Shown here piece by piece: positions 1 to 64,000 of a DNA stretch of 64,000 bases; the stretch's first letter is position 1; each line of letters starts with the position of its first letter. A program made the translations under genes and the position numbers. The stretch is from Bacillota bacterium. Its GTDB lineage: Bacteria > Bacillota_I > Bacilli_A > RFN20 > CAG-826. The stretch covers positions 22,282 to 86,281 of the forward strand of contig JAUNOH010000005.1 of assembly GCA_030537155.1 (NCBI GenBank), written 5' to 3'. The notes under the pieces were generated by a model, which worked only from the letters and a program-made list of their open reading frames with translations, had not been told where the DNA came from and did no database searches.

Positions 1-412
1 CATCGTAGATCGAGGCCTTCTGGAGGGAGTCGATGACGATGCGGTTTAATTCCTCTTTGTTATGGATCCCAAAGCTTTTGGGGGCATAGGCGATGTTGTC
101 GTAGATCGAGGATGGGAAGGGGTTGGGCTTTTGGAAGACCATCCCCACCTCGCGGCGGAGCTCATTGACATCGCACTTCTTCTGGTTTATCTCCTCGCCG
201 AATATCTCGATGCTCCCGTCGACCCGGCATTTCGGGACGAGGTCGTTCATCCTATTCAGGCAGCGGAGGAAAGTCGATTTCCCGCAGCCCGAGGGGCCGA
301 TGAAGGCCGTGATGGCGTTTTGCTTTATCTCCATGTTCACGCCCTTTAAGGCCTCGAACTCCCCATAATGGAGATGGAGGTCCTTAACGGAGATGGCGAT
401 TTTATCTTCCAT
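1..412 (-). CDS. pstB: phosphate ABC transporter ATP-binding protein PstB (N-terminal ~137 aa; 3' end runs off the window)
   Basis: Manual reverse translation from the ATG at 412..410 gives MEDKIAISVKDLHLHYGEFEALKGVNMEIKQNAITAFIGPSGCGKSTFLRCLNRMNDL..., with Walker A GPSGCGKST. The start overlaps the pstA stop. It is absent from the ORF track because it is open to the window edge. Confidence 0.9.
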   Translation of the reverse strand, partial: MEDKIAISVKDLHLHYGEFEALKGVNMEIKQNAITAFIGPSGCGKSTFLRCLNRMNDLVPKCRVDGSIEIFGEEINQKKCDVNELRREVGMVFQKPNPFPSSIYDNIAYAPKSFGIHNKEELNRIVIDSLQKASIYD

Positions 413-1253
413 AGTTTCCTTTCTTCCTCGCGAATAGATAGGAGCTGAGATAAGCCAATCCATTCAAAATAAGGACGAGGATTATCAAGACCAGCGAGGT
501 GGCGGAGGCCTCCTCGGTATAGCCCATGTAGGAGAAATAATAGATATCGAGGGCGAGAGAGGTGCCGGCACTCATAAGCGAGGTCGGGACGAGGTTGACG
601 ACCATGCCAACGGTAAGTAAGAGGACGGCGGATTCGCTGACGACCCTTCCGACGGCGAGAATCAATGAGGTCAATATGCCATCGCTGGCGGCCGGTAAGA
701 CGATCCTAAATATCGTCCTGACCTTTCCAGAGCCAAGGGCGTATGATCCCTCCCTCAAGGAGGTCGGTACCGAGAGGAGGGCCTCCTCGGTGTTACGGAC
801 GATCAGGGGCAAAATCATGATGGCCAATGTCAAGCCGCCACCTAAGAGGGAATAGCCCCAGTTAGTGACGAACAATAGATAGCCGAATAGGCCATAGACG
901 ATGGAGGGGATGCCGGCCAAAGTCTCGATCGAGACCATGATTATCCTAATAGGCAGGGAGTCATTGACCGTGTATTCGGAGAGGAATATGGCGGTGAATA
1001 GCCCGAGGGGGAAGGCGATCAATAAGCTGATTAGAATCAGATATATCGTCCCCAAAAAGGCCGGGAGGATCGAGGGGTGGGCCGAGCTATAGGAGCCAAA
1101 TAGCAACTGGAAGCTGATGCTGCCCCCGCCGCGGACGAAGACGAAGATGATGATGGCCAATAAGGCAATCAGGGAAAGCCCAAGGCTCACGTAGCAGGAG
1201 CCCCTGGCCGCCCCAAAGCCGATCTTCTTAAGCCTCTTATGGATATCAGGCAT
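402..1253 (-). CDS. pstA: phosphate ABC transporter permease PstA
   Basis: ORF 402..1349. The likely start is the internal ATG at 1253 (MPDIHKRLKK...), which overlaps the pstC stop at 1246. It is a multi-TM permease in pstSCAB order. Confidence 0.85.
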   Translation of the reverse strand: MPDIHKRLKKIGFGAARGSCYVSLGLSLIALLAIIIFVFVRGGGSISFQLLFGSYSSAHPSILPAFLGTIYLILISLLIAFPLGLFTAIFLSEYTVNDSLPIRIIMVSIETLAGIPSIVYGLFGYLLFVTNWGYSLLGGGLTLAIMILPLIVRNTEEALLSVPTSLREGSYALGSGKVRTIFRIVLPAASDGILTSLILAVGRVVSESAVLLLTVGMVVNLVPTSLMSAGTSLALDIYYFSYMGYTEEASATSLVLIILVLILNGLAYLSSYLFARKKGNYGR

Positions 1254-2133
1254 GGCGGCTCCTCCCCTTGATGAGGGCAAAGCCCACGTTGATGAGTAGC
1301 GAAAAGAAGAACAAGACCAAGCCGGTGGCCAGCAAGACGTCGAAGGCATCGCCCGTCGACTCCAAGGCCCCCATGGCGATGTTCGCGGTCAAAGTCCTGA
1401 CCGATTGGAATAGGGAGGTCGGGAAGCTAGCCGAGCCGCCGATGACCATGATGACGGCCATCGTCTCGCCCAAGGCCCTACCAGAGGATAAGACCATGGC
1501 GGCGATGATCCCGCTTTTAGAGGCGGGGAGCACAACTTTGAATACGGCCTCGGTCGAGGAGGAACCAAGGGCCAAAGCCCCTTCGTAATAAGTCTTATCG
1601 ACCGCGTTTAAAGAATCCAGGCTGACGGAGACCATGGTCGGGAGGATCATCACGCCCAGGACGATGGAGGCGGATAAAATCCCGTATCCGATGCCACTCG
1701 GGGAGATATATTCCCGCATGAAGGGGACGATGATGATCAGCCCGAACAGGCCGAAGATGACCGAGGGGATCGCGGATAATAAGTCGATCAAAGCCTTGAT
1801 GGGCCGGATGAGGGGATGCGGCAGGAAGCGGAATAAACAGATGGCCGTCAATAATCCAAGCCCACATCCGATAACCATCGAGAGGAGGGTCACGTAGATG
1901 CTGGTGAGGATCATTGAGAGGATGCCATAGCTCGGGGCGCTCGCCAAAGGCGCATAGCTCGTCCCAAATAAGAACTCAAACACCCCCACTTTCGCGATGA
2001 AGGGGGTGGCGGAGACCAGAAGGTAGACGAAGATGGCTAGTAGGAAAAGGAGGGAGCAAAACGCGCAAAAGAGGAAGAGGCCTTTGAAGCCCCCCTCTTT
2101 TATATCGCTTAGCCTTTTTGCCTTACTCGGCAT
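1246..2133 (-). CDS. pstC: phosphate ABC transporter permease PstC
   Basis: 295-aa polytopic membrane ORF lying between pstS and pstA. It overlaps both neighbours. Confidence 0.85.
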   Translation of the reverse strand: MPSKAKRLSDIKEGGFKGLFLFCAFCSLLFLLAIFVYLLVSATPFIAKVGVFEFLFGTSYAPLASAPSYGILSMILTSIYVTLLSMVIGCGLGLLTAICLFRFLPHPLIRPIKALIDLLSAIPSVIFGLFGLIIIVPFMREYISPSGIGYGILSASIVLGVMILPTMVSVSLDSLNAVDKTYYEGALALGSSSTEAVFKVVLPASKSGIIAAMVLSSGRALGETMAVIMVIGGSASFPTSLFQSVRTLTANIAMGALESTGDAFDVLLATGLVLFFFSLLINVGFALIKGRSRHA

Positions 2134-3031
2134 CGATGAGCTGGCTCCAGCTGGTGATCGGTGATTCGGCCTCGGAGTTGTAGATGGTCGAGAGGTCGGA
2201 GAAGGAGATGTCGTTTAAGGGGTTCTTGAGGTTGACGATGGCGGCGATGCCGTCTTTGGCAACCGTGTAGTAGCTGAGGGTGTTACTGACTTTGCTCGAA
2301 TCGTATTCCTCGGAGATCATGCCGAAGATGGAGACGTCGCCGTCGGCATTCTTATAGCCGGTGCCGCTTCCGCCGCCGGAAACCTCAACGGTGACGTTGG
2401 GCTGGACGGCCATGAAGGCGCTGGCGATGGTGGTCATCAAAGGCTGGAGGGAGGTTGAGCCGGAGATGGCGATGCTGCCGGAGAGGGAGCTATCGGCCAC
2501 ATAGGAGGTGGCGCCATCGAGGATGGAGACGTAGCCGGAATCGGAGATCATCTTCTGGGCTTCGGAGCTCTTGAGGTAGTTAAGATAGGCGGTGTAAAGG
2601 GTGGAGCCGGAGATGGTGGCTTCCTTGTAGATGACGTTTAGGGGACGGGAGATGGTATAGGCCCCGGAGGCGATGTTCTCGGTGGTGGCCTCAACTCCGT
2701 CGACGGTCAAGATTTTGACGGCGTCGGTGACGTAGCCGAGTGAATCATAGGCGATGGCGTAGCTATTGCCGGAGACTTCCTCCAAGACGGCGGAGGTCGA
2801 GGTCTGGGTGACGCAGCCATCGACGTCGGCCTTGCCCTTTAGGCCAAGGATCTCCATGAAGGCGCTCTTGGTGCCGGAGCCATCCTCCCTGGTGACGACG
2901 GTGATGGATTTGCTCGAATCGAAGCTTCCGCCATTGCAGCTGGCTAGGGCGACGGCGCCTAATCCCAACATGATGGCGGCGATTCCGCCAAGTCCCATTA
3001 ACTTTTTCTTTTCGACGACTTTGGAGTTCAT
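2123..3031 (-). CDS. pstS: phosphate-binding lipoprotein PstS
   Basis: Lipobox LASC after an N-terminal hydrophobic segment. The substrate-binding-protein-like sequence (VVTREDGSGT, SGGGSGTGY) is the first gene of the pst operon. Confidence 0.85.
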   Translation of the reverse strand: MNSKVVEKKKLMGLGGIAAIMLGLGAVALASCNGGSFDSSKSITVVTREDGSGTKSAFMEILGLKGKADVDGCVTQTSTSAVLEEVSGNSYAIAYDSLGYVTDAVKILTVDGVEATTENIASGAYTISRPLNVIYKEATISGSTLYTAYLNYLKSSEAQKMISDSGYVSILDGATSYVADSSLSGSIAISGSTSLQPLMTTIASAFMAVQPNVTVEVSGGGSGTGYKNADGDVSIFGMISEEYDSSKVSNTLSYYTVAKDGIAAIVNLKNPLNDISFSDLSTIYNSEAESPITSWSQLIDAE

Positions 3032-3105
3032 ACTTTTTCCTTTTTTTGATTTTTATTTCGCCAATCAGTGTGCCGTAAATCGCCATTCCCCTCCCCCAAA
3101 GTCGG

Positions 3106-3133
3106 GTTAAGGGATCGTTAAGAAATCGTTAAG
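3106..3133 (-). promoter_or_regulatory. three Pho-box-like direct repeats (CTTAAC on the minus strand, 11-bp period) upstream of pstS
   Basis: GTTAAG occurs at 3106, 3117 and 3128 on the plus strand. This equals TTAAC(G/C) hexamers with 5-bp spacers on the pstS strand, 75-100 bp upstream of the pstS ATG. It resembles the Bacillus PhoP TT(A/T/C)ACA-N5 repeat architecture. Confidence 0.55.
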
Positions 3134-3205
3134 GCTTGGTGGGCAATAACAAAAAAACGACGGTTTTCAGATTCGCCTCTTTGGATAATTTCCGATCGGG
3201 AAAAA

Positions 3206-3294
3206 TGTGTCTAAACACAAAAGATTCGAATGTTTTATTGATTATTCATGGCCTTCTATCGATAATATAGTCGAGAAATATGTGTCTAGACACA
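3206..3294. promoter_or_regulatory. pair of 14-bp palindromic operator-like sites upstream of the AAA ATPase gene
   Basis: TGTGTCTAAACACA at 3206-3219 and the perfect palindrome TGTGTCTAGACACA at 3281-3294, both preceded by GAAA(A)A. Their centres are 75 bp apart. Confidence 0.5.
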
Positions 3295-3308
3295 ATTTGG
3301 ATGGAAGA

Positions 3309-4631
3309 ATGAATCGAACAATCGAAAGACCCAAATATCTGAAAAAGCTCGTCTCCCTCATGGACAATGGCCGAGTCAAAATCGTAACAGGGGCGAGACG
3401 TTCGGGAAAAAGCTACCTCCTTAAGGAACTTTTCAAAAAAGAATTGCTCGCCATGGGGGTCCCGGCCGACCATTTCATCTACCTATCCTTTGAGGGAAAC
3501 GATAACAACGACCTCAAAAACCCGCTGGAGCTTGAAGCCCACATAAGGGGGCTGGTGAAAAACGATGGTAAGTACTATCTGATAATCGACGAGGCCCAAA
3601 ACATCTTTTCCATCACCAATCCATTATTTACCGGAGGAAAAATACTCCTTGCCAAAAAAGGAGATGAAAACGCCATAACCTACGTAGGCGTCGTCCTTTC
3701 GCTGGCGAAGATAGAAAACCTCGACGTCTACATAAGCGGGAGCAATTCCCGCTTCCTATCCCGGGACATCGTGACCGATTTCCGCGATCGGGGCGACGAA
3801 ATCAACGTTAAACCTCTCTCTTTTTCGGAATTCGTTTCATTTAAAAACGAAAATCCCGAAACCCTATATGAAGAATACTCGCTTTATGGGGGGATGCCAT
3901 TGACGCTCAGCTATGCGGAAAACAGGGAGAAAGAAAATTATCTGAATAACCTTTATCTGCTGACTTACGCCAAAGATCTCGTCGAGCGAAACAAAATCAA
4001 AGACGATGAGACGATCAACGTCCTGGCCAAGATTCTATCTAGTTCGCTCGGTTCTCTCGTCAACGGGGAAAAAATCTCCAACACCTTCGTTTCGAACAAA
4101 TTAAAAATTTCCGGCGAAACCGTAAATAAATACCTTGGCTTCCTAACCGAGGCCTATCTCATCGCGAAGGTTGATCGCTATGACATCAGAGGCCGAAAAA
4201 ATATCGGGGCCCTCTACAAATACTATTTCACCGACCTCGGAATCAGGAATTCGCTTCTCCACTTCCTTTCCCGCGATTTCGGCCACATCATGGAGAACAT
4301 CATATATAACGAGCTCGTCTACCGCGGTTATTCTGTTGAAATCGGGGTTATCAATGCCTTCAAAAAGGAAAACGGGACGACTAAGAGGGAAAACTATGAG
4401 ACGGATTTCCTCGTTAGGAAGGGGAGCCTCACATATTACATACAATCATGCTATTCGCTGAACGATGAGCAAACTTATGAAAGGGAAACCAGGCCATTCC
4501 GCCTCATTGATGATTCCTTCAAAAAAATCATCGTGACCCGGCTTGGTGGGCCCATAAGGCACGACGAGCACGGAATCACCCAAATGGGGATAGTCGATTT
4601 CCTATTGCGGGAAGATTCGCTGGATCTTTAA
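3309..4631 (+). CDS. AAA+ ATPase of the DUF4143-containing family
   Basis: ORF 3207..4631 opens with GTG. The ATG at 3309 gives the family-typical N-terminus MNRTIERPKYLKKLVSLMDNGRVKIVTGARRSGKSYLL (Walker A) and LIIDEAQ (Walker B). Confidence 0.75.
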   Translation: MNRTIERPKYLKKLVSLMDNGRVKIVTGARRSGKSYLLKELFKKELLAMGVPADHFIYLSFEGNDNNDLKNPLELEAHIRGLVKNDGKYYLIIDEAQNIFSITNPLFTGGKILLAKKGDENAITYVGVVLSLAKIENLDVYISGSNSRFLSRDIVTDFRDRGDEINVKPLSFSEFVSFKNENPETLYEEYSLYGGMPLTLSYAENREKENYLNNLYLLTYAKDLVERNKIKDDETINVLAKILSSSLGSLVNGEKISNTFVSNKLKISGETVNKYLGFLTEAYLIAKVDRYDIRGRKNIGALYKYYFTDLGIRNSLLHFLSRDFGHIMENIIYNELVYRGYSVEIGVINAFKKENGTTKRENYETDFLVRKGSLTYYIQSCYSLNDEQTYERETRPFRLIDDSFKKIIVTRLGGPIRHDEHGITQMGIVDFLLREDSLDL

Positions 4632-4670
4632 AAACCCCGCACGTTGTTTTTTTAAGAACCGAACCAGCAA

Positions 4671-4704
4671 AAAGGCCATCCGGAATTACCCCCGAATGGC
4701 CTTT
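4671..4704. terminator. bidirectional hairpin between convergent genes
   Basis: AAAGGCCATCCGG / CCGAATGGCCTTT arms (one mismatch) with flanking A and T runs. It lies between the stop codons at 4631 (+) and 4725 (-). Confidence 0.6.
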
Positions 4705-4724
4705 ATTCAATTTATGGGTTGAGC

Positions 4725-6536
4725 CTACTTATAGTATTTGGCCTGCTCGTCGAACATCTTCTTGTAGAGGCCCTCTTGCTGGGATAGCTCCCTATGGCTC
4801 CCCCGCTGCACCAATTTGCCTTTATCCAGGACGATGATGTCGTCGCAGAATTTGGTCGAGGACATGCGGTGGGAGATGAAGAGGGATGTCTTCTCCTCCA
4901 CCAAAGAGGCGATCGAGTCATACACCTCCAGCTCGCTTTTGGGGTCGAGGGCCGAGGTCGGCTCATCCAATAGGATGAAGGGCGAATCCTTATAAAGGGC
5001 CCTGGCGATGGCTATCTTCTGGCGTTCGCCGCCCGAATAATCCTTCCCCTCATCGGATTTGGCCAAGACGATGGTGTCTAATCCCTCCGGGCATTTTTGG
5101 AGCGAGGCGGCGTCAAAGCCAGCCAAATCGAGGCAGGATAATACCTTTTCCTTCGAATATTCGGAGGAACAGGCCACGTTATCCCCCACCGAGATCGGGA
5201 AGAGGGTGAAATCCTGGAACAAGATGGCCAATAAGGCGTTGTACGCCTTCTTATCGAGGGTCTGGATATCGACGCCATTGAGGGTGATCTTGCCGGAGGT
5301 TGGGGTATAGAAACGGGAGACCAATTTGATGATGGTGGATTTTCCAGCCCCGTTGGGACCGACGATGGCCGTCTTCTTATGGGGTGTGATGGTGAAGCTC
5401 AGGTCATTGAGCGCATAATCGTCGACCCCGGGGTATTTGAAGCTCACGTGCTCGAAGGCGATGACGGGCTCCCCTTCCGGGAGGGGGTCGCCGGATAGGT
5501 TATCATCGGGCAGCGAGAGGAAATCGAAGAAATAGCCGAGGTAATACGACATCAACCGGCTCCTATTGATGACGGAGATGCCTTTGGAGAGGGCGGAGGC
5601 GAAACTCGAGATGGCCCCGACCAGGGTGATGATGGAGCCGACCGAGACGATGCCATAGTAGGCCTTGGCCCCGATATAGAAATAGCTATAGGCCAAAACC
5701 AGGGCCACGGGGATGAAGTAGCCGATCTGGATGCCGGCGAAGGTGATGGAGGTGCGGTTATATTGCCTGACGTCCCTTTCGGAATATTCCTGATAGAGGT
5801 CATCGAGGGGGCCGTCTAGCCCATAGACCCTGATATCCTTGGCCAGGGCCGAATCGGAGGAATAATCGAGCATATAGCCGAATTGGCGGTTGCTCTCCAC
5901 ATTCTCCTCGAAGAAGCGCCGGCTGGCCTTATTGGCCCATTGCCCGATGAGGTAGGTGGCCAATAACATCAATCCCACCGCCCCGAAGATCGTCAGGGCC
6001 GAGAAGGGGCTATTTAAGAAAAGGAAGAGGGGCTCGGATATATCCGACTCGATCGAGACGAAGCAGGCCGATAATAGGATCAAGGAATAGACGAGGCTCG
6101 TGATGGCGCTTAAAAGGCCGCCCAGCACATCCTCGACGAAGGAGGGTATCCCGCCCGAGCCATTGGCCCCGTCGACGGCCTTCTCCAGCATGTCGCGGGT
6201 CTCCTTCTTCTCGAATAGCTCGTAGGGCAAAGAGAAGGATTTATTGACCAACTCGAGGTCGAGCTTGTATTCGAGGAGGTTGCGTTGGATGCCATAGAAA
6301 TGGTTGGTGACCAAGACGATGAGGGCCAGGGCCAAGTCGATGGAGGCCAATAAAACGATGCTCGGGATTATGGCCTCAAAGGAGGAGCCAGAGAGCAGTG
6401 AGTCGAGGATATCGCCCATGAAGTAGAGGCTGACGAATGGGAGGCTGGCGCTGGCTAAGGACTTGATGAAGACGAGGGGGAGGATCGACTTCGAGAGGAA
6501 AAAGGTGAAGCGGATCAGCTTGATGAAGCCTTTCAT
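4725..6536 (-). CDS. ABC exporter, fused permease/ATPase (heterodimer partner 2)
   Basis: N-terminal 6-TM region, then GPNGAGKST (Walker A), YSGGERQKIAIARAL (signature) and ILLDEPTSALD (Walker B). The start overlaps the upstream stop as ATGA. Confidence 0.9.
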   Translation of the reverse strand: MKGFIKLIRFTFFLSKSILPLVFIKSLASASLPFVSLYFMGDILDSLLSGSSFEAIIPSIVLLASIDLALALIVLVTNHFYGIQRNLLEYKLDLELVNKSFSLPYELFEKKETRDMLEKAVDGANGSGGIPSFVEDVLGGLLSAITSLVYSLILLSACFVSIESDISEPLFLFLNSPFSALTIFGAVGLMLLATYLIGQWANKASRRFFEENVESNRQFGYMLDYSSDSALAKDIRVYGLDGPLDDLYQEYSERDVRQYNRTSITFAGIQIGYFIPVALVLAYSYFYIGAKAYYGIVSVGSIITLVGAISSFASALSKGISVINRSRLMSYYLGYFFDFLSLPDDNLSGDPLPEGEPVIAFEHVSFKYPGVDDYALNDLSFTITPHKKTAIVGPNGAGKSTIIKLVSRFYTPTSGKITLNGVDIQTLDKKAYNALLAILFQDFTLFPISVGDNVACSSEYSKEKVLSCLDLAGFDAASLQKCPEGLDTIVLAKSDEGKDYSGGERQKIAIARALYKDSPFILLDEPTSALDPKSELEVYDSIASLVEEKTSLFISHRMSSTKFCDDIIVLDKGKLVQRGSHRELSQQEGLYKKMFDEQAKYYK

Positions 6537-8350
6537 AAAGCGGCACCCCCTTCCATCTCATCGCGGTAATAATGGGCTTGGATCTCGAACATCTTCGCGT
6601 ATTCCCCGCCCTTTTCCATCAACTGCTCATGGGTGCCCTGCTCGGCGATTTGCCCGTTTTCGAGGTAAAGGATGCTGTCGCAGAAGCGGGTCGAGGAAAG
6701 CCGGTGCGAGATGAAGATGGAGCTCTTCCCCTCGCATAGCTCGCCATATTTGGCGTATAGCCTCCCCTCGGCTAAGGGATCGAGGGCCGAGGTCGGCTCA
6801 TCCAGCATCAGTATCGGGCTATCGCGGTATAAGGCCCTCGAGAGCATCAATAGCTGGGTCTGGCCGCCGGAAAGCTCAATGCCATCGTGGTCGAGATGCT
6901 TGGTCAAAGGGGTCTTCTCCTTCTTGGGGAGGGAATCGACTTTCTCCAATAACCCGGCCTTTTTCAGGGCGGCGATGACCCTTTCATCGTCCGGGGTTCG
7001 GCTGCAGGAGACGAACTGGTCGATGGGGAAGGCGATGAGGGAAACCTCCTGATTGACGATGGATAATAGCTTCCTATATTCGTCCACGTCATATTCCTGG
7101 ATATCCCTGCCGTTGAGGGTGATGCGGCCGGAGGTCGGCTTATAGAAGAGGCAGAGCAATTTGATGATGGTCGTCTTGCCGGCCCCATTCTCCCCTACTA
7201 AGGCAACCTTCTCCCCGGGGTGGATGGTGAAGCTAAGATGGGAAAGGGTCGGTTTATCGAAGCCCGGATAGGTGAAGCTGACGTCCTCAAAGGCTATCTC
7301 GACGTCTTTTTTGATGTCCGCGGTGGATAAGCCGACGCCGTGGTTGAACTTTGAGGGGAGCTCGAGGAAATCGATGAGCTTGACCGTGTCTTTGGAGGCC
7401 TGAAGGAGGTCATTGAAGCTATTGGAGAGGGAATCGATGTAGGTGGAGACGCCATTGAGCACCCCGACCATGGTGGCGAATTCGGCCACCGAGATGTTCC
7501 CCTGCCCCACCTGATAGGCCAATATCCCATAGCCCAATAAATCCTTGGCGAAGCCGAATATCGAGTTGGATAGATTGGGGAGGAAAAGGAACCTCCTCTG
7601 GATCTTGGTGTATTTCTTGAAGAGGTCGAACTGCTTGGCAAAAAGCAAATAGAAATAGCCACCCAAGGAATAGTTACGGACGTCTTTCCCGCGTTCGACG
7701 TCGTTGGATAGCCGGCGGTAGGAGACGACTTTGGACCAGCATTTATCGATGTCGGGGTTGCAGGCGTAATACCACTTGGAGCCGAGGTAGGCCATGATGA
7801 AGTTCCCGATGGCCATGGCCGACAAAAGGAGGATCAGCCAGGGGGAGAGGGCCCCCGAATAGGCCACATAAACCACCAAGCCAAGCAAGGCGATCAAAAA
7901 GGCCGGGACCGATTTTAGCAAGAGCTCCGCCCCGTTCCAATTGCTCCATAGCGACATGACGGCGGCGTCGCGTTGCTGCTTTAGCGCCGTATCATCGAAA
8001 TAGGCGTAGTCGCAGCGCATGCTCTTCATCCCCGACTGGCGGAGGAGCCGCTTTATGCGGACGAAGGTGTTGCTCCATTCACAGATCTGGTAGAGGAATA
8101 ACGAGGCGCAGTTGAGGATGATGTAGGCCCCAAGCAATATAGCCAGGCCGATCCCGTATTTAGCTAAATCCGGCTCATCGGAGAGGTATTTGACGCCAAG
8201 GGAGGGGATGAATAGCAAGGGGATCTGGGAGAGGACGGTGACGATGACGTAAATCGGCATGGCCAAAGTGCGCCATTTGCTGGTGGCCCAACTCTCCCGA
8301 TAGCAATAGGCCATCGAGCGCTTTAATGTCCCGCCCTTCCTCTTTTTCAT
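6533..8350 (-). CDS. ABC exporter, fused permease/ATPase (heterodimer partner 1)
   Basis: GENGAGKTT, LSGGQTQLLMLSRAL and LMLDEPTSALD motifs after a TM domain. Confidence 0.9.
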   Translation of the reverse strand: MKKRKGGTLKRSMAYCYRESWATSKWRTLAMPIYVIVTVLSQIPLLFIPSLGVKYLSDEPDLAKYGIGLAILLGAYIILNCASLFLYQICEWSNTFVRIKRLLRQSGMKSMRCDYAYFDDTALKQQRDAAVMSLWSNWNGAELLLKSVPAFLIALLGLVVYVAYSGALSPWLILLLSAMAIGNFIMAYLGSKWYYACNPDIDKCWSKVVSYRRLSNDVERGKDVRNYSLGGYFYLLFAKQFDLFKKYTKIQRRFLFLPNLSNSIFGFAKDLLGYGILAYQVGQGNISVAEFATMVGVLNGVSTYIDSLSNSFNDLLQASKDTVKLIDFLELPSKFNHGVGLSTADIKKDVEIAFEDVSFTYPGFDKPTLSHLSFTIHPGEKVALVGENGAGKTTIIKLLCLFYKPTSGRITLNGRDIQEYDVDEYRKLLSIVNQEVSLIAFPIDQFVSCSRTPDDERVIAALKKAGLLEKVDSLPKKEKTPLTKHLDHDGIELSGGQTQLLMLSRALYRDSPILMLDEPTSALDPLAEGRLYAKYGELCEGKSSIFISHRLSSTRFCDSILYLENGQIAEQGTHEQLMEKGGEYAKMFEIQAHYYRDEMEGGAAL

Positions 8351-8610
8351 AGAAGTGATTTTACTTTAACACGCGCTTGAATCAACCATGGATGGATCCT
8401 CCTTTTTCCAAATGGTATGGAAAATGGGTGGTTGCACCCACCAACCGGGGCTTACAATCTGTCAACCAGCGGTTGCATGGAGGAAAATCAGGCGGCATGA
8501 AGGCCACTCATCTAGCCGCTGTTTTGATGTTTATAACACGCGTCTTTTGCCTGCTACGCACATATTTTCCCTTTAATAGGCACTGTATTGCCTGCTATAT
8601 AGGGCTCAAT

Positions 8611-8650
8611 GAGTCGAACTTGTCACTCTAGTTTTGGAGTAACAAGTTTA
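8611..8650 (+). repeat. direct repeat copy 1 (34 bp perfect, 40 bp with 2 mismatches), containing a hairpin
   Basis: AACTTGTCACTCTAGTTTTGGAGTAACAAGTTTA at 8617-8650 is identical to 10007-10040. An internal 12-bp imperfect stem is formed by AACTTGTCACTC and GAGTAACAAGTT. Confidence 0.9.
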
Positions 8651-8681
8651 AAAATAGTCGATTCAGCGATATACTAGATGC

Positions 8682-9536
8682 ATGGAAAACCGTTACCGCT
8701 TTGAAAAAGACGTCCATTTAGTCGCCGAATCACTCACTATGCCTCTAGGCAAAATAGCCGAAGGGGCGAAGATTCCGGAGTCCAGCTTTTACGACGCCCT
8801 GAAAAATAATGACCCATCTCGGAACATCTTAGAGGCCTTCTACGGTTTCGCCTATAAAAAAGGGCTCAGGTTAAATAAAGCCAAGGAAGAGATATACGGG
8901 GAGGGCCTGAATAATGGCGAGGTTCTCCTCTTCCACGGATCCAGCAACGGGGTGGATGAAGTGGATCCGAAAGGCTCAAGGAAAAACTGCGACTTCTCCA
9001 ATGGGTTCTATTGTGAGGAAAGCTATTCGTCCGCTTTATGCTTTGTCGAAGGGGACCCCAACTCGAGCGTCTACGCCTTCAAGACGGATTTAGGCGGACT
9101 AAGGGTATTGAGACTGCAAAGCGATTTGGAGTGGATGCTATCCATCTGCTATTACCGCGGATCGCTTGTTAAATACGAAGGCAATAATAAGCTACTGGAT
9201 ATCATAAAGAAGCAGCAAGATTACGATGTCATAATCGCCCCAATCGCCGACAATAAGATGTATCGGGTCATGCAGCAATTCGCCATCGGGCAGATCACCG
9301 ACGTGCAGGCCGTCCATGCCCTCTCAGCCTCCAGGCTAGGCAAACAATACGTTTTCAAAACGGAAAAAGCCGTTTCCTCGTTGAAGGAAATCGAGCGGAT
9401 GTATATCAGCGCCCCGGAGAAAGAAGCCAGCAAGGCAGGTTCGGCGGAACGCGCACATGAAATCCAAACAAAACTCGATTTGGCAAAAAGGGAATATCGG
9501 AGAGAAGGCCGATATATCGACGAGGTGTTTAAATGA
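8682..9536 (+). CDS. DUF3990-like protein with an N-terminal HTH-like region (PARP-like HGS / GFY motifs)
   Basis: The stretch LLFHGSSNGVDEVDPKGSRKNCDFSNGFYCEE matches my recollection of the DUF3990 core (lYHGS...DFGkGFYtT). The first ~65 aa look helical and DNA-binding-like. Confidence 0.6.
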   Translation: MENRYRFEKDVHLVAESLTMPLGKIAEGAKIPESSFYDALKNNDPSRNILEAFYGFAYKKGLRLNKAKEEIYGEGLNNGEVLLFHGSSNGVDEVDPKGSRKNCDFSNGFYCEESYSSALCFVEGDPNSSVYAFKTDLGGLRVLRLQSDLEWMLSICYYRGSLVKYEGNNKLLDIIKKQQDYDVIIAPIADNKMYRVMQQFAIGQITDVQAVHALSASRLGKQYVFKTEKAVSSLKEIERMYISAPEKEASKAGSAERAHEIQTKLDLAKREYRREGRYIDEVFK

Positions 9537-10021
9537 GGGAATTTGACGCGAACGGACTAGAATTGGCGAGCTTCCAGGGCGAACTATTCGAGCAATCTAT
9601 CAAAGCCTGCGGGGAATCCTCACCCGTTTTCCTCAGGCGGTTTTTCCTCTCCGATTACGCCGCCACCCTCGATGATGGGGATAGCTCGATTCAATCCCTC
9701 GATTTTAATGAGGCCTTTGAATCCATCCAAAGGCAATACGGACCTAGCCAATATGGCAAAGGCAAATATTCAAGTGAGGGAATGTATTGGTTGGGTTATT
9801 TTGCCAGATACGTATGCTACACGAGGGAATTATCGAGCAGGGCCTTCTATCGACTCTTCGACGTGAAGGACATATATAGCCTCTATGAGTCCTACCATAC
9901 CCAAAGCGAGGAATGGTGCCTCGCGCATCTTCTTGCCAAAAACGGATACACCGAAGCCACGTTGAATAAAAATCAGCGATTATTGGAGGCGCTGAGGGCC
10001 GAATCAAACTTGTCACTCTAG
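9533..10021 (+). CDS. DUF3791-like partner protein
   Basis: ATGA overlap with the upstream gene. The C-terminal SLYESYHTQSEEWCLAHLL resembles the DUF3791 y..lHtqs motif. The last 7 codons (ESNLSL*) lie inside the direct repeat. Confidence 0.5.
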   Translation: MREFDANGLELASFQGELFEQSIKACGESSPVFLRRFFLSDYAATLDDGDSSIQSLDFNEAFESIQRQYGPSQYGKGKYSSEGMYWLGYFARYVCYTRELSSRAFYRLFDVKDIYSLYESYHTQSEEWCLAHLLAKNGYTEATLNKNQRLLEALRAESNLSL

Positions 10022-10040
10022 TTTTGGAGTAACAAGTTTA
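10001..10040 (+). repeat. direct repeat copy 2
   Basis: See copy 1. It lies exactly 1390 bp downstream and is followed by a separate terminator-like hairpin at about 10052-10090. Confidence 0.9.
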
Positions 10041-10088
10041 GTGGTCACGTTAAAAACCGCCCGAGCATCGAACTCAGGCGGCTTTGCT

Positions 10089-10352
10089 TTATCCGATATA
10101 GCCTTGGTGCTTCCCGCTGGAGAAGTACTTTATGGCATAGGAGCAGGTGGCTTTGTAGGAATATCCCTTCTCGAGGCAATACCCCTTCACCTCCTCCATG
10201 AGCTTCCCGGCGATCCCCTGCCCCCTTAGGGAGGGATCAACCACGGTTTGGAGGATGTCTAACACCCCATCCTTTATCTGGAAGCGGACGAAGGCCAGCT
10301 TCTTATCATCCCAATAATAGGAGATCTCGGTTTCGCTTATTCTTTTTTCCAT
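10089..10352 (-). CDS. small GNAT-like acetyltransferase-fold protein (YjdJ/Acetyltransf_CG type)
   Basis: 87 aa with VVDPSLRGQGIAGKLMEEV, a Q/RxxGxG/A acetyl-CoA loop. Confidence 0.65.
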   Translation of the reverse strand: MEKRISETEISYYWDDKKLAFVRFQIKDGVLDILQTVVDPSLRGQGIAGKLMEEVKGYCLEKGYSYKATCSYAIKYFSSGKHQGYIG

Positions 10353-10359
10353 ACGAGCA

Positions 10360-11220
10360 TTATAACGCCTTTATATCCTCAGCTAGGAAATCGACGCTTA
10401 CGATTTTCATCTTATATATCGGCCCGTCGGCCAATTTACACATGAAGCGGAATAACCACGGTATCTTCTTATCTTTCCTTAAATCCACATACCCGAGCAT
10501 ATAACCCTTTCCGGATACCGCTATATCTTTGGATATCGCCGACAATTCACTTATATCGTTTAGGTAGAATAGCGAGGAGACCTTCATCTTCCCCTTCTTC
10601 AGATATTGCTTGTTCATCGTCTTGACGGCCTTTTTGCTCCCGATGTCGAAGATGAGCCGGGCCCCGGGGAAGCGTTTGGATAACGATAGGATCAAAGACT
10701 CCACCTCTTCTCTGCTGAGGTAATAGAAGACGCCCAGGGCGAAGAAGATGGCCCCATGGCTAGCGTCGATGCCTTCCATCCAGGAATACTCGTTGAGATT
10801 GCCGGCTATGCTGGTCTCGTTTTCCTTAGGCGGGAATAAAGATTCCCTCAGCTTGATGACGTCGGGGAAATCGACGTTATAGATATGGCACTGGCCATTG
10901 GAAGAGGATTCCCCGCTTCGATCGAGGCCGCAGCCGAGGTTTACCACCGCCGCTTTGGGGTGCTTTGATAAATATTCCTCTATCTCCAATTTGGCATCAT
11001 ATTGCCGCATGGCCACCTCGAGGATCCCGAAGCGATAGAAATATTTATTCATCTTCTTCGCCAAAAAGGAGAAGTCATAGTCTAGTTTCTCAATGGCCCC
11101 CGCCGCTTCCTCGTCTTGGAATAGCTGGGGGTATATCTGGCTGCAGAGCTTCCTCCCATACAGGGGGATTATCAATGTCTCAGCCACGCTTCCAGTGGCG
11201 ACCTTAATCTTGTTAGTCAT
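10360..11220 (-). CDS. class I SAM-dependent methyltransferase (TcmP/LCM-like O-methyltransferase family)
   Basis: VVNLGCGLD SAM-binding motif; 286 aa. Confidence 0.65.
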   Translation of the reverse strand: MTNKIKVATGSVAETLIIPLYGRKLCSQIYPQLFQDEEAAGAIEKLDYDFSFLAKKMNKYFYRFGILEVAMRQYDAKLEIEEYLSKHPKAAVVNLGCGLDRSGESSSNGQCHIYNVDFPDVIKLRESLFPPKENETSIAGNLNEYSWMEGIDASHGAIFFALGVFYYLSREEVESLILSLSKRFPGARLIFDIGSKKAVKTMNKQYLKKGKMKVSSLFYLNDISELSAISKDIAVSGKGYMLGYVDLRKDKKIPWLFRFMCKLADGPIYKMKIVSVDFLAEDIKAL

Positions 11221-11250
11221 AGCTAATCAATGATAGGCCACCTGCCTGAT

Positions 11251-11275
11251 AAAAGAAAAGGGGATTAATCCCCTT
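11251..11275 (-). terminator. rho-independent terminator of the HTH gene
   Basis: The hairpin AAGGGGATTAATCCCCTT includes the stop codon. It is followed by TTCTTTTAT on the minus strand. Confidence 0.55.
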
Positions 11276-11807
11276 CCTCCTTCTCATCTCCCCTGATCCG
11301 GAACTTTTTCCCCTTGGAGTTGATGAAGACGGCGTTCCCGCTCACGCGGAGCTTGACCCCGTTTTTCTCGATCGTGACCTCGTCGCCATCGATCTTCATG
11401 TTCTTCAGATCCTCATCGTCGAGATCGAGCATATCGTCAAGCCTATCCAACTCGTCCAGCCTCTTCAATTTCTTCAACCGATCTACGCTCATCTTGAAGC
11501 CCGGGATATCGATATCGACGATTTTATCGCCACCTTCCTCATCGTCCTCGTCATCATCCTCGGGCGCTTTCTTATCCGCCGCCTCGGCCACGGCCGGCTC
11601 CTCACTGGAGAAATTGGTCTCCTCCACGGGCTTTTCGGTATCGAGCAATTCGTCGATGGTGATGCCATATAGCTTGGCTAGGGAGATCAGATTATCGATG
11701 TCGGGGCTGGATTCGGCCCTCTCCCACTTGGAGACGGCCTGGCGGGAGACCCCGATCTTCTCCCCCAGTTCCTCTTGTGAGTATCCGCGCCTCTTCCATA
11801 ATTCCAT
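11265..11807 (-). CDS. XRE-family HTH regulator with an acidic C-terminal extension
   Basis: N-terminus RRGYSQEELGEKIGVSRQAVSKWERAESSPDIDNLISLAKLYGITIDELL, followed by a D/E-rich tail. Confidence 0.8.
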   Translation of the reverse strand: MELWKRRGYSQEELGEKIGVSRQAVSKWERAESSPDIDNLISLAKLYGITIDELLDTEKPVEETNFSSEEPAVAEAADKKAPEDDDEDDEEGGDKIVDIDIPGFKMSVDRLKKLKRLDELDRLDDMLDLDDEDLKNMKIDGDEVTIEKNGVKLRVSGNAVFINSKGKKFRIRGDEKEEGD

Positions 11808-11938
11808 TAGCCTATTTGCGATCGCGATGTTCGTTGCTTATCTCCTTTGGCCATTATCCTATTTTCAAAAGCCCCATCAGTCTAACAACTCCACCTTTCA
11901 TTTTGTCAACTGATGGTTGACACGCTCACATAGGCACA

Positions 11939-11960
11939 GAAAAAACCAGCATAGCTGGTT
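11939..11960 (-). terminator. rho-independent terminator after the GH13 gene
   Basis: AACCAGC-ATA-GCTGGTT hairpin followed by T6 on the minus strand, 16 bp after the stop at 11976. Confidence 0.7.
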
Positions 11961-11975
11961 AATTCCCTTTCCGAC

Positions 11976-13688
11976 TCATGATCTTTTTACGAAGAAACCA
12001 TTGGGGAGGATGGATTCCCCATCGTAATTGAGGGATAAATCCGGATCCTTCTCCTTGATGGCTATCTTTTCGTTGGTCGCGTTCCAGAGTATCAATAACG
12101 ATCCATTCTCGCTTTGATAGGAGACCTCCAATAGGCCATCCCTCTCCTTGAATTCCCTTTTGGCGTCCACCAGCGGATAGGAGTTCCTGATGGCTATCAT
12201 CTCCTTTATGTATTTATAGATGAACTTATCTTGTCCTGCCTCATCCCAGGGGAAGCATCTACGGCAATCAATATTATCTTTTCCGGGTAGCCCCACTTCA
12301 TCCCCGTAATAGAGGCTGGGCAATCCGGGATAAAGGAACATCAATAGGTGGGCCGATAGATAGACGTCGCGGTTGAAGCCGCATTCGTCTAATAGCCTCT
12401 TCTTGTCGTGACTATCGATGAGGTTAAGGAGGTTATGGTTGACCGGCTCCTTATACCTGGCCCATAACCCATTGAGGTTATCGGCCATCGCTTTGGCGCC
12501 ATATCGCTTATCGACGAAGAACTCCTCGGCCAGGCGGGTGAAGCCATAGTTCATGATGGAGTCGAATTGGTCGCCATAATTCAGGAAGCTCTCCCCGTTA
12601 TGCCAATCCTCGCCCAAGAGGAGAAAATCGGGGTCTAACTCACGCATGGCGAAATGGAGTTTCCTCCAGAAGGTATGAGCGCATTCATCGCCCACGTCGA
12701 GGCGGAAGCCATCGGGATGGTATTTCTCGTATATCTCCCTGCTGATTTTAAGGAAATAATTCGCGGATCCCCTATCGTTTAGGTTGTTCTTCGGCATATA
12801 GGGATGGAGGCCGAATGATTCATAGTTCCCCTTCTCGAAACTGGGCTTCTCGCCATGGATAAGGAACCAATCGTAATATGGCGATTCCCTGCCTTTTGCC
12901 ACCACATCCTTGAATATCGGGTTTTGGCAGGACATATGGTTGTAAACCATATCCAATATGAGCAATACGTCGTTTTTGTGGCATTCGTCCGCTAATTCTT
13001 TTAGGTCCTCATCGGTGCCGAAATCGGGATCTACCGAGCCATATTCGATGGTGTCGTATTTATGGTTAGTGGAGCCTTTCCAGACGGGGTTTAGATAGAT
13101 GCCACCTATGCCCAGTTCCTTGAGGTATCCGATCTTGCTTTTTATGCCTTTGAGGTTGCCACCGGCGAAGGTCCCTATCCCGACTGGATCGCCCCACTTT
13201 ATCAATGTCTTGGAATGAGGCAATGACTCGTCTCTGCAGAAGCGGTCAGGGAATATCTGATAGAACACCCTGTCGGCGAATTTCCTATTTGGATAGATGA
13301 CGTCGCTTGGGTTGATATAGGGTAGCTGAAAGACGTTGTAGCAGGTCTCCCCCATCTCGTAGGTATCACTCACTCCGGCCTCGGAGAAATAGACGATATT
13401 TCCTTGGGTATCCTCTAACTCAAAGACATAGATGATGCGGACATCCGGGAGATATAAGGTGGTTTGGTAATAGTCATGTAGGGAGTCCGAATAGGATAGG
13501 GCCAAATCAACCTTCTTTTGGTCTTTTACGCCGCGGAATTTGCCTTGGTAGATGATGGAGGCACGCTTAAGGTTTGGGTCGCCTTTGGCGGCCAATAACG
13601 TGACTAAGGCCGTATGCTCATCCAGGGCATAGCAAAAGCGGGAATCCGACTCATGGAAGAGGGCGGGGAGGTTGATTAGGGAGTTCAT
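11976..13688 (-). CDS. glycoside hydrolase family 13 (cyclomaltodextrinase/neopullulanase-like alpha-amylase)
   Basis: GH13 conserved regions DGFRLDVGDE, LLGEDWH and NLIDSHD. The track ORF starts at a TTG (13706); the ATG at 13688 is more likely. Confidence 0.85.
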   Translation of the reverse strand: MNSLINLPALFHESDSRFCYALDEHTALVTLLAAKGDPNLKRASIIYQGKFRGVKDQKKVDLALSYSDSLHDYYQTTLYLPDVRIIYVFELEDTQGNIVYFSEAGVSDTYEMGETCYNVFQLPYINPSDVIYPNRKFADRVFYQIFPDRFCRDESLPHSKTLIKWGDPVGIGTFAGGNLKGIKSKIGYLKELGIGGIYLNPVWKGSTNHKYDTIEYGSVDPDFGTDEDLKELADECHKNDVLLILDMVYNHMSCQNPIFKDVVAKGRESPYYDWFLIHGEKPSFEKGNYESFGLHPYMPKNNLNDRGSANYFLKISREIYEKYHPDGFRLDVGDECAHTFWRKLHFAMRELDPDFLLLGEDWHNGESFLNYGDQFDSIMNYGFTRLAEEFFVDKRYGAKAMADNLNGLWARYKEPVNHNLLNLIDSHDKKRLLDECGFNRDVYLSAHLLMFLYPGLPSLYYGDEVGLPGKDNIDCRRCFPWDEAGQDKFIYKYIKEMIAIRNSYPLVDAKREFKERDGLLEVSYQSENGSLLILWNATNEKIAIKEKDPDLSLNYDGESILPNGFFVKRS

Positions 13689-13784
13689 GAGTTGATTGTA
13701 TAACAAGCCATAGCAAACATGAAAATCGGATTAGCTATTGCTTGGCAATCTGGAAGGGGACAAGGGAGACGGCCTGAAGTTACA

Positions 13785-16700
13785 TTATTCAATTCCGTGA
13801 TGTTTATATCCTAAGAAATAGGAAAGCATCTCTTCTTCGGTAATCAACCCTTTGCCCACTGCAACTTTTAAATATTTAACGTTGTACCGCGTGAATTGCT
13901 CGTATGAAACATATGCGGAGAAATCGTCGTATGTATATAGTCCATATGCCGCAATGTCCTGTTCCATTAGCTCCTCGTCATATTTGAGGTCTTCGCCGAC
14001 TTCGAAAATATTCAAATTGAAGACTTCCGGAATAACAGTAAGAATACCGTTTGCAACGAAATTCCAATTGTTTTCGGTTATGATGTCATACACTTCGACT
14101 GCTCGAGTCTCTTCTTCGATTCTTGTAACTGTCTTAGACGAAACCGCCCCGTCCTCGTAGGCAAGGACCGATTTTCCAATATGTTCTTCATCGCTCGAAT
14201 CGATTGTGAAATACTCCAAAGTTTCCAAATCGAAATATGATTGGCCGCCCGATGTTTCTAAATACGTCCCGTCGTCGAAGAACACAGTGACAACATGACG
14301 TTCAACCTCTTCCCTCCTTTCGATATAGATAACAGAAGCTTCTTCGTAGCATCCGTTAAAGAAACTGTAGGACATCACTGTGTCTTCTAAAGAAATGTCT
14401 TCCACTGCTTTCGGGGAGCCGTCCGCCATCGAGATCATGGAACCAGCCAAAATGCATGATTGAGAATAGTACCAATAAGCAGTGAGGTCATAATTTGCCC
14501 CTGCGGTAAATGGATCAGAATAGCCGTTAAGTCCCATATCGGCCGGATTGCATGTCACCGTATTGGTGAAGCTGTAGGAAGAGTCGTTTTCCACAGAAAG
14601 GCCGTCCAAATTAGTCTCGGTTTTAACGTCTTGATTGGCGGCGTAATTCATCAAAGAGGACGTCCCGGTCAATACATATTGCAGTTTGAAATAAGCTCCG
14701 AAAGCAACATAAACAACCGAGGTGGATGGTTTGCTAGTCGACCCCATGCCAGTGCTCTGACCAACCGAATAATAGCTACTAGAGTCATTCTTATTCCAGG
14801 ACTCGTAGACAACCCACGAGAAGTGGCCGGTACCTGAATTCCATCCTTGGCCATCGCCGCTCCACTTGGTCTCGCCCGTCTTAATGTCGTAGTAGAAAGA
14901 TAATGACACGGCTTCGGCAGGGGTAATGGTCAAAGTATAGTCGTCATCCATGAGGAAAAGTGATCCGTTAACCAAACTGGTCACATCGGTACCCGACGAA
15001 TCCTTAAGAGAATATGTTCGCGTCCTCGTAACATTAATCTTTATGTACATTCCGATATCGATATTGAACGAAGACGCACTGGTGCCCAGACTGGTGGTTT
15101 CGCCGCTTTCGCTAGAGCTTTGGAAAATTTCGTAGCCATAAACGCTGTGTGCGAACGAAACGTCCTCGACAACCACCGTCAAGGTATGCGTGGTTGCAAA
15201 GGCCCCGGCCCAACAATATTGACTATCGTAAAAAATAGATGTGTAAGTCGCAGGCGCAGTGAAATTAGAATTCACGATCTCATTTGTGGGGGTGTTATAC
15301 ATAATCCCTGTAGTTATTACGCTGCAGCTGCTGCCCGCATATCCCTCATCAGATGTCACGGTGAACTGCGTAGATGCGGGCGCCAACGAAAAATCCAAAA
15401 CCGCCCCTCCTTCGACCAGGGTCGTATGCTGAATATTGGCTCCAAGCGCAGCGTTCCCGCTACCATCTGTATTCAAAGCCAAGGTGCCATTCATTATGAA
15501 TTGGGCGTCTTCACCACCGTCATACGAATATAGAACCGACGCATCGTCGCTGCTCAACACCGCTCCGGCCGCATCATGAAAAATCAATTCGTTATTGACG
15601 TTAAAAGTCCCGCCCTGCAGCACCTCCATATATGATCCTAAAAGGAACTTCATACGGTAAGGCATAGTGAAAACTGCCCCACTTTGAATATACATATTCA
15701 TTTTGCACGAAACTGGTAGAAAACAATTTCTAGTATCAAGGGTGGCGCTTATGCCAGACATGCTTACCGAATAATAGAGGTAGCCTAGCGTCGCCTCCCC
15801 GGCAAAAACTATATTCGTTTTTGCACTGTAATCCCTCAAGGTATATCTAACATCCGTTGGATAATACTCCATGGTTATCGAACCCGACGACATATAGAAC
15901 ATGGATTCTTCGGAAGTATTGTTAGTTATCATCGTTACAGTTTTGCTCATGGCGGTGCCACTCGGTCCAACCATGAGAATATCCGCATTAAGCTTGGCTC
16001 CACAATTAATAGTTGTATAAGTCTGGGATGCCGGAAGATCGAACGTCCAAAATGGAACCTGATTCGCTGTAAGCAAGCTCCCTAAACGTCCCTGCGAGCC
16101 AGCATCGTATGTTGCTATGAATGTGTTCATCACGGATCCGGAATTAAGCAAAAGGTACCTATCTTGATCGAATGAGTTATTAATGATTCCACTATTCGAC
16201 TCTTGAAATGGGTTTGCGTAATCGTCATAGCTTTCTTTGATATAGCCGAAGCAATCTAGGGTCCCGTTAACGGTAATCGAACTTCCGAATCCCAAATTAA
16301 TTTCGCTATAGTAGCCATTGTTTCCACTAACGCTCGCAACCCCACCTATTTGCAAAGTCCCGTTGACAACAATATCGGCTCCTTCCCTCATATTCAGGAG
16401 GATCCGGCGATACAAATTAACGTTGCTGGAGCTTTGATCCCCTGCCTTGCCGCCATAAGCGTCCCTGTTGTCCGCGCTGTCTAACCGATACATAGGGCTG
16501 GTAGTATCGCTTGATTTAGCTTTGCCTTGAAAAGGAAGGCACAATGTAACACCGCTCGGAATGGTTAATGTTGTTTCACAGTCGATGGATTGCCCGGTGT
16601 AAACATAAACGGTGCTGTTAGCGGAAGCTGAATTAAGGGCCGCGGAAATTGAAGTGTACTGAGTTCCTGTAGAGCTGTTGTAACAAAGGGCGGTCGTAGT

Positions 16701-16838
16701 CGAAATTGTGTTACTGACACTGGCGCTATTAACCGTGTATTCGGCGTCCCAAACCCAAGAAGCTTCACCAATGGTTACGCAAAGAATGGAGAGAAAAACC
16801 CCTAGAAACATAAAGATTTTTCCAAGAGCCTTTTTCAT
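13785..16838 (-). CDS. 1017-aa secreted/anchored beta-helix-like protein with a C-terminal Hint (intein-like) domain and an 80-aa tail
   Basis: N-terminal signal-anchor MKKALGKIFMFLGVFLSILCVTIG. The body is S/T/N/G-rich with repeated xxNGTLxx strands. The Hint-like blocks are CILAGSMISMADGSPKAVEDISLEDTVMS and VYDIITENNWNFVANGIL. Codon usage is AT-richer than in the flanking genes. Confidence 0.75.
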   Translation of the reverse strand: MKKALGKIFMFLGVFLSILCVTIGEASWVWDAEYTVNSASVSNTISTTTALCYNSSTGTQYTSISAALNSASANSTVYVYTGQSIDCETTLTIPSGVTLCLPFQGKAKSSDTTSPMYRLDSADNRDAYGGKAGDQSSSNVNLYRRILLNMREGADIVVNGTLQIGGVASVSGNNGYYSEINLGFGSSITVNGTLDCFGYIKESYDDYANPFQESNSGIINNSFDQDRYLLLNSGSVMNTFIATYDAGSQGRLGSLLTANQVPFWTFDLPASQTYTTINCGAKLNADILMVGPSGTAMSKTVTMITNNTSEESMFYMSSGSITMEYYPTDVRYTLRDYSAKTNIVFAGEATLGYLYYSVSMSGISATLDTRNCFLPVSCKMNMYIQSGAVFTMPYRMKFLLGSYMEVLQGGTFNVNNELIFHDAAGAVLSSDDASVLYSYDGGEDAQFIMNGTLALNTDGSGNAALGANIQHTTLVEGGAVLDFSLAPASTQFTVTSDEGYAGSSCSVITTGIMYNTPTNEIVNSNFTAPATYTSIFYDSQYCWAGAFATTHTLTVVVEDVSFAHSVYGYEIFQSSSESGETTSLGTSASSFNIDIGMYIKINVTRTRTYSLKDSSGTDVTSLVNGSLFLMDDDYTLTITPAEAVSLSFYYDIKTGETKWSGDGQGWNSGTGHFSWVVYESWNKNDSSSYYSVGQSTGMGSTSKPSTSVVYVAFGAYFKLQYVLTGTSSLMNYAANQDVKTETNLDGLSVENDSSYSFTNTVTCNPADMGLNGYSDPFTAGANYDLTAYWYYSQSCILAGSMISMADGSPKAVEDISLEDTVMSYSFFNGCYEEASVIYIERREEVERHVVTVFFDDGTYLETSGGQSYFDLETLEYFTIDSSDEEHIGKSVLAYEDGAVSSKTVTRIEEETRAVEVYDIITENNWNFVANGILTVIPEVFNLNIFEVGEDLKYDEELMEQDIAAYGLYTYDDFSAYVSYEQFTRYNVKYLKVAVGKGLITEEEMLSYFLGYKHHGIE
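14028..14456 (-). other. Hint/bacterial-intein-like domain within the 1017-aa ORF (residues ~795-937)
   Basis: Cys795 (TGC at 14456..14454) opens an A-block-like motif. An F/G-block-like NFVANGIL is present, but there is no terminal His-Asn and no canonical TxxH. Confidence 0.6.
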
Positions 16839-16839
16839 T

Positions 16840-17103
16840 TCAAGCCAGCTCCTTGAAAATCGACAAATTAAAAGTGAGCGGGCTGACAGTAATCAAAGAG
16901 TAGAAATTTCCAGTAAACCCAAAGGAGAGATAGAAATAGGTAGTATCCGAAATGGTGAGCACATCACTCGAACACAACATTGACACACCATAGGTTAGTG
17001 AGCTCTCGTCGCTATTAGACAGTTCAATTGATTGCTCAGAATAGTAGCCGGTATCGGTGGAGGAAGTTAAAGATATTCCGCCGAAATACGAGCTTGAACT
17101 CAA
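16840..17103 (-). CDS. hypothetical S/T-rich small protein (TTG start overlapping the upstream stop; it may belong with the upstream ORF)
   Basis: 87-codon ORF with the only start a TTG in TATTGAGT. Its stop is 1 nt before the ATG of the 1017-aa ORF. No recognisable motif. Confidence 0.4.
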   Translation of the reverse strand: MSSSSYFGGISLTSSTDTGYYSEQSIELSNSDESSLTYGVSMLCSSDVLTISDTTYFYLSFGFTGNFYSLITVSPLTFNLSIFKELA

Positions 17104-17534
17104 TATTCCCGAGTTGTTACACGAAAATCGATTGTGAAAGAAAAAACACTACCGTCAGTCGAGCTAGTCAATAAATTGTTATCGCTCGCCTCCGCTGCGT
17201 TAAAACCAATCTCATAAACGAGGTCTGCGCTATCGACAACCTCTCCGGCAACGTCGAGACCTTGATCACAAACTGAGAAGTCTGCATTAACACTGGCGGA
17301 AACAAAGCAATCCGCCACAACTGTACCGGTGACTAGTTTGCCCACGGTAGCGTCTATTTCGACAAATGCCGACGTGTTACCCACATTCCACGACGAGAAA
17401 CCAACCCCAATGCAGGAAACAATTGCCAAGACCAAAATGAAAGCTGGATGTGAAAGCCTATGCCTCTTTCCTTTGCCGAGCTTTATTTCGGACGAAGTGT
17501 TTGATATATCTTTATTCCGCTTTCTCAGTTTCAT
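17100..17534 (-). CDS. hypothetical membrane-anchored/secreted small protein
   Basis: Basic N-terminus and a TM segment AFILVLAIVSCIGVGFSSW. The motif C-x3-G-x-S-S-W is shared with the 1017-aa ORF (CVTIGEASW). Confidence 0.55.
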   Translation of the reverse strand: MKLRKRNKDISNTSSEIKLGKGKRHRLSHPAFILVLAIVSCIGVGFSSWNVGNTSAFVEIDATVGKLVTGTVVADCFVSASVNADFSVCDQGLDVAGEVVDSADLVYEIGFNAAEASDNNLLTSSTDGSVFSFTIDFRVTTREY

Positions 17535-17998
17535 AGATATTCAGGGTGATTATCGCACTCATTTTCAGCATTTGAAATTGTAAAAAATCAAGCACGCTTA
17601 AGCGTGTGTCGCAAAAATCCTCAATATTTGCCGTTATTCAACCTTCGTCGCGTATCATAAGTATTCATTCGCGCATTTGTGTCGCATATTTCTTGTTCAT
17701 TATGAAGTTTTTAAAGTTACGTGTTCCTTGGGTCGCTGAAAACACCCCACCCCTACCGTTTACGAATTACGCAATCTTTCGGATTTCTCCTCAAAAGCTT
17801 TACGCCAATCGAATAAATTCATGATTTGAAGAATTTGGCTATGAATGGAGCCGAATTTTTGTACACGAGTCGTTCAAGAATTGAAAATAATCATGATTAA
17901 CACTTGGTTTTATTGCTTTTATGTCGCTCATAAAAGTAGAATTCCCGTGTCATTTCATCTGAATTGGGCGAGCCCATTCATTTAGCTTGGGGGGACAA

Positions 17999-19015
17999 AT
18001 GGTTAAAAGGAATAATCTCCTGGATATATTCAAACTGATTTTGGCCGTCGGGGTCATCTTCGTCCATTTTCCCTTCGAGGGGCCTATCGGTAACTTCTTC
18101 GCCTCCATCGGCACCACCGGGGTAATCGTCTTTTTCCTCATAAGCGGATATTCCTGCTATAAAGGCGAAAACACCGACAATTCGCCGACGATTCTAAGGA
18201 GAACGCGCCGGATTTTAAACCTGACTTTAGTGTCTGTGCTCATCTATCTGATATTCACGATCATCGAAAAGGCAACCTTAGGCACCATCGCCGAATGGGC
18301 AAGCACCTACTTCACCAATCCCCTCTTCTATTTGAGGCTCATCGTCTTGGGTGACTTTGAGTTCATCCATGGGGACCACCTCTGGTTCTTGCTGGCTTTG
18401 CTATATGGCTACCTGATCATGTATCTGGTCGAAAAGAAGAGGCTTAGAAAACCCTTGGCCATCGCCCTGCCCTTCCTGATATTGCTCCGGATTGGGATGG
18501 AGACCTACACCAATTCCTTCGGGGCTGACTGGCATTTATCCGGGAACGTTTTGGTCGGGGCCCTCCCGATGCTGGCTTTGGGCTACTTCATCCACGCGAA
18601 GGAAGAAAGCTTGCTTAAAATCGAAGGCCGTTACTGGATATCCGCCCTGATCCTCTCCTACATCCTCATGTACTACGCGGTCAATAACAAAGCCTTTGGC
18701 CTCGACATCTCCCAGATCTTCAAGGTGTCCACCGCCGCTTTGTCTTTCCTTTGTTGCCTCTCCTACCCCACCCTCATCAAAGACAACCTCATAGCCGCCT
18801 TTGGCCGCTGGGGCTCTTTATATATCTATGTCTTCCATTACCTGATCGGGGTGCTTTTAAAAGACATCTTCATGGCCAATGGGATCACGGGAGATTTCTA
18901 CTCCACCCACTTCCCCTGGATCGTCGTGGGGGTGAGCTTATTATTCGCCGCCTTATTGGCCTTAGCCGAGACGAGGCTATTGCCCAAGTTGAAACATAAA
19001 GCGAACAAGGCATAA
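17999..19015 (+). CDS. acyltransferase family 3 membrane protein
   Basis: ~10-TM protein starting MVKRNNLLDIFKLILAVGVIFVHF, typical of the Acyl_transf_3 N-terminus. The ATG is at 17999. Confidence 0.75.
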   Translation: MVKRNNLLDIFKLILAVGVIFVHFPFEGPIGNFFASIGTTGVIVFFLISGYSCYKGENTDNSPTILRRTRRILNLTLVSVLIYLIFTIIEKATLGTIAEWASTYFTNPLFYLRLIVLGDFEFIHGDHLWFLLALLYGYLIMYLVEKKRLRKPLAIALPFLILLRIGMETYTNSFGADWHLSGNVLVGALPMLALGYFIHAKEESLLKIEGRYWISALILSYILMYYAVNNKAFGLDISQIFKVSTAALSFLCCLSYPTLIKDNLIAAFGRWGSLYIYVFHYLIGVLLKDIFMANGITGDFYSTHFPWIVVGVSLLFAALLALAETRLLPKLKHKANKA

Positions 19016-19109
19016 AGGGATTCACATTCCGATTTCACATCGGTGAATCCATCATTCACGAGAGTTACTCCCTATGCTTTGCTAACATAGCCTCAGGAGG
19101 GATGACGCC

Positions 19110-19724
19110 ATGAATTTCCCCTACAAGCTAAAAGAATTAAGAAAGCAGAAGAACCTCACGCAGGAGGAACTTGCCAAGGAGATCTTCGTCTCGAGGACCC
19201 TGATCAGCAAATACGAGAACGGGGCCGCCTACCCCACCAGGGAGACGATCGAAAAGCTCGCCCTCTTCTTTGGCGTCAAGATATCCGATTTAGTCGATGA
19301 GGATGACACGGCCACCCTGGCGTTGAGGCAGTTGGATACCATCCATAAGCTAAACCTCGTCCTCCAGATCGTGATCATACTCATCACCCTGAGTGCGGCC
19401 ATCCTGAGCTTTCTTCCCATCGTGCAGGGCTCCTATTACGACTATGCGAATTATCAATATGCCCCGGGCACCTCGCCAGATAGGGTCCCCTTTACCATCA
19501 GCCCCCTGGCGATCACCTTAATCAGGAACGGAAACCCCATCGTCCTGATCGGGATGATCAGCTGCTTTGCTAATTCGGCTTTGGCCGGATTCTCGCTCCG
19601 GTTTAGGGACAACGTCTGGCTCCGCTTCATCTCCTATGCCCTATTCGTCGTCAACATCTTCCTCATCTTCTTCTCCATCGTCTTCTGCGCGGGCTACGCG
19701 AGCATGTACATGGGCGATATGTGA
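19110..19724 (+). CDS. XRE-family HTH regulator with a C-terminal multi-TM domain
   Basis: LKELRKQKNLTQEELAKEIFVSRTLISKYENG followed by 3-4 hydrophobic helices. An AGGAGG RBS is present. Confidence 0.8.
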   Translation: MNFPYKLKELRKQKNLTQEELAKEIFVSRTLISKYENGAAYPTRETIEKLALFFGVKISDLVDEDDTATLALRQLDTIHKLNLVLQIVIILITLSAAILSFLPIVQGSYYDYANYQYAPGTSPDRVPFTISPLAITLIRNGNPIVLIGMISCFANSALAGFSLRFRDNVWLRFISYALFVVNIFLIFFSIVFCAGYASMYMGDM

Positions 19725-19776
19725 TTGCTTCCGGAAACAAAAAAGGACCCAGCTCACGCCGGGTCTATTTTTTCAA

Positions 19777-19835
19777 TGGTGGACCAGCTGTCGTACCAGA
19801 CGAACCACCGTCTGTTTTTGAAAAAGCATCGAATA
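19777..19835. repeat. att-like repeat copy C
   Basis: TGGTGGACCAGCTGTCGTACCAGACGAAC...TTTTTGAAAAAGCATCGAATA, about 90 percent identical to 20853-20910 over the first 30 nt. Confidence 0.7.
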
Positions 19836-20024
19836 CATCACGAAATTTACTTATATGTCTATTCGATTGTTTTGGTGTACGGCTGTCTCATGTCCCCATC
19901 ACCAATTCACAGCCTCGAACGTTTCACGCCGTCTGAGAGGGTCTCTGCTTCCGAGGAATAGGCAAAATGTTTATGGCAATAAAAATAGGGCAGAATTTTC
20001 TTCCGCCCCATCCTCTTGAAGACA

Positions 20025-20297
20025 CTATCTATCGTAGATTTCCCTTCGATGGCCGATGGCGATGACGAGGATTATGAGCTTATCGTCTTTGATCTCACAC
20101 ACCATGCGGTAGTCTCCGATTCGGTAACGCCAATAGTCTTTGAGGTTGCCCTTGAGGGCTTTCCCACTAAGTCTAGGGTTCTCGACATTAGTCAAATGCT
20201 TATTGATCCACGACTGGATCATCCTTTTGGTGTAGCCGTCGAACTTAGTGAATTCCTTCGCAGCTTCCTTCGAAAACTCGATCTTATAAAAGGCCAT
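20025..20297 (-). CDS. relE: RelE/ParE-family type II toxin
   Basis: MAFYKIEFSKEAAKEF...YWRYRIGDYRMVCEIKDDKLIILVIAIGHRREIY. The ATG at 20297 overlaps the antitoxin stop by 14 nt. Confidence 0.85.
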   Translation of the reverse strand: MAFYKIEFSKEAAKEFTKFDGYTKRMIQSWINKHLTNVENPRLSGKALKGNLKDYWRYRIGDYRMVCEIKDDKLIILVIAIGHRREIYDR

Positions 20298-20508
20298 TGT
20301 TCTTCTGGACTTCTTCCCAGGAAATGGTCTTTTCCTTACCTTCATCGATAGCGACCATCCTCTCGTCGGCGATGGCTATATCGAATTCGTCTTCAATTGC
20401 CTCGAAATAGACTTTCTTGATGGCTTCGCTGAGGGTCATGCCCTTTAATTGCGCATAGCTTTTTGCAAGTTGCTCTTGCTCTTTGGTCATTCTGATTGAG
20501 ATGCTCAT
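20284..20508 (-). CDS. relB: RelB/DinJ-like ribbon-helix-helix antitoxin
   Basis: MSISIRMTKEQEQLAKSYAQLKGMTLSEAIKK; AGGAGG RBS; located upstream of the RelE gene. Confidence 0.8.
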   Translation of the reverse strand: MSISIRMTKEQEQLAKSYAQLKGMTLSEAIKKVYFEAIEDEFDIAIADERMVAIDEGKEKTISWEEVQKNNGLL

Positions 20509-20690
20509 TTAGACGGTCCTCCTATCTGTATCACATTGTATTACATCATTTCGCGTTTTCCAATGCCCTAGGCAAAAGTTAATTGATTCTTTCAGTTTAA
20601 ACTCTCCTCAGCAACTCATAAGACGTTCCCTTTTGTTTGCCTAGGATTTAGATTGCATATCAAAAACCGCCAAGGCCTCAATCCTTGGCG

Positions 20691-20852
20691 GTCTTTATTA
20701 GTTCGGGCCACGTACCATCAGAGATACTTTTCCAGAACAGCTCGATCTCCCCCTTTTTTTCGAAAATCTCTCGACAAGGGCCTTAGTATTAAAAGCGACC
20801 CACGACTACGTATCTATGAACGTAGAATTCCGGGGTCGCCTACTGATACAAA
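20691..20852 (-). pseudogene. degenerate second copy of the tRNA-proximal short ORF plus its terminator
   Basis: The minus strand reads ...FEKKGEIELFWKSISDGTWPELIKTAKD*, compared with ...FSKKGEIEKFWKSLSDGTWRELIKADKD* in the copy at 22853. In-frame stops lie upstream. The terminator hairpin ACCGCCAAGG/CCTTGGCGGT is at 20666-20692. Confidence 0.55.
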
Positions 20853-20910
20853 TGGTGGACCAGATGTCGTACTAGACGAACTCGATATTTATTTTGAAAA
20901 AGCATCGAAT
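20853..20910. repeat. att-like repeat copy B
   Basis: TGGTGGACCAGATGTCGTACTAGACGAAC...TTTTGAAAAAGCATCGAAT. Confidence 0.7.
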
Positions 20911-21133
20911 TCAACACATAATTTTGAATACCTAGTTGCTTATCTATTTGGAAAAGTCGCACCTTCATATGCCGACAATTGAACTCACCGGAAAGATTTA
21001 GCCTCACATATACGATGCTGATAAGCATGTCAAAATACATATATATGACTGCAACCGATAAATGACGTTTAAGGGGCAAGAAAATTGAGTATTTTGTAAG
21101 TTTATGCCCCTTAACTTGCATTTAACGTATAAT

Positions 21134-22468
21134 TCATTTGATCACCTTCCACCTACCCATCTTTTTGGACCCCACCCTTATGATGAGGCCTTTTTTCTGC
21201 AAACTGGCAAGCGCTCTTTCGACGGTTCTCAGACTTTTCCCGGTTTCCTGGGATAGCGAAATTGAGGTATGGCTCGGATTCGACAAAAGCAAACCGATAA
21301 TCTCGTTTTCTGTATCGCTGAGATTTAAGCCGCCGCTTAAACCATCGTTTAGACCAACGCTTAGACCGAAATTCTGCTTTTCCAGAACAGCCTTATTAAA
21401 CGGGATAATGACATTTATATAGGAATCTGTGATCTCGAAAGCGCCTTCCCCGTATTCCGAAACTATCACCGGGACGCCGTGACCTGTATGCTCAACTATC
21501 CCCATATCGAGGAAGATCCTCATTAGCTTTTCGTTTCTCGGCCTGCTTATACCTTTGAAAAATTGCTCTTTGGTTTGATTATGCGGGAGACCCCCATGCG
21601 AGAGAATTTCTATCCTATCCGAGAAAAAAGAAACCAGCGGTTCGGTTATGCTCCAATCATTATGCACCAGCGCATTAACAACAGCCTCATTGACGGCATC
21701 AAAATTGAAAAGATATATGTCTTTCCTAGGCCTTACGGTTGTGTCCGTGACACATATATTCTCAGCAGAAATCCTGTTCATCAGCTGTTCATAGGCAAAC
21801 AGCAGACATTGATTCCCGTAGTCGCTTCTCTGAGAAATCGAAACCTTGTCGGTTCCTTTGAATTTCACAAAGATCAAAGGAATCGTATTTCTATCAGACA
21901 TCAACTCGGCGAGTTTGTTGTATTCACCATCCGCGTTCCTTAAAAACAGATTCGTCTCAAAGGAATTGTCATTCAAATGAAAGCCTTTCTCAGAATAATA
22001 GATCTTCAATGTTTTAAAAGATATCAAACCGTAACTAGTGGGAGAACTCACCAAAATGTCGTTATTGAAGAAACGCTTTTCATAGCGAACCCTGATTTGC
22101 TCTTGGGTCATTTCGCGGCAGGTCGTACCAACTCTTATGGAGCAGCCTGTCGACGAAAAACCATATTTCTTTTGACAATAAATCGGACTGCTTCCTTTTT
22201 TAATAGCCACATTGACTATCGTTTTCCCTTCGTTATAGATAAGTTCCGTTTTTACGATATCCTGGGGATTCGGTTCGATTTGATTGGTTATCACATCGGC
22301 AAGATCTCTGCACACTTGATCAACATCATCGACCCCGACGATTTCCCCATCGTCTTTTACACCGATATAGATGTTTCCTCCTTCGGCGTTTAGAAATGAG
22401 ACTATCTCTTTGCAAATGGTGTTTGAATATTTCTGCTTGAGTTCCACTAGATTAGATTCGATTAACAT
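21134..22468 (-). CDS. AlbA_2 (Schlafen-type) domain ATP-binding protein with a C-terminal wHTH
   Basis: ESNLVELKQKYSNTICKEIVSFLNAEGGNIYIGVKDDGEIVGV (AlbA_2 signature), HTGHGVPVIV (HATPase_c_4-like), and the terminal RTVERALASLQKKGLIIRVG. Confidence 0.75.
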   Translation of the reverse strand: MLIESNLVELKQKYSNTICKEIVSFLNAEGGNIYIGVKDDGEIVGVDDVDQVCRDLADVITNQIEPNPQDIVKTELIYNEGKTIVNVAIKKGSSPIYCQKKYGFSSTGCSIRVGTTCREMTQEQIRVRYEKRFFNNDILVSSPTSYGLISFKTLKIYYSEKGFHLNDNSFETNLFLRNADGEYNKLAELMSDRNTIPLIFVKFKGTDKVSISQRSDYGNQCLLFAYEQLMNRISAENICVTDTTVRPRKDIYLFNFDAVNEAVVNALVHNDWSITEPLVSFFSDRIEILSHGGLPHNQTKEQFFKGISRPRNEKLMRIFLDMGIVEHTGHGVPVIVSEYGEGAFEITDSYINVIIPFNKAVLEKQNFGLSVGLNDGLSGGLNLSDTENEIIGLLLSNPSHTSISLSQETGKSLRTVERALASLQKKGLIIRVGSKKMGRWKVIK

Positions 22469-22504
22469 ATATTAATTCTCCTATCTACACGATAATTGTA
22501 CTTT

Positions 22505-22598
22505 AATCCGTCACAGAATGCAATTTATACCGTCATAAACCGTCATTAAAACCGCCAAATGTCGATTAGAGCGTTTTAAACCGCCATAAAACCGCTAT
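22505..22598. repeat. iteron-like array of six A(A/T)ACCG(T/C)CA motifs upstream of the AlbA_2 gene
   Basis: The CCG cores are at 22508, 22530, 22540, 22552, 22581 and 22592, with spacings of 22, 10, 12, 29 and 11 bp. All copies are in the same orientation. Confidence 0.6.
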
Positions 22599-22852
22599 TG
22601 GGCATAAGCCGGCCAGAATATTTCATGCCAAGGTTATAGATATGAATGCCTAGTATAGTTTCTTCAATGGTTTAACGATCATGGACTCTATATATTCAAA
22701 GTCTTTTGAAGGCAATCACGGCCAAAAAACAGTTTTAGGAGCAAAAAAATAAATGAAATCGGTTTAGCCGTGTCCGATGCTTGGCCGATTATATTTGATC
22801 GAAATGAAACGTAACAATAGGGGTGGAAAAGAAAAAGGCTGACAGGGACCTT

Positions 22853-23026
22853 TCAGTCCTTGTCAGCCTTTATTAGTTCTCGCCACGTCCCATCACTGAG
22901 ACTTTTCCAGAACTTTTCGATCTCACCTTTTTTCGAGAATCTTTCGATGAGAGCAGTATTATCGAAGGCTATCCCTACTGTGTATCTATCTACATAGACA
23001 AACTGGGGTTCGCCTGGATGAACAAT
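22853..23026 (-). other. short ORF or gene 3' fragment directly downstream of tRNA-Phe, with terminator
   Basis: The track ORF 22853..23059 begins inside the tRNA. The conserved part is ...RYTVGIAFDNTALIERFSKKGEIEKFWKSLSDGTWRELIKADKD*. A 14-bp-stem hairpin plus T-run lies at 22826-22870. Confidence 0.35.
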
Positions 23027-23102
23027 TGGTGGTCCAAGGGGGAGTTGAACCCCCGACACGTGGATTTTCAGTCCACTGCTCTACCAGCTGAGCTACCGGA
23101 CC
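23027..23102 (-). tRNA. tRNA-Phe (GAA), CCA encoded
   Basis: The reverse complement GGTCCGGTAGCTCAGCTGGTAGAGCAGTGGACTGAAAATCCACGTGTCGGGGGTTCAACTCCCCCTTGGACCACCA folds as a cloverleaf with anticodon loop CTGAAAA. Confidence 0.95.
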
Positions 23103-23109
23103 ACACGCT

Positions 23110-23186
23110 TGGCGGATCGTACGGGATTCGAACCCGTGATCTTCTCCGTGACAGGGAGACATGTTGGACCACTACACCAACGATCC
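23110..23186 (-). tRNA. tRNA-Asp (GTC), CCA encoded
   Basis: The reverse complement is GGATCGTTGGTGTAGTGGTCCAACATGTCTCCCTGTCACGGAGAAGATCACGGGTTCGAATCCCGTACGATCCGCCA. The anticodon stem-loop is TCTCC-CTGTCAC-GGAGA. Confidence 0.95.
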
Positions 23187-23331
23187 ATGGCTTAAGCGCC
23201 CTAATATTATCCATAGGAGACCTAGCAATTGCAAGAAGCAGAAAATAGCCTTTTTTCCTTATGGAAAGCCATGATTTAGCCGATTACACGGCTCGACCCA
23301 AAACGGGGCATGATGTTATCATCATAGCAAC

Positions 23332-24285
23332 ATGAGGAAATCGATCATCAGCCTATTGGGCGCCGGCACTTTGGTGGTGGCCGGGGTCATTTTCACGGGC
23401 TTTGGCTTCCTCAATTTCTCCTCCGCCTACCCCGAGGAGGGCGAATACTCCTCCTGGCTATCTAAAATCGACGACTCCACCAAGATAAACTCATTGATGA
23501 TCCCCGGTTCCCACGACTCCGGGGCCCTATATTCGATCGCCGAGCTAAGTGGTAAATGCCAGGATCTCGATATCGCCGGCCAATTAAACGTCGGGGTCCG
23601 CTTCTTCGACTTGAGGCTGCAGCTATATAACAACGAACTGAAGGTCATCCACGGGGTGGTCGACGAGAGTCTGCTATTTCAGGATGTCCTCTCCTCCTTC
23701 TCCTCCTTTTTAAAGGAGCACCCCGAGGAATTCCTATTGGTCTCCATCAAGATGGAGGATGAATCGGTCAATTCAAAACTTAGCTTTGAGGATGCCCTAT
23801 TGGGGGAGATATCCTCCGGGGCCGCTTCGATTTGGAGTAGCTCCACCATTCTCCCCGAGACGGTCGGAGAGGCCCGTGGCTATATCCATCAACTATCGCG
23901 TTATGCGGACAGCTCGATTGGGCTAGCATCCTACGATGGGTGGCAAGATCCCGATGGTGCTGAGGAAAGCAATAGCTTTGAGCTCGGTGATTACCTCTAC
24001 GTCCAGGACCATTACCGGCTCACCGACGCCTCCGATAAGCAAGATGAGATCCTATCGACCATGGCCCATAGCCAAGATGACGATTCGAGGCTCCACCTCA
24101 ATTTCCTCTCGGGGTATCTCACCTCATCATTCCCGCCAAGCTACGCCCCATCGATCGCCAAGACCATCAACCCCTGGTTCATCTCCCTGCTGGAAGATGG
24201 AAAGCAGGCGCCGGGCGTCTATATCGCCGATTTCGTGGCCTCAGATATGTGCGAAGCCATCATAGGGGGCAATTATGTGGCTTAG
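23332..24285 (+). CDS. secreted/anchored PI-PLC X-domain phospholipase C-like protein
   Basis: N-terminal TM segment, then LMIPGSHDSGA, VRFFDLRL and LKVIHG motifs of the PI-PLC X domain. Confidence 0.75.
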   Translation: MRKSIISLLGAGTLVVAGVIFTGFGFLNFSSAYPEEGEYSSWLSKIDDSTKINSLMIPGSHDSGALYSIAELSGKCQDLDIAGQLNVGVRFFDLRLQLYNNELKVIHGVVDESLLFQDVLSSFSSFLKEHPEEFLLVSIKMEDESVNSKLSFEDALLGEISSGAASIWSSSTILPETVGEARGYIHQLSRYADSSIGLASYDGWQDPDGAEESNSFELGDYLYVQDHYRLTDASDKQDEILSTMAHSQDDDSRLHLNFLSGYLTSSFPPSYAPSIAKTINPWFISLLEDGKQAPGVYIADFVASDMCEAIIGGNYVA

Positions 24286-24688
24286 GATCGAGAAGATAAT
24301 AAAGACCGTAACGGCCTGCTTATCCATCCTCCTCTATTCCCTTTTCGCCGTTTTGGAGGCCATCCAATTATCGCAGGGCATCTATACCCTCTTCGAGAAT
24401 CCGGGAACTGGGTTTTCGCTGTATTTCTTCCGCCTATTGGCCTGCCTAGTCGGGTTAACCTGCGGGTCTTTATCCATCTGGGCGAGTCTAGGCAAAAGGG
24501 CAATCTTTCCCCTCCTCAACCCGATATTTATGGGATATTGCTTCCTGTTATCGTTATTAATCTGCGTCCAGGGGGCGCCTTTATTCGGATTATCCAACGG
24601 CTCTTTCTTAATCGCCTTCCCAGTCGTGGCCGGGATTGGGCTTGTACTATCTCTATATCGGCTATACGAAGAAAAGAATAGGATTTAG
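24275..24688 (+). CDS. hypothetical 4-TM membrane protein
   Basis: 137-aa hydrophobic ORF overlapping the PI-PLC stop. Confidence 0.5.
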   Translation: MWLRIEKIIKTVTACLSILLYSLFAVLEAIQLSQGIYTLFENPGTGFSLYFFRLLACLVGLTCGSLSIWASLGKRAIFPLLNPIFMGYCFLLSLLICVQGAPLFGLSNGSFLIAFPVVAGIGLVLSLYRLYEEKNRI

Positions 24689-25095
24689 GAAAAGCTCAAC
24701 CTCTCAACGGGCTGGCTATTCCAATGAAACAGTTTCCAGATTAGTTTTATTGGTAAAACATAGCCGAGCAAAAAGCTGATGTCCTTATATTTTCAGATTA
24801 ATAAATACCGTAAATTTTACGACGATACGTAAAAATTATGGTAAAGGGGCATTCGTGTATGCGTCCGTCTTGGCAAAAGGAAGAACATTTTAATCCGGCA
24901 GGTGGGCCCACAAAGCACTTTGACGAGTTTTGCTGCCGCTGTGGGGATACTCCCGACTTTGCTGCAAGGTCCCTTAATTCAGCTGTATACGATATGAAGA
25001 CAACTCAACGCGCTCTTCTTCGGTTCGCCCGAACGAGCGACGGTCAAAGCGCCCCATACTTATTTATAGCTTCCATAGGTTCGGCGACTTATGAT

Positions 25096-25956
25096 TCAAT
25101 CGCCTATCTCCTCATAGTAATAGGAATAATCGATGCCTTTCATGAAGACTTCTCGGCTTTCGACATCCTCGCATAGGGCCTGTTTTAATAAGACTTTGAG
25201 TGGTTCGGGGTTCAGGGGGCTTTTTTCCATCGCGCGAAGGTACTCCTCTTTGCCAATCTTCGACCAGTCTATGCAGGAGGATAACCCCCTCTTCAGCATT
25301 TGATCAAGCCAGATTCGCGTCGCCCTCCCATTCCCCTCCATAAAGGGGTGGGCGACATTCATCTCCACATATTTATCGACGATTTCCTCAAAACTTCCTT
25401 CCCCCATCGCTTCTATTTTTGCCAAGGCGTTTGGAAGAGAATCCCAGGAGGCGAAAAGAAACCCGCCCTTCGAGATATTTTTATCCCTGACCTTTCCGGC
25501 AAACGGATATAGTCCAGCGAAAAGGTAGGAATGAATCTGTCTTAATCCCTTGACGGTACCAATTTCAAAATCATTCAGCAAATCTCCCTCATATAGCGCA
25601 AGCGCCCTTTGTTTGGATCTCTCATCTAAAGGGGAGGAACCACCCCTAACCCATTCCCTAAGGGAATCGCGGTCTTTAAGCGGGATGAGATAAAGCGTTT
25701 CCGAAACCCCCGTTTCATCCAGCAGATCGCTTTGATACGCCTTTCCATCGGAAGCGGTGAGTTTTCCTTGATAAGTCATTCCGGCCAACTGGGGATGGCG
25801 CCTCTTCAAAGCATTCCAATATAGCCTCGGGTTACTTGAATCGACAAAGGCTTTGATCAAGTCAACAGCCGAGTAGAGGTAAAGCGATCTCCCATCATCC
25901 CAAAGGGCGCGAACCGGGGTCTTCCCAAAGTAGCGGATTGAGGTCTTTTTCTTCAT
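25096..25956 (-). CDS. Fic-family protein with an N-terminal Bro-N/RhuM-like region
   Basis: Canonical Fic motif HPFMEGNGRATR. The N-terminal ~95 aa (IRYFGKTPVRALWDDGRSLYLYSAVDLIKAF) resembles Bro-N/RhuM DNA-binding modules. Confidence 0.8.
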   Translation of the reverse strand: MKKKTSIRYFGKTPVRALWDDGRSLYLYSAVDLIKAFVDSSNPRLYWNALKRRHPQLAGMTYQGKLTASDGKAYQSDLLDETGVSETLYLIPLKDRDSLREWVRGGSSPLDERSKQRALALYEGDLLNDFEIGTVKGLRQIHSYLFAGLYPFAGKVRDKNISKGGFLFASWDSLPNALAKIEAMGEGSFEEIVDKYVEMNVAHPFMEGNGRATRIWLDQMLKRGLSSCIDWSKIGKEEYLRAMEKSPLNPEPLKVLLKQALCEDVESREVFMKGIDYSYYYEEIGD

Positions 25957-26020
25957 AGAAAAATTATACCATCGTGCTCAGTTGTATACAATTTGTAAAC
26001 AACTGAAGAAGATACAAAAA

Positions 26021-26046
26021 AGCCGTCTGGATCGATCCAAACGGCT
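26021..26046. terminator. bidirectional hairpin after the LacI-family gene
   Basis: AGCCGTCTGGATC/GATCCAAACGGCT, flanked by A6 and T7 runs. Confidence 0.6.
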
Positions 26047-26052
26047 ATTTTT

Positions 26053-27063
26053 TTACATCCCTAATGGTTTGGTGGAGCCGCGGTAGACGAGCTCGGCGTC
26101 GAAGTGGTTTAGCTTATCCACGAGGTTCTGGCCGATGAGGTCGACGAGCATGTACATGGCCCTTTTGCCGACATCGGACATATTGATGTGGAAGGCCGTC
26201 ATCTGGGGACGGAAGATGTAGGAGTATTTGGTGCCGACTAAGGAAACGACCTCGATGTCCTCGGGGACTTTAAGCCCGGAGTCGGTGGCCGCGTTCATGA
26301 CGGCCGCGGCGATCGAGTCGCGATAGGCGATGTAGAAGCCGGTTTTGGTATTCTGGAAGATGTCCCTGAATTCCTGATATGTCCTGGTGTAGGAGTCATC
26401 CGCGTTGATGATGCGGTATTCCTTGCCCAGCTCCTCCATCTTCTTGATGAAGGCTTTCTCGCAGGCCGAGAGGAGTTGGCCGCAATTATGGACGTGGAGG
26501 AAGGACATGCTGCCCTGATACCCATCGGCATAACGATCCTCGATGGCCTTGGAGAGGGCCTTATCATAGTCGAAGTAGATGCCCCCGACCCTATCGGAGG
26601 TGAACTTGGAGTTGATGACGATGCTCGGGACGTTATAGGAGGCGATCTTCTCGATGTCGCTCTGGTTGAGCTCGTCGTCAAAGACGATGGCCCCGTCGAC
26701 GTGGGAGGAGATGACCTTCTCGATCTGGTTGATGGCCTCCTCCTTGGAGTGGCTGGTGGTGAACAGGGTGATCTGGAACCCCTTCTCCTTGGCCACGTCG
26801 GTGATGCCGTTGAGCATATTGGAGAGGTAGACGTAGTTGGCCGAGGGGATGATGACCCCGATGTTGGTGGTTTTGTTGGTGGCCAAAGCCTGAGCCAAGC
26901 CCGAGGGGCGGTAGCCAAGGCGCTGAATGGTCTCCTCGACCTTCTTCCTGGTGGCCTCGGTGACGTTGCCCTGATGGTTGATGACGCGGCTGACGGTGGC
27001 TAGTGAAACCCCGGCGGCTTGGGCGACCTGATAGATCGTCACGCGATCCTTTAGATTATTCAT
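26053..27063 (-). CDS. LacI-family transcriptional regulator
   Basis: N-terminal HTH TIYQVAQAAGVSLATVSRVINHQGNV plus a periplasmic-binding-protein-like core. A GGAGGA RBS is present. Confidence 0.9.
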   Translation of the reverse strand: MNNLKDRVTIYQVAQAAGVSLATVSRVINHQGNVTEATRKKVEETIQRLGYRPSGLAQALATNKTTNIGVIIPSANYVYLSNMLNGITDVAKEKGFQITLFTTSHSKEEAINQIEKVISSHVDGAIVFDDELNQSDIEKIASYNVPSIVINSKFTSDRVGGIYFDYDKALSKAIEDRYADGYQGSMSFLHVHNCGQLLSACEKAFIKKMEELGKEYRIINADDSYTRTYQEFRDIFQNTKTGFYIAYRDSIAAAVMNAATDSGLKVPEDIEVVSLVGTKYSYIFRPQMTAFHINMSDVGKRAMYMLVDLIGQNLVDKLNHFDAELVYRGSTKPLGM

Positions 27064-27132
27064 AATCTGTCCTCCTAAAGAATTCCTATCTCTTTAGCAC
27101 CCCCATTTTATGAAAAGTTTTTCTTTTTGCAA

Positions 27133-27146
27133 TGAAAATGCTTTCA
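27133..27146. promoter_or_regulatory. LacI/cre-type palindromic operator upstream of the LacI gene
   Basis: TGAAAATGCTTTCA (TGAAA-N4-TTTCA), 70 bp upstream of the ATG at 27063. Confidence 0.5.
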
Positions 27147-27343
27147 CAAATTTCAAATTAACGAAAAATTATCGAATTAGTGGATTTTGACGCTGTTTCA
27201 TGTCGTTTTTTCGCCATTTTGTTCCCTTTCATTACCGGTAAAAATGTATTGGTTTTTCAAAGGTTACAGAAAATGGCATTGCGTTGGTTTTCAGACTTTA
27301 TCAAGGCAAAGGCCAATATTATATAAAGAGGATATGCGGCCAA

Positions 27344-27384
27344 AAGAAAAGCCCCACCTCCCGAAATCCGGGATTTGGGGCATT
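27344..27384 (-). terminator. terminator after the SPFH gene
   Basis: GCCCCA..CCCG / CCGGGA..TGGGGC hairpin followed by TTTTCTTTT on the minus strand. Confidence 0.55.
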
Positions 27385-27394
27385 CTTATATTCC

Positions 27395-28357
27395 TTATTC
27401 CTCAGCCGTTTCTTCCGGGACGGGGTCCTTGAGGCTTTCGGCTAAGCCGGCCACGAAGCTACCGGCCTTCTCGAAGCCATAGGGGAGCAATATCTTGGTG
27501 GACTTGCCATCCCCCACTTTCGCCAGGGTCTCGAAGTAACGTAGCCTCAATACCGACTCATCGGCCCCGGCCTCCTTTAAGGATACCAAACCCTCGGCCT
27601 CGGCGTCCCTGACCATCTTGATGCCCTCGGCCTCGGCCTGTTTGGTCTTCAATAGGCTTTCGGCTTCACCTTCGGCCTGGAGGATTTTGGCCTGCTTCTC
27701 ACTCTCGGCGTTGAGGATCATGGATTCCTTCTTACCCTCGGCGATGAGGATGGTCGATTGCTTCTCACCCTCGGCCAAAAGGATCTTCTCCCTCTTTTCA
27801 CGCTCAGCCCGCATCTGGCGTTCCATGGCGTTGCGGATGTCCTGGGGCGGGAGGATGTTTTTCACCTCGACCCTATTGACCTTGATGCCCCAGGGGTCGG
27901 TGGCCTTATCGAGGATCTCCCTCATCTTCTGGTTGATGATGTCGCGCGAGGTGAGGGTGCTGTCCAAATCCAAATCACCGATGATGTTCCTCAGGGTGGT
28001 GGCCGAGAGGTATTCGATGGCCTGGATCGGGTTATTTACGCCATAGGCGTATAGATATGGGTCGGTCACCTGGAAGAAGGTGACGGTGTCGATCTTCATG
28101 GTGACGTTATCCTTGGTGATGACGCTTTGGGGCTCGAAGTCCATCACGTGCTCCTTCATCGAGATCTTGTTGGTGACCCGATCGATGAAGGGGATGAGGA
28201 AATGGATGCCAACTCCCCAGGTGGCGTGGTATTTGCCGAGCCTTTCAACGACATATTTGTCGGTTTGCTTGACGACCCTGACGTTCAGGGCGCAGATGAG
28301 GATGATGAGTACGATGATTACTCCGAATACTAAGATTGCGATTTGCCAGCCTTCCAT
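27395..28357 (-). CDS. SPFH/band-7 (stomatin-like) protein
   Basis: N-terminal TM, an SPFH core and a charged coiled-coil tail. It is paired with the upstream NfeD gene. Confidence 0.85.
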   Translation of the reverse strand: MEGWQIAILVFGVIIVLIILICALNVRVVKQTDKYVVERLGKYHATWGVGIHFLIPFIDRVTNKISMKEHVMDFEPQSVITKDNVTMKIDTVTFFQVTDPYLYAYGVNNPIQAIEYLSATTLRNIIGDLDLDSTLTSRDIINQKMREILDKATDPWGIKVNRVEVKNILPPQDIRNAMERQMRAEREKREKILLAEGEKQSTILIAEGKKESMILNAESEKQAKILQAEGEAESLLKTKQAEAEGIKMVRDAEAEGLVSLKEAGADESVLRLRYFETLAKVGDGKSTKILLPYGFEKAGSFVAGLAESLKDPVPEETAEE

Positions 28358-28359
28358 GG

Positions 28360-28830
28360 TTATTTTCCCTCCTTATTCTCTATGGGTTTATACGGGCGGA
28401 CGATCAATTTGTTGCCGCTGACGGCGAGGACTTCGACTATGCTCCCCTTCTCGATGACTTCATCCTCCTTCTCGGCGATGGCGGTCCAGCTGACGTCCCC
28501 GATTAAGACGACGCCGCTATGGAGCAGATCAATCCCATCGGTCAACTCACCCTTTTTATGGATGATGGACTCGATGTTCGCGGAGACGACGTCGCGGTTG
28601 AGGTATCTCTTCACGATCGGCCTCAGGCATAGCAACAATGCGCAGGATACGACGGCGAAGACGATGATCTCAATCCACCAGGCCACTCCCTCGATGAAGG
28701 AGAGTATCAGGGAGATGATCGCGCCCCCGGAAAACCAGAGGGAGATAAGATCGGTATCCAAGGCCTCGATTACCAGGGCGATGACGAAGACGGATAGCCA
28801 GATAATCCACATATAGGCGTCGATGGTCAT
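28360..28830 (-). CDS. NfeD-family membrane protein
   Basis: Three TM helices plus a C-terminal OB-like domain (GDVSWTAIAEKEDEVIEKGSIVEVLAVSGNKLIV). The ATG at 28830 forms an ATGA overlap with the upstream stop. Confidence 0.8.
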   Translation of the reverse strand: MTIDAYMWIIWLSVFVIALVIEALDTDLISLWFSGGAIISLILSFIEGVAWWIEIIVFAVVSCALLLCLRPIVKRYLNRDVVSANIESIIHKKGELTDGIDLLHSGVVLIGDVSWTAIAEKEDEVIEKGSIVEVLAVSGNKLIVRPYKPIENKEGK

Positions 28831-29198
28831 TTCTCTTCCTCCTTCGCGTTGATGATCAAGCAATTCCTTTCCGCATCCCAGATCGTCTTTAACTTCAACG
28901 GCTCGCTCTTCAATTCCAGCTTGAGGGCCGAGAGGAGGTTATTGACCAATCCGGTGCTCGAGATGCGTGAATACGAGCTTTTGCGCTTTATCTCGAAGAG
29001 GGTGTGCTCGTCGATATCCCCCCTCAAGACCCGTTCCTTGCTAAGCGGCTCGAGGATCACCATTCCATCATCTATCCCCACCCGCACCCGGTAGGCCTCC
29101 GAGAGGCTCTCACTCGAGACGGTGTTGAAGGTGAGATTGGAGTGGTATATCGAGACGCTTCCGTAACGGGAGATATTGCTCAGCCAATTTACTGCCAT
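28827..29198 (-). CDS. hypothetical protein (first gene of the NfeD/SPFH operon)
   Basis: The ATG at 29198 is preceded by GGAGGT. 123 aa with no motif recognised. Confidence 0.5.
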   Translation of the reverse strand: MAVNWLSNISRYGSVSIYHSNLTFNTVSSESLSEAYRVRVGIDDGMVILEPLSKERVLRGDIDEHTLFEIKRKSSYSRISSTGLVNNLLSALKLELKSEPLKLKTIWDAERNCLIINAKEEEK

Positions 29199-29331
29199 GG
29201 GTTTACCTCCAGTTAGATTATCGGGTCTATTCCAAATAAATTCAAGGAAATTCAAATTAGTTTATTTTTGTGCCAAAACAGGAAAACCCCGATGGATACA
29301 AAAAAAGATGCCCCTTTGGTCGGGGCATCTA

Positions 29332-30438
29332 TCAATTGACGGGATATGGGACTTCAATAAGCCTATCCGAGGGGATATCCTCCCTCCCCTCCTTGGCCTG
29401 ATGGATTCCATCCAATATGACGAGGTCGCCGGTGAAGCCGACGGTGGTATTCACCACCAGATCGCTCCCCACCCCATACATATCGACCGGGACCCCCAAT
29501 TTGGTCCACTCATCGATCTTCTCGGCCGTGAAGCCGCTGGAGACGGTGATCTTGACGTAGCCGAAGCCATTCTCGTCCAACGTCTTCCGAAGGGCGAATA
29601 TCAACTCCTTGCAGACCCCGTGGGGATCGAAGCCGCTGGTATCCTTATCGTCGAAGTAATGGTCGATCAGGGATTTGGAGGTATCGACCCTGATACCCTT
29701 AAGGGTATGGCCGAGGTGCTTGGCCAATATGAGGGCATCCCTGGTGACGTGGTTATGATAATCGATTAAGGCCGTGACCTGCTCATTGGGGTATTCGGCG
29801 TGGTAGATGTCCGCGGCCTTGCAGACGTCGCCCCCGCATATCTGGATGAGGGCGTGCGGCATGGTGCCCATCCCCTTAACCCCGACCCAGGAGCCCTGGG
29901 CGTCGGTGGAGAAGGCCTTTATCCCGGCCACGTAAGAGGCATAGCCATCGCCGGCCTGGGTAAGGTAATCATCCTGCCTATCGGCCATCGAGAAGCAGGC
30001 GGCGCCCCGTAGGGCCTTAACGACCTCGTGGGTGTTGGTGGCCACCGAGCTCCTTCTGGCCAAGATTCCGTCGATTATCGACTCGAGGTAGCCAAAATCC
30101 TCGTAGAGGCCACTTATCTTAAGGACCGGCTCGCCGGAGGAGACGATATCCCCGTCATTCAGGGCGTATATCTTCAGCCTCTCCGGGTGGTTGGCGAATT
30201 TATGGAGGATGGCGATGCATTCGTCGATCCCGCAGACCATCGCCCCATCCTTCCTTTGGAAGAACTGCTCGGTCACGACGTGGCCCGGGGCTTGGTGGGC
30301 GACGATGTTCCGGGATTTGAGGAAGTAGTTCGCGGAGTAATAGCCCTGCCCTATCCTCTCATCCAGCTTGAAGGTTTTATCGGTCAGTCTCTTTATCTTT
30401 CCCTTTTCCTTAAGGGATATCTCTATTTCCTCAGCCAT
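29332..30438 (-). CDS. nicotinate phosphoribosyltransferase-family protein
   Basis: Type II PRTase-like sequence (GTMPHALIQ, IRVDTSKSL). The start at 30438 comes directly after the upstream stop. Confidence 0.7.
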   Translation of the reverse strand: MAEEIEISLKEKGKIKRLTDKTFKLDERIGQGYYSANYFLKSRNIVAHQAPGHVVTEQFFQRKDGAMVCGIDECIAILHKFANHPERLKIYALNDGDIVSSGEPVLKISGLYEDFGYLESIIDGILARRSSVATNTHEVVKALRGAACFSMADRQDDYLTQAGDGYASYVAGIKAFSTDAQGSWVGVKGMGTMPHALIQICGGDVCKAADIYHAEYPNEQVTALIDYHNHVTRDALILAKHLGHTLKGIRVDTSKSLIDHYFDDKDTSGFDPHGVCKELIFALRKTLDENGFGYVKITVSSGFTAEKIDEWTKLGVPVDMYGVGSDLVVNTTVGFTGDLVILDGIHQAKEGREDIPSDRLIEVPYPVN

Positions 30439-30439
30439 C

Positions 30440-31042
30440 TCATTTGCCGTCGAGGAAGAAATCCTCGCCTTTCTGATAGCCTTCGGCGATGAAGGCGCCC
30501 GATAGGTCATCGTTGACCCTGAGCTCCTTCCCCGAGCAGATCTCGGCCTGGTGGCCGATGTTCCTGATTACCGATTCATGGAAGGTGGAGCCATCGAATT
30601 TGATGGTGCCCTCCAAGGCGCACACCAAAAGCGAGCCGACCTCCAGATTCTTATAACGGGAGACGGTCTCCTTCTTGCCGAGGGGGCCGAAGTCCAGACC
30701 GACGATATGGGCCTTCTCATCGAGAGGGTGCTCCTCGAGGGAAACCACCTCCCCCACCTTAAAGCCGGAATCCCGGCAGTATGGGAGTTTGGGTAGCCCG
30801 GCGTTTTCAATCAACGAGTTGAGGGCGTCGATCAGCCGATCGTCGGGGGTGACGATCAGGCCGTGGCTTTTTATCTTGCATAGCTTCTGGAGGTCGAAGA
30901 TGTTGATGCCGATCAGCTCATCGCCCTTATAAAGGGCGGCCAACTGGCCCTTCTTCTCCACCCGATCTGGGGTGGGCTCCATCTTGAAGACGCAGAATAA
31001 GACGTCGCCATTGACATCGTGATCGTAGAATAGCCTGTACAT
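30440..31042 (-). CDS. ytpR: YtpR-family tRNA-binding protein
   Basis: MYRLFYDHDVNGDVLFCVF N-terminus (DUF4479-like) plus a C-terminal tRNA-binding OB (GFKVGEVVSLEEHP). A GGAGGA RBS is present. Confidence 0.7.
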   Translation of the reverse strand: MYRLFYDHDVNGDVLFCVFKMEPTPDRVEKKGQLAALYKGDELIGINIFDLQKLCKIKSHGLIVTPDDRLIDALNSLIENAGLPKLPYCRDSGFKVGEVVSLEEHPLDEKAHIVGLDFGPLGKKETVSRYKNLEVGSLLVCALEGTIKFDGSTFHESVIRNIGHQAEICSGKELRVNDDLSGAFIAEGYQKGEDFFLDGK

Positions 31043-31043
31043 A

Positions 31044-31667
31044 TTAGTTTCCTCCTTTTTTGAGGATGAGCCGCTTGATGGCGACTCCCTGGGAACGGAA
31101 GTTCCGTTCATATTCGCTTTGTTCGTCGTTTTCCCTATCCCCGGGGTAATCGGGGTTATCGTAGACGATTCGGAGGGAGGTTAACGGCACCTCCTCCTTG
31201 CTGAACTCATAGAGCCCGGAGTTATCGGTCTTGATGATGATGGAACCATCATCCTTCAATATCTTGGCCATCTTCTCGAGCCTATTGTGCTCGGTGAGCC
31301 TCCTCTTGCCGTGCTTCTTCTTCGGCCAGGGGTCGGAGAAGTTGAGGTAGATGGCGTCGAATCTCAATCCGGCTATCTCCTCGTAGACCTCATCGAAATC
31401 CCCCAACCTGAGCAGGACGTTAGCGGATTCAGAATCCAATAGCTTCTTGGCCGCGACGGCCAAGACGTCCACCACCTTCTCGATGCCGAGGTAATGGCCA
31501 TCCTGCTTTTTGCTCATCCCAAGGATGAAGTCGCCCTTCCCGATCCCGATTTCCAGATAGAGGCGGGGGTATTCGAAAAAGGGGAGGTTCTGGTCAATAT
31601 GGGGCAGGACGAGTTCGGGATGCTCCCCGACGAAGGGGGAGGTCCATTTCTTCTTCCTGGCCCTCAC
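31044..31667 (-). CDS. trmB: tRNA (guanine46-N7)-methyltransferase
   Basis: LEIGIGKGDF SAM motif and FSDPWPKKKHGKRRL. GTG start in a GTGA overlap. Confidence 0.85.
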   Translation of the reverse strand: MRARKKKWTSPFVGEHPELVLPHIDQNLPFFEYPRLYLEIGIGKGDFILGMSKKQDGHYLGIEKVVDVLAVAAKKLLDSESANVLLRLGDFDEVYEEIAGLRFDAIYLNFSDPWPKKKHGKRRLTEHNRLEKMAKILKDDGSIIIKTDNSGLYEFSKEEVPLTSLRIVYDNPDYPGDRENDEQSEYERNFRSQGVAIKRLILKKGGN

Positions 31668-33034
31668 TTCTTTAATTGCCCCAAGCTGTGGATGGCATCG
31701 GCGTAGATCGCGATTTGGGCGAGGAAGTCGTCGATGTAGATGTATTCGTTGGGCGAGTGGATGTCGCCGGGGTGATCCTTGAAGGCCGAGCCGTAGGCCA
31801 CGCAGTTTTTGGCCTCCTTGGCATAGGTCCCGCCCCCGATGGCCATCGGCTTATCGAACAGCTTCCAGGTCATGCGGCGGTAGGATTTCATGAGGGTCGA
31901 GACGAGGGGTCCCTTCTTATCGTAGAGGAGATAAGGGGCCGAGGTTACTCCCTCGGCGGCCATCTCGGTGGCCTTCTGGAAGTTCTCGATCAGCTTATCC
32001 TTATCGGCCGTCTCGCCATAACGGAAGTCCTCGGTGAAGGAGAGGATGCCGTCCTTGTATTTGATTATGCCGATATTCCAGGTGCTCTTACCCAGTTCGG
32101 GCGATTCGTTGAAGCCATCGAACCCTTTGCCGTTGACGTCGGCCAAGGCCTTGGAGAGCTTGAGCAGGTATTCGTGCTTATAGAATTCGCCGAAGACCTT
32201 GAAGGCCTTGACGGCGGCGTTATCGCCGAGCTCCGGCGTCGAGCCGTGGGCGGTTTTGCCCTTGACGGTCACGATCATGATCGGGCCGGCCTCGTTGACC
32301 TCGACTTCCTTGCTGTCTTTGTAGGCGGCGGCGAATTTCTTATCGGCGGGGATGGTCACCAGCACCTTATCGCAGACGGCGTTGGCCACGAAGCCCCCGT
32401 CGATGGCGATGATGGGCGAGAGGTCGACCTTTCGCTTGGCCAAGAAGTGGGAGATCCCCTTCTCGGCGTAGATTAAGGGGAATTCGGCGTCCGGGGTGAA
32501 GCCATAGTCGCTATCGGGCTTATTGAGGGAGTGGAAATAATGCTCCAGGCAGCTGGAGCCCCGCTCCTCGTCGCCACCGGCGACCAGGCGGACGCGGTAG
32601 TTCTTGATGAGGCCATTATCTTTCAATAGCTTAACGGCATATAAGGCGGCGATGAGGGGTCCCTTGTCGTCGCTCGTTCCCCTGCCCCACATGATGCGGT
32701 TTTTGCCCTCGCCGGTGATTTTGGCGCCAAAGGGCGGGTTATCCCATTTGCCGGAGACGGGCACGACGTCGCTATGGGCGTAGATGCCGATGAGGGGGCC
32801 ATTACCCTCCCCGAAGCTCAATTCGGTGCAATATCCTTCGCAGGTATCGACCTCAAAGCCGTAATCCTTTCCTAATTTGGCCACGTAGTCGAGGGCGGAT
32901 TTGACGCCCTTCCCATAGGGGGCTCCCTCCCCGATCGTGGTCGGGTCATACACCGACTCGCGGTGAACCAATTCCTGCAGGGCGAGGATGGCGTTATGCT
33001 CATACACCTTCGCCAATTTCTTGAAGTTAGGCAT
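31664..33034 (-). CDS. M20-family dipeptidase (PepV/Sapep-like)
   Basis: HSDVVP and GRGTSDDKGP motifs. The ATG at 33034 is preferred over the track start at 33058. Confidence 0.85.
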   Translation of the reverse strand: MPNFKKLAKVYEHNAILALQELVHRESVYDPTTIGEGAPYGKGVKSALDYVAKLGKDYGFEVDTCEGYCTELSFGEGNGPLIGIYAHSDVVPVSGKWDNPPFGAKITGEGKNRIMWGRGTSDDKGPLIAALYAVKLLKDNGLIKNYRVRLVAGGDEERGSSCLEHYFHSLNKPDSDYGFTPDAEFPLIYAEKGISHFLAKRKVDLSPIIAIDGGFVANAVCDKVLVTIPADKKFAAAYKDSKEVEVNEAGPIMIVTVKGKTAHGSTPELGDNAAVKAFKVFGEFYKHEYLLKLSKALADVNGKGFDGFNESPELGKSTWNIGIIKYKDGILSFTEDFRYGETADKDKLIENFQKATEMAAEGVTSAPYLLYDKKGPLVSTLMKSYRRMTWKLFDKPMAIGGGTYAKEAKNCVAYGSAFKDHPGDIHSPNEYIYIDDFLAQIAIYADAIHSLGQLKK

Positions 33035-33794
33035 TTTCTCTCTCCTTATCTTTACCAAGTTTCCTATTTCTCATAACCAAGTTCGGCCAACCGTTGGGTA
33101 TGGCTTTGCTAAGAACCAAATTGAGGCTCGGGACGAAGAGGGCGGCCAAAACCGCCTCGCCGAGGGCCCCGAGGGCCGTGACGGCTAATGCCGTCATTCC
33201 GATGGCATTCACCCCGTCGCCGAATAGCCATTGCCATAGCCAGTCGACCGTGTCGGCGGTGAATAGGTATATGCAGCCAAACACCAAGACGGTGTGGAGC
33301 ATGGTTAGTAGCAGGCTCGAGACGACTAGCATCGTCTTCCCGACCCCTTTTTTCTTAATGCGGTAAATCGCCTCATAAACCAACCCGGCGGCCAAGCCGA
33401 ATAAAAGGCGCGGGATGATGGCGATGGCCGGGTTCTGGAAGAGGATATCGAAGGCCGAGGTGGCGGCCATCAGGGCCCTGATCCAGCAAAGTAGTCCAAA
33501 CAGGAAGCCATAGAGGGCTCCCCTCTTCCAACCCATTAACGAGGCGCCAAGTAGCACCGGTAGATGGAGAAGCGTGAAGGTTATGACCCCGGAGAATATC
33601 GATAGATAGCCTAGATTGGGCACGAAGGTCATCACGGCGATCAGGCCCACGAAGATGGCGTCCTTGGCCATATTCCTTATCTGGGTGCGGGTATCGATTT
33701 CCCTATGGAAATAGGCGCGGTATAAAAGCGCCCCGCCCAACAAGGAGACGATGGCGAATAGCAAAAAGAAGAATACAACCAAATTAGCGTTCAT
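33027..33794 (-). CDS. ECF-transporter S component (candidate pantothenate-specific PanT)
   Basis: ~6-TM protein overlapping the 3' end of coaX. The specificity is inferred from context only. Confidence 0.55.
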   Translation of the reverse strand: MNANLVVFFFLLFAIVSLLGGALLYRAYFHREIDTRTQIRNMAKDAIFVGLIAVMTFVPNLGYLSIFSGVITFTLLHLPVLLGASLMGWKRGALYGFLFGLLCWIRALMAATSAFDILFQNPAIAIIPRLLFGLAAGLVYEAIYRIKKKGVGKTMLVVSSLLLTMLHTVLVFGCIYLFTADTVDWLWQWLFGDGVNAIGMTALAVTALGALGEAVLAALFVPSLNLVLSKAIPNGWPNLVMRNRKLGKDKERENA

Positions 33795-34557
33795 CTTCGA
33801 AACCGCCCTCATAGATGACCCTGAGGCCATCGAGGATCAGATATTCATCATGGGTAAAGCTCGGGAGCAAGGGGGCGCAATAGGCGGCGTTCCCGCCGGT
33901 TATGACGCGAGTGAGGGGGTAGCCGACCTCCTTCTCGAATTGCTCGGCCAAGCCCCGAATCATGAAGCAGCTCCCATAGACGATGCCGGATAGCAGGCAC
34001 TCCTCGGTGTTTTTCCCCACCGCCTTTGCGGGGGTTTTTAGGGGGATTTCGGGGAGGGCGGCCGTCTTTTCCTTCAAGGCCTTGCCGGACATCTGGACGC
34101 CCGGGGCGATGGATAGCCCGGCGAAGGCGCCTTCGTTGTCGATTAAGATCAATTTGCTGGCGGTGCCCAAATCGGCCACCACCGTCATCGGGCCATATTT
34201 GGCCAATGCCCCGACCGCGTCGGCGATGATGTCGCTTCCGACTTCCTTGGGGTTATCGATATCGAGCTTGAGGTTGCCGCGATAATCAGGCGAGACGTAT
34301 TTGGGGTAGATGTCGAGGGTCTCGAAGACGATCTTGCCCCAGACGGCGCCCAAAGGCGGGACGACGGAGGAGATGATGCAGCCGTTGAGGGACTCGCTAT
34401 TGAAGTGGCGCTCCTCCAGCCATTTGACGAAACGGTGTTGGAAGGCGGCCTGGGGGCGATAGAGGTCGCTCTCGATCTTGAGGGTGGCCAAAAGGGCGCT
34501 CCCCTGGTAGACGCCAAGGCAGGTTAGGGTGTTCCCGATATCGATGGTCAGTAGCAT
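33784..34557 (-). CDS. coaX: type III pantothenate kinase
   Basis: MLLTIDIGNT... and the ADLGTA and GGNA motifs of the CoaX/ASKHA fold. Confidence 0.9.
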   Translation of the reverse strand: MLLTIDIGNTLTCLGVYQGSALLATLKIESDLYRPQAAFQHRFVKWLEERHFNSESLNGCIISSVVPPLGAVWGKIVFETLDIYPKYVSPDYRGNLKLDIDNPKEVGSDIIADAVGALAKYGPMTVVADLGTASKLILIDNEGAFAGLSIAPGVQMSGKALKEKTAALPEIPLKTPAKAVGKNTEECLLSGIVYGSCFMIRGLAEQFEKEVGYPLTRVITGGNAAYCAPLLPSFTHDEYLILDGLRVIYEGGFEDER

Positions 34558-34633
34558 AAAATCGTGTTATGACGACTTTTTTAAAGTCGCATATATGATA
34601 AAAACAAAATGCGACACTTACAAACAAAAGCGC

Positions 34634-35158
34634 TCAATCGCGGCGCAGGGTTTTGGAGTTAACTACCAATGGAACCTCGAGTCCGTGCCACTTGATAGTG
34701 GCCGCATAATGGGGCTCGAGCTTAAAGCCGCACCTCTTGGCGGCCTTGGCGGAGGCTAGATTATCCTGGTGGTGATTCCAATATAGTTTGGATAGATTGA
34801 GTTCCTTCGCCCTCTTCTCGATGAGCTTGTAGGCATCCTCGATATAGCGGTTCCCCCAATACCTCTTCCCGAGCCAACAGCCGATCGAGGCCTCACTTGT
34901 AGTGAGGGGGAGCTCGCTGCCGGAGCCGATGTTGAGAGAGATATTGCCGATCAATTCGCCACTTTTCTTGAGGATGATGGCATAGTTCTCCTCAGATGAA
35001 AGCGGGCCCCTGATGGACTCCTCGCTATCTTTCATCGTCCGGTGGGCCTTCCAGGTCATATAACGGGTGACCTCGGGGTCGGAGGCGATGATGTATAGGG
35101 AGGTTGCATCCGAGATGAGGAAGGGGCGAAGCAATAGCTTCCGGCTTTCTAATTCCAT
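34634..35158 (-). CDS. GNAT N-acetyltransferase (RimJ/RimL-like)
   Basis: 174 aa with LGKRYWGNRYIEDA in the acetyl-CoA loop region. Confidence 0.75.
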   Translation of the reverse strand: MELESRKLLLRPFLISDATSLYIIASDPEVTRYMTWKAHRTMKDSEESIRGPLSSEENYAIILKKSGELIGNISLNIGSGSELPLTTSEASIGCWLGKRYWGNRYIEDAYKLIEKRAKELNLSKLYWNHHQDNLASAKAAKRCGFKLEPHYAATIKWHGLEVPLVVNSKTLRRD

Positions 35159-35225
35159 GGCCGATATTTCACACTAAGGCGGAGGGAAAGTGAAGCAGGA
35201 AGCTATCTCCAATTCGGAGAGTGAT

Positions 35226-35251
35226 GAAAAAAGCCCGCCGGGTAGCGGGCT
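35226..35251 (-). terminator. rho-independent terminator after leuS
   Basis: AGCCCGC-CGGGTA-GCGGGCT followed by T6 on the minus strand. Confidence 0.75.
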
Positions 35252-35257
35252 TTATTA

Positions 35258-37663
35258 TCAGTTGGCGACGATGTTGACGATCTTGTTGGGGACGACGATG
35301 ACCTTCCTTATCGTCTTGCCCTCGAGGAAGGGGACTAACTTCGGGTCGGAGAGGGCCAATTCCTTGGCCTGCTCCTCGTTTAGGTCGGTATTCATCTCGA
35401 CGACGTTCCTGACCTTGCCGTTGACCGAGAAGGCCATGTTCACCGTCTTCTTGACGAGTTTATCCTCCTCATAGGTCGGCCAGCTCTGGTAGGTCAATAG
35501 TTCCTCATGGCCCAAGAGGCTCCACATCTCCTCACCCACGAAGGGGCAGACGCAGGAGAAGACCTTCACGAAGCCCTCGAGGTAGGGTTTGTAGATCGAT
35601 TTGGCCTTATAGCAGTCATTGACGAAGACCATCATCTGGGCGATGGCGGTATTGAAGGATAGCTCCTCATAATCGGAGCTCGCCTTCTTGATGAGGAAGT
35701 TGTAGCTATAGTCGAGCTCACCCGAGTTCTCCTCGGAGATCTTCTTTTTGAACTCATCGTCATCGACGAGGCGGAAGACGCGTTCGATGAAGCGCTTGGA
35801 GCCATCGATCCCGGTCGGGGACCAAGGCTTGGCCTCATTCAAAGGTCCGGCGAACATCTCGAAGAGGCGGAGGGAATCCGCGCCGTGGGAGTTGACGATG
35901 TCGTCGGGGTTGACGACGTTGCCGCGGGACTTCGACATCTTCTCCCCGTTGGCCCCGAGGATCATGCCCTGATGGTATAGCCTCTGATAGGGCTCCTTGC
36001 ATTTGGTGACGCCGATGTCATAGAGGAATTTATGCCAGAAGCGGGAATATAGCAGATGCAACACGGCGTGCTCGGCGCCCCCGAGGTATAGATCGACGGG
36101 GAGCCAGTGCTCGATGAGCTTGCTATCGCAGAGGCAGTCATCGTTTTTGGGGTCGATGTAGCGGATGTAATACCAGCAGGAGCCGGCCCATTGGGGCATG
36201 GTGTTGGTCTCCCGGGTGCCTTTTTTGCCGTCTATCTCGACGTTAAGCCAGGAGGCGGGGGCCCGAGAAAGGGGCGGCTTCCCGTCCTTTGTGGGTTCAT
36301 ACGAATCCATCTCAGGCAGGGTTAACGGGAGCTGGTCTTCAGGGAGAGGAACCACGCTGCCATCGGATAAAATCACCATCGGGATCGGCTCGCCCCAATA
36401 ACGTTGACGGGAGAAGATCCAGTCGCGGAGCTTGAAGTTGATGACGCGCTTGCCGGCGCCTAATTCCTCGAGCTTCTTGGTGATGGCGGCCTTTGCCTCG
36501 GTGATATATAGCCCATTGGCGAAGTCGGAGTTGATATGTTTGGCATCGTCCACCATGGCGGTCTCGGAGATGTCGCCCTCGAGGACCTGGATGATGGGGA
36601 GGTCATATTTCTTGGCGAAGGCATAATCCCTCTCGTCGTGGGCCGGCACGGCCATGACGGCGCCTGAGCCATAGGAGCCCAAGACATAGTCTCCAACGTA
36701 GACGGGAACCTTCCTTCCGTTGATGGGGTTAACGGCATAGACCCCGAGGAAGACTCCGGTTTTATCCTTTTCCAAAGAGGTCCTGGCGAGGTCGCTCTTC
36801 TTGGCGCTTTCCTCGATGTAGGAGTCCACCGCTTCCTTCTGCTCGGGAGTAACGAGCTTCTTCACGAGGGGGTGTTCGGGGGCCAACACGCAGTAGGTGC
36901 AGCCGAATAGGGTATCGACTCGGGTGGTGAAAACCTCAAAGGATTCCGTGGCCCCATCGATGGTGAATTTTATTTGAACACCTTCGCTCCTGCCGATCCA
37001 GTTCTTCTGCATCTCGATGGTGGATTTGGGCCAGTTTAGGCCCTCCAAATCCTTCTCGAGGCGCTCGGCGTAGGCGGTGATCTTGAGGATCCACTGCCTC
37101 ATCGGCATCCTGATGACGGGGTAGCCGCCACGCTCGGATTTTCCATCTATCACCTCTTCGTTGGCCAAGACGGTGCCGAGCTCCGGGCAATAGTTGACCG
37201 GGACGTCGGAGACATAGGCCAGATCGTGCTTATAAAGCTGGATGAAGATCCACTGGGTCCACTTGTAATAGGAGGGGTCGGTGGTCGAGATCTCCTTGCT
37301 CCAGTCATAGGAAAAGCCCAGCGACTGGATCTGGTCCTTGAAGTGGGCGATGTTGGCCTGGGTGAAGATATCGGGGTGCTTGTGGTTTTTGATGGCGAAT
37401 TGCTCGGCCGGGAGGCCAAAGGCGTCCCAACCCATCGGGTGGAGGACGTTATAGCCCTGCATCCTCTTCATCCTGGCGACTATATCGGTGCCGGTATAGC
37501 CCTCGGGATGGCCGACGTGCAGCCCCTGCCCGGAGGGATAGGGGAACATGTCCAAAACATAGTATTTGGGTTTGGAAAAATCGTGGGTGTCGCAATAGTA
37601 GGTATTGTGTTCTTCCCAGTATTTCCGCCACTTCTTCTCAATGGCTTTGAAATCGTATGACAT
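35258..37663 (-). CDS. leuS: leucine--tRNA ligase
   Basis: 801 aa with HVGHPEGY (HIGH) and KMSKS motifs. Confidence 0.97.
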
Positions 37664-37690
37664 AACGCGGAAATTTTAACGCGTACGCAT

Positions 37691-39127
37691 TTAGGCGCAA
37701 ATAGATTTGTAGAGTCCGAGGTATAGTTCGGCGCTGACGGCCCAGGAGTTATCCTTCTCAAGGCACTGCTTCTGGATGGCCTTGAATAGCTTGGGTTTCT
37801 CGTATAGCTCCATGGCCAAATTGCAGGCATAACGGAGGCCGCCGATGTCGTAATCCTTAAAGCCGATGCCGGTGCACTTATCATCGGGCACATCCTTATA
37901 TCCGGCCACCGTGTCGGCTAGACCGCCGGTGTATCTGACGATCGGGAGGGTGCCGTAGGCCTGGGCCACCATCTGCCCGATGCCGCACGGTTCGAAGGAA
38001 GAGGGCATCAGGAAGTAATCGCTTGAGGCATAGACCTTGTGGGCCCTTTCGTTGGAGTAGCCGATGTAGATGCCAACCTGCTCGGGATAGGCTTTCCTAA
38101 GCTGCTCCATCCTCTGCTCGAGGCCGTATTCGCCCGAGCCGCATAAGACGAAGTGGGCGCCCCTATCCAATAGCTCGGGGAGGACGTCGGCCACCAGGTC
38201 GATGCCTTTTTGGAAGGTGAGGCGCGAGACGAGGCCGAAGGTCGGTCCTCCGTGGTCCTTCATGCCACATTCCTCGAAGAGGGCGTCGCGGTTGGCCTTC
38301 TTGCCCTTGGAGAAGTCCTTAATGGAGAAATGATGCGGGATATAGGCGTCGGTCCCGGGGTTGAACTCCTCGGTGTCGATACCGTTTAGGAAGCCGCAGA
38401 AATCGAATTCGCGGGTCCACATGACCCCATCCAGCCCGAAGGAGCCCTCGCGGGTGAGCAGCTCATTCCTATGGGTGGGCGAGACGGTGGTGATCTTATT
38501 GGAGTAGACGATGCCGGCCTTTAAAGTCGAGACCATGTTCTCGAAGCGCGTCGAGCCATCGTCATATAAAGACATCGGGAGGTTATATAGATCGCCCAAG
38601 GCGTTCGGGGCCAGATACCCCTTGAAGGCCGGGTTATGGATGGTCAGGACGAATTTTACGTTACTGAAGAAGGCGTTGTGCCGATTCTGAATCTTGACCA
38701 AAACCGGGATCATGCCGGTCTGCCAGTCGTGGATATGGATGACGTCAGGGCGGTATTTGATGAATTCGAATAATCCCCTGGCGGCCAAGGAGAAGAAGGC
38801 GAAGCGCTCGCCATCATCGTCATAGCCGTATAGCTGCGGGCGGTTGAAGTATTCGTCATTCCCAATCAGATAGTAGGTGATGCCGTCGATCTCGGTCTTG
38901 TAGATGTCGGCCATCCCCCTCCGCCAGGATAGGTAGACCAAAAAGCCGCCGACCCTCTCGACGGGGCGGCCCTTCAAGGCCTTGTTCACCGAGGCGTAAT
39001 AGGGCATGACGCAGATGACTTCCTCGCCCTTTTTGACGATTTCCTTGGACAAGGCGTAGACGACGTCGGCTAAACCCCCGGATTTGGCGAGCGGGTTGAT
39101 CTCGCTGGCGACCATTGCGATTTTCAT
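37691..39127 (-). CDS. glgA: glycogen synthase (ADP-glucose type)
   Basis: N-terminal EINPLAKSGGLADVV motif; 478 aa. Confidence 0.95.
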   Translation of the reverse strand: MKIAMVASEINPLAKSGGLADVVYALSKEIVKKGEEVICVMPYYASVNKALKGRPVERVGGFLVYLSWRRGMADIYKTEIDGITYYLIGNDEYFNRPQLYGYDDDGERFAFFSLAARGLFEFIKYRPDVIHIHDWQTGMIPVLVKIQNRHNAFFSNVKFVLTIHNPAFKGYLAPNALGDLYNLPMSLYDDGSTRFENMVSTLKAGIVYSNKITTVSPTHRNELLTREGSFGLDGVMWTREFDFCGFLNGIDTEEFNPGTDAYIPHHFSIKDFSKGKKANRDALFEECGMKDHGGPTFGLVSRLTFQKGIDLVADVLPELLDRGAHFVLCGSGEYGLEQRMEQLRKAYPEQVGIYIGYSNERAHKVYASSDYFLMPSSFEPCGIGQMVAQAYGTLPIVRYTGGLADTVAGYKDVPDDKCTGIGFKDYDIGGLRYACNLAMELYEKPKLFKAIQKQCLEKDNSWAVSAELYLGLYKSICA

Positions 39128-39173
39128 ATTTCTCTTCCTTCTGCCCGGCGAAAACGTTTGACGTTATGGGCAA

Positions 39174-39187
39174 TGTAAGCGCGTTCA
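39174..39187. promoter_or_regulatory. cre-like palindrome upstream of glgA
   Basis: TGTAAGCGCGTTCA, one mismatch to TGWAANCGNTNWCA. Confidence 0.4.
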
Positions 39188-39364
39188 AACTATTTTAGTC
39201 TAGCGCGCGTGAGCATGCAAGGAAGGGCCAAGGACTCTAGTTAAGGCGCATAAAAAACGGCGTAAATCCACCACCGCTTTATCCCCTGCACACAAAAAGG
39301 CAATTTCCTTTTCTCGGGATGGCCCCTTCAATATAAAATCATCTTAATAGAGAGGTTCCGCCCC

Positions 39365-39748
39365 ATGAAAAAGAAGACGATTGCCCTGGTGGCCCACGAC
39401 AAGAAGAAGCCCGAGATGATTAACTGGGCCATCGCCAATAAGGAGAGGCTCTCCCAGTTCGAGCTATGCGGGACCGGCACCACCGCCAAATTGGTGGCCG
39501 AGGCCACCGGACTCAAGGTGAAGGGCTATCTATCGGGTCCCTTGGGCGGCGACCAGCAGATCGGGGCCAAAATCGCCGAGGGGAAGATCGACATCGTCAT
39601 CTTCTTTTGGGATCCGCTAAATGCCCAACCCCATGATCCCGATGTGAAGGCGCTGCTTAGGATCGCGGCCGTCTACGATATCCCCCTAGCCACCAACCCA
39701 TCCTCGGCCAATTACATCCTCCAATCCCGCTTCCTAGACGCCCAATAG
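39365..39748 (+). CDS. mgsA: methylglyoxal synthase
   Basis: [10 protein letters not shown]...GGDQQIGA motifs; 127 aa. Confidence 0.92.
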
Positions 39749-39762
39749 GGCGTTTTCTTTTT
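39738..39762 (+). terminator. mgsA terminator
   Basis: ACGCCC-AATA-GGGCGT followed by TTTCTTTTT. Confidence 0.6.
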
Positions 39763-39767
39763 CATAG

Positions 39768-39792
39768 AAAAAGCCCCGGTTTCCCGGGGCAG
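39768..39792 (-). terminator. glgD terminator
   Basis: GCCCCGG-GAAA-CCGGGGC followed by T5 on the minus strand. Confidence 0.7.
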
Positions 39793-39805
39793 TTTATTTA
39801 TTGGA

Positions 39806-40942
39806 TCAGACGATGGCGCCTTGGCGGAGGTAGACGTATTCGTGCTTATCCCCCTTCAGGACGTGGTCTTTGGTGATGATGGCGTATTTGTCCACCAGCA
39901 TGTTCTCGATGTGGCAGTTCTCGCCGATCGAGACGTTGGAGAGGACGATGCAGTTCTTCACCGTCGAGCCCTTCCCGATCCTGACGTCACGGGAGATGAT
40001 CGAGTTCTCCACCTTCCCCTCGACGATGGCGCCGTTGGAGATGAAGGAGTTGTTGACCGCGCTATCCTCGCCATATAAGGCCGGCGGGGTGTCGTGGGTC
40101 AAGGTGTAATGGGGCCAGTATTCGTTGAAGAGGTTCATGAAGACCTCGCGATCGAATAGCTCGAAGGAGTAGTCCATGAAGTGCTCGAAGGAATCGAAGC
40201 AGCGGACATAGCCCTTGAATTCATAGGTGTGGATCTTGAAGATGCCGGATTTGCCGAGGGCGTCGATCATCTCCTTGATGCCGGCCTCCTCGTCTATCAT
40301 CGAGCGGCGGCCGACCCTCCTGGCGCACATATCGGCCAAGACGGTGCGGTTGATGATCCAGGTCTCCATCGAGACGAGGGCCGGACCTTCGGTCTTGCCG
40401 TCGTTGGCGCGGGTGGAGATGACGTAGCCATCCCCGTCGACGCGGAGGATGTTGGAGGAGGAGAACTCCTTCGAGGCATCCTTCACCTTGGTGGTGACGA
40501 CGGTGATCTTCTCGTTGCGGGCGATATGCTCGTTGAGGATGGGGCGGAGATCGAGGTTGCAGACGATGTGGGTCGGCTGGATGACGATGTAGTCGGCATT
40601 CGAGTCGAAGATGACCCAGTCGTTCTCGTTGATGTTGGCCAGATCGGTGTTGGTGGCCGGATCGAGGACGCCCTTCTCGTTATACATGATGGTCGAGCGA
40701 CCGATCTTGGTGTTGCTGACCCAGCTGGACATCGTCCTCATGTGCTTGAGGACGGAACGCGGGTGCTCTTTGATTAGGACGCCGACGGTCTCGATGCCGG
40801 AGTTGGTGAAGTTGGACATGGCGAAATCCATGAAGGCATACCTTCCGAGGAAGGAGGTCGAGCCGACGGTTCTGGAGTCGGTGACTTCCCCGAGGGACGG
40901 GGCGTTATGGAAATCGAGGATTCCGATTACGTTGTTGGCCAT
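39806..40942 (-). CDS. glgD: glucose-1-phosphate adenylyltransferase subunit GlgD
   Basis: GlgC paralogue lacking the GGxGxRL loop. It has a left-handed beta-helix C-terminus and lies directly after glgC. Confidence 0.85.
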   Translation of the reverse strand: MANNVIGILDFHNAPSLGEVTDSRTVGSTSFLGRYAFMDFAMSNFTNSGIETVGVLIKEHPRSVLKHMRTMSSWVSNTKIGRSTIMYNEKGVLDPATNTDLANINENDWVIFDSNADYIVIQPTHIVCNLDLRPILNEHIARNEKITVVTTKVKDASKEFSSSNILRVDGDGYVISTRANDGKTEGPALVSMETWIINRTVLADMCARRVGRRSMIDEEAGIKEMIDALGKSGIFKIHTYEFKGYVRCFDSFEHFMDYSFELFDREVFMNLFNEYWPHYTLTHDTPPALYGEDSAVNNSFISNGAIVEGKVENSIISRDVRIGKGSTVKNCIVLSNVSIGENCHIENMLVDKYAIITKDHVLKGDKHEYVYLRQGAIV

Positions 40943-40944
40943 CT

Positions 40945-42078
40945 TTATTCCTCCAAATTGCCGGCGACTAAGGCGATTTCCTTGCGGTCGGCGTTGATTA
41001 TCGAGTTGTCGGCGATCTTGGTGTCGGGTCCGACGATGGCGTCGTAGATCTTGCAGTTCTTGCCGACCTTGGCGCCGTACATGATGACGGAGTTATAGAC
41101 CTCGCTGCCCTCATCGACGAAGGATTCGTTGGAGATGACGCAGTGGTCGACCTTGCCGAGGATATAGGCGCCCTGGTTGATGAGGCAATCCTTGACCACG
41201 GCCGATTTGCCGATGTATTGCGGGGCCGAGCAGGTGTCTTCCGAATAGATGCGGTTGTTGCCCTGGACGGTGTAGAGGTTGGTGGCGGTCTCGTCGTTTA
41301 AGAGGAGATCCATATTGGCCTGGTGGAGGCTGGCGACGGTGCCGACGTCCTTCCAATAGCCACGGTAGGTGTAGGCCATCAGCTTCTTGCCCTGCTTGAG
41401 CATGTTCGGGATGATGTTCTTGCCGAAGTCGTGCTCGCTATTCTCATCCTTGGCATCGGCCCTTAAGGCCGCGCGGAGGGTCTTGTAGGTGAAGATGTAG
41501 ATACCCATCGAGGCGAGGTTGCTATCGGGGTTTTTGGGTTTCTCGGTGAACTTGACGATCTCATCCTTCTCGTTGACGGTCAGGATGCCGAAGCGCGGGG
41601 CCTCCTCCCAGGGGACCTCGATGACCGAGATGGTGCAGTCAGCCTTATTGGCGATGTGCTTCTTGAGCATGTCCTCGTAGGAGCAGGAATAGATGTGGTC
41701 GCCGGAAAGGATGAGCACATATTCCGGGTCGACGACGTCGAGCCAGTCGATGTTCTGATAGATGGCGTCGGCGGTGCCGCTATACCAATTGCTCCCCTCG
41801 TCGGTCTGCTTGGGGGTTAACACCGAGGTCATTGACCTGACCCCGTTTAAGCCCCACTTCTCACCGTTTCCGATGTAGCCGTTGAGGGCACTTGACTCAT
41901 ATTGAGTCAGAACACCTATGTAGGTGATACCTGAGTTGGCGCAATTTGATAACGGGAAGTCGATGATACGGTATTTCCCCCCATAGGAAACGGCCGGCTT
42001 CGCGACTTTCTTCGTCAAAGCCTTAAGGCGAGTGCCTTTGCCGCCTGCTAGGATCATTGCCGCCATTTGCGTTGACAT
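40945..42078 (-). CDS. glgC: glucose-1-phosphate adenylyltransferase
   Basis: MSTQMAAMILAGGKGTRL from the ATG at 42078, preceded by GGAGGA. The 43-codon N-terminal extension in the track ORF is rejected. Confidence 0.93.
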   Translation of the reverse strand: MSTQMAAMILAGGKGTRLKALTKKVAKPAVSYGGKYRIIDFPLSNCANSGITYIGVLTQYESSALNGYIGNGEKWGLNGVRSMTSVLTPKQTDEGSNWYSGTADAIYQNIDWLDVVDPEYVLILSGDHIYSCSYEDMLKKHIANKADCTISVIEVPWEEAPRFGILTVNEKDEIVKFTEKPKNPDSNLASMGIYIFTYKTLRAALRADAKDENSEHDFGKNIIPNMLKQGKKLMAYTYRGYWKDVGTVASLHQANMDLLLNDETATNLYTVQGNNRIYSEDTCSAPQYIGKSAVVKDCLINQGAYILGKVDHCVISNESFVDEGSEVYNSVIMYGAKVGKNCKIYDAIVGPDTKIADNSIINADRKEIALVAGNLEE

Positions 42079-42091
42079 GATGATTCCTCCA

Positions 42092-42105
42092 TGTAAGTGG
42101 TTACA
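42092..42105. promoter_or_regulatory. cre-like palindrome abutting the glgC RBS
   Basis: TGTAAGTGGTTACA, one mismatch to the cre consensus, 13 nt upstream of the glgC ATG. Confidence 0.4.
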
Positions 42106-42227
42106 TTGAATTATAGCACTTACCCGAGCGCATGCGAGAGCGAATGCGTGCATCATGAATTTTGTTGTTTCCAAAAAAGCCCTATGGTATAGTCTTGAAC
42201 GCGTCAAACGCGAATGAGGTGATATTT

Positions 42228-42437
42228 ATGTCGAAGAAATGCCCGATTACCGGCAAAGGACCCCTATCTGGGAACAACCGCTCCCACTCTTTAAGGGCGA
42301 CCCGCCGCCGCTGGAACGTCAACCTCCAGAAGTATAAAGTCGAGGTCGATGGTAAGATGGTTACCGTCAAGATGAGCGCCCGCGCCTATCGCACCCTCAA
42401 CAAATCGACCGGCAAATCCGCCAAGGAAGCCGAATAA
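42228..42437 (+). CDS. rpmB: 50S ribosomal protein L28
   Basis: MSKKCPITGKGPLSGNNRSHSLRATRRRWNVNLQ. Confidence 0.95.
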   Translation: MSKKCPITGKGPLSGNNRSHSLRATRRRWNVNLQKYKVEVDGKMVTVKMSARAYRTLNKSTGKSAKEAE

Positions 42438-42452
42438 GCACCTCAAAAAAAG

Positions 42453-42482
42453 AAAAAACGGCCAGGGAACTGGCCTTTTTTA
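42453..42482. terminator. bidirectional terminator after rpmB
   Basis: GGCCAG-GGAA-CTGGCC flanked by A6 and T6 runs. Confidence 0.75.
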
Positions 42483-42491
42483 TTGCCTATA

Positions 42492-43196
42492 TCAGGCGAG
42501 ATAGAGGGCTAGGCCCAATAGGGTCAGCATCACCGAGAGGCAATCGCAGATTATGGTTGCCCACTCGGAGAAGGCGAGGATGAATAGCTTCGGGCGGGTG
42601 ATGGCAAGGTCGCCATCCTCGGTCGGCTTGGATTCCATCCTTGCCCAGTCCCCGAATTTGGGGGAGAGCATCGTCAAGACCCTGATAGCCGCCAATAGGA
42701 AGAGGATGAGGGCGAGATAGAAGGCCCCGGTGTAGGCCCCGTTATCGAGGTTCCATAAATAAAGGCCGCCCATGGCCGCGCATAAGGCCATCAAAGAAAA
42801 ATATATGCTGGTCAAAAGGATATGTTGCTTATGGTAGCTGGCCGGGATGATGAAGAGGAAAAGGAGCACCACTTCCTCGGCGAAGTGGATGAGGGCCACC
42901 GAGAGGGCCAGATAGAACATGCTGGTCCGACTGGCGATGAATAGATCCATCAAAAAATAGGTGGAGGCCGCCGAGCAGAGCAGATAGATGCCAAGAAGCG
43001 CCTTCAAATATATGGAGCCGGATTGGCCCTGACTCATCATCTCAAACGGGAAATGGTTGAGGAGGGAGTATTTCTCCAGTCCCCTTTTGGCGGCCTGATA
43101 GGAGAGCCTGCCCAAAATGATGAGGCAAGAAAGGATGACCGGCAGGGCGACGATGGCAAAGATTATCAAGGCGAATCTAGTCTGCTCCGGGATCAT
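42492..43196 (-). CDS. hypothetical polytopic membrane protein
   Basis: 234 aa with ~6 TM segments. Its start overlaps the rpe stop. Confidence 0.55.
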   Translation of the reverse strand: MIPEQTRFALIIFAIVALPVILSCLIILGRLSYQAAKRGLEKYSLLNHFPFEMMSQGQSGSIYLKALLGIYLLCSAASTYFLMDLFIASRTSMFYLALSVALIHFAEEVVLLFLFIIPASYHKQHILLTSIYFSLMALCAAMGGLYLWNLDNGAYTGAFYLALILFLLAAIRVLTMLSPKFGDWARMESKPTEDGDLAITRPKLFILAFSEWATIICDCLSVMLTLLGLALYLA

Positions 43197-43846
43197 TTCC
43201 CTAATAGGGCCTTAGCCCTCTCCTTGATGTCCTCATGGCCGTATAGGTAGCTCCCGGCCACCAAGATGTCGGCCCCGGCTTCGAGGCACATCTTCCCGGT
43301 TTCCCCGTTGATGCCCCCGTCGACCTCGATGAGGCAGTTATAGCCGTTGGCATCGATATGGTGCCGGAGGGTTTTGATCTTCTCCAGCGACTCGGGGATG
43401 AACTTCTGGCCGCCTTTGCCGGGTTCGACCGACATGACCAAGACGAGCTTAACTAACGGAAGATAGGGGAAAACCTCCTCCACCGCCGTGTTGGGCTTAA
43501 TCGAGATGCCGGCCTCGGCCCCATCCTTTTCGATGGCGGCGATGGTTTCCAGACCCTGCCTGAAATCTTCGACGGCCTCGAGGTGGAAGGTGACGATGTC
43601 CGCGCCTTTTTTGGCGAATCTAGACCCCCACTCCCACGGCTTCTCGACCATGATGTGGACGTCTTTGACCAAATCGGTGTTGGGGTTGACGATATCCATC
43701 AGGGATTCGTCCCAGGTGGTGTTGGGGACGAATTTGCCGTCCATGATGTCGATGTGGAGGTATTTTGCCCCGATTCTCTTAGCCAGCTTAAAGGCGCCGG
43801 GCAAATCGGCTTTATCGGCGGCTAATATCGAGGGGGCCAAAATCAT
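43193..43846 (-). CDS. rpe: ribulose-phosphate 3-epimerase
   Basis: LHIDIMDGKFVPN and VDGGIN motifs. Confidence 0.93.
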   Translation of the reverse strand: MILAPSILAADKADLPGAFKLAKRIGAKYLHIDIMDGKFVPNTTWDESLMDIVNPNTDLVKDVHIMVEKPWEWGSRFAKKGADIVTFHLEAVEDFRQGLETIAAIEKDGAEAGISIKPNTAVEEVFPYLPLVKLVLVMSVEPGKGGQKFIPESLEKIKTLRHHIDANGYNCLIEVDGGINGETGKMCLEAGADILVAGSYLYGHEDIKERAKALLGK

Positions 43847-43847
43847 A

Positions 43848-44723
43848 TCACTTGAATCCGAATATCTTGGAGAAGAGGCTCTTCCTCTCCTTGAAGGCGT
43901 CTTTATCCGCCATCGCCTTCTTGATGGCGTCGTGCATCTCCATGGCGCTGCGATAACGTTCCTCGGGGCGCTTGCGGCAGGCGGTTATGATTATTTTATC
44001 AAGGCTCCGCGGGATGGAGGGGACGCTTTTGGAGGCTTCCGGGAAGCGGTTCTTTATCTGCTTTATGGCCACTTCCTCCGGCGAATTCCCCTCGAATGGG
44101 ACCCTTCCGGTCAACAATTCATAGTAGACGACGCCCATCGAGTAGATGTCGCTCTGCTCGCTGGCGTCCCCGCCGGTCAATATCTCGGGGGCGGTGTAGT
44201 AAATGGTGCCCTGAATGGAATCCCCGGATTCCCTTTTGGCCCCCACTTCAGTGGCGATGCCGAAATCGGATATCTTCAGCGTCCCATCGGAGAGGTAAAA
44301 AAGGTTATCGGGCTTGATGTCCCGGTGGATGATGCCATGCCGATGGATATAGGCGATGCCGGAGGTCAATTGGAGCATGACCTCGGAGCTCTGGGCATAG
44401 CTTAAGGCCACCGAGAACTGGAGCTTGTCGCGGAGGGTCTGTCCCTTGATGTATTCCTGGGCCATATAGGGACGGCCCTCATATTCCCCGCGGTCGAAGA
44501 CCTTGACGATGTTGGGGTTTCTCAAACTGGCGGCCGCGGCCGTCTCGTTGGCGAAGCGCTGGACGTTTTTGGGGTCGTTTTTGAGCTCTGCCTTCATGAT
44601 TTTCAAAGTGACGACCTTCCTTTGGACGAGGTCATTGGCCTCATACACGTCGGCCATCCCGCCGGTGGCGATGCGGCTGACGATGCGGTAACGCTCACCG
44701 ATCTTATCGCCGATCTTAATCAT
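43848..44723 (-). CDS. prkC: Ser/Thr protein kinase, catalytic domain only (no TM/PASTA)
   Basis: HRDIKPDN, DFG and APE motifs. Starting at the ATG at 44723 (MIKIGDKIGERYRIV) gives 291 aa. Confidence 0.88.
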   Translation of the reverse strand: MIKIGDKIGERYRIVSRIATGGMADVYEANDLVQRKVVTLKIMKAELKNDPKNVQRFANETAAAASLRNPNIVKVFDRGEYEGRPYMAQEYIKGQTLRDKLQFSVALSYAQSSEVMLQLTSGIAYIHRHGIIHRDIKPDNLFYLSDGTLKISDFGIATEVGAKRESGDSIQGTIYYTAPEILTGGDASEQSDIYSMGVVYYELLTGRVPFEGNSPEEVAIKQIKNRFPEASKSVPSIPRSLDKIIITACRKRPEERYRSAMEMHDAIKKAMADKDAFKERKSLFSKIFGFK

Positions 44724-45480
44724 GGAGGGCCTCCCAGTAGGCGATGGCGATGTTGTCGCTCCCGCCATTCGCATTGGCTTCCGAGATGAGGGATAAGACC
44801 TTCTGGTCAACCCGATCGTCGGTGTCCAACACCATATTTATCTCCTGCTCGGACATATTGTTATATAGGCCATCGCTGCAAAGCAAAACCGCCTCGCCGC
44901 GGTAGTTGAAATTGGTGAGGGTAAGGGAGAGGCTTGGGAAGATGCCGAGGGCGTTCATCAGGACATGGCGGTCGGGGTGGGTCGAGCTTTCGCCCTCCTT
45001 GATCTGACCGGTTTTGATGAGGTAATCGACATAGGTCTGATCCTCGGTCAGTCTCTTCAAGCCGAGGTAACGCTCGAAGGAATAGGCCCGGGAGTCGCCG
45101 ATGTTGGCGATGACCATCCTCCTCCCGAAGATGAGGGCCACCACCGCGGTGGTGCCCATGCCGGAGTAGGTCTTGTTCTTCTCCGATTCGCTGTATATGA
45201 GGTCGTTGCATTCCTTAAGGACGAGGTTGAGCCAGGTCCTGGCCTCGGTATAGAAATGGAAGGAGCCCTTCTTCTTATAGAAGCACTCGGCGATGTGGTC
45301 GATGGCCACCTTGGCGGCGTAGTCGCCCTTATTTTGGCCACCCATCCCGTCGCAGACGATCAAAATGACGTCCCCGTAGGCGTTGATCAGGGCTTTGGCC
45401 TGATCCTCGTTGGATATTCTCACCGACCCGATGTCGGTTTTGGCGTAGAAGGCGCCCTCGTATTTCTTTCCCCCAAGCAT
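44716..45480 (-). CDS. stp: PP2C-family Ser/Thr phosphatase
   Basis: SNEDQA and CDGMGG motifs. The ATG is at 45480. Confidence 0.88.
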   Translation of the reverse strand: MLGGKKYEGAFYAKTDIGSVRISNEDQAKALINAYGDVILIVCDGMGGQNKGDYAAKVAIDHIAECFYKKKGSFHFYTEARTWLNLVLKECNDLIYSESEKNKTYSGMGTTAVVALIFGRRMVIANIGDSRAYSFERYLGLKRLTEDQTYVDYLIKTGQIKEGESSTHPDRHVLMNALGIFPSLSLTLTNFNYRGEAVLLCSDGLYNNMSEQEINMVLDTDDRVDQKVLSLISEANANGGSDNIAIAYWEALHD

Positions 45481-45481
45481 A

Positions 45482-46540
45482 TCAGCTTCCCCCCTGTCTT
45501 TGGATTTTGGCCCTGAGCTGGCCACAGGCGGCATCGATGTCGGAGCCAAACTCCTTCCTTACGGTGGTGCTGATGCCCCGTTTCATGAGGATGTCGTGGA
45601 AGGCGTGGATGGCGTTGTTCGGACTTCTTTGGTATGGCTTTTCCTTCACCTCGTTATAGGGGATGAGGTTGACATAGGCGTAGACGTGGTTTTGATAAAT
45701 CAAATCGGCCAATTCCTGGGCGTGCTCAGGCTGGTCGTTTAACCCCTTTAGGAGGATATATTCGAAGGTGACGCGGCGGTCGGCCTTCTCCTGGTATTGG
45801 CGGATGGCCTCCATCAGCTGATCCATCGGGTAGGCCTTGGATATCGGCATGATCTGGTTTCTGATCTCGTCATTCGGCGCGTGGAGGGAGATGGCCAGAT
45901 TAACCTGGATGCCCTCTTCCCCATAACGCTTTATCCCCGCGGGCAAGCCGCAGGTGGAGACGGTGATGTGGCGGGCCCCGATGGCTAAGCCATATTGCTC
46001 GTTGAAGACCCTCACGGCCTCGAGGACGTTCTCATAGTTATCGAAGGGCTCGCCGGTCCCCATGACGACGACGTGGCTGATCGACTCACCCTCCTCCTTC
46101 AGGATGGAGTTGAGGGTCAAAACCTGGCCCACCATCTCGTGGGCTTCGAGGTTCCTCGTCTTCTTCAATAAGCCGGAGGCGCAGAACTGGCAGCCCATCG
46201 CGCAGCCAACCTGGCTGGAGATGCAGGCGACGTTGCCATAGTTATAACGCATCAAGACGGTCTCGACCTTGGCCCCATCCTCCATCTCGAGGAGGAGCTT
46301 GACGGTGCCGTCGCTCGCCTTCTGCTTGGTGTGGATTTCGGGAAGTTCGAGGCAGTAATCGCTTTTTAGGGTCCCGCGGAATGATTTGGCGATGTCGCTC
46401 ATGGCGTCAAAGTCATAGACCCCCTTGCCATAAATCCATGCGAAAAGCTGCCGGGCCCTAAATTTGCTTTGGCCCAGGGAGACTAGCTCGTCGGTGAGCT
46501 TTGATAGGCTATATCCGAAAAGGTTTTTTCTTTCGGGCAT
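45482..46540 (-). CDS. rlmN: 23S rRNA/tRNA A-C2 methyltransferase RlmN (radical SAM)
   Basis: CAMGCQFC radical-SAM cluster motif; 352 aa. Confidence 0.93.
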   Translation of the reverse strand: MPERKNLFGYSLSKLTDELVSLGQSKFRARQLFAWIYGKGVYDFDAMSDIAKSFRGTLKSDYCLELPEIHTKQKASDGTVKLLLEMEDGAKVETVLMRYNYGNVACISSQVGCAMGCQFCASGLLKKTRNLEAHEMVGQVLTLNSILKEEGESISHVVVMGTGEPFDNYENVLEAVRVFNEQYGLAIGARHITVSTCGLPAGIKRYGEEGIQVNLAISLHAPNDEIRNQIMPISKAYPMDQLMEAIRQYQEKADRRVTFEYILLKGLNDQPEHAQELADLIYQNHVYAYVNLIPYNEVKEKPYQRSPNNAIHAFHDILMKRGISTTVRKEFGSDIDAACGQLRAKIQRQGGS

Positions 46541-46552
46541 TTTGCGATGGGG

Positions 46553-47875
46553 TTATTCCTCTTTGGCGGCGCAGGCGCAGGGTTCGCCGGCTTCGGCGAT
46601 ATCGAGCCCACCGACGGAAGGCGAAGCCTTGGCCAAATCGGGGTCCTTGCTTAAGACGGCGTAGTAGGCCGTGGTGTCCAATCCATTATAGGGGAAGAGC
46701 TGCTCTTCCTTCTCGAGTTTGAATTCGGGGTGGTTCTTCAAGAACTCGAAGACGGCGTAATGGCCCTCTTTCTTGTTCATGGTCAAAACCAGGTAGACCA
46801 ATTTGCCGTGCTCGGCCACGTGGGGGGCCAAATCCTCCAATAGCTTGGCCTGCCCGGAGAGGAGGCCGTCGAGGCTATCCTGCTTCAGGTGGACGAAGAA
46901 ATCGGGGTTCTCCCTGATGGAGTCGAACTCGCTGGAGGCGGGCATGGCGATGACTAAGTCCTGCTGCCTGGTGATATAGGCTTCGAGGGCGTCGGAGGCG
47001 GCGCTGAAGAAGTTGACGTTATGGAGGTCCTTCTCCTTGATGAGGCGGCTGACCTCGACGTGGGAGTCGAGGGAATCGGAGACACCGAGGTTGAGCCCGA
47101 TGGAATCGCCATATGATTCGACGAGTTCCTTGAGGGCCTGGTCGTTGTTGCCATAGAGGAAGGCCTCCATGGGTTCGGAAATCTTATATTGGTCGAAGAT
47201 GGCCTTGATGCCGGCTTTTTCAACGAACATCTTGCCGCTTCTGACCCAGTCGAGCTTCCTGAGGGGTTCCTTGCCCTGATAGGCATAGATGCCCTCGATG
47301 GCGGTCTTGATGAAGTCGGGGTTATTCTCCACCACTTCCTTGTCCAAGACGGAGTAACGGGCCCTTAAAGAGGGGGCCGAGGGGCGGATGTTCTTCCTTA
47401 GGCTCTTATACATGTTGCCATAGCCGAAGTGGTTCCAGATCTTCAAGACCCAGAGCGGGGTGTTATAACGCAACGAGAGGTATTCGACCGATCCCTGTTT
47501 GATGTCGTCGGGGATGTAGGTGGGGTTCTCTCCGCCTTTATCCAAAAGCGGCTCGACCTTGGCGAATTTCTCCTCGCCGACCAATTCCTTGACGGCCGAG
47601 GACAAAGCCTCGAGCGAGACCCTCTTGTAGAAGTAGGCATCGCCCAATAGCAAGGCCGCGGCGAAGTATTCATCGTCCCCGAGGCCGAAATCCTTAAGTA
47701 AGAAAGCGAAGAGGATGTCGTGTCGGAGCTCGCAGCCGACCAATCCGGCCACATCCTTCCGTAGCGGGCGGATGCTCACATCGGTCTGGAACTTTTTCTT
47801 AAGTGCCTCGTTAAATAATGTCCCATTCTCGTGGATATCCTTAAGGATATCGATGGAAAGCTGTAGTTCCTGCAT
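46553..47875 (-). CDS. RsmB/NOL1/NOP2-like protein with degenerate catalytic motifs
   Basis: NusB-like N-terminus and the syntenic rsmB position. The stretches VIAMPASSE and LVYLVLTMN replace DAPCSG and LVYSTCS. The ATG at 47875 is 1 nt after the upstream stop. Confidence 0.6.
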   Translation of the reverse strand: MQELQLSIDILKDIHENGTLFNEALKKKFQTDVSIRPLRKDVAGLVGCELRHDILFAFLLKDFGLGDDEYFAAALLLGDAYFYKRVSLEALSSAVKELVGEEKFAKVEPLLDKGGENPTYIPDDIKQGSVEYLSLRYNTPLWVLKIWNHFGYGNMYKSLRKNIRPSAPSLRARYSVLDKEVVENNPDFIKTAIEGIYAYQGKEPLRKLDWVRSGKMFVEKAGIKAIFDQYKISEPMEAFLYGNNDQALKELVESYGDSIGLNLGVSDSLDSHVEVSRLIKEKDLHNVNFFSAASDALEAYITRQQDLVIAMPASSEFDSIRENPDFFVHLKQDSLDGLLSGQAKLLEDLAPHVAEHGKLVYLVLTMNKKEGHYAVFEFLKNHPEFKLEKEEQLFPYNGLDTTAYYAVLSKDPDLAKASPSVGGLDIAEAGEPCACAAKEE

Positions 47876-47876
47876 G

Positions 47877-48473
47877 TCATTCGCCTCCTTTTTTATCGTC
47901 TTTGACATCAAGTGCCTCGGCCCTTTGCTTCATTTTTTCCTCAAAGTCCTCAAAGGCGTTGCCGAGGTAGATTTGGTTGGGGTCATTCGGATCCAGATCG
48001 GCCCGGTCGCGGGGATCGGCCTCATCATCGTGGTGATGGTGGCAGTCGCACTCCTCCTCGTGGTCGTGTTCGGGATCCTCGCCGACGTGGTACATCGAGC
48101 CATCGTATTCGCCCGGATCGACGTGCTCGCCCTTCATGAAGCGCGGGTAGTCGTGGTTGTGGCTCTCATACCGGTTGCCCTCGTCGAAATATTCGAATTC
48201 GACGGCGACGTGGACGGCGTAGACCGTCAATGTCTTCATCAGGTACTCGGCTACCTGCTTCTCCATCAAGGCGTACTTCTTGGGGGCCCTGACGATGGCC
48301 AAGGCGTTCCAGGATGTCTGTTCAGCCCCCTCGTGGAAAACGAATAGGGACGGGGCGAGGAAGTCGATGTCCTCGCTGTGGGCCTCGAATAGATTGGCCA
48401 GATCGGGGGTGTGGTCACGCGAATACTCGCCGACCGCGAACTGGTCCAAACCGAGCAGAAAGATGTTGATCAT
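47877..48473 (-). CDS. hypothetical protein with a His/Asp/Glu-rich C-terminal half
   Basis: 198 aa containing HVGEDPEHDHEEECDCHHHHDDEADPRD. Confidence 0.55.
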   Translation of the reverse strand: MINIFLLGLDQFAVGEYSRDHTPDLANLFEAHSEDIDFLAPSLFVFHEGAEQTSWNALAIVRAPKKYALMEKQVAEYLMKTLTVYAVHVAVEFEYFDEGNRYESHNHDYPRFMKGEHVDPGEYDGSMYHVGEDPEHDHEEECDCHHHHDDEADPRDRADLDPNDPNQIYLGNAFEDFEEKMKQRAEALDVKDDKKGGE

Positions 48474-48545
48474 GATTGTGATAGTATATCACAGCCAAAA
48501 AATATAAAAGCAATTCGCCATGCAGTTTTTGCCCGTTTTTGTGCA

Positions 48546-50744
48546 TCAATAGTCGCTTGGATCGACGTCGAAGCTTATCTCGACGCCGGCGCGGCCCGAA
48601 AGAGTCTTGGCCAGATCGCTTAAATAAGGCCATAGATAGGCGTTGGTCCGATACTTAACTAGGATGTTTCTTCGATGCTTGCCAGCCAAGAAGGCGATAT
48701 AGGGGGTACTGGGCCCCACCACGATCACGTCTTTGAACTTCTGGTTCATGAGATCCTGCTTGATCGCGTGGCTGGCCTCGATGGCCTTTTCCTCATCTTT
48801 GCTCTCGACCCTGATGACCACCAGATAGGCATAGGGCGGCATGATGTTGAGGCGTCTGGTCTCCATCTCCTTTTTGAAGAAGGATTCATAATCCTGTTTG
48901 GCGGCCAGGGTAATCGCGTAGTTACTGGGGTTATATGTCTGGATGATGGCCTCCCCGGTTTTGGCACTCCGCCCAGCCCTTCCGACGGCCTGGGTGATGA
49001 GCTCAAAGGTGTTCTCGCTGGCCCTGAAGCTCGGGGAATATAGCCCGAGGTCGGCCTGGACGATGCCGACTAGGGTGACGTCGGGGAAATCATGGCCTTT
49101 AGCCACCATCTGGGTGCCGACTAAGATGTCGGCCTCCTTATGGCGGAATGACTCGAGGGTGTCGTTGACGGCCGAAGAGACCTTCCCGACGTCGGAATCT
49201 AGCCGCAAAACGCGGGCCTCGGGGAGCAGTTCACCGAGCTTTTTGATGACCCTCTCGGTGCCATAGCCGGTGCGGGCGATTTTCCTCGAGCCGCATTCGG
49301 GGCAGGAATCGGGGTATTTGGCCACGTAATCGCAATGGTGGCATTTGAGCATATTGTCGGCTTTGTGGTAGCTGAGGAAACTATGGCAATTGGGGCAGGT
49401 GTAGACGTAGCCGCAGTCGTGGCAGCCGATATAGGGGCTATAGCCCCTCCGGTTTATCAAAAGCACCGCCTGCTCCCCACGGGATAGCTTCTCCTTAAGT
49501 TTGTCGATCAGAGGTTTGGACAATATCTCGCTTCCGGGCGGCATGTTCCGCCTGTTGGTGAGGTCGATTATCTGGGTGGAGGGCAATTCCTTCTGGTTTA
49601 TCCTCTTGGGGAGGGAGACGAACTCATAGCTCCCTTTGCTGGCCTTGGCCTTGCTCTCGAGACTCGGGGTGGCCGAACCCAAAAGCACCTTGGCCCCGAA
49701 GTGGCGGGCCCTCATGATGGCCACCTCCCGGGCGTGGTAGGTGGGGACGTTATCCTGCTTATACGATTCGACGTGTTCCTCGTCGAGGATGATGAGGCCG
49801 ATGTTGTCAAGGGGCGCGAACACCGCCGAGCGGGCCCCGACGGCGATTTGGGCCTCGCCTTTGGCGATCTTGCGGTATTCGTCGTATTTCTGGGCTGGCG
49901 TCAAGCCGGAATGGAGGATGGCGATCTTCTTGCCGAAGCGCCTGGCGAAATACTCGACCATGATGGGCGTGAGGCTGATCTCCGGGACCATCATCAAAAC
50001 GGATTTGCCCTGGGAGAGGTAATGCTCGGATAGATGGAGGTAGACCTCGGTTTTACCGGAGCCCGTCACCCCCTGGAGGAGCACCACTTCCTTCTCGCTA
50101 TCCAATATCTGGCGGTAGGCCCTCTGCTGGTCGATGGAGAGCTCATGGGGCTGCTCCTTCTCGAATTCCCTGAGGACGTATCTCTGCTTTTCCTTGCTGA
50201 ATAACTCGACTTTCCCCAACTCCACCAGCTTCTTCAAAGATGAGGGCGATCCGCAGTCTTTTTTAAGCACCTCGCCGTGGGCGGATATCAATCTCAATAA
50301 CTCAACCTGCTTGTCGCTGGTGAGGCCGTCTTCGTTTGAATCCAATAAGCGGACCCATTTCTCATAGGCGACCTTTGGCCCGTTCAATGAGCTTTTTGCC
50401 GGGCGAAGAGATGAGGGAAGCATGCTCTGGAGGACGCTGACTTTGGGGGCTAGGTAATGGGAGGATATCTCCTCGGCCAGTTTGGAGAGTTCCTCGTTTA
50501 AAAGGGGTTCGGAGTCGATGACCTCATAGATATAAGAAAGCAAATATCCGGCCTGCTTCTCCAACTCAGCTTTGCCTAGATTGGTTTCCAACACCTCAGA
50601 GACGAAGCCCATGAGCCTCTGCCCATGGAAGGGAACCAAGACGCGGAAAAGAGGCTGGACGTCCCTCCTCCCGTCGTATAAATAAGAAAAAGGGCGGTCG
50701 AGACCGCTTTTTCCGTATTCGATGTATACGTGAAGCACCCTCAC
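48546..50744 (-). CDS. priA: primosomal replication-restart helicase PriA
   Basis: GVTGSGKTEVY, DEEH and two CxxC zinc motifs. GTG start. Confidence 0.93.
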   Translation of the reverse strand: MRVLHVYIEYGKSGLDRPFSYLYDGRRDVQPLFRVLVPFHGQRLMGFVSEVLETNLGKAELEKQAGYLLSYIYEVIDSEPLLNEELSKLAEEISSHYLAPKVSVLQSMLPSSLRPAKSSLNGPKVAYEKWVRLLDSNEDGLTSDKQVELLRLISAHGEVLKKDCGSPSSLKKLVELGKVELFSKEKQRYVLREFEKEQPHELSIDQQRAYRQILDSEKEVVLLQGVTGSGKTEVYLHLSEHYLSQGKSVLMMVPEISLTPIMVEYFARRFGKKIAILHSGLTPAQKYDEYRKIAKGEAQIAVGARSAVFAPLDNIGLIILDEEHVESYKQDNVPTYHAREVAIMRARHFGAKVLLGSATPSLESKAKASKGSYEFVSLPKRINQKELPSTQIIDLTNRRNMPPGSEILSKPLIDKLKEKLSRGEQAVLLINRRGYSPYIGCHDCGYVYTCPNCHSFLSYHKADNMLKCHHCDYVAKYPDSCPECGSRKIARTGYGTERVIKKLGELLPEARVLRLDSDVGKVSSAVNDTLESFRHKEADILVGTQMVAKGHDFPDVTLVGIVQADLGLYSPSFRASENTFELITQAVGRAGRSAKTGEAIIQTYNPSNYAITLAAKQDYESFFKKEMETRRLNIMPPYAYLVVIRVESKDEEKAIEASHAIKQDLMNQKFKDVIVVGPSTPYIAFLAGKHRRNILVKYRTNAYLWPYLSDLAKTLSGRAGVEISFDVDPSDY

Positions 50745-50758
50745 GGGGATATTCTACC

Positions 50759-51346
50759 CTACTTTGAGTTTAAGGCGGCGCTTCTTCTTTTGATGATGGA
50801 GACGATCTCGTCGGCCGCCCGCTCGACGGAGTCGTTGGTGACGACGTATTGGTAATGCTTTTCCTCGTTCATCTCGATCTCGGCCCGCTCCATCCGCCAC
50901 TTGATGGTGGATTCGCTCTCGGTCCCGCGGCCGCGGATCCTCTTCTCGAGGTCTTCCATCGACGGGGGGCAGAGGAAGATGGATACCACGCCGTCATCGT
51001 CTTTGAGGTTGGAGAACACCTGCATGGCCCCGGTGACGTCGATCTCGAGGAGGACGTTCATGCCGCTTCTCCTCATCTGCTCGACCTTATCCTTCGGGGT
51101 GCCATAGCGGTGCCCGACATAGCCGGCCCATTCAAGCAGGTTGCCGTTTTCGATGTTTTTCTGGAATTCGGCGTCGTCGACGAAATAATACTCGCGCCCA
51201 TCCATCTCGCCGGGACGCATCTTCCTGGTGGTCAGCGAGACGGAATAAAAGAGGTTGATCTCCTTCCGTTTGAGGATTTCCATGCGCACCGTCCCCTTGC
51301 CGACCCCTGAAGGGCCCGAGAGAATGATGAGCAACCCCTTTTCCAT
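50759..51346 (-). CDS. gmk: guanylate kinase
   Basis: GPSGVGKGT P-loop; 195 aa. Confidence 0.93.
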   Translation of the reverse strand: MEKGLLIILSGPSGVGKGTVRMEILKRKEINLFYSVSLTTRKMRPGEMDGREYYFVDDAEFQKNIENGNLLEWAGYVGHRYGTPKDKVEQMRRSGMNVLLEIDVTGAMQVFSNLKDDDGVVSIFLCPPSMEDLEKRIRGRGTESESTIKWRMERAEIEMNEEKHYQYVVTNDSVERAADEIVSIIKRRSAALNSK

Positions 51347-51405
51347 GTGCGGCTATTTTAGTCTTCTTGCCCAATCCAGTTCAACCTCAAGCTATAATCT
51401 TTACC

Positions 51406-52818
51406 ATGGCACTGCATTACCGGGAATTAGAGGTTTACGCCCAATATTTGGCTCAGCAGCTCATCGGGCGGCATCTCAACCACTTCCTCGAGCATAGCCG
51501 GGGTTGCTACTTCTTCCGAATCTCCGATGGGAGGCGGCTTTCCATCGTCTTGGAGGGCTCCAACCCCCGGATTTATATCGCCGAGGGGAACCTCGCCGGA
51601 AGCGGGATAAACGCCCCGATCCCCGCCTATTTCAGGAAGGAGCTTTCCAACGCCGAGGTGACCGGGATTAAAACGCTTAGCGGCGATAGGATAATAGACA
51701 TATCCCTGTCCTGCCTCGACTCAGCCTTCCGCCCCATCAAACGCGATTTGGTCATTGAGCTATTCCCCAACAAAAGCAACCTCATCCTCCTCGATGAGGA
51801 AGGCCTCGTCTTAATCTGCCAAAAGGCCAGCTCCCTCGATTCGAAGAGGCCATTATTTAAGGGCGTCCGTTACGAGGCCCCGGAGAAAAACGCCGGGTAT
51901 TCCATAAAGGAAGCCGACTCCTTCGACGCCAAAAAATACGAGGAGGAGATGAACGCCCTGGAGGAATCCCTGCTCCAAAAAAGAAGGCGTGAGCTATATG
52001 GCGAGTTGTTCTCCCTCTTACGCCGGAAGAAGAAATCATCCCTTACCAAGCAGAGCAAGATTGAGGGTGACATCGCCTTGGCCAAAAAGCATTTATCCGA
52101 CGGGGAATACGGCGATTTCATCTACATGAATTTCGAGACGGTAAACCCCCGTCTTGGATATATGGATTTCTATGGCGAGAAAATCGAGTTGGATCCCAGC
52201 AAATCCGCCGCCGAAAACGCCGAGAACTTTTATCGGAGGGCCAAGCGGGCCAAAGCCACCATCAACTCCTCGACCGAAAATCTAAATAAGGCAAAGGAAG
52301 AGGCGAAAAGATACGATGAGGCGCTGGAAATCGCCGAAAACGCGGACGAGGAATTATTGACGGAATTATCCGAGGAATTCCTCAAGGCGAAAAAACGCCA
52401 AAACGCCAAGAAAAAAGACGCCTCGAAGCTATTGAAAAAAGGCAATATGCCCCATAAGGTTTCCGACGGGAAAGGCACCGTCTACCTCTTTGGGAAAAAC
52501 GCCGCCCAAAACGACTTCCTCTCCTTCCATCTCGACACCGCCCCCAACCACATCTGGATGCACATAAAGGATGAGCACGGCGCCCACCTCATCATCAAAA
52601 AGGATTCCGCCACCCCCGAGGAGTTGGACTTCGCCGCCTCGCTTTGCCTATTGTGCTCAAAGAGGGAGGATGGCGAGGTGATATATTGCCCCCACCGCCA
52701 AATCAGGAAGGGCGAAGCCCCGGGCCAAGTCGTCTTAAAAACGTATCAAAGCCTCTACCTCCGCCACATAAATCCCGAGGCCAGAAAAGCCTTCGAGGAG
52801 CTTCAAAAAGCCGAGTAA
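51406..52818 (+). CDS. rqcH: NFACT-family ribosome quality-control protein (RqcH/FbpA-like), short form
   Basis: NFACT-N-like N-terminus from the ATG at 51406, a coiled-coil middle, and an NFACT-R (DUF814) block WMHIKDEHGAHLII. Confidence 0.75.
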   Translation: MALHYRELEVYAQYLAQQLIGRHLNHFLEHSRGCYFFRISDGRRLSIVLEGSNPRIYIAEGNLAGSGINAPIPAYFRKELSNAEVTGIKTLSGDRIIDISLSCLDSAFRPIKRDLVIELFPNKSNLILLDEEGLVLICQKASSLDSKRPLFKGVRYEAPEKNAGYSIKEADSFDAKKYEEEMNALEESLLQKRRRELYGELFSLLRRKKKSSLTKQSKIEGDIALAKKHLSDGEYGDFIYMNFETVNPRLGYMDFYGEKIELDPSKSAAENAENFYRRAKRAKATINSSTENLNKAKEEAKRYDEALEIAENADEELLTELSEEFLKAKKRQNAKKKDASKLLKKGNMPHKVSDGKGTVYLFGKNAAQNDFLSFHLDTAPNHIWMHIKDEHGAHLIIKKDSATPEELDFAASLCLLCSKREDGEVIYCPHRQIRKGEAPGQVVLKTYQSLYLRHINPEARKAFEELQKAE

Positions 52819-52895
52819 GAAACCAGTTTCATACTCCACGCATATATACACGGACGTTAATTTATATATAAAATTCACCATTAGGGATTCGCCGC

Positions 52896-53765
52896 ATGAA
52901 TAACCGGATAAGATTAGCCTCCATCGCATCGTTTCTCTCATTGAGCGCTATCTTTTGCCTATCCTGCTCAGCCAGCATCACCTACCGCTTTAACGACCGC
53001 GGGGAGGATACGGCCTATATCTACCGCAACGGCGATTTGATCAACGATGAGAAGATGGCGAGCGACTACGCCACCGCCACCAAGGAGATCGACGAGGCGG
53101 GATTCATCGAATTATTGGATATCGGCGAGGATTTCATGTTCATCCACCGCTCCGAATCCTGCTCGGTCTGCGAAAACTTCGAGGCCCCCTTCTCAGGGTA
53201 CGTCCAGGCCTCCCTCTCTTTGGCCTATTCGTATTCCGGCACCTTCTCCTCTTTGATAAGCGCCCTCGGCACGACTTATGGGGGCAACCTCATCTCGACG
53301 CTTAGGAGCAACTCCAATACCCCCGGCCTCTTCTTCGTCAACATCGAAGATGATGGCGTCTACCTCCAGGTGGCCGATCAGATTTACACCCATTATGGCT
53401 CCTCGACCATCCTCGGGGACTACCTATACCCCCTATATAGCACCACCAACGTCTACCGCTTCTCCGACTTCGCGGCCCTCGATAGCCTCAATAGGAACGG
53501 CAAGCTCGTGGCCGTGATGGATCTATCCGACGATGGCCAGCTCTCCTTCTGGGTCGATAGCCTCCGCGACTACGCCATCCACGGCGAGAAGGAGCTATAC
53601 CTGGTCGACTACTCCCTCTGCAGCGACGATGATAAGCAGAAGCTCATCAGCGAATTCTCCCTCAAATTCAACGGCGGGAGCCTCCTTAGCTACGTCAGCT
53701 ATGGCGAGAACATCGTCTACGGCCGAAGCGGGGCCATCTCGGTGTTCGAGCAATACTATTCATGA
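52896..53765 (+). CDS. lipoprotein with a thioredoxin-like CxxC motif
   Basis: Lipobox CLSC, then FMFIHRSESCSVCENF. Confidence 0.5.
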   Translation: MNNRIRLASIASFLSLSAIFCLSCSASITYRFNDRGEDTAYIYRNGDLINDEKMASDYATATKEIDEAGFIELLDIGEDFMFIHRSESCSVCENFEAPFSGYVQASLSLAYSYSGTFSSLISALGTTYGGNLISTLRSNSNTPGLFFVNIEDDGVYLQVADQIYTHYGSSTILGDYLYPLYSTTNVYRFSDFAALDSLNRNGKLVAVMDLSDDGQLSFWVDSLRDYAIHGEKELYLVDYSLCSDDDKQKLISEFSLKFNGGSLLSYVSYGENIVYGRSGAISVFEQYYS

Positions 53766-53790
53766 AAAACCCGGGATCGACCCGGGTTTT
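53764..53790. terminator. bidirectional terminator
   Basis: AACCCGGG-ATCGA-CCCGGGTT with flanking A5 and T4 runs, between convergent genes. Confidence 0.7.
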
Positions 53791-53792
53791 CG

Positions 53793-55013
53793 TTAGGCTT
53801 TCTTCCTGATGAATTCGTCGAAGGCTTTGCCTTCCTCATAGGTTTTGAAGCGGCCGAAGTAGTAATCATCGCCCAGATCATCGGCGATCGATTTGGGATA
53901 ACGGCCGTGCATGCAGACGTTCGATCCATATTTCTCCATGATTTCCTCATGGCTATGGGCGTAGTTGAGCTCATCGCGTCTGGAGATCGAGAAGGCGAGG
54001 TATTTCTCATAGTCCATCTTCTGGAAGTTCTGGTTGAAGCAGATGACGTCCGCGTAGATGTCATAGACCGAGACCGAGCAGGCGAAGTCGATGAGGTCGG
54101 GTGTATAGCCTCCGGGCGGCCTCATATTGCATTCGAGGGCCACGATTTCGCCCCGCTTGGCAAAGCCGGGCTTATCTTTGGTGAGCCTAAAGTATTCGAT
54201 ATGGAAGAACCTCTTCCGAATGCCGAAGGCCTTGACGGTGGCCTCACCCATCTTGCGGAAGGATTTGGAATCGAAGCCCTTCAGGGGGATGGAGAAGTCG
54301 CAGCAATAATAGCAATCATCCAAAGCCAAATTGACTAGATCGGCCGGTGGGGTCGGGAAATGCTCGTGGTCGCAGAAGACGACGTTGGAGTCGTCGTCGC
54401 AGATGCCGTCGAAGGAGACGACCTCACCCTCGAGGTATTCCTCGATGATGTATTGGGTGGGGAGTTCCCGATTCAGGAACTCCTCGAGTTCATCGTCGTT
54501 ATGGATCGACTTGCTATCGGCCGCCCCGACGCCGATATTGGGTTTGGCGAAGAGGGGATAGCCGACTTCCTTGGCGAAGGCATATACCGGGGCTTTATCT
54601 CCCCCGGTCGAGAATAAACAATAACGGGCGGTTTTGACCCCGGCCTGCTGGAAGCATTTCTTCATGGCCGATTTGGCCTTTATCTTCTCCATGTCGGCGG
54701 GCCAGAAGCCGGTCCTGACGTCGAACCATTGGCGGAGGGTGGCGTCCTGAGTCAGCCACCACTCGTTGTCGCTCTCGATGAAGTCGAGCCGGCCATAGCG
54801 GTATCTAAAGTGGTCCAAAGCCGAGATCATCTGCTTGAGGTCGCCCAAAGAGGAGACCGCATAGTACTCGGTCAATGCGTCCTTCAGTTCCTGACGGAGC
54901 TCGTGATAGGGGGCGTCCCCGACGCCCAGGACATTGACCCCGCGAGCCTTTAAAGCCGCACACCAGCGGTAGTAGGTCTCGGGGAAATTGGGGGAGATGA
55001 AGACGAAGTTCAT
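53793..55013 (-). CDS. ATP-grasp domain protein, translationally coupled to atpC
   Basis: 406 aa with an ATP-grasp-like core (PLFAKPNIGVGAADSKSI, IIEEYLEGEVVSFDG, ECNMRPPGG). Its ATG at 55013 overlaps the atpC TGA (ATGA). Confidence 0.7.
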   Translation of the reverse strand: MNFVFISPNFPETYYRWCAALKARGVNVLGVGDAPYHELRQELKDALTEYYAVSSLGDLKQMISALDHFRYRYGRLDFIESDNEWWLTQDATLRQWFDVRTGFWPADMEKIKAKSAMKKCFQQAGVKTARYCLFSTGGDKAPVYAFAKEVGYPLFAKPNIGVGAADSKSIHNDDELEEFLNRELPTQYIIEEYLEGEVVSFDGICDDDSNVVFCDHEHFPTPPADLVNLALDDCYYCCDFSIPLKGFDSKSFRKMGEATVKAFGIRKRFFHIEYFRLTKDKPGFAKRGEIVALECNMRPPGGYTPDLIDFACSVSVYDIYADVICFNQNFQKMDYEKYLAFSISRRDELNYAHSHEEIMEKYGSNVCMHGRYPKSIADDLGDDYYFGRFKTYEEGKAFDEFIRKKA

Positions 55014-55423
55014 TTTTTCTCTCCTGTTAGTAGCGATTTGGCCCCGATCCTGGCCTCGGCCCTATTCAGGGCGGCCCTGGCTTCGGCGAAGGCTTTCACA
55101 CCCCCACCCTGCTCAATGGCCTTTAGGGCCCTTTCTTTAGCCGCCTTGGCCCGGGGCAAATCGATGTCTTTAGCATCCTCGAGCAACTCAGTTATGGCAA
55201 TCGTTTCTTCCTTCTTGACCCAGCAGGCCCCGCCGAAGATGGCAAAATAGTGCCAATTTCCGGACACGGAGTATTTAAAAACGCCGGGGACGAGGCTGAA
55301 GATGGTCGTATCGTAATCCGGGAAGATGCCCAAGGGGCCCTTCTGGCTCGGGAAATAGGCGCAGTCGACCTCCTCGTCGATCACCAGACCTTTTGGGGTC
55401 AATAGCTTGAGGCGGAAGGGCAT
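55010..55423 (-). CDS. atpC: F1 ATP synthase epsilon subunit
   Basis: MPFRLKLLTPKGLVIDEEVD... from the ATG at 55423; the last atp gene. Confidence 0.88.
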   Translation of the reverse strand: MPFRLKLLTPKGLVIDEEVDCAYFPSQKGPLGIFPDYDTTIFSLVPGVFKYSVSGNWHYFAIFGGACWVKKEETIAITELLEDAKDIDLPRAKAAKERALKAIEQGGGVKAFAEARAALNRAEARIGAKSLLTGEKK

Positions 55424-55425
55424 GC

Positions 55426-56859
<1,434 letters not shown>

Positions 56860-57729
56860 CTAATTCTGGCCCTGGGAGCCGGTGACCACCTCGATGAGTT
56901 CCTGGGTGATGGCCCCTTGGCGGGCTTTGTTGTATTCGATGGTGAGCTTGTCGATCAATTCGCCGGCGTTGTCGTTGGCCTGATCCATGGCGTTGCGCCT
57001 GGAGGCCTGCTCGGCCAGATGGGCCTCGTCGAAGCGGTGATGGAGCATCGACGAGAGGTAAAGCGGCATCAATTCGTGGATCATCCTCCGGGCCTCGGGC
57101 TCGAAGACGGGGGAGCGGTATTCCTCATCCGCCGGGGGCTGATAGGCCGGCATTTGGATGGGCAACAGCTGGAAGCGGTAAGGCTTGAAGGTCAATGAAT
57201 TGACGTATTTGGTGTAGATGAGGTAAATCCTCTGATACTTCCCGGCGTTGAAGGCATTCCTTAGACGGGAGGTGGCCTCGAGTATCTGCTCGTCGCTTAA
57301 ATCGATCGAATACTCGGCATACCCCTCAATCAGATGGACGCCCTTGGGGGTGTTATGGGCGTAATGGGCGGCGCCTTTAAGGCCGACGGGGAGCAGGCTA
57401 TCGCCCGGCTTAATCCTCTCGTCGATGAACTTGTAGAGCTCGGAGTTATAGGCGGCGCATAGCCCCATATTCGAGGTCAGGAGGATATAGAGGAAGCCCT
57501 CGGCCCCCTCGTTGGGTTTGCCATAGTGGCTGCCGGTGTCTTTATCGTGCAGGAAAAGCTCGCCCATGAACTGACGGCACTCCTCCTCGTATTCGAGGCC
57601 GTTGGCGTAGGCGTTTTGGTAGCGGCGCAGTTTGACGGCGGCGATCATCCCCATGGCCTTGGTGAGCTTCTGGGTCGATTTGACCGATTGGATGCGGCGC
57701 TTGGTTTTGCTCAATCCGGCGTTGGCCAC
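56860..57729 (-). CDS. atpG: F1 ATP synthase gamma subunit
   Basis: 289 aa between atpA and atpD, with the C-terminal ITQELIEVV motif. Confidence 0.92.
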   Translation of the reverse strand: MANAGLSKTKRRIQSVKSTQKLTKAMGMIAAVKLRRYQNAYANGLEYEEECRQFMGELFLHDKDTGSHYGKPNEGAEGFLYILLTSNMGLCAAYNSELYKFIDERIKPGDSLLPVGLKGAAHYAHNTPKGVHLIEGYAEYSIDLSDEQILEATSRLRNAFNAGKYQRIYLIYTKYVNSLTFKPYRFQLLPIQMPAYQPPADEEYRSPVFEPEARRMIHELMPLYLSSMLHHRFDEAHLAEQASRRNAMDQANDNAGELIDKLTIEYNKARQGAITQELIEVVTGSQGQN

Positions 57730-57732
57730 CTT

Positions 57733-59256
57733 TTATTCCCCTTTTTCCATCCTCGAGGATAGATATTCCTCAATCGCCGAGGATAGCTCCTTTTTGGCCT
57801 CCTCGCCCAATTGGTGGGTGTCCCTTATCCCGGCGATCGTCTCCTTGCGGTGCGCGCAGACGTAATCGTAGATCTCCGAAAGGGTCGAGCCGACCTTATT
57901 GGGGTCGAGCTTATCGAGGTATTTGTTCTTGACGGCGAATAGCTCCACCACCTGCCTCTCGAGGGGATAGGGGGCGTATTGCCTTTGTTTCAGGGTCTCC
58001 ATCAGCACTTTGCCATGGGCCAAAACCTCCTTGGTGGAGGCGTCTAGGTCCGAGCCAAACTGGGAGAAGGAGAGCAATTCGTTGTAATTGGCGAGCTCGA
58101 CCTTCAGCGATTTGGCCACTTCCTTCATGGCCTTATACTGGGCCGAGGAGCCGACGCGGGAGACCGAGAAGCCGGCGTCGATGGCCGGGCGCTGACCGGC
58201 GTTGAAGTAATCGACGATCAGGAAGATCTGGCCATCGGTGATCGAGATGATATTCGTCGGGATATAGGCCGAGATGTCGCCGGACTGCGTCTCGACGATC
58301 GGGAGGGCGGTGATGGAGCCGCCTCCGTTTTCCTCATTGAGGCGGCAAGCCCTCTCCAAAAGCCTCGAGTGGAGGTAGAAGATGTCGCCCGGATAGGCTT
58401 CGCGGCCCGGGGAACGCTTCAAAAGAAGCGAGAGGGTGCGGTAGGCCACCGCGTGCTTGGATAAGTCGTCAAAGACGATGAGGACGTCCTGCCCCTGCTC
58501 CATCCATTCCTCGGCCATCGCCATGCCGGCGAAGGGGGCGATGTATTGGAGGGGGGCGCTTTCCGAGGCCGAGGCCGAGACGACGGTCACGTAATCGAGG
58601 CAGTCGTGGCTCTTCAAGACCTCGACGAAGCTCCTGACGGAGGAATTCTTCTGGCCGATGGCCACGTAGACGCATTTGACGCCTTTCCCCTTCTGGTTGA
58701 GGATGGTGTCGAGGGCGATGGCGGTTTTGCCGGTCTGGCGGTCGCCGATGATCAATTCCCTCTGCCCGCGGCCGATGGGGATCATGGCGTCGATCGCCTT
58801 GATGCCGGTCTCCAACGGGGTGTCGACGCTCTTCCTGGTCATGACGCCCGGCGCGATCCTCTCAACCGGGCGGAATCTATCGCTTTTGATGGCCTTGCCG
58901 CCGTCGATGGGTAAGCCAAGGGCGTTGACGACGCGGCCCAATAAGACGTCCCCGACCGGGACCTCGACGACCGTCTTGGTGCGCTTGACGGTGTCGCCTT
59001 CCTTTATCTTGCTGTCATCGCCGAGGATGACGCAGCCGACGTCCTCGTTATCGAGGTTCATGGCCATGCCGTAGACGTCGTGCGGGAAAAGCAAAAGCTC
59101 GCCCAGCATGGCTTTCTCCAGCCCATAGCAGAGGGCGATGCCATCCCCCACGGAGATGACCGTGCCGACGTCATCGGATGCCAACTGGCCTTCGAAGCCC
59201 CTGATCTGGGCCTTGATGAGGGCGGCGATTTCGCTCGAATCTATCTTCATGCTCAT
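57733..59256 (-). CDS. atpA: F1 ATP synthase alpha subunit
   Basis: [10 protein letters not shown]-loop; 507 aa. Confidence 0.97.
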
Positions 59257-59795
59257 TACCTCTTTTCCAGTAGCGTCTTCTCCAATTCCAATAGCCGATT
59301 CCGGAGGCTTCCGTCATAGACCTTCCCGTCGAGGTAGACCTTGACTCCCCCGATGAGGGTGGTCTCGATCTTGTTGCTCAGGGAAACCTTCTTCCCCACC
59401 TTCTGGGAGAGGGCCCCCTCCAGGCGGGAAATCTGCTTCTGCCCGAGGGGGGCGACGCTATAGACGATCCCCTCGGATACGCCCAGCCGCTCATTGGCCA
59501 GGCCCTTGAATTCGCCATATATCCGGGCGAAGCGGTTTATCCGGTGCTTTTTGATGATTAGCCGGAAGAACTCGGGCAGATGCTCCAGCCCAAATGGCTC
59601 GCATAGCTTGTCCGATACCGGGTATTTCTCCTCGGCCTTGAGCGAATACGACTCGAGGAATGCGTAAAGCTCCTTATCCTCCCTCAGGAGGGAGTCGATC
59701 TCCCCCAGGGCCGATAGGTATTCCTCAAGCCTCGCCTCGTCTATCAGCGAGTAGAGGGCGGAGGCGTAATTCCTGCAGGCCTCATCCGCCATCAC
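59256..59795 (-). CDS. atpH: F1 ATP synthase delta subunit
   Basis: 179-aa OSCP-like protein in the expected operon position. Confidence 0.85.
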
Positions 59796-60361
59796 TTATC
59801 CCCCTGATGGATGTCGTCGACGAAATCCTCGAGCAGCTTCTGCTCATCCTCTTCGTTGACTTGGCGCTTTAAAACCTGCTCCGAGGCGGCCAGGGCGATT
59901 TGGACCATCTCCTTTTTGCTATCCTCCAGGCTCTTTTTCTTGGCCTGCTCGATGTCGGATTCGGCTTGCTTGAGGAGGGCGGAGGCGCTTTCCTTGGCCT
60001 CGGCCTTAATCCTCTCGCCTTCGTTATTGGCCTCCACTTTGGCGTCGGCCACTATCTTCCTGGCTTCCTCCTTGGCCCTTTCCACGCCCTCCTCATTCTC
60101 CTTCTTGAAGGCGAGGCCCTCGGATTTGGCCTTCTCGGCCTCGGAGATGTTCTCCCCGATGTAGGCCTTGCGGGCGGCGATGAACTTCTTCAGGGGCTTA
60201 TAGCCGAAATAGAAGACGATCAAAAGAAGGACGATGAAGGCCGCGAATTGGATGATGAAGTCCCAGAAGTTGGGAATCAGCTTCGAGATGAAGTCATCGC
60301 TTTCGAAAGGCGCATCGCTCGTCGAGGACGAATCTGCGAGGATGGTGAATGGAAAGATCAT
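59792..60361 (-). CDS. atpF: Fo ATP synthase b subunit
   Basis: Single TM segment plus a long charged helix, in the expected operon position. Confidence 0.85.
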   Translation of the reverse strand: MIFPFTILADSSSTSDAPFESDDFISKLIPNFWDFIIQFAAFIVLLLIVFYFGYKPLKKFIAARKAYIGENISEAEKAKSEGLAFKKENEEGVERAKEEARKIVADAKVEANNEGERIKAEAKESASALLKQAESDIEQAKKKSLEDSKKEMVQIALAASEQVLKRQVNEEDEQKLLEDFVDDIHQGDK

Positions 60362-60377
60362 CGGGATCCCCCAAATA

Positions 60378-60653
60378 TCAGATCCTTCCGCCTAAGACGA
60401 AGATGATCAGGATGGCGACGACAAGGGCGTAGATACCGCAGGATTCGTCGAGGGCGACGGCGAGGATCATCGTCGAGTTGAGCGAGCTCCTCTGCTCGGG
60501 GTTCCTGGTCATGCCTTCGATGGCCTTGCCGCAGATCCAGGCCTCGCCCAAGGACGAGCAGCCGGCCGAGAAGATGGCGATGGCGGCGGCGATGGCCACT
60601 AAGCCCAGCTGTCCCTCGGTCGTCTCCGACAGGACACTCAGAAAATTAACCAT
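60378..60653 (-). CDS. atpE: Fo ATP synthase c subunit
   Basis: Hairpin proteolipid with an RNPE loop and the ion-binding stretch ALDESCGIYALV. Confidence 0.92.
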   Translation of the reverse strand: MVNFLSVLSETTEGQLGLVAIAAAIAIFSAGCSSLGEAWICGKAIEGMTRNPEQRSSLNSTMILAVALDESCGIYALVVAILIIFVLGGRI

Positions 60654-60665
60654 ATGTTTTTCCTC

Positions 60666-61445
60666 CTATATGGCTTGCGCTTTTAACTCGGGTCCCCGGG
60701 TGGCCTGAACCTCAACCCCCATGTAATCCTCCGGCCGCTCATTGGCGATCCAGACGGCGTTGAGGGAGCAGAAGACCAGGGTTTGGATGAACCCCGAGAA
60801 AAGCGCGAAATAAAGGTTGAGGACGCCCACCGGGATGACGGCCAAATAGGCCAAGGCGGTGGTTTCCCCCGAGATGAAATCGACCAGATACACGTTCCCG
60901 GCGATGCCGAGGGCCCAGGTGACCAGGCCGATGATGATGGTGCCGCTCAAGCCGTTGCCGAACATACGGAGGGTGGTCGAGAGGACCGGCGTTATCTGGG
61001 AGATGATGTTGATGGGAAGGAAGAGGAATATCGGCTCCACGTAACGGTGGAAATACTGCAGATGCTGGTATTTGAGGGCGGTGTAGTGGATGAGGATCAG
61101 CATGACGATGGCCAAAGAAAGCGGCACGAAGAGGTTATCGATGGGGCCGGGCAGCCCGGTTATCGACCAGATGAAGGCCAAAAATAGATAACTGGCCAAG
61201 CCCATGAAGTAGCCGGGGAAGTTATCCCAGTTATCGCCCATGTTGTCATGGACCCAATTCTGCAGCTTCTCGCAGAAGTAATCGGCGAATAAAAGCAAGC
61301 CCGTCGGGGCTTTGGTGGGGTCGGCCCTCTTGGCGAGGATGCCGACTACAATGGCCAAGACGGCCACGATCACCATGATGATCAATGAGGAAATAAGGGC
61401 CCCCGAGGGGTCGAAATCGAACATGGTGGCAAGGCGCTCATCCAT
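60666..61445 (-). CDS. atpB: Fo ATP synthase a subunit
   Basis: Polytopic protein with the conserved LRMFGNGLSG stator-arginine motif. The ATG at 61445 is preferred. Confidence 0.9.
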   Translation of the reverse strand: MDERLATMFDFDPSGALISSLIIMVIVAVLAIVVGILAKRADPTKAPTGLLLFADYFCEKLQNWVHDNMGDNWDNFPGYFMGLASYLFLAFIWSITGLPGPIDNLFVPLSLAIVMLILIHYTALKYQHLQYFHRYVEPIFLFLPINIISQITPVLSTTLRMFGNGLSGTIIIGLVTWALGIAGNVYLVDFISGETTALAYLAVIPVGVLNLYFALFSGFIQTLVFCSLNAVWIANERPEDYMGVEVQATRGPELKAQAI

Positions 61446-62040
61446 TGTCTTTCCCCCCGTCTTTCTTCTCGGATTCGAGGGAGGCAATCTGCCTCTCCAG
61501 CTTCTCTTTTTCGGCCTTCAGGCGTTCTAGTTCGTCATTTTCCTCTACATCGGCTTCCGTGACCTCGGAGTCTTCGGATTCGCTCTTGTGCATGGATGGG
61601 TCGCCGGATAGGGAAACCGGTTCGGCCTTCTTTTTATCGAGCGTGGTGGTGATGGCCAAGACGATCGGCATCGGGAAGAAGGCGGCGAACACCGACCAGA
61701 AGTTCAGCCAGTTGTTTTCCCACATGAAGGTGCAGCAGGCCGCGATGGCCAAAACGCCGCAGTAGACGGCCATGCGGGCGATGTTGAAAAGGGCGGATAG
61801 GCCGGCGGCGGCCTTTTGGGTGGATTCGCCCCCGTAGGTCAATAGATTCGCCCCCCAGACGATGGAGAGGTAGGCCAATATCGAGGTGGCCGATCCGACT
61901 AAAAAGCCAAAGGGCACCCCGGGGTTGGAGAAAAAGGCAAAGGGCGTCAAAGCCAGGGTCACCACGATGGCGAGGCAACTGAGGTAGAAGACGTTTTTCT
62001 TCGTCGGGCTCCAATTCAGGTATCTTTCGGCTAGGCTCAT
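61438..62040 (-). CDS. atpI: AtpI-like membrane protein with a long acidic coiled-coil tail
   Basis: First gene of the atp operon. It has 4 TM segments in the first ~135 aa, then SESEDSEVTEADVEENDELERLKAEKEKLERQIASLESEKK. Confidence 0.6.
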   Translation of the reverse strand: MSLAERYLNWSPTKKNVFYLSCLAIVVTLALTPFAFFSNPGVPFGFLVGSATSILAYLSIVWGANLLTYGGESTQKAAAGLSALFNIARMAVYCGVLAIAACCTFMWENNWLNFWSVFAAFFPMPIVLAITTTLDKKKAEPVSLSGDPSMHKSESEDSEVTEADVEENDELERLKAEKEKLERQIASLESEKKDGGKDNG

Positions 62041-62145
62041 ATATAAATTTGGGAACTTTAAATGCTAAAGCATATAAAATCTTAGGTTCGCAACCCCGGC
62101 AAGTCAATTGACAACCGATGGCAAAATGTCGTTTATAATCGCGTT

Positions 62146-62673
62146 TTAGAGGTGCTCCACCACTTCGATGTGGAGGCGTTTCATGGCCCTGACGGCCGTC
62201 TCCTCGGCCTCCGGGTCGCCAGAACCCGAGGCGAAACGGTAGAAGACGATATGGGCGTTGGGCTGGGCGGCCTTGGCCATCACGGCATTGGCGATGACGC
62301 AGATGGATGTATCGAGACCGCATAACCCGATTTTGGAATATTCGTCCTTCCGGAGGTAATCGAATAGCTCGGCCGAGGGGAAGGTCGGTTTCTCGAATAC
62401 CTTGGATTGTTGGGCTATCTCCCCCAATTTGCCGCGTATCTTCCAGCCCTCGCTCCCCTTCAGGCAATGGGGGACGGGGAGGTTTCTCCCCTCCTCGGTG
62501 TGCATGTAGTCGCAACCATGGGTGTCCTGGGTGAATAAGATCTCGGCCCCATCGGCTTTGGCCTTCTCGATGAGGGAGATTATCCTCTCCTCCAGCGCCT
62601 CGGCCCCGGGGAATCCCAAGGAACCGTCGACGAAATCGTTCTGGTAGTCGATTATGATCAGGGCTTGCTTCAT
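62146..62673 (-). CDS. pncA: isochorismatase-family amidase (nicotinamidase PncA-like)
   Basis: MKQALIIIDYQNDF and CGLDTSICV (catalytic Cys). The ATG at 62673 is preferred; the track N-terminal extension is rejected. Confidence 0.8.
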   Translation of the reverse strand: MKQALIIIDYQNDFVDGSLGFPGAEALEERIISLIEKAKADGAEILFTQDTHGCDYMHTEEGRNLPVPHCLKGSEGWKIRGKLGEIAQQSKVFEKPTFPSAELFDYLRKDEYSKIGLCGLDTSICVIANAVMAKAAQPNAHIVFYRFASGSGDPEAEETAVRAMKRLHIEVVEHL

Positions 62674-62680
62674 ATTGGGG

Positions 62681-62708
62681 ATTATAATCCCACTTCCCCT
62701 TTTATCAA
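62681..62708 (-). promoter_or_regulatory. sigma-A type promoter giving a probably leaderless pncA-like transcript
   Basis: The minus strand reads TTGATA-N16-TATAAT-CCCCAAT-ATG. The -10 lies inside the perfect palindrome GGGATTATAATCCC (62678-62691). Confidence 0.5.
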
Positions 62709-62833
62709 GGCGCGCGATAATCGTGAGGGGCTGTCGCATTGGCCAAATCCCACCTTGCCTTGTAAGGGGTTTCATTGTAGGATAATCAGCCGTTGCGGTT
62801 TCGCCCCGCGACATCCATAGGAGGAAACATAAA

Positions 62834-64000
62834 GATGAGTTTCACCCTCAAGTATTTAGGTAAAGAAGAGACATTCGACAAAAAGGTATCGCTTTTGGAG
62901 TTGGTCAGGGATATCGACCCCGAGAGGAAATATATCGCCGCCAAGGTCAATAACCGCGTCCGCGAATTGGAATATGAGGTTTATTACGACGCCGAAATCG
63001 AGTTTTTGGATCTGACCAACTCGGACGCCGTCAAGATCTATGAGGCCACCCTCCGCTTCATCGTGGCCATGGCCTTCCACCGCTGCTACCCGGATTTGTC
63101 GATCCGCTTCTCCTACAACGTCTCGCGCTGCGTGAGCATCCACCTATTGGACAATAAGAGCAAGGCCAACACGGCCATGCTCCTCCGGGTGAAGAGGGAG
63201 ATCGACGAAATCATCGAGAAGGACCTCGAGATGCGCCGCCTCATCGTCCCCAACGAATTGGCGAGGACGATTTATAAGGAATGGGGCTATAAGGATAAGA
63301 TCGAGATGCTCCAGTACCGTCCCGAGAAGACGGTCCACCTCTACGAATGCGCCGGCTTCCAGGATTATATGTATTCGCGCCTGCTCCCCTCCACCGGCTA
63401 CGTGAAGAAATACAAGCTCCGCCTCTACACCCCGGATTTCCTGCTTCAGTATCCGAGGGCCGAGGAAGGCGGCGAGATCCCCGAGTTCAAAGACGCCCCA
63501 ACCTATGGCCGCGTCTTGGCCGAGAGCCACGACTGGAGCAAGACGGTGGGCGCCGACACGGTCGGCTCCATCAACGCCACCATCAAGGAATTGGGGACCG
63601 TCGAGTTCATCAACCTCTGCGAGTCCTACCATAACCGCGAGCTATGCGAACTTGGCGAGATGATCCAGGACGACATCGATAACATCCGCCTCATCTGCAT
63701 CGCCGGGCCCTCCTCCTCTGGGAAGACGACCTTCGCCAACAGGCTCCGCATCGAATTGCTCTCCCGCGGCATCCATTCGGTCAGGATCTCCCTCGACGAT
63801 TACTACAAACCCAAAAGCGAGATCCCCCTCGGCCCCGACGGGGAGCCCGATTTGGAGACGATCGAGGGTCTGGACATCGAATTGTTCAACCAGAATATGC
63901 TCGATCTGATTTCGGGGAACGAGGTCACCCTCCCGAAATTCGACTTCAAGCTCGGCAAACGCGTCGAGGGTAGGAAGCTCCAGGTCGCGGAGAACGAGCC
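62834..64000 (+). CDS. uridine-kinase-family (Udk/PRK-like) P-loop kinase with a ThrRS/TGS-like N-terminal extension (3' end off window)
   Basis: Manual translation from the ATG at 62834 (RBS GGAGGA) gives MSFTLKYLGKEETFDKKVSLLELV...IAGPSSSGKTTFANRL...ISLDDYY. It stays open to the window end and is not in the track. Confidence 0.8.

What the first reader, a model, noticed from the sequence alone, without database searches (positions are those of the whole stretch)
19777..23102. tRNA-Phe 3' end is a serial integration hotspot with two decayed islets and no integrase
Seen in sequence:
- The complement of the tRNA-Phe 3' terminus (TGGTGGTCCA at 23027) recurs as TGGTGGACCA at 20853 and at 19777.
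- The ~190 bp that follow the tRNA (22853-23036: short ORF ...FSKKGEIEKFWKSLSDGTWRELIKADKD* plus terminator) are duplicated in degenerate form at 20691-20862, with stops in frame and its own terminator hairpin.
- Copies B and C share the opposite-side flank (…TTTTGAAAAAGCATCGAAT…).
- Islet 1 (20853-23027) carries the AlbA_2 gene and islet 2 (19777-20853) carries RelBE.
- Both are AT-richer than the core genes.

Inference: two successive insertions of related elements into the same att site were followed by loss of the recombinase. The result is an attL-cargo-att-cargo-attR arrangement.
Basis: partly seen in the sequence, partly recalled or inferred. Interest (0 to 1): 0.6.

Follow-up and report, generated by a model that had tools for sequence, protein, structure and literature searches.

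The report
Two integrase-less islets behind tRNA-Phe
Two small pieces of foreign DNA, one carrying a toxin-antitoxin pair and one an AlbA_2-type gene, sit one behind the other between the end of the tRNA-Phe gene and its original terminator; this is an ordinary, already known way in which bacterial genomes pick up accessory genes.

Summary
The 10-bp tRNA-Phe terminus recurs twice. Copies A and B share about 190 bp on one side (75% identity, E 5e-26). Copies B and C share 62 bp on the other side (83%, E 1e-14). The two repeats overlap only in a 12-bp core.

On the tRNA strand the layout is: tRNA-Phe, core, P'1, AlbA_2 gene, P1, core, P'2, DUF6290/ParE toxin-antitoxin pair, P2, core, terminator.

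- **Composition:** the 3.25-kb insert is 41.9% GC against 52.7% for the genome, the lowest 0.2% of windows.
- **Original flank:** in at least 16 of 20 genus relatives the tRNA-Phe CCA end is followed at once by a terminator. Here that arrangement exists only after the distal core.
- **Recombinase:** the genome has only XerC- and XerD-like tyrosine recombinases and no serine recombinase.
- **Arms:** they occur nowhere else in any collection searched.
- **Strains:** all conspecific contigs long enough to show it carry the same arrangement.

Best reading (about 0.65): two related site-specific elements integrated in tandem at the extreme 3' end of tRNA-Phe and are now integrase-less, CIME-like remnants. 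No empty site, parent element or cognate integrase was found. This is a new member of a known kind, of low to moderate interest.

The parts
23110..23186 (-). tRNA-Asp(GTC), first gene of the two-tRNA unit
   Evidence: ARAGORN; Rfam RF00005, 67.4 bits
23027..23102 (-). tRNA-Phe(GAA), intact; its 3' end (…TTGGACCACCA) is the target site
   Evidence: ARAGORN; Rfam 67.4 bits; homology to 29 genus loci ends exactly at 23027
23027..23036 (-). Core copy A (TGGTGGTCCA on +; the true tRNA terminus TGGACCACCA). Junction of tRNA and P'1, attL-like
22834..23026 (-). P'1 arm. It holds an open 58-60-codon ORF remnant with no start codon of its own (its only start is a GTG inside the tRNA), a dyad at 22977-22998, and an intrinsic terminator at 22834-22871 that now ends the tRNA transcript
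   Evidence: The ORF has no homologue anywhere
22469..22833 (-). Islet 1 regulatory region: promoter-like site (22817-22788) and an AAACCG(T/C)CA iteron-like array, which varies between strains by a 23-bp (two-unit) indel at 22548
21134..22468 (-). Islet 1 cargo: 444-aa AlbA_2 (Schlafen-type) + HATPase_c_4 + winged-HTH protein
   Evidence: Pfam; PHROG 12156; widespread family at about 60% identity, whose closest homologues (73% and 69%) lie in unrelated contexts
20863..20924 (-). P1 arm (distal end of islet 1), homologous to P2
   Evidence: 83%, E 1e-14; D2, D4
20853..20862 (-). Core copy B (TGGTGGACCA). Junction of P1 and P'2
20662..20852 (-). P'2 arm: degenerate copy of P'1 (two TAA stops and frameshifts; the last 34 codons are still in frame) with its own terminator at 20662-20696, kept by three compensatory pairs
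20284..20508 (-). Islet 2 cargo: DUF6290 antitoxin (74 aa)
   Evidence: Pfam PF19807, E 2.9e-21; phrog_4085
20025..20345 (-). Islet 2 cargo: ParE/RelE-superfamily toxin (90 aa from the start at 20297, as called in metagenome contigs; 106 aa from 20345)
   Evidence: Pfam PF05016, E 4.4e-18; phrog_1213 RelE-like; gene calls
19787..19848 (-). P2 arm (distal end of islet 2)
   Evidence: (D2, D4)
19777..19786 (-). Core copy C (TGGTGGACCA). Junction of P2 and the original chromosomal flank, attR-like
19739..19776 (.). Presumed original tRNA-Phe downstream flank: TTGAAAAAATA plus a bidirectional terminator hairpin (19746-19765). It also ends the convergent XRE gene 19110-19724
   Evidence: The same 'CCACCA TTGAAAA + hairpin + T-run' follows tRNA-Phe in G063 and G064, and a terminator follows directly after CCA in at least 16 of 20 relatives

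Best explanation
Two related but distinct site-specific integrative elements inserted one after the other at the extreme 3' end of tRNA-Phe. The crossover lay within CCACCA, tRNA positions 71-76. This pushed the tRNA's original terminator 3.25 kb away.

Each element brought three things:
- a tRNA-proximal arm (P': the 3' end of a small gene plus a terminator that now ends the tRNA transcript);
- one cargo module;
- a 62-bp distal arm (P).

The result on the tRNA strand is tRNA-O-P'1-[AlbA_2]-P1-O-P'2-[DUF6290/ParE TA]-P2-O-terminator. Neither islet, nor the assembled genome, encodes a matching recombinase. The islets are therefore fixed, CIME-like remnants: att sites kept, integration genes gone.

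The islet next to the tRNA (AlbA_2) is probably the younger. An incoming element would use the functional tRNA end. Its arm is intact, while P'2 is decayed.

Shown: the repeats, their register, the cargo, the composition, the lack of recombinases, absence from relatives and fixation in the species. Inferred: integrase-mediated insertion, the order of events and the loss of the recombinase.
For: - **Register of the repeats:** the A/B and B/C repeats are significant and overlap only in the 12-bp core. This is the B-O-P'…P-O-P'…P-O-B' register expected from Campbell-type tandem integration.
- **Junction alignment:** the three junctions share CCACCA exactly. The base 5' of it follows the left-hand partner (A in the tRNA, T in both P arms). 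This fits a 6-8-bp tyrosine-recombinase overlap region.
- **Composition:** 41.9% GC against 52.7%, the 0.2 percentile.
- **Original flank:** homology with 29 genus loci stops at 23027. At least 16 of 20 relatives have a terminator straight after CCA. Core C is followed by TTGAAAA plus a terminator, as in G063 and G064.
- **Arms absent elsewhere:** not in 60 relatives, in 400 genomes of the order, or in the rest of this genome.
- **Cargo:** typical island cargo, and unrelated between the two islets. The closest AlbA_2 homologues lie in other contexts, with similarity confined to the gene.
- **Arms under constraint:** the terminator is kept by three compensatory pairs, and a dyad about 40 bp from the core is kept with one compensatory change.
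- **Recombinases:** only XerC/XerD-like tyrosine recombinases and no serine recombinase.
- **Known process:** decay of an element to a CIME followed by tandem accretion is reviewed in PMC5704250. Tandem elements separated by partial tRNAs are described in bioRxiv 10.1101/2020.12.28.424599. The asymmetric 3' end is a recognised crossover sublocation in tRNA genes (10.1101/2020.11.02.365908).
Against: - No empty site with the same flanks exists in any relative. The nearest XRE homologue is 56% identical and lies in other contexts.
- All conspecific contigs long enough to show it carry the full arrangement at 99.4-100% identity. There is no insertion/deletion polymorphism.
- No intact parent element, attP junction or integrase with these arms turned up in GTDB genomes, JGI metagenomes, IMG/VR, phage or plasmid collections, or among 1.84 billion protein representatives.
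- The shared core is very short (6 bp perfect, 9 of 10 overall). A single recurrence of a tRNA's last 10-mer occurs by chance downstream of about 10% of this genome's tRNAs.
- None of 20 genus relatives has an integrase near tRNA-Phe.
Confidence: 0.65

Rival explanations
1. The islets never carried a recombinase. They are minimal cargo cassettes (att-arm-cargo-arm-att) that an integrase supplied in trans inserts and removes. The helper would be a phage or ICE absent from this assembly. The arms are kept by selection as recombinase-binding sites. On this reading the islets are functional satellites or cassettes, not decayed remnants.
For: Both islets have the same compact layout with one cargo module each. 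The arms differ by 17-25% yet keep a terminator and a dyad through compensatory changes. In a second species, G064, a DUF6290/ParE cassette right after tRNA-Phe is flanked by a 32-bp, 97%-identical direct repeat and has no integrase. In conspecific strains another AlbA_2 gene is a strain-variable single-gene insertion flanked by a 64-bp direct repeat.
Against: The arms occur nowhere else, which is odd for an active cassette system. There is no polymorphism among conspecific contigs. P'2 is visibly decayed. The terminator may be kept for host reasons alone. The G064 and strain-variable cassettes use different repeats and share no sequence with these arms.
Confidence: 0.13
2. Only one element ever integrated. 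The core-arm-cargo-arm unit was then duplicated in tandem by unequal crossing-over between the flanking cores, and the two copies diverged and swapped or lost cargo in place.
For: This gives the same O-P'…P-O-P'…P-O register. It needs no second visit by a rare element whose relatives cannot be found anywhere.
Against: The two cargo regions share no detectable similarity, so both copies would need complete cargo replacement while keeping the arms. A 6-10-bp core is a poor substrate for unequal homologous exchange. The arms differ by 17-25% while strains differ by less than 0.6%, so long in-situ divergence would be needed.
Confidence: 0.12
3. There was no site-specific integration. The repeats mark another mechanism (a transposon with a target-site duplication, Xer/dif-type modules, or illegitimate recombination at terminators), or the whole region is ancestral and the core match is chance.
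For: The core is short, and single chance recurrences are common. Xer recombinases are the only recombinases present. G064 shows that terminator-flanked cassettes exist in the genus.
Against: There are no terminal inverted repeats at the islet ends and no transposase. The homology blocks begin and end exactly at the tRNA terminus. GC content is a strong outlier. The arms are absent from all relatives. No dif-like 28-bp site was recognised by eye at the junctions, but this was not formally tested.
Confidence: 0.05

Closest known systems
CIMEs and tandem accretion of ICE/IME-type elements (ICESt1/CIME family of Streptococcus thermophilus; reviewed in PMC5704250, which cites Pavlovic et al. 2004 and Bellanger et al. 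2011)
   Same: The elements have lost their integration and transfer genes but keep attL and attR. They sit in tandem at the 3' end of a target gene, with a third att copy between them. The arms are related and the cargo differs.
   Different: Each unit is very small (1.1 and 2.2 kb) and has a single cargo module. The identity segment is only 6-10 bp. No related ICE, IME or integrase is known, so derivation by decay and cis-mobilisation are untested.
Tycheposon arrays in Prochlorococcus genomic islands (bioRxiv 10.1101/2020.12.28.424599)
   Same: Successive integrations at one tRNA gene push older elements further from the tRNA. The elements are separated by partial tRNA copies, degenerate remnants remain, and the host has a small, streamlined genome.
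   Different: Tycheposons are defined by their recombinase and replication modules, and none is present here. The separators here are only the last 6-10 nt of the tRNA, not recognisable partial tRNAs (Rfam finds none). The host is a gut Bacillota.
Genomic islands at the asymmetric 3'-end sublocation of tRNA genes, e.g. phe-tRNA islands of Enterobacteria (sublocation concept as summarised in 10.1101/2020.11.02.365908; the phe-island examples are from my own knowledge)
   Same: Target gene type, downstream insertion, restoration of an intact tRNA, and supply of a new terminator by the element.
   Different: Those islands carry P4-like or other tyrosine integrases next to the tRNA and usually repeat 17-50 nt or more of the tRNA. 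Here there is no integrase and only CCACCA (+TGG) is repeated.
SSV-type integration, in which attP lies inside a gene so that integration splits it (own knowledge, archaeal fuselloviruses)
   Same: One reading frame runs through the core in copy B (…FDAFSK*…SGPP|FVSVGDPG…), and copy A continues it (GPP|IVHPGEPQ…). A gene therefore probably spanned attP and was split by integration.
   Different: In SSV the split gene is the integrase. Here the split ORF is a short orphan with no recombinase motif, family or fold match.

Membership tests
tRNA-targeting integrative element / genomic island (Campbell-type) | Direct repeats that include the 3' end of the tRNA gene at both boundaries | tested here: met
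   Three copies of TGGTGG(T/A)CCA lie at the exact ends of the arm homologies. The repeat is short: 6 bp perfect, 9 of 10 overall.
tRNA-targeting integrative element / genomic island (Campbell-type) | Encodes its own integrase (tyrosine or serine recombinase) | tested here: not met
   No such ORF in 19777-23027. Genome-wide six-frame searches find only two Xer-type PF00589 hits on other contigs and no PF00239 hit.
tRNA-targeting integrative element / genomic island (Campbell-type) | Absent from related genomes, with an unoccupied site | tested here: inconclusive
   The arms are absent from 460 relatives, and a terminator follows CCA directly in at least 16 of 20 relatives. No relative shares the distal flank, so no true empty site is available. 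All conspecific contigs are occupied.
tRNA-targeting integrative element / genomic island (Campbell-type) | Atypical base composition | tested here: met
   41.9% GC against 52.7%, the 0.2 percentile of genome windows.
CIME (cis-mobilizable element) | Has lost integration and transfer genes but retains attL and attR | tested here: met
   Cores and homologous arms are present. There is no recombinase gene, and the only ORFs in the islets are the cargo genes.
CIME (cis-mobilizable element) | Derived from, and mobilisable in cis by, a related ICE/IME whose integrase recognises the same att | not testable with these tools
   No related element or integrase was found in any collection.
Tycheposon | Recombinase plus replication module; recognisable partial tRNA between tandem copies | tested here: not met
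   No recombinase or replication genes. Rfam finds no partial tRNA at B or C. The P arm does not match any tRNA above shuffled controls.
Transposon / insertion sequence | Terminal inverted repeats and a transposase, with the direct repeat as a target-site duplication | tested here: not met
   The inverted-repeat scan finds none joining the islet ends. No transposase-like ORF.
Xer-dependent element (IMEX / dif module) | Flanking 28-bp dif-like XerC/XerD binding sites | not tested
   Xer proteins are the only recombinases present. The dif site of this organism was not identified, and the cores are tRNA-end sequence.
Type II toxin-antitoxin, ParE/RelE superfamily with DUF6290 antitoxin | Adjacent, overlapping small genes, antitoxin first, matching both families above the curated cut-offs | tested here: met
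   PF19807 at 75.9 bits (cut-off 27) and PF05016 at 66.1 bits (cut-off 23). The genes overlap and lie on the same strand. Activity was not tested.

The most novel reading that the evidence does not exclude
The two islets are working members of an undescribed class of integrase-less, single-cargo cassettes. The cassettes dock behind tRNA-Phe, each bringing a replacement terminator, and are shuffled by a helper-encoded recombinase acting on a minimal CCACCA core. On this view the region behind the tRNA serves as a cassette acceptor for defence and addiction genes in small-genome gut Bacillota. The repeat-flanked toxin-antitoxin cassette in G064 and the strain-variable AlbA_2 cassette would be further examples.
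Probability: 0.1. Interest if true: 0.55.

Novelty: new member of a known kind. Interest (0 to 1): 0.25.

Why it matters
The locus is a clean, small example of how a streamlined gut bacterium with no mobile-element integrase of its own still gains accessory genes at a tRNA gene. Here the gains are a toxin-antitoxin pair and a Schlafen/AlbA_2-type regulator or defence candidate.

For annotation, it marks 19777-23026 as foreign DNA. It explains why the tRNA-Asp/tRNA-Phe transcript now ends at an element-supplied terminator. It also flags the 58-60-codon ORF next to the tRNA as a split-gene remnant, not a gene.

It adds no new principle unless the cassettes prove to be mobile in trans.

Tried and rejected
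1. **Identity of the ORF beside the tRNA (ORF A).** It has no Pfam or PHROG family, even when joined to its putative N-terminal part. Among 1.84 billion representatives there is one hit, and it is spurious: a repeat protein at E 1.8e-5. The single-sequence AlphaFold model (pLDDT 70, beta-beta-beta-alpha-alpha) has no PDB fold match at E <= 0.3. Coding constraint between copies A and B is ambiguous: 17 identical, 7 synonymous and 11 replacement codons, with differences by codon position 9/9/13.

2. **The P arm as a decayed tRNA.** Rfam finds nothing at B or C. The best local score against all 40 tRNAs of the genome (11) is within the shuffled range of 9.9 +/- 1.4. A resemblance to the 5' part of tRNA-Phe remains unexplained and is listed under things noticed.

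3. **Parent element.** Pattern and protein scans of genome contigs, metagenome contigs and viral contigs, and BLASTN against phages and plasmids, all came back empty.

4. **Empty site through flanking genes.** XRE homologues (56% identity or less) and the closest AlbA_2 homologues lie in unrelated contexts. PI-PLC-anchored conspecific contigs show the same arrangement or break at the tRNAs.

5. **Integrases near tRNA-Phe in 20 genus relatives.** None.

6. **A structured RNA in P'.** The fold z-score of -4.5 comes mostly from the terminator, and two sequences are too few for a covariation test.

7. **A 40-nt tRNA-Arg 3'-end repeat on contig C3.** It is a second complete tRNA-Arg gene, not an att remnant.

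Full report
**What is there**

The window is C28:22282-86281 of a 1.33-Mb, 37-contig, 90.7%-complete assembly with 52.7% GC. Earlier notes of this scan call it a gut Bacillota. tRNA-Asp (23110-23186) and tRNA-Phe(GAA) (23027-23102) lie on the minus strand (Rfam). Between the tRNA-Phe 3' end and the convergent XRE-family membrane-protein gene (19110-19724) lie 3.25 kb holding only three real genes, all co-directional with the tRNAs:
- a 444-aa AlbA_2 + HATPase_c_4 + winged-HTH protein (21134-22468);
- a DUF6290 antitoxin (20284-20508);
- a ParE/RelE-superfamily toxin (20025-20345).

**Checking the observation**

A self-BLAST of 19600-23300 gives two strong direct repeats and nothing else above noise.
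- 20678-20862 matches 22853-23036: 188 columns, 75%, E 5e-26.
- 19775-19848 matches 20851-20924: 75 columns, 83%, E 1e-14.
- Neither repeat has another copy in the window or the genome.
- The two repeats overlap only in 20851-20862. The first ends 10 nt inside tRNA-Phe.

Read on the tRNA strand, the three junctions are:
- A: …CCCCCTTGGA-CCACCA-ATTGTTCATCC… (tRNA into P'1)
- B: …CGACATCTGGT-CCACCA-TTTGTATCAG… (P1 into P'2)
- C: …CGACAGCTGGT-CCACCA-TTGAAAAAATAGACCCGGCGTGAGCTGGGTCCTTTTTT (P2 into flank)

The perfectly shared segment is therefore CCACCA (tRNA positions 71-76), preceded by TGG. The one 'mismatch' of the 10-mer goes with the left-hand partner: A in the tRNA, where it pairs with T3, and T in both P arms.

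The 10-mer alone would not be convincing. Five of this genome's 40 tRNAs have one downstream recurrence of their last 10 nt within 5 kb by the same test, one of them a second tRNA-Arg gene. Only tRNA-Phe has two, and both sit exactly where the arm homologies start and stop.

The AT-richness is real and strong. Islet 1 is 40.5% GC, islet 2 is 44.5% and both together 41.9%, the lowest 0.2% of equal-sized windows in the genome.

**Anatomy of the arms**

P' (about 190 bp, next to the tRNA side of each islet) has three parts.
- An ORF remnant that reads away from the core.
- A dyad about 40 bp from the core (22977-22998 and 20805-20826).
- A strong intrinsic terminator (22834-22871 and 20662-20696).

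The two terminators differ in sequence but keep their stems through three compensatory pairs. The dyad keeps one.

Copy A of the ORF is open for 58-60 codons after the core, but its only start codon is a GTG inside the tRNA. Copy B has two TAA stops and frameshifts. Its last 34 codons still align in frame, with 23 identical residues. In copy B one frame runs from P1 through the core into P'2 (…EFDAFSK*ISSSSSTTSGPP|FVSVGDPG…). The same frame in copy C gives …FDAFSKTDGGSSGTTAGPP|LKK*. The simplest reading is that a small gene once spanned the element's attP and was split by integration.

That ORF is an orphan.
- No Pfam or PHROG family.
- No hit in 60 relatives or in 400 genomes of the order.
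- No real hit among 1.84 billion representatives.
- No fold match.

**Evidence that this is an insertion**

- Nucleotide homology between the window and 29 tRNA-Asp/Phe loci of the same genus ends exactly at 23027.
- In at least 16 of 20 relatives examined, the CCA end is followed within about 5-15 nt by a hairpin and T-run. In G063 and G064 the intervening bases are TTGAAAA. Here the true tRNA end is followed by 175 nt of P' before any terminator. 'CCACCA TTGAAAA + hairpin + T-run' is found only after the distal core C (19739-19782).
- That hairpin is also the terminator of the convergent XRE gene. The original tRNA terminator has therefore been displaced by 3.25 kb.
- Synteny in this genus is too poor to provide an empty site. 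Apart from a Fic gene in G064, no flanking protein is shared within 10 kb. The nearest XRE homologue is 56% identical and lies elsewhere.

**No recombinase**

Six-frame HMM searches of the whole assembly find two PF00589 proteins.
- A 294-aa XerD-like gene next to a dinB-like (Y-family DNA polymerase) gene.
- A 309-aa XerC-like gene next to trmFO-like and rpsB-like genes; the neighbours in both cases were recognised by eye from their translations.

There is no PF00239 serine recombinase. Nothing in the islets resembles a transposase, and the islet ends are not inverted repeats.

**Population and relatives**

The conspecific metagenome contigs anchored on the XRE or PI-PLC protein carry the same two-islet arrangement wherever they are long enough. 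The ten XRE-anchored ones are 99.4-100% identical to the window. The cores and arms are invariant. The only structural variant inside the islets is a 23-bp indel in the iteron-like array upstream of the AlbA_2 gene. So the islets are fixed in the sampled species.

None of 20 genus relatives has an integrase near tRNA-Phe. One of them, G064, has a DUF6290/ParE pair (31% and 37% identical to the window's) directly after tRNA-Phe. It lies in the same orientation and is bracketed by a 32-bp, 97%-identical direct repeat made of the tRNA terminator. G005 has a distant AlbA_2-type gene after its tRNA-Asp/Phe/Met cluster. This gives modest support for the region behind this tRNA cluster being a preferred landing place in the genus.

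**Search for a parent element**

All of the following were empty.
- Protein-pattern scans with the conserved ORF end against GTDB genomes, JGI metagenomes and IMG/VR.
- DNA-pattern scans with the P arm against the same three collections.
- BLASTN of P' against phage and plasmid collections.

The closest AlbA_2 homologues (73% and 69%) sit in unrelated neighbourhoods, with similarity confined to the gene. The arms and the cargo therefore have separate histories.

**Interpretation**

The register B-O-P'1…P1-O-P'2…P2-O-B', the 6-bp exact overlap and the foreign composition all point one way. So do the displaced terminator and the unrelated cargo between related arms.

They fit Campbell-type integration of two related elements at the asymmetric 3'-end sublocation of a tRNA gene. 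That sublocation is recognised in the literature (10.1101/2020.11.02.365908). After integration the elements were reduced to att-flanked, integrase-less units. These correspond to CIMEs and tandem accretion as reviewed in PMC5704250. They also resemble the tandem, partial-tRNA-separated arrays described for tycheposons.

The tRNA-proximal islet is probably the later arrival. Its arm is intact and its GC content is furthest from the host's, but this is weak evidence.

I put this reading at about 0.65. The rivals are:
- cassettes that never had an integrase and depend on a helper (0.13);
- a single integration followed by tandem duplication and cargo turnover (0.12);
- other mechanisms or chance (0.05).

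What is missing is an empty site, an excision product, or a cognate integrase.

**Verdict**

This is a new member of a known kind and of modest interest. The one route to higher interest is evidence that such single-cargo, integrase-less cassettes are actively exchanged behind tRNA genes in these small gut genomes.

Noticed in passing
window 19777-19805 and 20853-20881, compared with 23075-23105: The core-proximal P arm, read on the tRNA strand (CGTCTGGTACGACAGCTGGT|CCACCA), looks like tRNA-Phe positions 1-20 fused directly to positions 71-76 (21 of 26 matches for copy C). The repeat finder lists the tRNA 5' part as a third, 65% copy. Against tRNA-Phe alone, 0 of 500 (copy C) and 4 of 500 (copy B) shuffles score as well. 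Against all 40 tRNAs the score is within chance. Unexplained; it could be mimicry of a recombinase-binding site, or coincidence.
   Followed up: partly
window 22548 (array 22505-22598): Seven of the nine conspecific contigs that reach this position carry 23 extra bases (AACCGCCATTTAAACCGCCATTT, two more units) in the iteron-like array upstream of the AlbA_2 gene. An eighth has a single-base deletion at 22551. The copy number of the putative operator varies between strains.
   Followed up: partly
L051 (G064) 3113-3895: In another species of the genus, tRNA-Phe is followed by its terminator and then a DUF6290 antitoxin (3318-3542) and a ParE/RelE toxin (3539-3808). A second, 31-of-32-identical copy of the terminator segment follows (about 3195-3226 and 3863-3894, containing CAGCTCCGATAATTCGGGGCTGTTTTTC). 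This is a repeat-bracketed toxin-antitoxin cassette with no integrase.
   Followed up: partly
window about 27300-27412; L076 12969-14682: Conspecific strains (for example ERZ27271110) carry a 480-aa second AlbA_2/HATPase_c_4 gene between the LacI-type and Band_7 genes, where the window strain has only 112 bp. The insert is flanked by a 64-bp, 94%-identical direct repeat made of TTGAAGTA-type iterons. The flanks there are only 91-92% identical to the window, against more than 99.4% elsewhere.
   Followed up: partly
L047 (G005) 135-2014: G005 has tRNA-Asp, tRNA-Phe and tRNA-Met followed about 240 bp later by a co-directional 464-aa AlbA_2-type gene. It is 27% identical to the window's over a 199-residue C-terminal stretch.
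   Followed up: no
window 18293 and 17123: Strain differences in neighbouring genes. G>T at 18293 in three contigs coincides with the acyltransferase being called as two genes (98 + 222 aa), where the window has one. Eight of the ten contigs have one extra A at 17123, in the small ORF upstream of the Hint-domain protein.
   Followed up: no
window 20662-20675: The 5' stem of the P'2 terminator reads AAAAACCGCCAAGG. It thus contains one copy of the AAACCGCCA unit of the iteron-like array found upstream of the AlbA_2 gene, in the same orientation and about 460 bp downstream of that gene's stop (pair I10). Possibly chance.
   Followed up: no
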